Source: Methanothermobacter marburgensis str. Marburg (GTDB lineage: Archaea; Methanobacteriota; Methanobacteria; Methanobacteriales; Methanothermobacteraceae). From it: 32,000 bases of DNA. The notes beneath the pieces were generated by a model that worked only from the letters and a program-made list of their open reading frames with translations, did not search any database and was not told the DNA's origin. How positions within the stretch are numbered: the stretch's first letter is position 1; each line of letters begins with the position of its first letter. The DNA lies in the NCBI RefSeq assembly GCF_000145295.1, contig NC_014408.1, positions 900,001 through 932,000 of the forward strand, in the 5' to 3' direction. This document shows positions 1 to 32,000 of the stretch, piece by piece. The position numbers were made by a program, and so were the translations under genes.

Positions 1-58
1 CCCCTTAATTTACCAATCATTCACGCGTTTTTCCAATACTGAAAAATGGAAAGCTCAG

Positions 59-78
59 AAAAATTAATTTATTAAAAA
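59..78 (-). terminator. Candidate oligo-T terminators downstream of the PHP gene
   Basis: The minus strand reads two T5 runs (plus-strand A5 at 59-63 and 74-78). They lie 8-27 nt after the stop at 86-88. Archaeal termination typically uses oligo-T. Confidence 0.4.
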
Positions 79-85
79 TAATAGC

Positions 86-751
86 TCATATAATGCCATT
101 ACCCTTAAGAAGTTTCCTGGGGTTCTTAACAAGGGCTTCCTCAACCTCTGATTCATCGAGTCCAGCTCCAAGACCCACGCGGCGTGCCATGTCATAGTCA
201 AGGAGGTCACCAGGTGCATGGGTGTCGGTGTCAATGACAACTGGAACCCCAACCTCACGGGCAACACCTGCAACATGCCCGTTACCCAGGCAGTGCCCCT
301 TCCTTGCGCTTAGCTCAAGTGTAACACCATTCTCACGGGCAAGTTCAGCATCATCCACCGTTATGAGGCCAGGGTGGGCCAGTATATCAACCTCCGGGCA
401 GCTAACAGCCACATGATTGGTGCCGGGAATCACAGGTTCAACGATTGTTTCCCCGTGCACAACTATGATCTCAGCCCCCAGGCCCCTTGCCCTCACTGCA
501 AGCTTTTCAATTATCTCAACAGGCGCATGTGTTATCTCAGCCCCCGGTATGACCCTGATGTCCCAGTTATCTCCGATATCCTCAACCGCGTCTATTAGGG
601 ATGTTATGGTGTTTATATTCGAGGCGTCTATGTGGTCTGTGATGGCTATGGCCTCATGTCCCAGGACACATGCCCTCCTTGCAAGTTCAGATGGCAGGAG
701 CTCACCGTCACTCAGGAGGCTGTGGGTGTGAAGATCGATCCTCTTTCTGAT
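86..751 (-). CDS. PHP-domain metal-dependent phosphoesterase (histidinol-phosphatase-like, COG1387-type)
   Basis: The in-frame translation upstream of the listed 86..496 ORF continues as [17 protein letters not shown]...AIAITDHID...GAEITH, followed by [11 protein letters not shown]...DTDTH. These are the typical PHP His/Asp motifs. There is no ATG/GTG/TTG between the in-frame TAA (766..764) and the DLHTHS motif. An AAGGAGG box (765..759) sits 7 nt before ATC 751..749, so the start codon is unresolved. Confidence 0.7.
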
Positions 752-832
752 GTCAGGTCCTCCTTAAAAATCATTATATTTATGTTACAATATACCAGTG
801 AACAGTTAGAGTATGTCCAGGGAAGTATTTAA

Positions 833-1687
833 ATGAAGCCCTCAGTCTTTGTCCCAGCACATATAACCGGATTCTTTGAGGTTGTAAGGGTCGATGATCC
901 CCTGAGAACAGGTTCCAGGGGCGCCGGGGTCGTCCTTGACCGTGGAGTTGAAACCTCCATAAAGGTCAGGGGTTCCGAAGATAAAACGGTTGTAAGGGTC
1001 AACGGAAAGAAAGAAAACGGGGAATCAGTTAGCCTGCGTTCCCTTGAAATACTAAGGGAAATAACAGGATTCAGGGAGGGTGTGAGCATACACCACAGGG
1101 TTGATGTCCCCATAGGGTGTGGTTTCGGGGCATCCGCGGCCTGCGCCCTGGGAAGTGTCCTTGCAGTTGTAAGGGAACTTGAACTCCCTGTCACGGTCAA
1201 CACTGCAGGTTCAGTGGCCCACAGGGCCGAGGTGGAACTTGGAACAGGACTGGGGGACCTGATAGCCGAGATGACCGGCGGGATAGTCATAAGAACCAGG
1301 GAGGGCCCGCCTGGATACGGGAGGACAGACCGGATCACTGACAGGGGCCTCTATGTCTTAACAGAGACCCTTGGGGAGCTTGACACGGCATCGGTCATCC
1401 GTGATGAAACAAAGGTTGGGGAGATAAACCGGATGGGTGCCGGGATGATCCGGAGACTCCTCAGGGAGCCGACACCTAGGATGTTCATGGAACTCTCCCG
1501 TGAGTTTGCCACAGGAACCTCACTCATAACCCCTGAACTCAGAGAACCCCTGGAGGCCCTCTCTGAGGGGACGCTGGGGGCATCCATGGCGATGCTGGGT
1601 AACACGGTATTCGCCCTGTCAGAAGACCCTGATGCCGGGGGCGATGATGTGTATGGAATTGACTTTTCAGGTGCAAGGTTTCTGTGA
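833..1687 (+). CDS. GHMP-family kinase, probable archaeal pantoate kinase (CoA biosynthesis)
   Basis: 284 aa. It carries the N-terminal PAHITGFF motif and the GHMP motif II PIGCGFGASAACALG. Size and motifs fit the COG1829 pantoate kinase family. Confidence 0.65.
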   Translation: MKPSVFVPAHITGFFEVVRVDDPLRTGSRGAGVVLDRGVETSIKVRGSEDKTVVRVNGKKENGESVSLRSLEILREITGFREGVSIHHRVDVPIGCGFGASAACALGSVLAVVRELELPVTVNTAGSVAHRAEVELGTGLGDLIAEMTGGIVIRTREGPPGYGRTDRITDRGLYVLTETLGELDTASVIRDETKVGEINRMGAGMIRRLLREPTPRMFMELSREFATGTSLITPELREPLEALSEGTLGASMAMLGNTVFALSEDPDAGGDDVYGIDFSGARFL

Positions 1688-1860
1688 TGCTGGAGTTAAA
1701 GTGTAGAAGACCATCTGGGGGGGTTTTATGGGTGATAATGAACATATCTGTGGATTTAGGGGGAAAATACTTTAAATTAAAAGATTATATTAATCACTGT
1801 TCCCATCTCTGCATCAGGGGCCCCTGATGAATTGTGTTAAGGGAATGGTCAGGTGAAGCC

Positions 1861-2421
1861 ATGATAAGACTGGTATATGATATAAACATCTACCGGGACG
1901 TCCTCAGGGAGGTCCTGAGGCCCGGGGATACCGTTGTTGAACTGGGGTGTCACATAGGAAACTCAACACGCATAATATCTGACCTTGTGCAGGAGGGCAG
2001 GGTGGTGGCGGTTGATAACAGCCCAGAGGCGGTTGATGTTATGGAGGCCCTGAGCAGGGAGAGGGATAATGTTGAATTCATATCTGGGGATGTTCGCCTC
2101 CATGAAACCCTTGAAGAGGTCTGCAGTATGATTGAATCCTGTGATGTGCTCAGCGTTGACCTTGGAGGGGGTTATCATCCAGATACAACCTTCAAGGTGT
2201 ACTTCATATGGTCATCCACACTCAAACCAGGGGCCTCAATCATAAGGAACCGGGGCCTCCTGGACTTTGTATGCTCATCCATCACCGAAGAGTCATTCAC
2301 CTCAGGGTATGGATGGCTTGAGTCAAGTGGGGACGCTGGAATCCCACCAAGGCTCAGGGAATTTAAACTCTGGTCCAGTAAAATCTACAAGGAGGGTGCC
2401 CATGATAGGCAAAAGGATTAG
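1861..2421 (+). CDS. Small SAM-dependent methyltransferase-like protein
   Basis: A motif I-like [12 protein letters not shown] is followed by RVVAVDNSP (acidic residue at the end of beta-2). I chose the ATG at 1861 (MIRLVYD) over the GTG at 1834. The 3' end overlaps the aroA' start by 20 nt. Confidence 0.5.
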
Positions 2422-3202
2422 AATTGAGAGGATAATCAACAGAAAGACGGACAGGACTGTCATAGTACCCCTTGACCATGGGGTCTCAATTGGACCCGTT
2501 AAGGGGATAATAGACATGGCAGGGACCATTGATGAGGTGGCAAGCGGAGGAGCCAACGCCGTCCTCATGCACAAGGGGATGGTGAGGAGCGGACACAGGG
2601 GGTACGGGAGGGACATAGGCCTCATAATACACCTCTCCGCAAGCACGGGACTCGGCCCTGACCCCAACCATAAGGTGCTTGTCACCTCGGTTGAGAAGGC
2701 CCTCAAGCTGGGCGCCGATGCAGTATCAGTCCACGTGAACGTGGGATCCGAGAGGGAGCCCGAGATGCTCATAAAGCTCGGTACCGTGGCTGAGATCTGT
2801 GACGACTGGGGAATGCCACTCATAGCCATGATGTACCCCAGGGGTGACAGGATAAAGGACGAGCACGACCCTGAGGTTGTTAAGCTTGCAGCACGTGCAG
2901 GTGCAGAGCTGGGTGCAGATATAATAAAGACCAACTACACCGGTGACCCTGACACCTTCAGGGAGGTTGTGAAGGGCTGCCCTGTCCCTGTGGTGATAGC
3001 TGGGGGCCCGAAGATTGAGACAGAGGAGGAACTCCTCCAGATGGTCAGGGACTCCGTAGATGCAGGCGGTGCCGGTGTAGCCATTGGAAGGAACATCTTC
3101 CAGGCCGATTCCCCGGCAGATATGACCCGGGCCATTGCAGGTATAGTCCATGACGGCCTTGAAGTTGAGGATGCCGTCAGGATACTCAGGGGTGGCGACT
3201 GA
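2402..3202 (+). CDS. aroA': 2-amino-3,7-dideoxy-D-threo-hept-6-ulosonate synthase (DhnA-type class I aldolase family)
   Basis: Family motifs are present: [32 protein letters not shown] (Schiff-base Lys region) and [22 protein letters not shown] box precedes ATG 2402. The gene lies directly upstream of DHQ synthase II. Confidence 0.85.
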
Positions 3203-3203
3203 G

Positions 3204-4328
3204 ATGAAATTCGCATGGCTGATGGCCCCCGACACCTACTGGGATGAGAAGAAGGCCTTCATAACAGCAGCCCTCGAATCAGGGATAGACCACATAGTGG
3301 ACACCTCTGATGCCGAGAGGATAAAGAAGCTTGGAAGCCTAACTCTGATATCACCTGAGGAAGAGGCAGACATAGTACTCATTGGAAAGGATGGGGAGGG
3401 CGACGGAACCCTGGAACTCCCCGAGACCCTTGATTACTCAAGGGACCTTGAAATGGCAGCTGAGCTTAAATCCGGGGGTAAGGAGGTTGCGGCCTACGTT
3501 GAGATAAGGAGCAAGGCCCACGAGGAACTTGCAAGGAAACTGGGCCGTATCGTGGACTACCTCATACTCGTGGGTGAGGACTGGAAGATCATCCCCCTTG
3601 AGAACATAATAGCGGATCTCCAGGAAGAGGACGTTAAACTGGTCGCGGCGGTGGCAGATGCCGATGAGGCGAGGGTTGCCCTTGAAACCCTTGAACATGG
3701 AACCGACGGTGTGCTCATAGAACCGGTGGACATCTCACAGATAAAGGCCATAGCAGAGCTCCTCGAGGAGATTGAAAGTGAAACCTATGAACTCAAGTCC
3801 GCCACGGTAACCAGGGTTGAGCCCCTGGGCTCCGGTGACAGGGTCTGCGTGGACACCTGCTCAATGATGGACGTCGGTGAGGGTATGCTGGTGGGCAGCT
3901 ACTCACAGGGTCTCTTCCTGGTGCACAGCGAGTCCCTTGAAAGCGAGTATGTGGCTTCAAGGCCCTTCCGCGTGAACGCCGGGCCTGTCCAGGCCTACGT
4001 CATGATACCCGGTGGCAGGACAAAGTACCTCTCTGAACTTGAAACCGGGGATGAGGTCCTTATCGTTGACCGGAATGGGAGGTCAAGGACCGCGGTTGTC
4101 GGCCGGGTTAAGATCGAGAAGAGGCCCCTGATGCTTGTTGAGGCAGAGTACGAGGGCGTGAAGGTGAGGACACTCCTGCAGAACGCCGAGACAATAAGGC
4201 TGGTGAATGATAGGGGTGAGCCTGTATCTGTGAGTGAGCTCAGTGAGGGTGATAAGGTACTTGTCTACTTTGAGGACTCTGCAAGGCACTTCGGTATGGC
4301 CATAACAGAGACCATAATCGAGAAATGA
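3204..4328 (+). CDS. aroB': 3-dehydroquinate synthase II (archaeal type)
   Basis: It starts MKFAWLMAP one nt after the aroA' stop. It is 374 aa, and its length and N-terminus are typical of the DHQ synthase II family. It is paired with aroA' as in other methanogens. Confidence 0.85.
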
Positions 4329-5314
4329 GTAGATTGGTGTTGAATCACCATCATCAATTCATCACCCCCAGATGGGATATTATGTACAGCGTGAGGCTCA
4401 TAACGCCCGGGGAAAAGGATGAAATCCTGGCTGAACTCTCCAGACTCAGACTCTTTGAGAGGAAGGCCAGCCTCCATGGGGCCTGCGTCAAGCTCCTCAC
4501 AGATGACGTGTCATTCAAGGAGGAGTGGGAGGACAACTTCAGATTCATGAGCGAAGATGTGAGGCCTCATGCAAAGGTATTTGCTGTGTCAGATGGTGGT
4601 GACCTGGAGGTTCTCTACGAGGCAAATTCAAAGACAGTCATAATCAAAAACTGTGACTACTATGGCTGGGTTAAGAGCATAGCCCTTGCAGCGGTTGCCG
4701 ACTTCTTTGAGGAGTACCATTCAGAGCACCGCCGCTACTCGGTCCATGGTTCAGCCCTCGACCGTGAAGGGGCTGGACTTGCGATCATAGGGCCGCCGGG
4801 TACAGGTAAGACGACCCTCACCTACGGTCTGCTCCTAGATGGGGCCTACAGTTATGTTTCAGATGACTGGTTCTTCACCCGCCTACTTGAGAACGGGGTC
4901 CTCGTTTATGCATCTGAGAAGAACTCCTACATCCGGGACGATATAGGGATGGTGTGGAAGGAGTACTCCTCCCTCCTGGAATCTGTGAAACTGGATGCCA
5001 GATCCAGGGGGGTTGCAGATGTTGGGATGCTCTTCGGGGGGCGGATAAGGGAGTCCACCACACTCAAAAGGGTCGTTCTCCTTGAGAGAAACCCTGATAA
5101 CCCCCCAATGAGGAGGCTGGATCCAGAGGAGGGTCTGAAGTACCTGCTGGAAAATGACTTCTGCAACCCCCACCAGCTTGTAAGGGATGAGAGAAAGATG
5201 GGGCTCCGCAGGAGGTTCTTCAGTGAACTCCTGGGCAGGGTGGAACTCCATATACTCAACACCATTGAAACACCGGCCAGGAGCCTTGAAAGGCTGAAAA
5301 AACTTGACAGGTAA
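4325..5314 (+). CDS. Uncharacterised HprK-C/PEPCK-fold P-loop protein
   Basis: HGSALDREGAGLAIIGPPGTGKTTLTYGLLLDG...YVSDDW matches the HPr kinase C-terminal pattern (HG..v...G.GvLi.G.sG.GKs...L...g..lv.DD). ATG 4325 overlaps the aroB' stop (ATGA). An alternative ATG lies at 4382. Confidence 0.6.
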   Translation: MSRLVLNHHHQFITPRWDIMYSVRLITPGEKDEILAELSRLRLFERKASLHGACVKLLTDDVSFKEEWEDNFRFMSEDVRPHAKVFAVSDGGDLEVLYEANSKTVIIKNCDYYGWVKSIALAAVADFFEEYHSEHRRYSVHGSALDREGAGLAIIGPPGTGKTTLTYGLLLDGAYSYVSDDWFFTRLLENGVLVYASEKNSYIRDDIGMVWKEYSSLLESVKLDARSRGVADVGMLFGGRIRESTTLKRVVLLERNPDNPPMRRLDPEEGLKYLLENDFCNPHQLVRDERKMGLRRRFFSELLGRVELHILNTIETPARSLERLKKLDR

Positions 5315-5332
5315 TACACGGAGGATCATGAA

Positions 5333-5887
5333 ATGAAGGTCAGGGCCTTCCTTGCAGTTGATGTTGACGATGAATTAAGGGAAAGGGTGTGTGAGATACA
5401 GGATATCCTGAGGGGCGCCGATGCCCAGATAAAGTTCGTTGAACCTGAGAACCTCCACTTCACCCTGAAATTCTTCGGTGATGTGGGTGAGGGCAAACTG
5501 AGGAGGATAAGGGGGATAGTTGAGGAAACCCTGAAGGGTTATGAACCATTCGACCTTCACGTGATGGGGGCAGGTGTCTTCCCCAGCCCACGCTACATCC
5601 GGGTGGTGTGGCTTGGTGTTGAAAACCCGGGGGTATTCTCAGAGCTGCAGAGGAACCTGGACATGGAATTTGCCAGGATAGGATTCCGGAAGGAAAGGGA
5701 GTACGTGCCCCACCTGACCATCGGGCGGGTCAAGGGTCCGAGGAACCGTGAGAAACTTGCAGCCCTGATAGATGAGCTTGAGAATGTGGACGCCGGCACC
5801 CTCAGGGTTGACAGGGTCTCACTTAAAAGGAGTGATCTCACACCGGAGGGACCCGTCTACAGTGACCTTGAGGTCTTCAGAATCTGA
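5333..5887 (+). CDS. thpR: 2H-phosphoesterase: RNA 2',3'-cyclic phosphodiesterase / 2'-5' RNA ligase family
   Basis: It has two H-x-T-x motifs (HFTLKF and HLTIGR) at the expected spacing. It is 184 aa. Confidence 0.85.
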   Translation: MKVRAFLAVDVDDELRERVCEIQDILRGADAQIKFVEPENLHFTLKFFGDVGEGKLRRIRGIVEETLKGYEPFDLHVMGAGVFPSPRYIRVVWLGVENPGVFSELQRNLDMEFARIGFRKEREYVPHLTIGRVKGPRNREKLAALIDELENVDAGTLRVDRVSLKRSDLTPEGPVYSDLEVFRI

Positions 5888-5960
5888 TTAATTTTAATTG
5901 ATATGGTGGACATGCGACAGTGTGCACTGAGAGTATAAACGGATAACATGGTGAATAAAC

Positions 5961-7319
5961 ATGGACTACAGCGGGATACTTGAGAGTATAAAACCCGGAA
6001 GAGAAGAATATCAGCGGGTCATGGAATTATCAGAGAGCCTTGTTGAATGTATAAATGAACTCGCAGCGAGGATGGGGATCGATGCTGAGGCCTTCCTTGT
6101 GGGTTCAGTTGCCAAGGGGACCTGGCTCTCAGGCGGCGCCGACATCGACATATTCATCCACTTCCCCCTGGACACCCCCGAGGATGAACTGAAGGAGAAG
6201 GGCCTGAAACTCGGATACCTGTGCATAGAGATGTTCAGGGGAGAGGCCGAGGAGAGGTATGCGTCACACCCCTACGTTACAGGACACATAGATGGTTACG
6301 AGGTGGACTTCGTTCCCTGCTACAGGATATCCAATGCCTCAGAACTCAGATCCGCCGTTGACAGAACCATACTCCACACAGAGTATATCCAGAGGAACCT
6401 TAAGGGGGAGCAGATGGACGAGGTTCTTCTCCTCAAACAGTTCATGAAGTCAACAGGGACCTACGGATCCGAGTTCAGGGTTGGAGGGTTTGCAGGTTAC
6501 CTTGCAGAACTCCTTGTTCTCCACTACGGAAACTTCGAGGGGGTGCTTAAAGGCGCCCTCAGCTGGAGGCCCGGGTATATCATAGATCTCGAGGGTCATG
6601 GTACCTGTGGGGACTTCCAGGAGCCCCTCGTGGTGGTTGACCCTGTAGACAGGAACAGGAACGTTGCGGCGGCACTCACACTGCAGCGGATGGCTGAATT
6701 TGTAACTGCGGCCAGGAATTTCCTGAGGGACCCGAAACCCGAATACTTCAGGAAACCACATTACACCTCAGATCCCGGTGAAATACTTGAAACCATTGAA
6801 AAAAGGGGTTCAAAGGTCATCCTGGTATCCAGCGGGGTGCCTGATGTCCCGGCGGATGCCCTCTACCCCCAGCTCAGGAAGACCCTTGATTCCATCGTGA
6901 GGAACCTGGAGAATGAGGGATTCTCGGTTCTTGGGGCCGACTACTGGAGCGACGAATCAAGTGTCGCTGTCATGCTCATTGAAATGGAGGTCTGGGCGCT
7001 TCCATCCTACAGAAAGAGATACGGGCCCCCTGTCTGGTCCAGGCGGCACAGTGAGAGGTTCACAGAAAGGCATGAGAGGGTATGGGTTGAGGGCCCGAGG
7101 CTTGTTGTGGAATCCCCCAGGAGGGATAGAAACGCGGTTGATTACATTAAAAGGCTCCTATCAAAACCTGAAAGGCTCAAAATGGGAAAACACATACGCA
7201 AAGAACTGATAAATGGCTTCAGTGTTGATTTCCTTGAGAATACCCTTGGATCACTGGACCCTGAATTTCTTATGTTCCTTGACGCCTTCCTGAATCCCTG
7301 GAAGGCCATTAGAAGATGA
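5961..7319 (+). CDS. cca: CCA-adding enzyme (class I archaeal tRNA nucleotidyltransferase)
   Basis: It carries the class I nucleotidyltransferase signature GSVAKGTWLSGGADIDIF. At 452 aa it is typical of archaeal Cca. Confidence 0.9.
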   Translation: MDYSGILESIKPGREEYQRVMELSESLVECINELAARMGIDAEAFLVGSVAKGTWLSGGADIDIFIHFPLDTPEDELKEKGLKLGYLCIEMFRGEAEERYASHPYVTGHIDGYEVDFVPCYRISNASELRSAVDRTILHTEYIQRNLKGEQMDEVLLLKQFMKSTGTYGSEFRVGGFAGYLAELLVLHYGNFEGVLKGALSWRPGYIIDLEGHGTCGDFQEPLVVVDPVDRNRNVAAALTLQRMAEFVTAARNFLRDPKPEYFRKPHYTSDPGEILETIEKRGSKVILVSSGVPDVPADALYPQLRKTLDSIVRNLENEGFSVLGADYWSDESSVAVMLIEMEVWALPSYRKRYGPPVWSRRHSERFTERHERVWVEGPRLVVESPRRDRNAVDYIKRLLSKPERLKMGKHIRKELINGFSVDFLENTLGSLDPEFLMFLDAFLNPWKAIRR

Positions 7320-7321
7320 TA

Positions 7322-8389
7322 TTATGATTCCCTTTCATGAACAAATTTTGGAACGGCACTCTTAAGGGGATCAAATGTCTCAGGGTTCTTAACCTCCATG
7401 CATATCATGCTGACCTTCGAGTGGAGTGATGTGGGGAGCCTCAGTATCCTCTTGAGGTCAATTGTGACCTTGGCATCCACCATCTTCATGTTTATCCCTG
7501 CAACCCCAGCAACCAGCCGGGGGTAGACCCTTGGGCCTATCCTCCTCCTGAACTCCCCCCACCTGTCATCAGGGAGGAGGTCCCTGTTCTTCACAACTTC
7601 ACGGACCGTCCTTGCCGTGACATTCTCTATCCTCTCATCACCCCTCATGTGGAGGAAGACGTGCTTCGCCCTCTCTGTGAATACCCTGTGATACCCGAGG
7701 GGTATGGAGAAGTGTTCCATCTCATAGGATTCACCCCTGTGTGTGAATTTTCTCCTTGGCTGGCGTGCACCTGCTGTGTACCTGAGGATCTCCGCCCTCA
7801 CCTCTGATCCAAGTTCCATGACACCAGGGTCAAGGACCCTTATATGGTATCCCCTCCCCGAGTATACCACGTGCACGTCCCCCAGTCCAAGGTCACCCCT
7901 CAGGGTGTCAACCATCATGAGGACCAGTTCTTTTGCCTCATCAAGGCACCTCTCACATACACCCTCACAGTCACATGACCTCACAGGAAGGTCCTTGGCG
8001 TCCACGTCAAAGATGAGTTCAGATCGCTGCCAGCCCCTCCTCTTACCCGGCTCCCTGTAGAATGCAACGGAGGAGTAGGCTGCAAATGGAAACCTTGCCC
8101 TCATGAACCTTGAAAGGCGTTTCTCATCATCGAATACCCTGTACCTGTCGCTGGGGCCCCTGCCTGTATGGTCAAATCCAAACTCCCTCATATGGATGTT
8201 CCTGGCTATGAAGTCCGGGAGTTTCCTTACATCCCACTCTTCACGGTAGTATCTCTTCCTCTCAAGGGGTGTTGCAGCCTCAAAGATCCTATCAATCCTC
8301 CCCTTCCTGTTCTGACTTCCCCCTGTGGAGCTCCCACCTTTTCCTGTTGTAGTAGGTGAGGGGGTTGGTGATCCTCCTGCAGAGGTCAT
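7322..8389 (-). CDS. priS: DNA primase small (catalytic) subunit PriS
   Basis: Motifs present are REFGFDH, FDVDAKD (catalytic DxD) and SGRGYHIRV. The only canonical in-frame start is ATG 8389, which overlaps priL by 98 nt. Conserved sequence begins near residue 35, so the real start may be internal and non-canonical. Confidence 0.85.
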   Translation of the reverse strand: MTSAGGSPTPSPTTTGKGGSSTGGSQNRKGRIDRIFEAATPLERKRYYREEWDVRKLPDFIARNIHMREFGFDHTGRGPSDRYRVFDDEKRLSRFMRARFPFAAYSSVAFYREPGKRRGWQRSELIFDVDAKDLPVRSCDCEGVCERCLDEAKELVLMMVDTLRGDLGLGDVHVVYSGRGYHIRVLDPGVMELGSEVRAEILRYTAGARQPRRKFTHRGESYEMEHFSIPLGYHRVFTERAKHVFLHMRGDERIENVTARTVREVVKNRDLLPDDRWGEFRRRIGPRVYPRLVAGVAGINMKMVDAKVTIDLKRILRLPTSLHSKVSMICMEVKNPETFDPLKSAVPKFVHERES

Positions 8390-9605
8390 CGGGTCTGCAG
8401 AGGTCAGGTAGGTGTATTTTGATCTTCTCGCAGCTCATGGGGGTGTACCATTTACTCTCACCCTCATGTTCGGGTTCAGGTTCATCATGGACACCGAAAC
8501 CAAGCTTCGCGGTTATGTTCAGCTTCTCCTGGGGGTCATCCTCAAATAGGGGTGGTTCACACCTCTCTGCTGCCTCATATATTATGGGGAGTATCTCCTC
8601 CCGGATCACCCTGAGGTCGGGGTCAAGGTCTGAAACCTTGAGGGGTGTCCGGTCCCTGAAGACCGATGGGTATAGCCTTGCATAGGATATGAATGAGGTG
8701 AGGAGGAGGACTATGGCATCGTTTCTGTTACCTGACTTCACACCATCCAGGGTTCCCCTTATGCATGGGGGGAATGCATCCGGGACGAGTTTACCTGGAC
8801 CTGCAGATTTAACCGGCCCGCCCCTGAATGATGTGACCTCATTAACAGTCTCCCTTATCCTTTCTGCTGTTTCAAGGATGATGGGGTGGGGTTCCACTGT
8901 GGAGCTCATCTCAGAGACCCTGGCAATGTAGTCCTCTGTCCTCTGCATTATTATGCGGGATATCATTGTCTCCTTGAGTTCCAGACCCACAAGTGCGGCG
9001 TAGAGACTCCTGGGGTCCCTGTCGGTTATCAGATCCTGGAATGTCATCAGGAATTCGTCCTCATCAATCACCACCCTCCCCCTGTGGAGTATGAGGTCTG
9101 TGAGCCTCAGCTTACCTGATCCGATGAGTTCTGAAAGTTCCATCCAGCTGGTTCCTTCGGATCCAAGTTCAATGAGGACTTCCTCGATTATCTCATCCCT
9201 TTCACTTCCAAGGACCCTGAAGCGGTCCTCCACAAGGGCCCCTGTAGATTCAACGACCAGTCTTACCTCCCGTGACCCCCTTCTGAAACCCGCCCCTGCC
9301 GCCTGTGCAAGGACATAGAATGCAATTACATCGTACTCCTTTATCCCTGGGTTCATGAGGTATGCATAGTCCCCATGATCAAAACCCCTCCTCTGCCTCT
9401 GAAGGTACCATTCCACTCTCTTGATGGCAAGGTCACCTATGCTCCCGGGGAGGAGTGAATTGTCATCAAGGTTCTGGCCCCTTGTACGTTTAACCGTATC
9501 CAGGAGTACGCTGCTGGCCTCGAATATAGTGTCAGGGGATCCATAGTTTCTTACAATTTCCCTGGCATCCTCTGAGAATGGGTTTATGAAAAGTGAAGAC
9601 ACCAT
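8292..9605 (-). CDS. priL: DNA primase large subunit PriL
   Basis: The C-terminal Fe-S cysteines are present (PPCIRG...SCEKI...LCRPDDLC). The gene is adjacent to priS. I preferred ATG 9605 (MVSSLFINPF) over GTG 9656, but both remain possible. Confidence 0.8.
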   Translation of the reverse strand: MVSSLFINPFSEDAREIVRNYGSPDTIFEASSVLLDTVKRTRGQNLDDNSLLPGSIGDLAIKRVEWYLQRQRRGFDHGDYAYLMNPGIKEYDVIAFYVLAQAAGAGFRRGSREVRLVVESTGALVEDRFRVLGSERDEIIEEVLIELGSEGTSWMELSELIGSGKLRLTDLILHRGRVVIDEDEFLMTFQDLITDRDPRSLYAALVGLELKETMISRIIMQRTEDYIARVSEMSSTVEPHPIILETAERIRETVNEVTSFRGGPVKSAGPGKLVPDAFPPCIRGTLDGVKSGNRNDAIVLLLTSFISYARLYPSVFRDRTPLKVSDLDPDLRVIREEILPIIYEAAERCEPPLFEDDPQEKLNITAKLGFGVHDEPEPEHEGESKWYTPMSCEKIKIHLPDLCRPDDLCRRITNPLTYYNRKRWELHRGKSEQEGED

Positions 9606-9722
9606 GTTTAAACTGTTTACCGATGTGACCCATAAAGATATGGGTCCATGCTTCACAGTTACCCATGATATATCAGTTCAGCAAGGATTCAGCCCAGAAG
9701 CCATGAAAGGGCCCATATAAAC

Positions 9723-9730
9723 CTTGATGT
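9723..9730 (-). promoter_or_regulatory. TATA box candidate for priL-priS
   Basis: The minus strand reads TTTATATG. It lies about 65-120 nt upstream of the candidate priL starts. Confidence 0.4.
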
Positions 9731-9793
9731 TCTGAAGGGGCCCCTGAACTGGTTCCATGAAAATGGAGATGGTTTTAAATTCCCTCACATAAA

Positions 9794-9801
9794 TTTATAT
9801 A
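9794..9801 (+). promoter_or_regulatory. TATA box candidate for metG
   Basis: This is an exact TTTATATA. It lies about 85 nt upstream of TTG 9886. Confidence 0.5.
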
Positions 9802-9885
9802 GAGGTAAACCGTAAATCTAAACTGTATCTTAATGATATTACTCATCTTATTCTAATCCGTTTCATGATTCAAGGAGGAGTTGAG

Positions 9886-11844
9886 TTGAGCAAAGTATTT
9901 ATCACCTGCGCACTTCCCTATGCCAATGGGCCAACGCATCTCGGTCATCTGAGGTCAACCTACATACCCGCGGATATATATGCAAGGTACAGGAGGCTGA
10001 GGGGTGACGATGTCCTGTTTGTGTGTGCCACAGATGAACACGGGACACCCATAGCCGTCAAGGCAGAGAGTGAGGGTCTGAAACCCATTGAAGTTGCCAC
10101 GCGGTACAATGAGATGATAAAACGTGACCTTGAGGAGTGCGACATATCCTTTGACAGTTTCACAAGGACCACCGATGATCTGCACTACGAGATAGCCCAG
10201 AACTTCTTCCTGAAACTCTATGAGAAGGGTTACATATACGAGAAGGACATAAAACAGCTCTACTGCAACAGCTGTCAGCGCTTCCTCCCGGATAGATATG
10301 TTGAGGGGATCTGTCCCCACTGCGGAGGTGAGGGTGCCCGTGGAGACCACTGCGAGAGCTGTGGAAGGCACCTTGAACCCCTCCAGCTTGAGGATCCCGT
10401 GTGCATGGTGTGCGGCTCAGAGCCCGTGGTTAGGGATTCAAGGCACTACTTCTTCCGCCTCAGCCAGTTCCAGGATAAACTCATGGAATGGATTGGGGAA
10501 TCAGATATGCCCTCAAATGTTAAGAACTACGCCCTCCAGTGGCTCAGGGAGGGGCTCAGGGACTGGATACTCACAAGGGACATGGACTGGGGGGTCCCCG
10601 TACCCCTTGAGGGAAATGATGGTAAGATAATCTATGTCTGGGGTGAGGCCTTCCTTGGATACATATCATCAGCTGCAGCCTGGAGCAGAAAAACCGGAAA
10701 GCCCTGGAGGGAATACTGGGATGCAGGGGCGGTTCACTTCATAGGAAAGGACATAATATACCACCACGCCATATTCTGGCCAGCCCTCCTCATGGCCTAC
10801 GGGTGCAGAATCCCTGAGAACATAATAGCCGGGGAGTACCTCTCACTTGAGGGGAGGAAGATGTCCACCAGTAAGAACTGGGTTGTCTGGACATCAGATT
10901 TCCTTGAAAGATTCCATAAGGACCTTCTGCGGTACTACCTCACAGTCAACGCCCCCCTGACCAGGGACACCGATTTCTCATGGGACGACTTCCAGAGGAG
11001 GGTCAACGATGAACTGGCAGATGTCCTTGGAAACTTCCTCCACCGGACATTCTCATTCACAGGAAGGTTCTTTGATGGCAGGGTGCCTGAACCATCAGAA
11101 CTCACAGCAGAGGACGAGGAGTTCCTCAACTCCATAAGAAGAGCCCCAGATACTGTGGGTGAGCTCCTGGAGAATTTCCAGTTCAGGGACGCCATGATGT
11201 CAGTGATTAAACTTGCAAAGAAGGGTAACAAGTACTTCAACGATCAGGAACCATGGAGGGCCATTAAGGAGTCACCTGAGAGGGCCTCAACATGCCTCCA
11301 TCTATGCAACCTCCTTGCGGCCAACCTCGGAAAACTCTTAATGCCCTTCATGCCGTCCTCAGCAGGGAGAGTGCTCTCCATCATGAACATGGAGGATGAA
11401 CCGTGGGGCTTCCATGAACTTGAAGCGGGAAGGGTCATAGAGAGGGCCAGGCCCCTCTTCTCAAAGATACCCGATGAGGTAATTGAGAAGGAGAAATCAA
11501 AACTCATCAAGGAGGAGGATAGTGTGTCTGAAACCGTGACAATCGATGACTTTGCAGCCCTGGACATCAGGGTGGGTGTTATAAGATCAGCTGAGAGAAT
11601 AGAGGGGTCAGATAAACTCCTCAAACTCATGATAGACGTGGGTGAAAGGGAAATGCAGGTGGTTGCAGGCCTTGCAGAGAAGTACAGCCCCGAGGATCTC
11701 CTTGAAAGGAAGGTTACGGTCCTTGCCAACCTCAAACCCGCCAAACTCTTTGGTGTTAAATCCGAGGGTATGGTCCTTGCAACCGGGGAATCACTGAACA
11801 TACTGGACCCCGGTGATGCAGGTATCGGTGAACGGATAATGTAG
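9886..11844 (+). CDS. metG: Methionyl-tRNA synthetase with C-terminal tRNA-binding (Trbp111/EMAP-like) domain
   Basis: Signatures present are [13 protein letters not shown] (HIGH), the knuckle cysteines CPHCG...CESCG, KMSTS, and the C-terminal DIRVGVI...GSDKLLKL. I chose TTG 9886, which sits 7 nt after GGAGG (9874-9878). ATG 9865 lies upstream of that SD. Confidence 0.95.
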
Positions 11845-11896
11845 ACGTGTATACACTTCTGATAATTCGGTATGCTGTGCCTGGCTGGAGAATAGT

Positions 11897-13474
11897 ATGA
11901 ACGAATCAGGTCTAATTGCAAGGTCAGAAAGGTTTCTGGAGAGCATAAGGGATAGGAGGATCTCTGAGGATGATCTCAGATCACCGGAGGCACTCCTTAA
12001 CCTTTACATATACCTCCGGGGAAACCTTGAGGAGCTTCAGGATCTGAAGGAGGCCATGGAGCTGAGGGGCTTCAAGTACCCTTTCAGGTCAATATCCGGG
12101 TACAGCACCCACCAGTCCCCTGAAATCGCTGAGGACATTCATGACATAAAGAGGCACGCCCAGTACTTCCGCATGAAGGCATCTGTAAAGAAGAACCTCC
12201 TTGACAGGGTTAACTCTGCAATCTCATCCCACAGGATAGCCCTTGGTAACATTGAGGAGCACGTTTTCCTCAAATGCCAGGAATGTTCAAGGACCCTGCG
12301 GCTGGGAGAGGTTGAGCTCCATGACCCATCAGGAGATGTTGAATGCCCCTGTGGATCAGATAACCTCAAGGTCAGGTTCAATGACCGGGCACTATGCAGG
12401 CCAGAGATAATACCGCACCTCCCCCTCTCAGGGGATTACATGGTGAAGATGTCCGAACTGAGCCTCTGGGCCAGGAAGGCCCTCAAGAAGATAATGAGGC
12501 TCCTTAAAAATGAAAAGAAGGGGGCTGTAAGATCGGCCACCCTGGTTATAAGGGTCCTTGAGGATGGTAGGTGGATCAGAAGGCGCATAACCCTTGACAG
12601 TGAGGATAATGACTACGAGAGGATGCTGAGGCAGAGGTATGGCCCAAATGTGAGGGTGGAGCTGATACAGTTCCACAGGAAAAAATCCAGCATAGTGAAT
12701 GACAGGTACACCAGGACCGCCCTTGCACTTGCATATGCCGGCCTATCCCAGAAGATAATAGATGAGATACGGGATGCGGTCTACAGGGAGAACCTCAGGG
12801 ATTACGATGCCGTGGAGAGGTACCGGGAGATAGTCTTTGATGCCAGAACATATTCACCGGATCTCAGGATTTCCGAGGATGAACTCAGTGAGGTACGATT
12901 GCAGAGGATGCACAGGCTAATCCATGAAGCAGGTCTTGGTGATGAGAACGGTAACCTGAACCCCCTGCTAAAGGAGGACCTTGAGACAATGGAGGAACTC
13001 AAGAGGGAGATCTTCAGGGATGTTCCCGTGAACCTCATTCTCTGGGACGTTGCCTTCTACTACCTTGGAACATCCCTGGACCGTCGCTCCAAGTACTCGG
13101 GTCCATTTCCCAACCTCAGACCCGTACTTGACAGGACACAGGTGAGGACCTTCGATGAGTTCAGCGAGGACGCCCTGGAACTCCTCAGAGGGTACTGGAA
13201 CTGTGGAATGGTCTACATTGAGAACCTGGGGGATGTTCTCATGAGAAAATTTGAAATTGAGGAGAAAATGAAGGGCCTGCACATGAAACCTGACCCCCTT
13301 GCATTTGGTGCCGCTGTGCTGCACATGGAGGCAGGTATTGATGCTGAAACATGTGCTGAACTCTTCCATGTAAATGTGGAGGACGTGGTCGAGGAGGAGA
13401 GGAGCATTGAAAACCTGGGTAAGCCATCTACTGACAGGGCTAAAATGTTTCTCAACCTTATAAAAGGTGATTGA
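11897..13474 (+). CDS. Large conserved hypothetical protein with Zn-ribbon (DUF530-like by recollection)
   Basis: 525 aa. A CQEC-x23-CPC cysteine cluster suggests a zinc ribbon. There is no catalytic motif I recognise. TGGAG lies upstream of ATG 11897. Confidence 0.6.
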   Translation: MNESGLIARSERFLESIRDRRISEDDLRSPEALLNLYIYLRGNLEELQDLKEAMELRGFKYPFRSISGYSTHQSPEIAEDIHDIKRHAQYFRMKASVKKNLLDRVNSAISSHRIALGNIEEHVFLKCQECSRTLRLGEVELHDPSGDVECPCGSDNLKVRFNDRALCRPEIIPHLPLSGDYMVKMSELSLWARKALKKIMRLLKNEKKGAVRSATLVIRVLEDGRWIRRRITLDSEDNDYERMLRQRYGPNVRVELIQFHRKKSSIVNDRYTRTALALAYAGLSQKIIDEIRDAVYRENLRDYDAVERYREIVFDARTYSPDLRISEDELSEVRLQRMHRLIHEAGLGDENGNLNPLLKEDLETMEELKREIFRDVPVNLILWDVAFYYLGTSLDRRSKYSGPFPNLRPVLDRTQVRTFDEFSEDALELLRGYWNCGMVYIENLGDVLMRKFEIEEKMKGLHMKPDPLAFGAAVLHMEAGIDAETCAELFHVNVEDVVEEERSIENLGKPSTDRAKMFLNLIKGD

Positions 13475-13482
13475 GTGGTTTT

Positions 13483-13947
13483 ATGGCAGAGAAAGTCCAT
13501 TTAAATCAGCCTCTTACTTCAAGGAGGATAATTGAGATCCTTGAGAAGAACCCTGACCTCAAGAAGATCACATGCCCCATAAGCCTCTATCACCGTACAT
13601 CAAAGAGGTATCTAGAGGCCCTTGAGGAACTTGGAGTGGAGGTTGAACCCGTTAAGAGAATCGGGAGACCCCGGAAGTACACAGAAAAGGACGTTAAGAT
13701 GGTGCAGAACCTTTTAAGGGAGGGTAAAACCCCAAAACAGATTTCGGGTATCACAGACATACCCCTGAAGACTGTCTACTACCTCAAGGGCGATATGAAA
13801 CTGAAGAGGGGTAAGAAAAGGAAGTATGACAAGAACACGCGCCTCAGGGTTCGTGAAATGGCCAGAAAAGGCGTTCCAGCCAGAAAGATTTCTGAAGAGC
13901 TTGGGATACCCCTCAGAACAGTATACTATATACTCAAGAATGGCTGA
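13483..13947 (+). CDS. Tandem helix-turn-helix (resolvase/HTH_7-like x2) DNA-binding protein
   Basis: There is an internal duplication: GRPRKYTEKDVKMVQNLLREGKTPKQISGITDIPLKTVYYLKG versus GKKRKYDKNTRLRVREMARKGVPARKISEELGIPLRTVYYILKNG. The start is ATG 13483, or TTG 13471 overlapping the upstream stop. Confidence 0.6.
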   Translation: MAEKVHLNQPLTSRRIIEILEKNPDLKKITCPISLYHRTSKRYLEALEELGVEVEPVKRIGRPRKYTEKDVKMVQNLLREGKTPKQISGITDIPLKTVYYLKGDMKLKRGKKRKYDKNTRLRVREMARKGVPARKISEELGIPLRTVYYILKNG

Positions 13948-13958
13948 TTATCTGAAAA

Positions 13959-13966
13959 TTTATAAA
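13959..13966 (+). promoter_or_regulatory. TATA box candidate for the GT4 gene
   Basis: TTTATAAA lies 45 nt upstream of ATG 14011. GGTGA (14002-14006) is available as the SD. Confidence 0.5.
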
Positions 13967-14010
13967 CGAATTTATGCAGTTAAGTAGTATAAGATAAATC
14001 CGGTGATTTT

Positions 14011-14982
14011 ATGGTTCTGAATTTTACACCTGAATATTCATCTGTACTTATCGTATCAATAATCTGCTGTATCATCTCATTTACATCAACATATACCGTT
14101 ATGCCAAGGCTCATAAGTAAGCTCAAGGATGCCAACGTCGTTGGAAACGACATACATAAAATCTCAAAGCCCATCGTGGCAGAGATGGGTGGTATCGGGA
14201 TACTCTTTGGGTTCACGATTGGAATGTTTCTGGGGATGTACTTCTTTCCGCGCCTCCACTACGAACTCATGGTGACGCTCCTTGTGATACTACTTGTGGG
14301 TATAGTGGGGATGGTTGATGACCTTGTGAGGCTCTCCTCACGTGAAAAACTCTTCCTTCTATTCCTTGCAGGTCTCCCCATAATATGGGTGGCCCCCCCC
14401 AACGTCGGAATACTCTACATGATCATGATGCCAGTTGCAGTTTCAATAGCATCAAACCTCACAAACATGCTTGCTGGCCTGAATGGTATCGAATCTGGCC
14501 TTGGATCAATTGCAATGACGGCCCTTACCGCCTCATGTATCATAATGGGCAAATACAATGTCTCCATAATAACCATGGCAATGCTGGGGGCACTCCTGGC
14601 GTTCCTCATCTACAACAGGTACCCATCAAGGGTATTCCCTGGGGATGTGGGAACCCTAATAATAGGGGCCTGCATAGCCTCTGTTGCATTCATAGGTAGG
14701 ATCAAGATAATAGCACTCATCGTCCTCCTCCCCAACATCATAGATGGCCTCCTGAAGTTCTACAGTGCAGGTGTCGTTGAGAGGCACAGGCACAGGCCCA
14801 CAGAAATCTCAGAGGACGGTAAACTCATAGCTCCACCTGAAGGATTCAACTCCCTCATAAGGTGGATACTTAGAAGACCAATGACCGAGAAGAGGGTTGT
14901 GATGATAGTGTGGTCGATTGGGGTATTCTTCGGGGCCCTTGGGGTTCTGCTTGCATTCATACTCCCTCTGGACCCCTTCTAA
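14011..14982 (+). CDS. Glycosyltransferase family 4 (MraY/WecA/AglH-like polyprenyl-phosphate GlcNAc-1-P transferase)
   Basis: It is a polytopic membrane protein. It has the MVDDL motif and NLTNMLAGLNGIESG, the archaeal variant of NxxNxxDGxDGL. Confidence 0.8.
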   Translation: MVLNFTPEYSSVLIVSIICCIISFTSTYTVMPRLISKLKDANVVGNDIHKISKPIVAEMGGIGILFGFTIGMFLGMYFFPRLHYELMVTLLVILLVGIVGMVDDLVRLSSREKLFLLFLAGLPIIWVAPPNVGILYMIMMPVAVSIASNLTNMLAGLNGIESGLGSIAMTALTASCIIMGKYNVSIITMAMLGALLAFLIYNRYPSRVFPGDVGTLIIGACIASVAFIGRIKIIALIVLLPNIIDGLLKFYSAGVVERHRHRPTEISEDGKLIAPPEGFNSLIRWILRRPMTEKRVVMIVWSIGVFFGALGVLLAFILPLDPF

Positions 14983-15087
14983 GAATTATAATGAGAAACT
15001 TTAGAAACCCAAGTGTTCAGGTACAAAGTTATCCTTCAGGGGCTTTAGGGCCTAGCACCTCAGAGAAGATTATCTGCTTTTCTGGCC

Positions 15088-15975
15088 TCAGAAACTGTAG
15101 AGTTTGTTGAGGAGCTCAAGGGTCACGGACTCCATCTCCCTCTCATCCAGTTTCTGGAAGATTTCAACAGCCCCCCTGAAAGCTGATGCAACACCCTCAG
15201 GGTTGTTTTCTATGAATTCGAGGACCCCCATGAGGACCATTGCAACGGCAAGTCCCATGTCATTGTTTGTCTTTTTGAAAAGATCCTCGGCCTTCTTAAG
15301 GTACTTCCTTGACTCGCTGAAGTCCTCATTTTTAAGTGAATAAGCCCCCAGAAGCAGAAGCAATGACGCCTCTGTGGCTGTATCGCCAATATCCCTTGCA
15401 ATCTGGTAGGCCTCCCTTATCTGGGATATGGAGTCCTCATAGGACTGTGACTGGTACATTGTAAGTGATTCAACCCTTTCGACGAGTCTGTCCAGGAATG
15501 GCTCAATGGCACCGAGATCCACCTCTGCCATCTCAGCTTCAGCCTCCTCCTGGAGGCGGTTGAGGCTTGCTATATCTATGGCCTCCCTGATCTTTTCGAC
15601 TTCCTTGATCTTTTCCCTCAGATCCTTTCTGAGTGGTGAATTAACAGAGTTATAAATCCGGAGCGCCTCCTTAAAGTACTCCATTGCAGTTTTGATTTTT
15701 CTATCACTGAGGTAGACGTCACCCATGGAGTCAAGGGCAAAAGCCATGAGCTCCTCGTCATTCATGTCAGAGGCCACCTTGTAGGCCCTTTCAAGGTAAT
15801 CAAGTGCCTCACGGGTATCGCCCTCATCAGCATAAAAGGTGGCTATCCTTATGAGGGTGTCAAATTCCTCCTCAAGAAGTTCCTCAAGTTTGCGCAGGTA
15901 CTTCTCCAGTGATTCACCGCCCTCATCCCCCTTGAGAAAATCAAATATGCTCAGAATAATTAATATCATCTTCAC
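15088..15975 (-). CDS. TPR-repeat protein
   Basis: It has repeated 34-residue A/Y/L-patterned helical pairs (e.g. EALDYLERAYKVA, AMEYFKEALRIY, SRKYLKKAEDLF). A short hydrophobic N-terminus reads MILIILSIFDFL. The start is GTG 15975 or ATG 15969. Confidence 0.7.
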   Translation of the reverse strand: MKMILIILSIFDFLKGDEGGESLEKYLRKLEELLEEEFDTLIRIATFYADEGDTREALDYLERAYKVASDMNDEELMAFALDSMGDVYLSDRKIKTAMEYFKEALRIYNSVNSPLRKDLREKIKEVEKIREAIDIASLNRLQEEAEAEMAEVDLGAIEPFLDRLVERVESLTMYQSQSYEDSISQIREAYQIARDIGDTATEASLLLLLGAYSLKNEDFSESRKYLKKAEDLFKKTNNDMGLAVAMVLMGVLEFIENNPEGVASAFRGAVEIFQKLDEREMESVTLELLNKLYSF

Positions 15976-16090
15976 AGCCCCGGATGTTCTAATATAATAC
16001 TATGTGGATATTAATTTAAATAGATATCCGCTAAAGGGAATCTGACAGTTAAGCATCAGCCCATTGGAAATCTACAGCCAGAATCATCCC

Positions 16091-16102
16091 ACAAATAAAA
16101 AG
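16091..16102 (-). terminator. Oligo-T terminator candidate after the KaiC-like operon
   Basis: The minus strand reads CTTTTTATTTGT. It lies 17-28 nt downstream of the stop at 16119-16121. Confidence 0.5.
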
Positions 16103-16118
16103 ATATTAAGGAGTACCA

Positions 16119-16805
16119 TCAGCCCACCAGAAGGCCCTGTTCACCTATCCTGTAGGGCGCCTCCCTGGTCCCTGAGGGGGTGCTGGAAGATATCATTGAG
16201 CCATCCATGCGGATATGCACATCGAAAAGTTCAGGGACCCCCTTCTCTATTTCCGGATCCGCAACCCCCTCTGTGTATGCCACCAGTGCTATTCCATTGG
16301 CCTCCCTCACACGGTTATTGTAGGCCTTGAGCACCCTCAGCACAAGCCTTGGGGGGTTGAATGCCAGGAGAATGGATGCGGAGTCAAAGGCTGAAAGAAA
16401 TATTCCAGATTCCTGGTAGAGGCTTCTTGTGGCTATACCAACCTTGACCATGAGGTCTGTGGTGTTCTGAAGGGCTGAATACCTTATGTTTCCTGAATCC
16501 TGGGGTTTAGCACCCCCAAGTCCGGTTGGAAGATCGATTACATGAAGCTTATCACTGAATGTCTGGATGAACCAGTTAAAGGCCATCGTGTTCCTCTGCA
16601 GGTCCCTGTAGCCGTATTCCGCCGCTATGAAAAGGCATGGGTTTCCGGCCTGGAGTCCTCTGTAGATGAACTCGGTTGCAAGTACGGATTTACCTGCCTT
16701 GGGGGGCCCCGTGACCAGCATGACTGAACCAGGCTCCAGTTCACCCAGGATATCATCAAGTCCAGCTATACCGGTGGTGTAGTTCTCACTCATGATATCC
16801 CTCAT
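16119..16805 (-). CDS. KaiC/RecA-superfamily ATPase (single-domain KaiC-like), paralog 3
   Basis: Features are GIAGLDDIL, Walker A GPPKAGKS and a Walker B-like SAFDSAS. It ends like other KaiC-like proteins (APYRIGEQGL). Its ATG overlaps the upstream stop (ATGA). Confidence 0.8.
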   Translation of the reverse strand: MRDIMSENYTTGIAGLDDILGELEPGSVMLVTGPPKAGKSVLATEFIYRGLQAGNPCLFIAAEYGYRDLQRNTMAFNWFIQTFSDKLHVIDLPTGLGGAKPQDSGNIRYSALQNTTDLMVKVGIATRSLYQESGIFLSAFDSASILLAFNPPRLVLRVLKAYNNRVREANGIALVAYTEGVADPEIEKGVPELFDVHIRMDGSMISSSTPSGTREAPYRIGEQGLLVG

Positions 16806-17497
16806 GGGTTGACCTTAAGGCCCTTATCGTCTATGGTGTAGGGGGCGCTGGCCCTTCCGACCCCTATCATGGCCTCAACTGTAAGTTCAGATCCATCGAG
16901 GTGTATTATGTTATCCACAACTGCCTTGAGCATGGTCTCAACCTTGGGGTCTGCTGATCCCTCGGTGTAGGTGACAATGGCGGTTCCACCGGCGTCCTTG
17001 ATCCTTATTATGTATGCTGTGAGGACTCGGACTATCAGCAGCTCATCATTGAATGCCATTAGCGTTGTGAGGGAGTCCAGGACAGACCTGAACATGCTGT
17101 AGCCTGCAGTTATGTTCCTTATGGCAACCCCCAGCTTCACCATTATATCGGTGGGGTTATGCACAGATGATGAGAGGTAGGTGTTGCCAGCATCAGATGC
17201 CGGCCCTGAGATGCTTGATATCGCGTCTATCACATATAGAAGTTCATTCTCCATGTAGCTCTCAGCATCCATACCAAGAACCTGCATGTTCCTCTTGAGG
17301 TCCGCCAGACCATAGTCTGTGGATATGTAGAGACAGGGTTCACCCCTTTCAGCACCCCCCGCCGTGAAACCATAACTGAATATGGATTTACCAACCTTCG
17401 GGGGCCCATAGACAAGTGTAACAGTATTTTCAGGGATCGCCCCTCCACCAATGAGTTCATCAAGACCCCTTATTCCTGAGGGAATTCTGACAATCAT
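16802..17497 (-). CDS. KaiC/RecA-superfamily ATPase (single-domain KaiC-like), paralog 2
   Basis: Features are GIRGLDELIGGGAIPENTVTLVYGPPKVGKS (Walker A), Walker B-like VLDSLT and a C-terminal APYTIDDKGL. Its ATG abuts the upstream TAA with no spacer. Confidence 0.8.
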   Translation of the reverse strand: MIVRIPSGIRGLDELIGGGAIPENTVTLVYGPPKVGKSIFSYGFTAGGAERGEPCLYISTDYGLADLKRNMQVLGMDAESYMENELLYVIDAISSISGPASDAGNTYLSSSVHNPTDIMVKLGVAIRNITAGYSMFRSVLDSLTTLMAFNDELLIVRVLTAYIIRIKDAGGTAIVTYTEGSADPKVETMLKAVVDNIIHLDGSELTVEAMIGVGRASAPYTIDDKGLKVNP

Positions 17498-18679
17498 TTA
17501 ACCACCATAGAGAAGTCCGAGGAGGGTTTCAAGTGCTTCATTCACTCCCCATCCCTCTTTAAGTGAAACAGGTATTATGGGGACATCACCTCCAAGCTTC
17601 ATCCTTGTTCTTATCTCATCAGGTGAGAGCGCGCCTGGAAGGTCCTGTTTATTGGCAACCACAACCTTAGGTATCGCCTCTGCCCTTGTCTTTCTTATCA
17701 TCTCCTTGGCCCTTGCGAAGGTTTCAGGTGCGGTTGAGTCCACCAGTATGAATGCCCCTACAGCCTCCCTTGAGAGGACATCCAGTATGAGGTCGAATCT
17801 CTCCTGTCCCGGTGTACCGAAGATATCCGCCATGAACCCCTTATACTCGAGGTGACCTATGTCCATTGCAATGGTTGTTGGGAACGCCGAGAGGGCCTTT
17901 CTATCAACCGAAACCGCCTTTGTGGATATTGACTTTACGAATGTGGATTTCCCTGAATTGTAGGGACCAGTCACCAGTATCTTGGGCACATAGACCTTAA
18001 CGCCACCGGGCTGTACAACAAAGAAGAGCACCATGGTATCAGGTGGACTGGACCAGTCAGAATGGGCAACCATGAACCCCTGCCCTATTATGACCCTCTC
18101 CTCAATGGTCCGCAGGTCAACGACACAGTCCATCAGTGATCTCAGTTTATCCATAAGCTCCCTTTCATAGTCCCACTCAGTGAAGAGGTAGACAATGTTG
18201 ACATCAAGTTCAGAGGCCCTCCTGTTCCATGTCTCTACAATTTCAAGGGTGTCACCGTTCCCCAGGTAATCTATTATTACAGAGAGACAGTTTATTACTC
18301 CCACACCGCCTGGAATATCCTCTATTGCACTCAGAACTGTTTCCTTTATCTCTGAGTAATCACTGACGGTGTAACGCTCCTCTGATGGCATTCCAAGGAA
18401 GGGTGAACTTCCATCAACAAAGAACATGTCCCCATTCTCAATGCGGGGCTCGATGTCCCAGCCATAGGACCTGAATTCATATATTATGCTCTCAGGTTCC
18501 TCAACGTTGGTGAATATAAACCCCTTCTCGCCCTCACCAAGTCGTCCGTTGAGCATCTGGTAACCGAATGCCTCATAGTCCACTCCGGGGGATGCCGAGA
18601 ACATCACAGAAGCCCCCTCCCTCACTCCACCGCCCAGGAGGTCGTCGAGTTTCGGGATGTAAGTCCTCTTCATGTTCAC
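17498..18679 (-). CDS. Fusion protein: P-loop-degenerate KaiC-like domain (aa 1-~228) + small MglA/Arf-like GTPase (aa ~232-393)
   Basis: The N-terminal half aligns by eye to the two downstream KaiC-like proteins ([18 protein letters not shown]...), but the Walker A position reads SASPGVDYE. The C-terminal half has G1 [10 protein letters not shown]3 [10 protein letters not shown]4 ANKQD and G5-like VSLK. The start is GTG 18679 or ATG 18673. Confidence 0.8.
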
Positions 18680-19053
18680 ATCTCCCTTAGAATTTCATCA
18701 ACCTGCGCTGCCCTTGAATCCATTTCAAAGAGCAGCAGACCCAGCTGTGCCTCCGGTTCTGCCAGGGCCGTGAATATGGCCTTCTCACCTGCAGGTTTGA
18801 GAATGATTATACCCTTCTCGGTTCTCACGGTTATCTCAGAAACGCCGCCAGTGTTCATCTGCCCTGATGCCGCCTCTGCGGCACCCATTATGGTTGAACA
18901 GAGGGCTGAGAATATCCTGGCATCAACATCTGGAGGTGTCCGTGCGTTTATAAGCAGCCCTTCCTTTGAAACAATACCCGCAGCCCTTATCTGACCGACC
19001 TGCATAAAAGCAGAGAGCACATCATCCAGTTTTTCCTTCTTTGTTTTGGCCAT
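18676..19053 (-). CDS. Roadblock/LC7 (MglB-like) domain protein
   Basis: About 125 aa with the typical pattern: [20 protein letters not shown]...[19 protein letters not shown]...[19 protein letters not shown] 19053 lies 5 nt after GGGGTG. Confidence 0.8.
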
Positions 19054-19111
19054 CAATACACCCCAGTGACTCGGTAACCGGTATCAGGAAGTGTCCCCGG
19101 CGATGAGTATT

Positions 19112-19143
19112 ACAGTTTAATTATGTTGTTAACCCTTTATATC
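19112..19143 (-). promoter_or_regulatory. Promoter region candidate for the Roadblock-GTPase-KaiC operon
   Basis: AT-rich TATA-like elements lie in the 113-nt gap: plus-strand CTTTATATC at 19134-19143, and ATAATTAAA on the minus strand. They are 60-90 nt upstream of ATG 19053. Confidence 0.35.
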
Positions 19144-19168
19144 AGTTTACATCTGGCCGCGGTGTAAT

Positions 19169-19735
19169 TTAAGGAGGAAGCCATACCGCCTCAGATGTTG
19201 TGAAAACGTAGTGATCTGAAAGGGCAGGGTTGTGGTAGGTGCCGGTCAGGTTCTCTGTCCTGAAGGTCCGTGAGATGGATCTCCTCATGCAGAAGTTCAC
19301 CCTGTCAGAGAGGGACTCCCTCAGGGAAGACTCCATAGGTGGGCCAGAGAGCCATGCCCTCAGACGGAACTTCCTCCGCCCGTATGTGCTGTTGTAGCCC
19401 TCATCAATCAGCTCAACCCTGAGAACCCTGACATCAGACGGCTGCAGGAGGACTGGTTTCTGATTCTGGTACTCCTCAAAGGTAACAGCAGGGTAGACTG
19501 CAAGGGTGTCAGTCGTAACCCCCTCCAGGGCCCCTGTTTTTGCAGCCGAATGGGCCGCCATGAGTTCAAGCTGCATTCCAGCCTGAACCGCTATGAGTGT
19601 GGCAATGAGGAGCCCGGCACCTGTAAGTAGCAGGTACTCAATGGGTACCTGCCCTCCGGTGCAGCCATAGATATGACCTGGCCTCAAATTTGTCACAGAT
19701 GAAGCCCAGGGACTCCTAGATACATCCAACCTCAA
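19169..19735 (-). CDS. Class III signal peptide (type IV pilin-like) protein
   Basis: It contains ...GCTGG|QVPIEYLLLTGAGLLIATLIAV, that is Gly, then Gln at +1, Glu at +5 and a hydrophobic helix. This is the archaeal prepilin-peptidase substrate pattern. Possible starts are TTG 19735 (overlapping the upstream stop), GTG 19696 or TTG 19687. Confidence 0.55.
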   Translation of the reverse strand: MRLDVSRSPWASSVTNLRPGHIYGCTGGQVPIEYLLLTGAGLLIATLIAVQAGMQLELMAAHSAAKTGALEGVTTDTLAVYPAVTFEEYQNQKPVLLQPSDVRVLRVELIDEGYNSTYGRRKFRLRAWLSGPPMESSLRESLSDRVNFCMRRSISRTFRTENLTGTYHNPALSDHYVFTTSEAVWLPP

Positions 19736-20175
19736 AGTCTCACCTCCGAGACCATGACAAGGGTCCTGTTATTCCTGCAGGTGTTCCTTATTGAGTATTT
19801 CCTGCCTGCCTCAAGGTTAATTGATGCAGGGGTACCTTTCGAGTCCACTATAAGAACATTGGACATATTTGAGAATCCCCTGTAACCATCCGCCCAGCCG
19901 TAGACTCCTGTTGAGTTGATCCTCAGCCTGTAAGCTGATGTGTGGTTGAGACGGGGAGGGAGCTCAACAACAACTTCACGGCCCGGACCCCCTGCAACTG
20001 CAAGGTCAACGGCACATGCCACATCATCCATGAGTATGCGAAGTTCAAGAAGTCCCTCCTCATGGTTAACACCATCAATCCTTGAACCTGCAATGGCAAC
20101 CATGGTGGATAAAAGCAGAACCATGAAAAAGGTTGATGTTACAGCGTCAGCTGCCAGAACACCATGTTTATCCAT
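19732..20175 (-). CDS. Putative class III signal peptide (pilin-like) protein
   Basis: From ATG 20175 it reads MDKHG|VLAADAVTSTFFMVLLLSTMVAIAG. This gives a short basic leader, Gly, an acidic residue at +5 and a hydrophobic helix. A TTTATATA box ends 23 nt upstream, which suggests a leaderless mRNA. Confidence 0.45.
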   Translation of the reverse strand: MDKHGVLAADAVTSTFFMVLLLSTMVAIAGSRIDGVNHEEGLLELRILMDDVACAVDLAVAGGPGREVVVELPPRLNHTSAYRLRINSTGVYGWADGYRGFSNMSNVLIVDSKGTPASINLEAGRKYSIRNTCRNNRTLVMVSEVRL

Positions 20176-20197
20176 GAGGATAATTAATAAATTTTTG

Positions 20198-20205
20198 TAT
20201 ATAAA
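20198..20205. promoter_or_regulatory. Shared, possibly bidirectional, TATA element between divergent genes
   Basis: The minus strand reads an exact TTTATATA 23 nt before ATG 20175. The plus strand reads TATATAAA 31-49 nt before ATG 20236/20254. Confidence 0.5.
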
Positions 20206-20253
20206 TATTACTAACTGGTGTATAGATATAGTTTGATGCACATAAACACTTAC

Positions 20254-20667
20254 ATGTATTCCCTAGTGGTCTTCACAGGGGGACCCCATAACTTCCATGA
20301 ACTTGAGGAATTTGTTGAGGATGCCGGTGGCCTTATAATCCAGAGGGACACATTCAGTGTTCACAGGGGCCAGTACTTCCTGAGAAATGAGGTCAGAGTC
20401 CTATGCATCATTCCCAGCGCAGATGAAGAAACACTCAGAGAGACCGCCCGCCGGATAAAGGGGGAAATAGAGGGCCTGGATGTTAATCAAGATGTCCTTG
20501 AGAGGATAAAGTCCCTTCTTGAGGTCTATGATAGGCTCGCAGAGGAACCCTCATGGACCCCCGGAGATGAGATTGTGGCCGATGACGGCCTCCTTGATGA
20601 GATGGTTGACATGGAACTCATTGAAAGAAGAAAGATGGGTCATAGGGTCGAGTACCGTCTGCTATGA
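20254..20667 (+). CDS. Hypothetical protein
   Basis: 137 aa from ATG 20254 (MYSLVVFTGGPHN...). Composition is coding-like and I recognise no motifs. An alternative ATG lies at 20236. Confidence 0.45.
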   Translation: MYSLVVFTGGPHNFHELEEFVEDAGGLIIQRDTFSVHRGQYFLRNEVRVLCIIPSADEETLRETARRIKGEIEGLDVNQDVLERIKSLLEVYDRLAEEPSWTPGDEIVADDGLLDEMVDMELIERRKMGHRVEYRLL

Positions 20668-20778
20668 GGTTCTATACTGACAAAAATTCCCAGGGTCCAT
20701 CATAACATCACAGGATTCCTGTCATCCAGATTTATCTAGGTGGTCTTTCAGATTAGTATAGGAGCTGGAGGATTTAAT

Positions 20779-21000
20779 ATGGCAAATGAAATAAAACAGC
20801 TTGTGATAGGTATAAGCAGAGAGGGAGAGATAATCGTAAAGAGTAACAGGGGGAGGATCTACCCGGTTAAGGTATCGCCCGACCTCAGTTTCAGCTGTGA
20901 GGACCTCTTCAGGCACACTGATATGGAACTCTACGCAACAATAAATACTGAGGTCCAGCCCTGGGAATGCGTGTCCATTGAATACGTGGAGCCAGAGTAA
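20779..21000 (+). CDS. Small hypothetical protein (73 aa)
   Basis: ATG 20779 lies 8 nt after GGAGG (20766-20770). I recognise no family. Confidence 0.45.
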   Translation: MANEIKQLVIGISREGEIIVKSNRGRIYPVKVSPDLSFSCEDLFRHTDMELYATINTEVQPWECVSIEYVEPE

Positions 21001-21142
21001 AATCACCGGCCATTTATTTCATTCAGAGACATGGGTTTAGCAGCCACTGACACATGACATACCACTTAAATAAAATGAGGATTATAGCTGTAAGACCAGA
21101 TACACCAGATAATATGAGTACAACAATTCAGTGGAGGATATT

Positions 21143-21385
21143 ATGAGGGGAGAGATTCTCATAACCGCCGGAGTAATCCTTATAATCACAGGCATACTCT
21201 TAACATTCATTGGAGGAGCCCTCAGCGCCTCCCAGACAAGGGATAAGGGGGAGGTTAAGGCCGCGGGAGTTGTAATGATAGGGCCCGTGCCCATAATCTT
21301 TGGCAGCGACAGAAACATGGCCATCACAGGGGTTGTGCTTGCCCTGATCCTCATGGTGGTTGCATACATACTGTTCTACAGATAG
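21143..21385 (+). CDS. Small two-TM membrane protein (DUF131/TIGR00304-like by recollection)
   Basis: 80 aa. Two hydrophobic helices flank the motif GVVMIGPVPIIFGSD. ATG 21143 lies 5 nt after GGAGG. Confidence 0.6.
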   Translation: MRGEILITAGVILIITGILLTFIGGALSASQTRDKGEVKAAGVVMIGPVPIIFGSDRNMAITGVVLALILMVVAYILFYR

Positions 21386-21395
21386 GTGTGCTTCC

Positions 21396-22268
21396 ATGAG
21401 GATCATAATGGTGGCCTGTGGAGAATACGGCGCCAGGGTGGTGAATACCGTCGCCTCCCATGGGCTGGCACCGGACATAGTGGCTGTATTTGATTATGAT
21501 GACTATTCTGGTGAATTTCTGGATGATCCCTCATCACTTCTTCCCCCAGAAATCCCTGATGCAGATCTCACAGTTGCTGCGGGGCTCTTCGGTGACCTTA
21601 ACCTTGTAGCAGCTGAAATAGCCGTTGAATCGGGATCGAAGGCCATCATAGTGGAATCCCATGCGCCAGGTCAGCTTCCTGAAGGCCTTAAATCTGAAAT
21701 TTCCGGGATGGTTGAATCAGCCGTCTTCCCATCACCCTTCTGTTCACTTGATACTACAGGAAATCCCTTCATTGACTCATTTGCATCAGGATTCGGGAAG
21801 CCTGAGGTGGAGATGGATGTGAAGGAGAGTGTCCTTGCGGTCAGGGTTAAAAGAAGCGCCCCCTGTGGTTCCACCTTCTACGTTGCAGAGAGGATAAGGG
21901 GTGTTCCCCTCCATGAGGTGGATGTGGCTGCAGGTGAAGGATTCCACAACTACCCCTGCCTGGCATCCATGGAAGCTGACCCTGCACTGGGGGATACACA
22001 CCTCCACGTTGCAGGTTACCTCACAAGGGAGGCCTTCAAGAGGGCTGCCGGTGTGCCCGGGGTTCATGCCCGCGTGAACCCCCAGGAATGCCTGGGAGAG
22101 GACTGTGGCTTCCTCTGCATGGATGTCTGCCCCCTTGTCAGGTTATCCATGAATACCATAAGGAGGAGTGTGACTGCAGAGGTGGATCCCTTCTCCTGCG
22201 GTGCCTGTGAGAGGTGCGCCAGGGAATGTCCCCACGGAGCCATAGAAATGATAAACCCGCGGCCATGA
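21396..22268 (+). CDS. DUF166/COG1810-like protein with C-terminal 2x[4Fe-4S]-type cysteine motifs
   Basis: The N-terminus MRIIMVACGEYGARV is typical of the DUF166 family as I recall it. The C-terminus has CLGEDCGFLCMDVCP and CGACERCARECP (CxxCxxCxxxCP). Confidence 0.6.
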   Translation: MRIIMVACGEYGARVVNTVASHGLAPDIVAVFDYDDYSGEFLDDPSSLLPPEIPDADLTVAAGLFGDLNLVAAEIAVESGSKAIIVESHAPGQLPEGLKSEISGMVESAVFPSPFCSLDTTGNPFIDSFASGFGKPEVEMDVKESVLAVRVKRSAPCGSTFYVAERIRGVPLHEVDVAAGEGFHNYPCLASMEADPALGDTHLHVAGYLTREAFKRAAGVPGVHARVNPQECLGEDCGFLCMDVCPLVRLSMNTIRRSVTAEVDPFSCGACERCARECPHGAIEMINPRP

Positions 22269-22367
22269 TGGGATCCGCATGATCAAACCATCCGGATGTA
22301 AAAAATGGAATAACACAGAGGAGATGATAATCTGAAAGGTACAGAAAACCCTGAAGTTAAGGAAAAA

Positions 22368-23120
22368 ATTACAGGTGAGGTTGTATTCATAGGTGCAGGT
22401 CCAGGGGACCCTGAACTCATAACACTGAAAGCCATACGGGTTCTTGAAAGGTCCGATGTTGTGATATACGCCGGTTCACTTGTAAACAGAAAGATCCTGG
22501 AATACGCGCCAGGTGCAGAGGTCCACAACAGCGCCCATATGGACCTCGAGGAGATAACAGAAATCATGGTGAATGCCTGCAGGGCCGGTAAAACCGTGGC
22601 GAGGGTTCACACAGGAGACCCCTCTATTTATGGGGCCATCAAGGAGCAGATGAGGGTTCTTGATGAGAAGGGAATTCCATACAGTGTTATACCCGGCGTC
22701 AGTTCCGTTTTTGCAGCCGCAGCCGCCCTGGGGACCGAACTTACACTCCCTGAGATTTCTCAGACCGTCATAATAACACGTCCTGCCGGGAGAACACCTG
22801 TGCCGCCTTCAGAGAGCCTCGAAGAGCTTGCAAGACACGGTTCAACCATGTGCATATTCCTGGGTGTCCACATGATAGGGGATGTTGCAGAGAGGCTGAT
22901 GAAGCACTACCCTCCTGACACCCCCGTTGCCGTGGTTAAAAGGGCCTCCTGGCCTGATGAGGAGATTGTGAGGGGCACACTGGCAGATATATCCATGAAG
23001 GTGCATGAGGCAGGTATAAAGAAGACAGCCATGATAATCGTGGGAAGGGTTCTCGATCCAGGGGAGTTCAGGGCCTCCAAGCTCTACGACGCCGGATTCA
23101 ACCACGAATACAGGCCCTGA
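22368..23120 (+). CDS. cbiF: Cobalt-precorrin-4 C11-methyltransferase
   Basis: Signatures present are VVFIGAGPGDPELITLKA, VIYAGSLV and HTGDPSIYGA. The first canonical in-frame start (GTG 22461) would delete the GAGPGDP SAM-binding motif. The 5' boundary given here is an ATT codon and is provisional; CTG 22332 is an alternative. Confidence 0.85.
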   Translation: MTGEVVFIGAGPGDPELITLKAIRVLERSDVVIYAGSLVNRKILEYAPGAEVHNSAHMDLEEITEIMVNACRAGKTVARVHTGDPSIYGAIKEQMRVLDEKGIPYSVIPGVSSVFAAAAALGTELTLPEISQTVIITRPAGRTPVPPSESLEELARHGSTMCIFLGVHMIGDVAERLMKHYPPDTPVAVVKRASWPDEEIVRGTLADISMKVHEAGIKKTAMIIVGRVLDPGEFRASKLYDAGFNHEYRP

Positions 23121-23259
23121 ACAAATCTTATCCTCAAAAATTACTCTTTCCAGCCTGATTCAACCACGAATACAGACCCAAAACAAATCTCATCCTCAAA
23201 AATTACTCTTTCCAGCCTGATTCAACCACGAATACAGACCCAAAACAAATCTTATCCTC
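23096..23259. repeat. 62-bp tandem direct repeat, about 2.65 copies
   Basis: The units span 23096-23157, 23158-23219 and 23220-23259 (truncated). Unit 1 differs from unit 2 at 4 of 62 positions. Unit 1 contains the last 8 codons and the TGA of cbiF. Confidence 0.9.
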
Positions 23260-23260
23260 C

Positions 23261-23266
23261 TTTTTT
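23261..23266 (+). terminator. Oligo-T (T6) terminator candidate for cbiF
   Basis: TTTTTT follows the truncated third repeat unit immediately. Confidence 0.45.
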
Positions 23267-23280
23267 AAGTATACCAGAAA

Positions 23281-23664
23281 TCAGAACGTGAAGAGCTTTA
23301 TGTGGGCCATTCTACCGCAGGCAATGAACCTCTCTGTGAGTTCCCTCACCCTTGAGGACTCTCCCTCAATTATGAAAAGTTCAAGGCACTTCCCATCCTT
23401 GAGGTGACTGTGTATCTGGGTGCTGATTATATCCTCATAGTCATGTTTTATCTCTGTGACCATGTCCTCGTCATTTCTTTTGTGTATGAGAAAGAGAACC
23501 GCGTTTATATCTCCCCTCAATTCCTGCATGTTTCTTTTCTCATCTATCAGAAGCCTTGCAGCAGCCCTTACAACATCGGATCTCCCTGAGAATCCCATCT
23601 CATCCCTAAGTGCATCTATCTCCGCAAGGAGCTTTTCACTGAGTGAAACACTTACCACAACCAT
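23281..23664 (-). CDS. nikR: NikR-family ribbon-helix-helix metal-responsive regulator
   Basis: An N-terminal RHH ([16 protein letters not shown]...[13 protein letters not shown]) is followed by a C-terminal metal-binding pattern, H-x13-HSH-x5-C (IKHDY...[13 protein letters not shown]). This parallels the NikR high-affinity site residues. Confidence 0.75.
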
Positions 23665-23687
23665 GGATCACTCTATTTTAATAAGAA

Positions 23688-23695
23688 TTTATATA
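23688..23695 (-). promoter_or_regulatory. TATA element candidate for nikR (leaderless geometry)
   Basis: The plus strand reads TTTATATA and the minus strand TATATAAA. The element lies 24 nt from ATG 23664. Confidence 0.4.
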
Positions 23696-23740
23696 CTTTA
23701 TGCTAAAATTTATTAAATTATCTTCCAAATATTAACAATT

Positions 23741-23748
23741 TTTATATG
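23741..23748 (+). promoter_or_regulatory. TATA box candidate for the metal ABC transporter operon
   Basis: TTTATATG ends 21 nt before ATG 23769. The geometry suggests a leaderless or near-leaderless transcript. Confidence 0.5.
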
Positions 23749-23768
23749 TTTTCAGGGACATAGATTGA

Positions 23769-24668
23769 ATGGGTGGTTGGATGGAAAGATGGAAGATAGG
23801 TGCAATTGCACTTATAACCATACTCTCGGTGGCTGGAATGTACGTCTTCACATCAGAGGCATCAGAGGAACCACATCAGGGAAAACTGATTGTTGCGGTT
23901 ACAATAATGCCCCAGAAGGAGTTTGTGGAGGCAGTTGCAGGGGATCGGGCAGAGGTGGTTGTCCTGGTGCCAGAGGGCGCCGATCCCCACACCTATGAAC
24001 CTGAACCAGAGACACTCAGGAGGGTGTCAGAGGCCAGAGCATACTTCATTGTTGGATCCGGCCTTGAATTCGAAAACCACTACCTTGATAAAATAAGGAC
24101 ACTTAACCCCAGTATGAGGATAATAAACACTTCAGAGGGGATAGAGTTTATTCCCTCAGCCATTGAAGATTCACATGAATCAGCCGAGAGCCCATACGAC
24201 CCCCATGTATGGACATCACCCAGAAACGCAATGGTGATGGTGAACAACACACTGAGGGGGCTCCAGGAGATTGACCCACAGCACAGCAGATACTACAGGG
24301 AAAACGCTGCGACCTACCTTGAAAGGCTGCATGAACTGGACATGAGGATCAGAATGGAGCTTAAAAACAGAACCGGTGAGAGCATACTGGTCTACCACCC
24401 CGCATGGGGCTACTTCTGCAGGGAATACGGGTTAAAACAGGTTGCAATTGAAAGGGAGGGAAAGGAACCCGGCCCGGCAACATTATCACTGATAATCCAG
24501 GAGGCCAGAAGAAAGAACATAAGGGTTGTAATTGCATCACCACAGTTCAGCAGGAGGAATGCAGAACTCATTGCAGACGAGATGGGGGCAAGGGTTGCCG
24601 TCGTGGACCCGCTGGGGGGAAACTACACCCGAAACATTGAGGAGATACTGAGGGCGCTTCAGGGGTGA
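23769..24668 (+). CDS. Metal (Zn/Mn/Ni-type) ABC transporter substrate-binding protein, ZnuA/TroA family
   Basis: It has an N-terminal signal/anchor (IGAIALITILSVAG) and the family motifs GADPHTYEP and YDPHVWTSP. Confidence 0.8.
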   Translation: MGGWMERWKIGAIALITILSVAGMYVFTSEASEEPHQGKLIVAVTIMPQKEFVEAVAGDRAEVVVLVPEGADPHTYEPEPETLRRVSEARAYFIVGSGLEFENHYLDKIRTLNPSMRIINTSEGIEFIPSAIEDSHESAESPYDPHVWTSPRNAMVMVNNTLRGLQEIDPQHSRYYRENAATYLERLHELDMRIRMELKNRTGESILVYHPAWGYFCREYGLKQVAIEREGKEPGPATLSLIIQEARRKNIRVVIASPQFSRRNAELIADEMGARVAVVDPLGGNYTRNIEEILRALQG

Positions 24669-25420
24669 TGGAAATGCTGGCGGTTGAGATGAGGGATGTC
24701 AATTACCACGTGAATGGCAGGCCCATACTTGAGGACATCAACCTTGAGGTACCTGAAGGTGAAATCCTTGCAGTGATCGGACCCAACGGTGGGGGTAAAA
24801 CAACACTACTGAAACTCATAACAGGACAGATAAGGCCATCCTCAGGGACTGTGAAGGTTCTGGGAAAAAATCCTGAGGATGCCAGGGAAAGGATTGGATA
24901 CCTCCCCCAGAGGAGTCACTTCAAAACAGATTTCCCCATAAACGTCCTCCAGACAGTCCTGATGGGCACATACAGGAGATTTGAGGCATATGCAGATGAT
25001 GATAGAAAAAGGGCCCTCAGATCCCTGGAAATGGTGGGGATGCTTGATTACAAGGATAGAAAAATTGGTGAGCTCTCAGGGGGAGAGCTGCAGAGGGTTT
25101 TCCTTGCAAGGGCCATTGTAAGGGACCCTGATCTTCTCCTCCTTGATGAGCCAACTGCAAGCGTTGACCCGGCCTTCAGGACCTCGTTCTACAACCTCAT
25201 GGATGACCTCAGGGAGAGGATGACGGTGATCCTGGTATCCCACGATATCGGGACGGTCACACAGCACGTGGACAGTGTGGCGTGCCTGAACCACAGGCTA
25301 TTCGTCCATGGGACAGTGGAGGAGGCCGTCAGCTGCCTTGAGGATGCATACGGCTGTCCAGTGGAACTCATCGCACATGGGATACCCCACAGGGTGCTCC
25401 ATGAACACCGGGAGGGGTGA
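24665..25420 (+). CDS. Metal ABC transporter ATP-binding protein (ZnuC-like)
   Basis: Motifs present are Walker [10 protein letters not shown], signature LSGGELQR, Walker B LLLLDEP and the H-loop SHD. The start overlaps the upstream stop. Confidence 0.9.
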
Positions 25421-26232
25421 TTGCCGTGCTTGAAATCCTCCAGTACCAGTTCATGAGGAACGCGGTGGTTGCAGCGGTACTTGTCAGCATAGCCTGCGGT
25501 ATAGTTGGAAGCTATGTTGTGACCAAGAGGATAGTCTCAATAAGCGGGGGTATATCACACGCAGCATTCGGTGGTGTGGGGCTGGGGTACCTACTCGGTG
25601 TGAATCCGGTGACGGCGGCCATCCCCTTCACCGTTGCAGCCGCTCTCCTTATGGGTAAAATCACGAGAAAAACAGATATAAGTGAGGATACCGCGATAGG
25701 CATGCTCTGGTCAGCCGGTATGGCTCTGGGTATACTGTTCGTGAACCTCAGCCCTGGTTATGCCCCGGATCTCTTCAGCTACCTCTTCGGCAACATCCTC
25801 ATGGTAAGCAGCACCGACCTCTGGACCATGCTCCTCCTTGACCTCATCATAATAGCAAGTGCCCTCCTTTTCAACAGGGAATTTGTGGCACTCTGCTTCG
25901 ATGAGGAGTACGCAGAGGTCCTTGGCGTGCCCGCTGACGCCTTTTACCTGTACCTGCTTTCACTGGTTGCCATAAGTGTCGTTGTGCTCATAAAGGCAGC
26001 GGGCATAATACTTGTGATGGCACTGCTCACGGTTCCAGCGGCTGTTGCAAGGGACTTCAGTACCGATATGGGGGACATCATGGTTAAGGCCTCAATCACA
26101 GGGATATTTGCAGCTATGCTGGGCCTATGGGTTTCCTACTGGTTCAATATCTCATCAGGGGCCGTCATAGTCCTTATACTCACACTTCTATTTGGCGCGG
26201 CCCGGATACTGAAGTCCCTGAGGAGTTCATAA
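25417..26232 (+). CDS. Metal ABC transporter permease (ZnuB-like, ABC-3 family)
   Basis: It is a 271-aa polytopic membrane protein. GTG 25417 overlaps the znuC-like stop. Confidence 0.85.
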
Positions 26233-26320
26233 GAACCAGATCTATGATCCTATCAAAAAAATACAGATTCACAGCAAGCATATCAAAAAATACATTAAAG
26301 AATAAATGAAACCCTAGATT

Positions 26321-26527
26321 ATGAAGTGCGGATCAGACCTCAGGGATACGCTGAAATCAGCAATCGGTGACTACCTCAGCATCACACTCATAACCGGGAA
26401 GACGTACTACGGTGAGGTCAAGAGGGTTGAAACCGATTATCTGAGCCTTGAACTAAAATTAAGGGGTGGTAAAACAACCACCACCGTCATAATACCCCTT
26501 GCACATATTGTGACGATCACCCTTTAG
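26321..26527 (+). CDS. Small beta-rich hypothetical protein (possibly Sm-like fold)
   Basis: 68 aa. The pattern [26 protein letters not shown]...[11 protein letters not shown] resembles small Sm/DUF2642-like barrels. The 3' end overlaps rpiA convergently by 11 nt. No clear SD is present. Confidence 0.4.
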
Positions 26528-27194
26528 GCCTGAGGACCTCAACACCACCTGCAGTCCCCACGATAACCATATCTGCAAGGCCTGCGAAGATACCATTCTC
26601 CACCACACCTGGTATGCTGTTTAGATCCACCTCAAGGCCTGCCGGGTCATCAATGGCACCGAATGATGCGTCAAGGACAAAGTTGCCGTTATCTGTCACA
26701 ACGGGGCCGTCCTTCCCCTCACATGACCTGAGGGTTACAGTGGCCCCCATGGACTCAAGTCTTATCATAACGGGTCTGCAGGCTGCAGGGATGACCTCAA
26801 CAGGGAGGGGAAATGCGCCCAGTCTATCAACAAGTTTTGATTCATCCACTATAACTATGAAGCGCCCTGCAGATGAGTCAACTATCTTCTCAAGTGTGTG
26901 GGCAGCCCCACCCCCCTTTATAAGGTTGAGTTGAGGGTCCACCTCATCTGCGCCGTCAACAGCCACATCAACGTCGTGTTCTGCAAGACTTGTAACTCCT
27001 ATACCTGACTCTGCTGCAAGGAACATGGACTGGTAGGATGTGGGTACACCCATAACCTCCAGTTCCTCCTCCCTGACGCGCCTTCCAAGTTCCACTATGA
27101 AGTGGTGGGTCGTTGAACCGGTGCCAAGTCCAACGATATCCCCATCTCTTATCTCCTCAACCGCCCTGAGGGCGGCCATCCTCTTGAGATCCAT
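26517..27194 (-). CDS. rpiA: Ribose-5-phosphate isomerase A
   Basis: Motifs present are [15 protein letters not shown] and LIKGGGAA. It is 225 aa. Confidence 0.9.
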
Positions 27195-27207
27195 TGTGAA
27201 CTCCCAT

Positions 27208-27651
27208 TCATTTTTTATCCAGGGGTTTCAAAAGAACCCTTCTCAGTTCATGACCCCCGGGGCACTGTTTTCCAGGTTTTCCAAGATTTTTTACAATCCT
27301 GCACCTGTCACCCCCCAGGATACCCTCGGGGAAACAGAGATCATGCATGCCGCACTCCAGGTCACATTCAGGAAACTCGAACGAGATCACCGATCCTTCA
27401 AATGCTCCCTTTGCGTCTATTAGTGCCTCAACGTTGGATTTTTCAACTTCAATCACCTTCACCTTCTCTCCAAGATGAACCGGGCACCTCTGGTACCTGT
27501 CCTTAACATCGGTTATCCTGTAGAGCCTCCCCTCCTCGAGGGGTCCTATGCATGTTGACCTGAACCTGCAATCCTCACATTCCTCTGCAGGTCCGCAGAA
27601 GAGGAACCTTGACCCCTTCCTTGCAAGTTTTTCACCGATAAGAGTTATCAA
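27208..27651 (-). CDS. Cys-rich conserved archaeal protein (UPF0179-like by recollection)
   Basis: 147 aa, starting [10 protein letters not shown]. It has several Cys clusters ([31 protein letters not shown]). TTG 27651 abuts the egsA stop. Confidence 0.65.
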
Positions 27652-28695
27652 TCATATCACTTCCGTTATCTTTGCAAGCCTTTCAGCGGCCTCGCGGGTT
27701 AAACCCCTGTCTCCAAGGATGGTGTACCTTTCCTTTCTGATGGTGTGGGCCACTGTAAGTGCCTCTATGATGTATTCAGGGTCGATACCGAGTTCAGCTG
27801 CTGTTGTTGGGGCGTTTATCCTTGCCAGGGCATCCCTTATGAATCTCCAGTCCCCGCCGTGGAGGTGCATCATCATTATGGTCCCCACCCCGCACTGTTC
27901 GCCGTGGAGTGCGGGTTCAGGTGCCACCATGTCAAGGGCGTGGCTGAACTTGTGCTCCGAGCCACTGGCAGGCCTGCTGCTCCCTGCTATGCTTATGACT
28001 ATACCGCTGCTTATGAGTGACTTTACAGCCAGCCTTGCGCTCTCCTCAAGGCCCTCCTTTATGGCGTCGGCAGATTTTATAATCATCTTGGCTGTCATGA
28101 GTGAAAGTGCTGCTGCTGATTCACTGTACCTCTCATTAAGAAGCCTGTGGGCAAGTTTCCAGTCCATTATGGCCGTGTAATTGGATATTATATCTGCACA
28201 GCCAGATGCAAGGAGCCTGAAGGGTGCCTTCCTTATGACCTCGGTATCTGCTATCACACCAATGGGTGAGGAGGCCTCAAGGGACGCTGTGCCCTCACCG
28301 TTCCTTATGGATGCCCTGGGGGACGCTATCCCATCATGGGATGCCGCGGTGGGCACACTTATGAAGTGCACGCCCTCAAGGGTGGCGGCCATCTTCGCAA
28401 CATCGATGACCTTACCCCCACCCACACCAAGCACAAGGGAGGTGCCGTTAAGGCCATCCTGGACCTGGGCCACCGAGGCCATGGTGGCATCCCCAACCGT
28501 GACCTGGTCAACCTCGAACCCGGCATCCTGCAGACTCTCAATAGCCGTTTCACCGGCAATTTTAAGGGTTCTGGGGCCTGTCACCACCATAACCCTCCCC
28601 TCGAATCTAAGGTCACTGCATATCCTCCCGGTATCCTCTATAACACCGGGCCCTGTGTGTATCTCCCTTGGTAGCTGAATTTTCCTTGGATCCAT
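27652..28695 (-). CDS. egsA: sn-Glycerol-1-phosphate dehydrogenase
   Basis: It belongs to the iron-type ADH/DHQS-like family. Motifs [21 protein letters not shown] and [11 protein letters not shown] are characteristic of archaeal G1PDH. It is 347 aa. Confidence 0.9.
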
Positions 28696-28770
28696 GTTAA
28701 CCCTCTGATGGAGTATATTATTTAAGTAGGAGTAATAAAATAATTTTTGATTGGTGTTTATCTCCAGAGG

Positions 28771-28780
28771 AAAATATACT
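28771..28780 (+). promoter_or_regulatory. TATA-like element for proS
   Basis: AAAATATACT lies about 50 nt upstream of ATG 28830, and GGTGA at 28820-28824 can serve as the SD. This argues against the TTG 28782 start in the ORF track. Confidence 0.4.
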
Positions 28781-28829
28781 TTTGCAGAAATTTATCAGAA
28801 AAGACCCTAACTGTTATCATGGTGAAAAA

Positions 28830-30227
28830 ATGACAGAGTTCAGTGAATGGTTCCACAATATTTTAGAGGAAGCCGAGATTATAGATCAGAGGTATCCGGT
28901 CAAGGGTATGCATGTATGGATGCCCCATGGATTCAGGATAAGGAAAAACACCCTTAATATCCTGAAGAGGATACTTGACAGGGACCATGAGGAGGTTCTC
29001 TTCCCGCTTCTTGTACCTGAGGATGAACTGGCAAAGGAGGCCATACACGTAAAGGGCTTCGAGGACGAGGTTTACTGGGTTACACATGGGGGCCTCAGCA
29101 AACTCCAGAGGAAACTGGCCCTCAGGCCCACAAGTGAAACCGTCATGTACCCCATGTTCGCACTCTGGGTGAGGTCACACACGGATCTACCCATGAGGTT
29201 CTACCAGATAGTTAACACCTTCAGGTATGAGACAAAACATACAAGGCCTCTGATAAGGGTACGTGAGATAACAACCTTCAAGGAGGCCCACACAATACAT
29301 GCAACCGCCGATGAGGCAGAGGAACAGGTTGAAAGGGCCATAGAAATCTACAGGGAATTCTTCGACTCCCTGGGAATCCCATACCTCATAACAAAGAGGC
29401 CCCCCTGGGACAAATTCCCTGGCTCAGACTACACAATGGCCTTTGACACCCTCATGCCCGACGGCAAAACCCTCCAGATAGGAACCGTCCACAACCTTGG
29501 ACAGACCTTCGCAAGGACCTTCGAGATAAAATTTGAAAACCCTGAGGGTGAGCATGAGTACGTCCACCAGACCTGTTACGGTTTATCAGACAGGGTCATA
29601 GCCTCAGTTATAGCGGTCCACGGGGATGAATCAGGTTTATGTCTACCCCCCGAGGTTGCAGCCCACCAGGTGGTTATAGTACCAGTTATATTCAAGAAGG
29701 CCGCTGATGAGGTCATGGAGGCCTGCAGGGATCTCAGGGATAGTCTTGGAGATGCAGGTTTCAGGGTGCACCTTGATGACCGTGACCTCCGGGCAGGGAG
29801 GAAATACTATGAATGGGAGATGCGCGGCGTCCCCCTGAGGGTTGAGATAGGGCCAAGGGACCTTGAAAATAATTCCGCGGTCATCTCCAGGAGGGACACC
29901 GGTGAGAAGATAACAGCAGACCTTGACGGTATCCAGGACACCCTCAGGGATCTCATGAATGACATCCTCGAAAACCTGAGAAACAGGGCCTGGGAGAGGA
30001 TGGAATCAGAGATCCGTGAGGCAGGGACCATAGAGGAGGCCAGGAACATAATAGAGGAGAAGAGGGGCATAATATCCTTCATGTGGTGCGGTGATGAGGA
30101 GTGCGGCATGGATGTTGAGGAGAAGGTCCGGGTGGATATCCTTGGGATACAGGAGGGTGGAAGCGGTAAATGCATGAACTGTGGTAGAGACGCCCCCTAC
30201 AGGGCATACCTTGCCAGAACCTACTAG
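28830..30227 (+). CDS. proS: Prolyl-tRNA synthetase (archaeal/eukaryal type with C-terminal Zn-binding domain)
   Basis: It starts [19 protein letters not shown]. It has class II motifs ([15 protein letters not shown]; GLSDR) and a C-terminal WCGDEECG...CMNCG. Confidence 0.95.
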
Positions 30228-30941
30228 ATGGGAGATTGGATGAACGCAAGAATCCTTCTTGTCATCAGCCTGATATTCATCTTCGCATTTCTGAGCGGAG
30301 GGATAGGCTACATCACACTGGGAGGCCCAGACCTTGCATCGGCCGTCAGCGATGGTAGTGCAGAGGTTATACAGAAGGGGAGCGCCGGTAACGTTCCGAA
30401 TACTGTGGAAATAAGGAACACGGGGGATAAACCTGTACGGGTTGACAGCGGCACCCTGCTGGCCTCAAACACTTCGGGTGACCTTGTAATTGCCACAGAC
30501 ACCCATGTGAGCCCCGGCTCTGCAGAGGATGTTCCCGCATACTCAGTGGAACCCGAGGAGAGGACCGTGCCGGGGGTTAAACTGAAACCCGCCGGTAAAG
30601 CCCCGGCACTAATGGTGGATGTCCTCTCATCATCGAACCCTTCAGATCCGGCTGAGGCGTTCAACACACAGCTCAAGCTCTGGGTGCTTGCAAGGGGCGA
30701 TGAACTCAACATATACCGTGGAGAGGTTTACGCCATGGTTAAAAAGAGGGATATGAGGTTCTACCAGCTCAGGGAGAACATCACAGCGGTGCGGTCAGAG
30801 CTCATGGATGAGTACAGGCTCACAGAGGAACAGCTCTCAGAGCTGAACATCACCAGCCCAATCCTAAACCAGACAGAAAGTCCCTTTAAACTGTTCTCAG
30901 TACTTGATGCCCTGAAGAACCAGATCGGAGCAAGACAATGA
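30228..30941 (+). CDS. N-terminally membrane-anchored hypothetical protein (predicted extracytoplasmic)
   Basis: A single N-terminal TM (ILLVISLIFIFAFLSGGIGYI) is followed by a soluble domain with several N-x-S/T sequons. It starts directly after the proS stop, and its stop overlaps the cofC ATG. Confidence 0.5.
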   Translation: MGDWMNARILLVISLIFIFAFLSGGIGYITLGGPDLASAVSDGSAEVIQKGSAGNVPNTVEIRNTGDKPVRVDSGTLLASNTSGDLVIATDTHVSPGSAEDVPAYSVEPEERTVPGVKLKPAGKAPALMVDVLSSSNPSDPAEAFNTQLKLWVLARGDELNIYRGEVYAMVKKRDMRFYQLRENITAVRSELMDEYRLTEEQLSELNITSPILNQTESPFKLFSVLDALKNQIGARQ

Positions 30942-31609
30942 AGACCTGCGCCATAATACCTGTTTCAAGGTTTGCACATGCAAAGACACGGCTATCCCCC
31001 ACACTTTCACCGTCAGAACGGGAGGGGCTGCTCAGGGCCATGCTGATGGATGTTTCAGAGGCCCTCAGGAGACACGTTGACCGTGTGCTGGTGATCAGTG
31101 CAGATGCAGATGTCCTTGAATACGCCTACAGCCTTGGAGTCGATATACTTGAGGAGAGGGGTAGAAAGGACCTCAACGGTGCCCTGGAACAGGCTGCTGA
31201 GTTCTGCATACCCGAATTTGAGAGGGTCATGATAACACCCTCAGACATACCCCTCATAGGGAAAACCGATATCACTGAACTCCTCCACAGGGCATCCCAC
31301 TTTGATGTTGTGATAGCCCCTGCCAAGGGTGGCGGGACCAACACCCTGATATTCAGGCCAGGGTCCATGAGGCTGAGGTTTGGTGACTGCAGCTTCTTTG
31401 AGCATGTGAGTGAAGCTGAGAGTAGGGGTCTCAGCGTCTCAGTGTATGACTCATTCTACCTTTCACTGGACGTTAACACAGCAGAGGACCTCGGGGAGAT
31501 AATACTCCATGGAGAAGGGACCCATGCAAGGGAGTACCTCAGAAAGCTCAGTTTCATCGTGAGGCCCTCAAGGGGTTCTGACAGGCTTGAGGTTTCAAGA
31601 TCATTCTAG
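30938..31609 (+). CDS. cofC: 2-phospho-L-lactate guanylyltransferase (F420 biosynthesis)
   Basis: The N-terminus reads [22 protein letters not shown] and GGGTN motifs are present. Size and motifs are typical of CofC. Confidence 0.8.
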
Positions 31610-31617
31610 GTGAGACC

Positions 31618-32000
31618 ATGATGGCTCTTTCAATCGCTGGTTTTGATCCATCAGGTGGGGCAGGGATCCTCGCCGATATCAAGACATTCTCTGCCCTTGG
31701 AGTTTACGGTGCAGGGGTTATAACTGCACTCACTGCCCAGAACGTGAGGAGGGTTTCGGGTGTAATGGCCGTGCCCCCTGAATTTGTTGCCGAGCAGATC
31801 GACCTTGTGATGGAGGACCTGAATATAGTGCACGCCAAGACAGGTATGCTCTACAGTGAGGAGATAGTGCTGACAGTTGCAGAGAAGATCAGGAAATATG
31901 ACTTACAGGTTGTTGTGGACCCTGTGATGGTGGCGGCATCCGGAGGCAGCCTATCTGCAGGTGGTTTTTCTGATGCGCTTAGAGATCATCTGCTCCCTGA
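31618..32000 (+). CDS. thiD: Hydroxymethylpyrimidine/phosphomethylpyrimidine kinase, 5' portion (runs off the window)
   Basis: [42 protein letters not shown]... is a typical ThiD N-terminus. The frame stays open to the window end. Confidence 0.85.

Follow-up and report, generated by a model that had tools for sequence, protein, structure and literature searches.

Among GTPase switches, those of the MglA type with Roadblock partners are regarded as some of the oldest, and in Myxococcus xanthus and Thermus thermophilus the Ras-superfamily GTPase MglA is encoded beside the Roadblock/LC7 protein MglB, with the Roadblock dimer regulating the switch. MglB acts on MglA as a Roadblock-type GAP, and the mechanism of MglA groups 2–5, which are defined by GTPGQ in G3 and Thr-Thr in G2, has not been established (Wuichet & Sogaard-Andersen 2014, PMC4316618). 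That survey left out sequences >240 aa and reported no conserved neighbours for the archaeal group 4, and in the actinobacterial conservon a Roadblock protein is combined with a GTPase of the GTPGQ type and a sensor kinase that uses ATP (PMC4316618). The conservon operons (CvnA-D), like the Mfp operons of mycobacteria, comprise four genes and include those for a Roadblock protein (CvnB), a GTPGQ-type small GTPase (CvnD) and a signalling protein that uses ATP. Roadblock-fold proteins also partner small GTPases in Ragulator-Rag and in the other eukaryotic and Asgard Roadblock/longin-GTPase platforms. In archaea, the single-domain KaiC-like ATPases, such as ArlH/FlaH, CirA and PH0284, were reportedly proposed as signalling hubs by Makarova, Galperin and Koonin in 2017, and to our knowledge almost none of the archaeal KaiC-like ATPases and MglA-type GTPases have been studied. 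Inactivated KaiC domains have likewise been proposed as archaeal signalling hubs together with the KaiC-like ATPases, their fusion to other signalling domains being a known theme, as far as this work is cited in PMC5847659.

The block described here lies at 16119–19056 on the minus strand of a 32,000 nt stretch of the Methanothermobacter marburgensis str. Marburg genome (the window), and encodes, in this order, a Roadblock/LC7 protein, a fusion of an inactivated KaiC-like domain (iKaiC) to a small GTPase, and two KaiC-like ATPases (K2 and K3), all four being exact matches to ADL58567-70. The four open reading frames are packed as the preliminary description had claimed: the Roadblock stop codon (TGA, 18678–18676) overlaps a GTG at 18679–18677, the TAA of the fusion gene (17500–17498) abuts the ATG of K2 (17497–17495), and the ATG of K3 (16805–16803) overlaps the TGA of K2 (16804–16802). 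The open reading frame of the fusion was thus correctly recognised, but its start is probably not GTG 18679: a Shine-Dalgarno sequence (GGGAG, 18686–18682) is located 8 nt before an ATG at 18673 and only 2 nt before the GTG, and orthologues in the databases have a length of 391 aa, which makes ATG 18673 the probable start codon. It lies 2 nt after the Roadblock stop, so the genes remain tightly packed. Similarly, the Roadblock gene (18676–19053, 125 aa, exact match to ADL58570.1) probably starts at ATG 19053, preceded by a Shine-Dalgarno-like GGGGTG (19064–19059), rather than at TTG 19056, to which the open reading frame extends. The K2 gene (16802–17497, 231 aa) matches ADL58568.1 exactly, and K3 (16119–16805) is annotated from ATG 16793 in GenBank (224 aa) and from 16805 in RefSeq (228 aa).

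Pfam profiles match all three domain types that had been named, Roadblock, Ras-like GTPase and KaiC-like. The Roadblock protein covers 90 of the 91 positions of Robl_LC7 (PF03259; 2.3e-23, 82.2 bits, cutoff 23), and its sequence matches in the PDB include the Roadblock proteins 9jue (8.5e-13) and 7f8m (1.4e-12) as well as CvnB5 (3leq, 2.9e-6). The N-terminal domain of the fusion (17990–18673) matches KaiC (PF06745) over residues 5–231 (7e-16, 58.7 bits, cutoff 26.6), and in the AF2 model of the fusion (pLDDT 93, pTM 0.87), in which a continuous strand (226–237) crosses the domain boundary, the iKaiC part aligns with the KaiC-like ATPase PH0284 (2dr3) at a TM score of 0.87 and an rmsd of 2.2 Å. 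Its Walker A reads SPGVDYEA, with VDY standing in place of GK[ST], and the lysine is replaced by Glu or Asp (P-G-[VI]-[ED]) in 299 of 318 members of the fusion family, in agreement with the earlier description of the domain as 'dead'. Judged from its sequence, iKaiC has kept the KaiC fold and is predicted not to be an active ATPase.

The C-terminal domain of the fusion (17498–17989, stop codon included) matches Pfam Arf (6e-11) and Ras (4e-9) and, above cutoff, the NCBIfam small_GTP model (6e-15). Among the 318 fusion sequences, the G1 lysine (K244) is kept in 316, the Thr-Thr of G2 in 303 (T268) and 310 (T269), the GTPGQ of G3 in 315 (G288), 305 (T289), 313 (P290), 311 (G291) and 300 (Q292), and the NKQD of G4 in approximately 300. 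A G3 motif with Pro-Gly-Gln and without the usual Asp is shared with MglA of Myxococcus and Thermus, whereas GTPGQ, Thr-Thr in G2, where Thr replaces the arginine finger of group 1, and the resulting lack of an intrinsic arginine finger are of the group 2–5 type; these marks agree with the MglA/MglB-type pairing suggested for the GTPase and Roadblock genes. Unlike MglA, this GTPase shares its polypeptide with a dead KaiC domain and has KaiC-like ATPases as obligatory neighbours, and with its two domains and 391 aa the fusion falls outside the MglA family as delimited (single-domain, ≤240 aa). When the GTPase-domain profile was compared with solved structures, Arf/Arl came first (8oul, 3e-21), with no MglA structure among the best 60 structure matches and no group 2–5 structure among the matches; the solved MglA structures that we know of belong to group 1. 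The domain thus appears nearest in sequence to solved Arf/Arl proteins, a difference from MglA which counts against the MglA-type reading.

Both remaining proteins match Pfam KaiC (K2, 2.6e-32, 112.5 bits; K3, 4.8e-18, 65.8 bits), and they share with iKaiC the fold of the archaeal single-domain KaiC-like ATPases, for which the searched literature describes neither fusion to a small GTPase nor a constant Roadblock neighbour. The NCBIfam models of archaeal KaiC subfamilies score far under their cutoffs. In 75 K2 orthologues adjoining the fusion, Walker A reads GPPK[TV]GKS with the lysine present in 73, the Walker B Asp is present in 73, and 72 have an Asp at the position resembling E96 of RecA, while in K3 both the Walker A lysine and the Walker B Asp are present in 42/42. 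At the catalytic position, K2 has T-D-Y and K3 has A-E-Y; the Glu-Glu catalytic pair of KaiC is absent, and K2 and K3 may therefore bind ATP rather than turn it over. Over their full length K3 and K2 are 39% identical (E 2e-50), and K3 is a tandem duplicate of K2 specific to Methanobacteriaceae, with K2 as the universal partner of the fusion.

A scan of GTDB species genomes with a 12-sequence alignment of the fusion gave 566 matches, concentrated in methanogens and methane-oxidising archaea, and the trio also occurs on contigs of uncultured Thermoplasmata and Hydrothermarchaeota; the family, whose members carry generic public names, is thus widespread and not peculiar to M. marburgensis. The same scan gave no match in M. 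thermautotrophicus and M. wolfeii, but look-ups of the cluster show that it is present in both (AAB85100/AAB85101 in M. thermautotrophicus Delta H). Of the GTDB loci with flanks that could be judged, 67 of 71 have a Roadblock gene beside the fusion, 71 of 73 have a KaiC-like gene there and 59 of 65 have the two together, an arrangement far beyond chance. Adjacent Roadblock, fusion and KaiC genes were found in Methanobacteriaceae, ANME-2/Methanosarcinales, Methanoperedens, Methanomassiliicoccales, Thermoplasmata and Hydrothermarchaeota, so the linkage extends far beyond Methanobacteriales, and the permuted order KaiC-fusion-Roadblock occurs in Methanoperedens, Methanosarcinaceae and Thermoplasmata. 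Since the trio is adjacent in two gene orders, passive synteny is ruled out, and its persistence across many methanogen-related archaea indicates a real signalling module, in which the MglB-type coupling of a Roadblock gene to an MglA-family GTPase gene is retained despite the change of gene order. The universal core is three of the four genes, Roadblock, fusion and one KaiC; in the single Methanocellales locus examined, KaiC and fusion are adjacent and no Roadblock gene follows.

Several lineages encode sensors at the cluster. A protein with seven PAS domains is encoded directly upstream in ANME-2, a GAF-PAS-V4R protein within the Hydrothermarchaeota cluster, and V4R together with a second Ras-like GTPase in the clusters of Thermoplasmata and Methanomassiliicoccales, and PAS histidine kinases flank the paralogous cluster copies of Methanobacterium. 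The C-terminus of the ANME-2 PAS protein weakly resembles STAS (E 0.02). Two Cys-rich small proteins upstream of the Roadblock gene in ANME-2c were considered as V4R, and were rejected when neither Pfam nor BLASTP supported this. In M. marburgensis no sensor gene adjoins the block, and the cluster contains no output domain, for example a DNA-binding domain, two observations that count against a signalling module. The histidine kinases beside the Methanobacterium copies and the CvnB5 match recall the conservon, but neither a CvnA-type sensor kinase nor CvnC (DUF742) is present among the window genes and the related loci examined, the ATP-using partner has the KaiC/RecA fold instead of resembling the membrane histidine-kinase-like CvnA, and the GTPase, in an archaeal lineage, is covalently tied to the ATPase family via a pseudo-ATPase domain. 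The V4R (TRAPPC3-like) proteins and extra Ras-like GTPases of the Thermoplasmata and Hydrothermarchaeota clusters recall, purely by analogy, Ragulator-Rag and related platforms, whereas in the cluster the GTPase carries no Roadblock domain, a membrane-targeting element is lacking, and the KaiC-like ATPases have no counterpart in those platforms.

The intergenic gap upstream of the Roadblock gene (19057–19168) had been described as AT-rich, which holds only mildly (GC 0.446, compared with 0.50–0.52 in the genes). It has no T5 run, nor does any TATA-like box in it come within one mismatch of the TTTAWATA consensus, and the block may therefore lack a promoter of its own. Directly after the K3 stop codon, the expected oligo-T run is present as TTTTT at 16101–16097, the sole T5 on the minus strand from the U2 coding start to the TPR gene if one within U2 is set aside; it is a likely transcript end and putative terminator. 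A scan for σ70 promoters and hairpin terminators, which is inapplicable to archaea, gave counts no higher than in shuffled sequence. The next gene downstream on the same strand (15088–15975, with its own TATA-like box at 16020–16013) encodes a TPR protein of 295 aa (Pfam TPR_12, 1e-18). A TPR gene follows the second KaiC gene in most Methanobacteriaceae loci, with a gap of only 1–30 nt in five (L004, L018, L021, L025 and L037), and a Zn-ribbon, TPR and KaiC fusion is located inside one Thermoplasmata cluster (L087). Because the Methanobacteriaceae region is syntenic throughout, adjacency of the TPR gene or of the upstream U1 and U2 genes is weak evidence by itself; the TPR protein is nevertheless a probable accessory or adaptor component, and the functional unit is probably larger than four genes and includes it. 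Beyond U2, on the other strand, lies a short MCR_C/marker-7-like gene (20218–20667), whose match to MCR_C is confined to the first 63 positions of that family.

The two genes upstream of the block, U2 (19732–20175) and U1 (19169–19735), form a tandem pair of pilin-like genes on the same strand (19169–20175), and they suggest that the module might specifically regulate type IV pilus-like surface structures, namely the assembly or placement of U2/U1 filaments. A perfect TATA box (TTTATATA, 20205–20198) lies upstream of U2, no T-run or TATA-like box separates U1 from the Roadblock gene, and U2 and U1 are possibly co-transcribed with the block. An N-terminus resembling that of prepilins, in which MDxxG goes with an acidic +5 residue and a hydrophobic helix, is common to 28–29 U1/U2 orthologues, a gene for a T2SSE-type ATPase is found close to the Hydrothermarchaeota cluster, and there is a parallel in MglA/MglB, which control pilus-driven motility in Myxococcus, and in ArlH, the KaiC-like protein of the archaellum motor. 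However, U1 and U2 match no Pfam family above threshold, the match to Class_IIIsignal being non-significant (E 0.13; 12.7 bits, cutoff 23.7), and the window contains no pilus ATPase, TadC or prepilin peptidase. Furthermore, of the cluster copies in Methanobacteriaceae only one has the pair conserved upstream, the paralogous copies and all non-Methanobacteriaceae loci examined lack it, and the distance from U1 to the Roadblock gene varies from 117 to >1000 nt, with other genes inserted; we consider a dedicated role in pilus control unlikely.

The remaining alternatives carry still lower probability. A timer or slow oscillator built from the KaiC-like proteins and based on phosphorylation, whose output would be the GTPase, would fit the matches of K2 and K3 to the Pfam KaiC model and to solved KaiC structures, and K2 and K3 share the RecA-like KaiC fold and Walker motifs with the cyanobacterial KaiABC clock, but they are single domains without tandem CI-CII and without the Glu-Glu pair, no KaiA or KaiB/thioredoxin-like gene is found in the window, and the score against the NCBIfam circadian KaiC equivalog is 76 for a cutoff of 408, which makes a timer very unlikely. 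Still fainter is the prospect that the proteins, rather than signalling, use NTP to drive the assembly or maturation of a methanogen enzyme, for instance methyl-coenzyme M reductase or some metalloenzyme: the concentration of the family in methanogens and methane-oxidising archaea and the nearby MCR_C/marker-7-like gene favour it, whereas that gene covers only the first positions of MCR_C and was seen to be adjacent only in Methanobacteriaceae, where the whole region is syntenic, and in Thermoplasmata and Hydrothermarchaeota the trio is accompanied by sensors, extra GTPases and TPR proteins instead of enzyme genes. The RefSeq name of K2 and K3 ('RAD55 family ATPase') and weak RecA/RadB matches would make them RadB/Rad55-type recombination mediators unrelated to the GTPase and Roadblock genes, which we regard as the least credible of these proposals, given that the RadB equivalog scores are far under cutoff (31.8 against 278 and 23.1 against 172 for K2, 16.1 against 278 for K3), that KaiC is the best Pfam family, and that the linkage to fusion and Roadblock holds across phyla and in two gene orders, with sensors and no DNA-repair genes as neighbours.

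On balance we lean towards a cytoplasmic signalling module, in which a Roadblock-controlled GTPase switch is docked to KaiC-type ATPases via a pseudo-ATPase domain. The MglA-type small GTPase of the fusion would be the switch, and as to physical contacts, by analogy with MglB and CvnB, a Roadblock dimer may bind it and control its GTP hydrolysis or nucleotide exchange. The iKaiC domain most likely docks the GTPase on the KaiC-like ATPases encoded beside it, whether it joins them in a mixed oligomer as one of the subunits or stays with them as a fixed partner. The GTP/GDP state of the switch would be coupled to the KaiC proteins as these bind or hydrolyse ATP or phosphorylate themselves. As to the direction of information flow, input in other lineages may come from the PAS/GAF/V4R sensors or PAS histidine kinases encoded next door, and as to output, the TPR protein of Methanobacteriaceae probably relays the state through protein-protein contact. 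That a hetero-oligomeric ring reads or sets the state of the GTPase, as the preliminary description suggested, is pure inference. A more specific and more speculative form of the module, which we hold only tentatively, would have iKaiC insert the GTPase as a fixed subunit of a mixed KaiC-type ring, so that the GTP and ATP cycles are mechanically coupled with the Roadblock protein as regulator.

Our literature search yielded no description of the Roadblock-fusion-KaiC trio, although an earlier computational mention may exist, and the searchable supplementary text of a 2016 pilus paper contained no mention of it; the earlier statement that no system of this composition has been characterised experimentally agrees with the searchable literature. 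The trio fills a gap in the survey of MglA group 4, in which longer sequences were left out and conserved neighbours were lacking. How archaea sense and transmit signals is poorly understood, with KaiC-like ATPases as the proposed main hubs, and this cluster joins KaiC-like ATPases and an MglA-type GTPase both covalently and by linkage across several archaeal phyla. As M. marburgensis and M. thermautotrophicus are thermophilic model methanogens with stable proteins, its biochemistry is directly testable. If the mixed ring were real, archaea would have a means of signalling that differs from two-component systems, the conservon and the Kai clock, is widespread in methanogens and methane-oxidising archaea and is fed by PAS/GAF/V4R sensors.

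The four minus-strand ORFs at 19056-16119 follow each other without real spacers, and the tight packing proposed in the preliminary description was borne out by the sequence: the stop codon of the Roadblock gene (TGA, 18678-18676) overlaps a GTG at 18679, the TAA at 17500-17498 abuts the ATG at 17497-17495, and the ATG (16805-16803) and TGA (16804-16802) of the last two genes overlap. The same description placed the start of the second gene, encoding the fusion of a KaiC-like domain with a small GTPase, at GTG 18679, but ATG 18673 fits much better; the Shine-Dalgarno sequence GGGAG (18686-18682) has a spacer of 8 nt to this ATG and of 2 nt to the GTG, and the fusion is 391 aa long in the database entries of all relatives. 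Database entry and sequence also suggest that the Roadblock gene starts at ATG 19053, with a 125 aa product, and the annotated start of K3, the last gene, is 16805 or 16793 depending on the entry. Exact database matches of the four proteins were the Methanothermobacter marburgensis str. Marburg entries ADL58570, ADL58569, ADL58568 and WP_238523341 (with ADL58567 as a 224-aa version), which identifies this organism as the source of the window. The corrections of the gene starts are small, and leave the picture of tightly packed genes unaffected. Elsewhere in the window, a 329-aa protein encoded at 4325-5314 (plus strand), flanked by the genes for 3-dehydroquinate synthase II and a LigT-like protein, gave weak matches only, to an HPr-kinase C-terminal domain (8.5e-6, under cutoff) and AAA_25. 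A NikR-like regulator gene divergent from a ZnuA/ABC/ABC-3 metal uptake operon (23281-26232) is an ordinary arrangement, and is also syntenic in Methanobacterium (locus L002).

The domains initially assigned from sequence alone matched the Pfam results. The first gene gave Robl_LC7 (2e-23); the fusion gave KaiC over residues 5-231 (7e-16) and Arf/Ras/Roc over residues 233-386 (6e-11 to 6e-7), and also clears the NCBIfam small_GTP cutoff; the third and fourth genes, K2 and K3, both gave KaiC (3e-32 and 5e-18). All three KaiC-like sequences scored far under the cutoffs of the NCBIfam equivalog models for KaiC, ArlH and RadB. The AlphaFold2 model of the fusion, which rests on a 49-sequence alignment, had a pLDDT of 93 and a pTM of 0.87; one continuous strand crosses the domain boundary, and the N-terminal half resembles the Pyrococcus KaiC-like ATPase PH0284 (TM 0.87, rmsd 2.2 A). 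This half had been described as a dead KaiC domain, correctly so, with 'PGVDYEA' aligned by HMMER opposite the KaiC Walker A 'GTGKT'. A search of 1.84 billion cluster representatives gave 104 proteins at <1e-30 to the fusion, many of them full-length and with identity down to 27%, and 566 relatives were detected when one genome of each GTDB species was scanned. In an alignment of 318 full-length members, the position of the Walker A lysine is occupied by Glu or Asp in 299/318, within the replacement motif P-G-[VI]-[ED]-x-[ED]-x-F; the lysine has been replaced in a conserved manner, and the motif has not simply decayed.

The GTPase motifs are near-invariant in the same alignment, with the G1 lysine present in 316 members, the two threonines of G2 in 303 and 310 of 318, respectively, the G3 G-T-P-G-Q in 300-315 of 318 depending on the residue, and the G4 N-K-Q-D in approximately 300 of 318. 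MglA groups 2-5 were defined by GTPGQ and a Thr in place of the arginine finger (Wuichet and Sogaard-Andersen 2014, PMC4316618), and the fusion GTPase has exactly the same GTPGQ motif and Thr replacement. That survey found group 4 to be almost exclusive to methanogenic Euryarchaeota; it also left out sequences >240 aa and found no conserved neighbours for the group 4 genes (PMC4316618), and therefore the fusion family escaped it. When the GTPase profile was compared with solved structures, Arf/Arl proteins were closest (8oul, 3e-21) and no MglA structure was among the best 60 matches, hence we use "MglA-type" with reference to the motifs and the partner and do not imply overall similarity.

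The partner ATPases retain the Walker A GPPK[TV]GKS and the Walker B Asp in 73/75 K2 and 42/42 K3 orthologues, and from these motifs look competent for nucleotide binding. Their catalytic position is an Asp in T-D-Y-G in K2 (A-E-Y in K3), without the Glu-Glu pair found in KaiC. K2 and K3 are paralogues over their full length (39% identity, 2e-50), and the dead domain of the fusion shares only 20% identity with K2.

Conservation of the linkage was assessed in 82 related loci, with ORFs labelled by phmmer searches with the window proteins. Among loci with flanks that could be judged, Roadblock adjoins the fusion in 67/71, KaiC does so in 71/73, and both do in 59/65. Methanobacteriaceae have the order Roadblock, fusion, KaiC, KaiC, usually preceded by the tandem genes U2-U1 and followed by a TPR gene, and many Methanobacterium genomes have an additional KaiC-like gene ahead of Roadblock. 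This additional gene (~218-243 aa, with DUF7090/DUF7504 matches) is located between U1 and Roadblock in many Methanobacterium loci (6845-7501 in locus L001). Methanothermobacter lacks it and has just 112 nt between U1 and Roadblock. Some Methanobacterium genomes carry a second four-gene copy without U2/U1 or TPR (loci L043 and L044); two copies per genome were seen for L032 and L044 (both OY969932.1), and for L006 and L009 (both Methanobacteriaceae UBA587). A single KaiC follows Roadblock and fusion in ANME-2 and other Methanosarcinales, in one Methanomassiliicoccales genome and in one Thermoplasmata genome. Methanoperedens, Methanosarcinaceae and a sizeable group of uncultured Thermoplasmata have the permuted order KaiC, fusion, Roadblock, with two Roadblock genes in some of these loci; the single Methanocellales locus examined has adjoining KaiC and fusion genes with no Roadblock gene after them. 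That the trio is kept together through a change in order is strong evidence for a functional unit, and of the four genes originally proposed, three (Roadblock, fusion and KaiC) make up the universal core, with the second KaiC outside it.

The variable neighbours of this core point to signalling. In ANME-2 loci, a 999-aa protein with seven PAS domains ends directly at the Roadblock start; such PAS proteins were located at L055 2615-5614, L048 3020-5614 and L064 51-2045, of which the L055 protein is the one with seven PAS domains by Pfam and the other two look homologous, and their C-terminal ~110 residues have a weak STAS resemblance (E 0.02). A Hydrothermarchaeota locus (L088) has a pair of KaiC genes together with genes for the fusion, a GAF-PAS-V4R protein, Roadblock, a V4R-like protein and a further small GTPase. 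The last of these (5662-6150) is a single-domain protein with G3 'GTPSR', lacking the catalytic Gln, and may be a hydrolysis-deficient paralogue. In Thermoplasmata and Methanomassiliicoccales loci, Roadblock and fusion are separated by genes for a Ras-like GTPase and a V4R protein, and PAS histidine kinases flank the second cluster copies in Methanobacterium, together with LCM-type methyltransferases in L044 and likewise L043. The TPR gene lies 1-30 nt past the second KaiC in several Methanobacteriaceae, and a Zn-ribbon+TPR+KaiC fusion in a Thermoplasmata cluster (KaiC 2e-36) ties the TPR protein downstream of K3 (15088-15975) to the KaiC components. The Zn-ribbon+TPR+KaiC protein has 569 aa (7707-9416 of L087, an uncultured Thermoplasmata contig), and its cluster also holds the fusion gene, a pair of Roadblock genes and three more KaiC-like genes. 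None of the clusters examined showed a DNA-binding domain or an output of enzyme type. Directly upstream of Roadblock in ANME-2c / Methanogaster loci (L074, L079, L082 and L060, ~4400-5600) are two conserved Cys-rich proteins of ~150 and ~170 aa, which matched no Pfam family and for which a V4R identity had no BLASTP support.

The gap upstream of Roadblock (19057-19168) has a GC content of 0.446, versus ~0.50 within genes, and contains no box with ≤1 mismatch from the archaeal TATA consensus TTTAWATA. A perfect TATA box (TTTATATA) is present at 20205-20198, 22 nt ahead of the U2 ATG, a distance which suggests a leaderless or near-leaderless U2 transcript. T5 runs on the minus strand occur inside U2 and next at 16101-16097, right after K3, and the TPR gene is preceded by a TATA-like box of its own (16020-16013). 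With a TATA box at U2, none before Roadblock and a T5 run after K3, the transcript may therefore run through six genes from U2. U2 (147 aa from ATG 20175) and U1 (188 aa) are tandem minus-strand genes at 19169-20241 without significant Pfam match. On the plus strand, 20218-20667 encodes a 149 aa protein whose match to MCR_C/methanogenesis marker 7 is confined to the initial ~63 positions (6e-8 with Pfam; 2e-7 with NCBIfam, far under cutoff), with a 163 aa counterpart in the same place in Methanobacterium alkalithermotolerans (L001).

Orthologues of U2/U1 in Methanobacteriaceae (n=28-29) share an N-terminus resembling a type IV prepilin signal, in which MDxxG is followed by an acidic residue at +5 and by a hydrophobic helix. 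Tandem pilin genes are often found outside pilus loci, and pilus loci often contain KaiC-family ATPases and Roadblock proteins (arCOG02603) (Makarova et al. 2016); together with the prepilin-like N-termini, this makes a link to surface filaments possible. A dedicated pilus regulator would be a special case of signalling and is a less likely reading; the evidence for it comes only from U2/U1, which stand beside one cluster copy only and in one family, in a region that is syntenic as a whole within Methanobacteriaceae. Roles as a Kai-type timer, in RadB/Rad55-like repair, as the RefSeq name implies, or in enzyme maturation each fail on tested features or have no contextual support. A signalling module is the best-supported general reading, and on balance we consider it probable.

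The analysis establishes the composition, motif conservation, linkage and sensor neighbours of this module; every contact, the ring, the signalling direction and any output are inferred. The switch would be an MglA-type GTPase, and the analogous MglB and CvnB suggest that a Roadblock dimer could act on it as GAP, GEF or platform. Through its dead KaiC domain this GTPase would dock onto the KaiC-like ATPases that keep their ATP-binding motifs, so that their ATP state or phosphorylation would be coupled to the GTP state of the switch, with input from sensor proteins, where present, and TPR proteins relaying the state onward. A true mixed ring of the dead domain with K2/K3 seems rather doubtful. 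At operon level, the nearest analogue is the actinobacterial conservon, in which a Roadblock protein and a GTPGQ GTPase are combined with an ATP-using sensor kinase; in the present cluster, a KaiC-fold ATPase replaces this kinase.

Public annotations of these genes are generic (GTP-binding protein, ATPase domain-containing protein, RAD55 family ATPase, roadblock/LC7 domain-containing protein). The component families are already known, and the idea of KaiC proteins as signalling hubs, including inactivated KaiC domains, has been published, as cited in PMC5847659. Our literature search found no description of the Roadblock-fusion-KaiC trio and no experiment on it, although an earlier computational mention is possible. 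The trio is real, ancient-looking and widespread, and is testable in model methanogens.

Follow-up and report, generated by a model that had tools for sequence, protein, structure and literature searches.

A small GTPase of the MglA family is fused in the window (the whole 32,000-nucleotide stretch of Methanothermobacter marburgensis DNA that was analysed) to K1, a KaiC-like domain that is, judged by its sequence, a pseudo-ATPase. Two single-domain KaiC-like proteins, K2 and K3, are encoded beside it, and each has Walker A, the Asp of Walker B and an acid in the catalytic position, all within one chain. We propose that an MglA/MglB-type switch is tethered through K1, acting as a pseudo-ATPase adaptor, to the KaiC-like ATPases K2 and K3, and we put the probability of this reading at roughly 0.55. 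The domain anatomy, the state of the motifs, their conservation and the synteny are observed. The physical association of K1, K2 and K3, the direction of signalling and the output are inferred; synteny and gene coupling support the association indirectly.

The fused gene and its neighborhood

In the fusion open reading frame, residues 5-231 match KaiC (PF06745, E 7e-16) and residues 233-388 match Arf/Ras GTPases. The dead domain is the one covalently joined to the GTPase, as a sequence-only reading of this DNA had held. That reading had also called the fusion genuine, and it is both real and ancient. A length of about 391 aa recurs in more than 100 protein clusters, distant archaeal lineages included, and the covalent link between GTPase and KaiC domain is found in Methanobacteriales, ANME-2, Altiarchaeota, and Thermoplasmata. 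In the AlphaFold model of the fusion (pLDDT 89.5, pTM 0.81), a single beta-strand (residues 226-237) crosses the junction between K1 and the GTPase. The homologues of 391 aa begin with MKRTY, which matches an ATG at 18673, and the sequence AGGGAG precedes this codon by about 8 nt. This ATG, and not the annotated GTG (18679), is probably the true start, and the protein probably has 391 aa.

Table 1. Genes, domains and motifs of the GTPase/KaiC-like cluster, in window coordinates
Feature	Position	Strand	Remark
Two small ORFs upstream of Roadblock	19169..20241	-	Without Pfam matches
Roadblock/LC7 protein (MglB-like), 126 aa	18676..19056	-	PF03259, E 2e-23
K1-GTPase fusion, 393 aa as listed	17498..18679	-	Pfam KaiC + Arf/Ras
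K1, catalytically dead KaiC/RecA-fold domain, residues 1-231	17987..18679	-	
K1 degenerate P-loop SASPGVDYE	18572..18598	-	Y35 in Walker Lys column, E36 in Ser/Thr column
K1 TNVEEPE	18491..18511	-	V59 in principal catalytic-Glu column; E60 = KaiC E78; E61 = position 79
K1 degenerate Walker B GVINCLS	18281..18301	-	N130 replaces Asp; opposite K2 D141 (hhalign)
MglA-family/Arf-like small GTPase domain, residues 232-393	17498..17986	-	TIGR00231, E 6e-15
GTPase G1 GPYNSGKS	17945-17968	-	
GTPase G2 FPTTIAMD	17861-17884	-	PTT = residues 267-269
GTPase G3 GTPGQ	17804-17818	-	
GTPase G4 NKQD	17642-17653	-	
K2, single-domain KaiC-like ATPase (predicted)	16802..17497	-	PF06745, E 3e-32
K2 Walker A GPPKVGKS	17384-17407	-	
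K2 ISTDYG	17309-17326	-	Contains D61
K2 Walker B RSVLDSLT	17066-17089	-	
K3, K2 paralogue, KaiC-like	16119..16805	-	PF06745, E 5e-18
K3 Walker A GPPKAGKS	16686-16709	-	
K3 IAAEYG	16611-16628	-	Contains E63
K3 Walker B LSAFDSAS	16374-16397	-	
TPR-repeat protein, last gene of the cluster	15088..15975	-	TPR_12, E 1e-18

The Roadblock stop codon and the fusion start overlap, the K2 ATG follows the fusion TAA immediately (TAAATG), and K2 and K3 are joined by an ATGA overlap. These three junctions suggest translational coupling. The TPR gene occupies the same position in loci L004 and L006 and is missing from L005. For the two small ORFs upstream of Roadblock, Pfam gave a weak hint of PF04021 (E 0.14), and pairs of small genes stand at the equivalent place in L004, L006, and L008. 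The two ORFs may encode proteins with a class-III signal (pilin-like), and it is uncertain that they belong to the GTPase/KaiC-like system.

Fusion loci were collected from contigs encoding relatives and from one metagenome scan. This gave 49 loci with flanks of at least 1.5 kb, in which KaiC-like neighbors were sought within 2.5 kb. Roadblock adjoins the fusion in 48 of the 49 loci, and 44 have one or more KaiC-like neighbors. In ANME-2, the gene directly after the fusion encodes a partner of the K2 type, with 50% identity to K2. The number of KaiC-like neighbors ranges from zero to three per locus, and they are often very divergent. None was found within 2.5 kb in five of the 49 loci, namely, L009 (Altiarchaeota), L019, L020, L034, and L044. 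L019 and L020 are close relatives (62% identity), yet they too have no such neighbor.

K1 could instead be a self-association scaffold, a homo-oligomeric ring or dimer that clusters several GTPase domains and works with Roadblock independently of K2 and K3. The latter would form KaiC-like assemblies of their own and act elsewhere in the pathway. The part that stays constant across lineages, which is the fusion plus Roadblock, fits this arrangement, as do the variable KaiC-like neighbors and the five loci devoid of them. Single-domain KaiC-like proteins such as PH0284 also crystallize with six chains per entry. However, a KaiC-like gene does stand beside the fusion in most loci, and in Methanobacteriales and ANME-2 the partner gene abuts or overlaps the fusion. 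On balance, we regard a scaffold of this kind as rather unlikely.

Catalytic residues of K1, K2, and K3

K1 has kept the KaiC fold. Its best Foldseek match is PH0284 (2dr3), with a target TM-score of 0.85 to 0.87 and an rmsd of 2.2 to 2.6. The K1 family profile matches KaiC with an E-value of 6e-36, and hhalign aligned the K1 and K2 families with a probability of 99.6%. The motifs were mapped with phmmer, hmmsearch, hhalign, and MAFFT, all of which agreed; Foldseek gave no residue equivalences. The hhalign alignment pairs Y35 of K1 with K37 of K2, E36 with S38, V59 with D61, and N130 with D141, and the K1 profile runs in the same register against KaiC, PH0284, and PH0186.

The Walker A GK[ST] has become D-Y-E in K1 (SPGVDYE). 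The sequence-only reading was right that K1 has no canonical P-loop and that SASPGVDYE stands in its place, although the range it gave, 18572-18601, is one codon too long. Among 119 Methanobacteriales orthologues, none has Lys in the Walker-Lys column or Ser/Thr in the next, and GK[ST] is likewise absent at this place from all 33 distant fused representatives. The loop consensus in the 119 is PGV[DE][CY]EAFGYQ, with P31, G32, V33, E36, F38, G39, Y40, and Q41 nearly invariant. The Walker B Asp is replaced by N130 in 119/119 orthologues. Some K1 relatives carry an "alternative lysine" in the sequence GGIPxGK[ST] (around position 15). This is a conserved pre-strand motif (R to K) and does not sit at the P-loop position, and it is absent from the K1 of the window, which has GGGVREGAS there.

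The earlier reading had placed an acidic pair of K1, in TNVEEPE, at the position of the catalytic glutamates. This register is off by one. A 10-residue stretch of K1 anchored by G53 and P62 pairs without gaps with G-VFVTFEES-P of KaiC, which puts V59 on the first Glu (E77 type). Val or Ile occupies this RecA E96/KaiC E77 column in all 119 orthologues. The next residue, E60, is found in only 5 of the 119, where the others have Ala, Thr, or Ser; E61 is found in 112. In the 33 distant fused relatives, no conserved acid was found at the Glu-pair position, which holds Lys, Ser, or Pro. Foldseek and AlphaFold confirmed the KaiC fold of K1, and the alignments did not confirm the motif equivalence at the Glu pair. 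In sum, K1 is without a Walker A motif, a Walker B Asp, or a Glu in the catalytic column, all of which an active KaiC-like ATPase would have.

K2 and K3 share 39% identity (E 2e-49), and they carry the Walker A motifs that had been reported for them. GK[ST] is conserved in 118 of 119 K2 sequences and in 11/11 K3 sequences, and the Walker B Asp, D141 in both proteins, in 112/119 and 11/11, respectively. ISTDYG of K2 and IAAEYG of K3 had been thought to lack the catalytic acid. However, in every alignment D61 of K2 and E63 of K3 align to RecA E96 and the first Glu of KaiC, the principal catalytic column. In this column, K2 has Asp in 111 of 119 sequences, and K3 has Glu in six and Asp in five of 11. 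By sequence, K3 has what is expected of an active KaiC-like ATPase: Walker A, the Asp of Walker B, and a Glu in the catalytic column. K2 has Asp and not Glu in the catalytic column, with GPPKVGKS and D141 both present. The equivalent RecA substitution, E96D, strongly slows hydrolysis. K2 may bind ATP and hydrolyze scarcely any of it.

These assignments bear on the model in which K1, K2, and K3 form an obligate hetero-oligomer whose composite sites combine a K2 or K3 P-loop with the acidic pair of K1. In its favor, Walker A is lost in K1 and retained in K2 and K3, the K1 of the window has two adjacent glutamates beside the catalytic column, and the three genes are tightly linked. However, the alignments already contradict it, since K2 and K3 themselves fill the catalytic column, each holding the full set, and K1 offers there a Val, followed by a Glu that few orthologues share and that has no conserved acidic counterpart in the distant fused relatives. 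In RecA and KaiC, a single protomer contributes Walker A, Walker B, and the catalytic Glu to a given site, and the neighbor gives basic fingers. In RecA-fold ATPases, it is established that the catalytic Glu works in cis with its own P-loop. Because the residues of a site sit in one protomer, a Glu of K1 could not complement the P-loop of K2. Moreover, the active partner is single in ANME-2 loci and absent from some others. The obligate hetero-oligomer is also weakened by the five loci without a KaiC-like neighbor and by K1-type dead domains that stand alone, unfused. We consider composite sites very improbable, and a false lead is thereby removed: no active site is divided between subunits.

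We also compared the columns of KaiC K224 and R226 to see if K1 supplies trans-acting Lys/Arg fingers to K2 and K3. The K224 column holds Lys or Arg in 30 of 39 sequences of a broad fused-family alignment, and Ser, His, Gly, Cys, Thr, or Arg in the K1 of Methanobacteriales. In K2, this column has Lys in 66/119 sequences and Ile in the window. The R226 column is not conserved, and no clear equivalent of the K224/R226 fingers was found in K2 by alignment.

What K1 has kept suggests a role other than catalysis. A 13-residue block that includes W209 and P212 hardly varies, a sign of selection for a noncatalytic function. Because the catalytic residues are lost, the fold is complete, and elements of the surface remain strongly conserved, we read K1 as a putative adaptor and not as an enzyme. 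It is conceivable, though improbable, that K1 is alive after all and that its remodeled loop binds a nucleotide or a phosphorylated ligand in a noncanonical way, as a sensor gating the GTPase. The P-loop is under strong purifying selection, the AlphaFold model retains the strand-loop-helix topology, and many distant members of the fused family retain the Walker B Asp. However, acids placed where Lys and Ser/Thr belong would be expected to repel phosphates, the Walker B residue is Asn throughout the Methanobacteriales orthologues, and the loop sequence is not conserved in the wider family.

The GTPase domain and a proposed switch

MglA groups 2 to 5 are marked by a G3 motif GTPGQ without the conserved Asp and by a Thr that replaces the intrinsic Arg beside the G2 Thr (PMC4316618). 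The fused GTPase carries this signature, GTPGQ and TT, and G288, T289, P290, G291, and Q292 are invariant or nearly so in 61 sequences. Its gene is coupled to a Roadblock/LC7 gene, as expected of MglA, both in the window and in 48 of 49 loci. The family is delimited as single-domain proteins of 150 to 240 aa, and the fusion, at 391 to 393 aa with its N-terminal K1, falls outside this range. When the GTPase domain is compared by sequence with the PDB, Arf, Arl, and Rab rank first, and bacterial MglA falls outside the best 60. By fold, Foldseek matched it to Arl6, Arl1, and Arf1 and also to MglA (6izw, seventh among Arf and Arl proteins, E 5e-12; and 3t1o). Because the published census of prokaryotic small GTPases left out sequences of more than 240 aa, the K1-GTPase architecture fell outside it (PMC4316618). 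No description of this architecture was found in the searchable literature, which did not include Makarova et al. 2017.

In the adaptor reading, K1 would dock the GTPase onto a K2/K3 assembly through RecA-fold subunit interfaces. Roadblock, as a GAP or GEF, would set the GTP/GDP state of the fused GTPase, and docking would couple this state to the ATP-bound or ATP-hydrolysis state of K2 and K3. The TPR protein may serve the switch as effector or scaffold. Several observations speak against the adaptor reading: the loci that have no KaiC-like neighbor, the unfused K1-type domains, the Asp of K2 in the catalytic column together with its lack of clear K224/R226 fingers, and the rank of bacterial MglA below Arf, Arl, and Rab by sequence. 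A bolder version, which we offer as speculation and think unlikely, is that K1 inserts the MglA-type GTPase into a K2/K3 hetero-oligomer to make a hybrid GTP/ATP machine. There, the Roadblock-controlled GTPase would gate a slow KaiC-like ATPase/autokinase, or the reverse, with a surface or polarity output through the TPR and pilin-like proteins. Archaea would then have, in this machine, their own version of the MglA/MglB polarity module of Myxococcus, connected to KaiC-type hubs.

KaiC-like ATPases and MglA/Roadblock modules have both been proposed as major, largely uncharacterized archaeal signaling devices. Their conserved link through a long-inactive domain suggests that the two systems act as one unit. 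The cluster offers a testable entry point, with four proteins that are small and soluble and a thermophilic source organism that grows in laboratory culture.

Comparison with known systems

K1, K2, and K3 share with the single-domain archaeal KaiC-like ATPases PH0284 (2dr3), PH0186 (2zts), and Sulfolobus SSO2452 (2w0m) a RecA/KaiC fold of about 230 aa and a GIPxLDxxLGGG motif near strand 1. In K2 and K3, as in these proteins, both Walker motifs and an acid in the catalytic position are preserved; in K1, which also carries the fused GTPase, all three motifs are gone. K2 differs from them in having Asp for Glu. Tyr replaces the second Glu in K2 and K3 alike, and both are shorter in the hairpin that bears KaiC K224/R226.

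The homologous ATPase domain of cyanobacterial KaiC is common to K1, K2, and K3. However, KaiC is built of two such domains in tandem, with catalytic EE pairs and phosphosites, whereas K1, K2, and K3 have one KaiC domain each, and KaiA and KaiB are absent here. Scores against the NCBIfam KaiC equivalogs (NF006799/TIGR02655) were 28 to 76 bits, far below the cutoffs of 408 and 546 for a clock KaiC. The KaiC family is said to have been proposed as archaeal signaling hubs by Makarova et al. in 2017. ArlH (FlaH) of the archaellum motor is also a single-domain KaiC-like protein, a nucleotide-dependent regulatory or assembly subunit and not a motor. The profile similarity here is weak (20 to 45 bits against the ArlH equivalog cutoff of 215), and no archaellum genes were found within the window.

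Pseudo-ATPase subunits are known from hetero-oligomeric P-loop assemblies such as the Rad51 paralogues (Rad55-Rad57) and the F1 alpha subunits. Like these, K1 preserves the fold and interfaces, has lost catalysis, and is encoded together with paralogues predicted to be active. Unlike them, K1 bears an additional signaling GTPase, and its hetero-assembly is putative.

As in MglA/MglB of Myxococcus and Thermus and in the actinobacterial conservon CvnA-D, the GTPase is encoded beside a Roadblock/LC7 protein; here, it has GTPGQ and a TT in G2. It differs from those GTPases in being archaeal (group-4-like), without the bacterial insertion and the intrinsic Arg finger, and in being fused to a pseudo-KaiC. 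Its partners here are KaiC-like and TPR proteins, whereas RomR/RomX or a histidine kinase takes that place in the MglA/MglB and CvnA-D systems.

Organization of the fusion and its gene cluster

Five minus-strand genes lie head to tail, encoding a Roadblock/LC7 protein (an MglB homologue), the K1-GTPase fusion, the separate KaiC-like proteins K2 and K3, and a TPR protein. The junctions are tight: the Roadblock stop codon overlaps the start of the fusion, the K2 ATG directly follows the fusion TAA, and K2 and K3 overlap in ATGA. The GTG at 18679, a mechanical ORF start, is probably wrong, and from the sequence we prefer the ATG at 18673. This ATG is about 8 nt downstream of AGGGAG and gives a 391-aa protein; the fusion homologues begin with MKRTY and are 391 aa long. 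The nearest database proteins, from Methanothermobacter (95 to 97% identity), are annotated only generically, as "GTP-binding protein" or "ATPase domain-containing protein."

Two ORFs without a Pfam match lie directly upstream of Roadblock. One of them has '...GGQVPIEYLLLTGAGLLIATLIAV', resembling an archaeal class III (type-IV-pilin-like) signal peptide. A PF04021 match is weak both for a window ORF at this place (E 0.14) and for its orthologue in L006 (E 0.79; L-numbers denote loci compared with the window). L004, L006, and L008 have two small genes at the same position, and one of those in L008 is precomputed as PF27343 MJ0207.

Coordinates of genes and motifs in the window and in compared loci
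Feature	Position	Strand	Match or remark
Upstream ORF	19732-20241	-	
Upstream ORF	19169-19735	-	
Roadblock/LC7 protein	19056..18676	-	PF03259, E 2e-23
K1-GTPase fusion	18679..17498	-	393 aa from GTG
Fusion start site	18665-18679	-	AGGGAG, ATG 18673
Fusion, KaiC domain	residues 5-231	-	PF06745, E 7e-16
Fusion, G domain	residues 233-388	-	Arf/Ras small GTPases, TIGR00231, E 6e-15
K1 SASPGVDYE	18572-18598	-	
K1 TNVEEPE	18491-18511	-	
K2	17497..16802	-	KaiC-like, 231 aa, E 3e-32
K2 GPPKVGKS	17384-17407	-	
K2 ISTDYG	17309-17326	-	
K3	16805..16119	-	KaiC-like, 228 aa, E 5e-18
K3 GPPKAGKS	16686-16709	-	
K3 IAAEYG	16611-16628	-	
TPR protein	15975..15088	-	
L020 fusion	5001-6179		
L004 fourth KaiC-like gene	6845-7501		
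L013 fourth KaiC-like gene	2067-2756		
L007 ATPase and KaiC-like pair	1-320 and 806-1645		
L091 stand-alone K1-type gene	548-1246		
L092 stand-alone K1-type gene	499-1227		
L093 stand-alone K1-type genes	227-1012 and 1165-1953		

The fusion is genuine, as the sequence-only reading had held. The same architecture of about 391 aa occurs in more than 100 Methanobacteriales protein clusters and in distant relatives from ANME-2/Methanosarcinales, Altiarchaeota, and Thermoplasmata (28 to 41% identity). An AlphaFold model of the fusion, with 61 sequences as input, was confident (pLDDT 89.5, pTM 0.81). In this model, one β-strand, residues 226 to 237, is continuous between K1 (its last strand) and the G domain (strand 1).

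The G domain carries the motifs GPYNSGKS (G1), PTT (G2), GTPGQ (G3), and NKQD (G4). Wuichet and Sogaard-Andersen defined the MglA family by a missing G3 Asp; GTPGQ is common to all of groups 2 to 5, a G2 Thr replaces the intrinsic Arg, and group 4 is found almost only in methanogenic Euryarchaeota (PMC4316618). The window G domain has these features of groups 2 to 5, and its gene adjoins the MglB homologue. That census dropped all sequences longer than 240 aa (PMC4316618), and the fusion therefore lies outside it. Sequence comparison puts Arf, Arl, and Rab nearest among solved proteins. By fold, Arl6, Arl1, Arf1, and MglA are comparable, with MglA 6izw at rank 7 and 3t1o and 3t1t also matched. 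These matches are consistent with the reported closeness of archaeal MglA to the Arf group.

Catalytic motifs of K1, K2, and K3

The motif strings on which the sequence-only reading relied were all present, at most one codon from where it had placed them. Their register was checked by four independent alignments, which agreed: MAFFT of the three paralogues, phmmer against solved structures, family profiles against solved structures, and hhalign of the K1 family against the K2 family (probability 99.6%). In K1, Y35 and E36 occupy the Lys and Ser/Thr columns of Walker A, and N130 occupies the Asp column of Walker B. Among 119 Methanobacteriales fusion orthologues, the Lys column never holds K (C 101, Y 12, S 4, F 1) and the next column never holds S or T (E 112, D 7). 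N130 is invariant in this set, and the remodelled loop PGV[DE][CY]EAFGYQ is nearly so. The P-loop is also degenerate in 33 of 33 distant fused representatives. Thus, K1 is a pseudo-ATPase without a canonical P-loop, and it is the dead domain that is tied to the GTPase, both as originally proposed. Its fold is intact (target TM-score 0.85 to 0.87 to PH0284), and some of its surface elements, including W209 and P212, are nearly invariant. Non-canonical binding of a ligand by K1 is improbable.

A Walker A look-alike, GGIPxGK[ST], is found at about residue 15 in several distant relatives of K1 (P0284, P0288, P0294, P0298, and others) and was rejected as a P-loop. The look-alike arises from an R-to-K change in the conserved GGhPxGR motif just before strand 1, away from the P-loop site, and the window protein does not have it.

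The earlier claim that K1 keeps an acidic pair at the catalytic-glutamate position did not hold. V59 of K1 falls in the column shared by RecA E96 and the first catalytic Glu of KaiC (E77 in CI), whose CII counterpart, E318, has been named "the catalytic glutamate" (PMC9171630). Two equally spaced anchors, K1 G53-FIFTNVEE-P62 against KaiC G-VFVTFEES-P, place E60 at KaiC E78 and E61 at position 79, which leaves Val at the principal position. E60 is present in 5 of the 119 orthologues (the rest have A, T, or S) and E61 in 112. The 33 distant representatives have no conserved acid in this region, which reads NNKKP, SKSSP, GDKPP, or similar. Therefore, the pair is local to the lineage and is not a retained catalytic dyad.

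K2 and K3 had been thought to lack catalytic acids. However, the alignments put K2 D61 and K3 E63 exactly at RecA E96 and the first Glu of KaiC, and both proteins have the Walker B D141. Across 119 K2 sequences, G36 and K37 are present in all, S/T38 in 118, D61 in 111 (N 5, E 3), and D141 in 112. All 11 K3 sequences have GK[ST] and D141, with E (6) or D (5) at the catalytic column, and later-recovered loci have the same K2/K3 pattern. A division of P-loop and catalytic acids between subunits is thus refuted: K2 and K3 are self-sufficient in these motifs, and K1 adds nothing conserved at the catalytic column. As RecA and KaiC structures show, each site takes its Walker A, Walker B, and catalytic Glu from a single protomer, and the neighbour gives basic fingers. 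A Glu kept in K1 would therefore adjoin its own dead P-loop, not the K2 site. A different contribution was also considered, in which K1 might provide the trans fingers (K224 and R226 in KaiC). At the K224 column, 30 of the 39 members of a broad fused-family alignment have K or R, whereas the residue is variable in Methanobacteriales and is His in the window K1; the R226 column is not conserved. As an account of K1, the split site has very little probability left.

The RecA E96D change slows hydrolysis strongly. Since the conserved Asp of K2 is its equivalent, we predict that K2 may either act as a switch that binds ATP or hydrolyse it very slowly. At the catalytic column, the K3 of this genome retains Glu.

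Neighbours of the fusion across lineages

We collected 90 fusion loci, scored their ORFs with HMMs from our own alignments, and counted neighbours in the 49 loci whose flanks reached 1.5 kb or more on each side. Roadblock adjoins the fusion in 48 of the 49. In 44, the fusion has one or more KaiC-like genes next to it; 22 loci have at least two, and 22 include a neighbour with a canonical GK[ST]. Many other KaiC-like neighbours have unusual P-loops (GPPMSGKE[TA], GPPGVGKFE, GLPGTMKS[TS]). Such a neighbour is the gene just upstream of the fusion in L030 to L032, L037 to L040, L043, and L068, and L079 to L088 also have one; in these distant loci the Lys is kept and the Mg-binding Ser/Thr or a Gly is changed. 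Some loci have two tandem Roadblock genes.

K2 and K3 share 39% identity. The single ANME-2 partner shares 50% with K2. Judged by these identities, K3 seems to have arisen within Methanobacteriales, when a K2-type partner was duplicated. In some Methanobacterium loci (L004, L013), a divergent KaiC-like gene, the fourth of the locus, lies upstream of Roadblock, with the degenerate P-loop GDLFSGKD and 'STNE' in the catalytic region; that of L004 is precomputed as Pfam DUF7090 and DUF7504. In L018, L019, and L020, the fusion is 62% identical to the window protein and has Roadblock upstream (with a PAS protein in addition in L020), and K2 and K3 are absent within 5 kb. These fusions may represent either a second paralogue or a version that does not depend on K2 and K3. 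L007, from a distant genome, has a T2SSE/type-IV-pilus-type ATPase and a KaiC-like gene about 5 kb from the fusion, with several small genes without a Pfam match in between. Such an arrangement agrees with a published link between archaeal type IV pilus loci and genes for KaiC-like and Roadblock proteins (PMC4858521).

Proposed role of K1

The invariant core across loci is the pseudo-KaiC-MglA fusion plus Roadblock, and one or more KaiC-like proteins usually accompany it. On this basis, we propose for K1 the role of adaptor or scaffold. It would bring the MglA-type switch onto KaiC-like ATPases and so couple the GTP/GDP state that Roadblock sets to ATP-dependent signalling by K2 and K3. We put the probability that K1 is an adaptor to K2 and K3 at roughly 55%; here we infer the association, the direction of signalling, and the output.

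A KaiC-like neighbour is absent in 5 of the 49 loci, including L019 and L020. Complete genes for a K1-type dead domain alone, without the GTPase, are also found in L091, L092, and L093 (190 to 237 bits against the K1 HMM), and L093 has two in tandem beside MCP and CheW. The dead domain is thus not always found with the GTPase fusion, a co-occurrence that the sequence-only reading had put forward for a phylogenetic test. Set beside the usual KaiC-like addition, self-assembly of K1 independently of K2 and K3 is possible but rather unlikely.

The TPR protein is a candidate effector; SgmX, an effector of MglA in Myxococcus, likewise belongs to the TPR proteins. Archaea widely carry a dead KaiC-like domain and an MglA-type GTPase in one chain, with Roadblock and KaiC-like partners; the annotation of this architecture is automatic and generic throughout. 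We found no description of such a fusion in the searchable literature, a scope outside which the most relevant KaiC-hub paper lies. The components all come from known families, and a pseudo-enzyme paralogue beside active ones is a known theme; what is new is the specific architecture.
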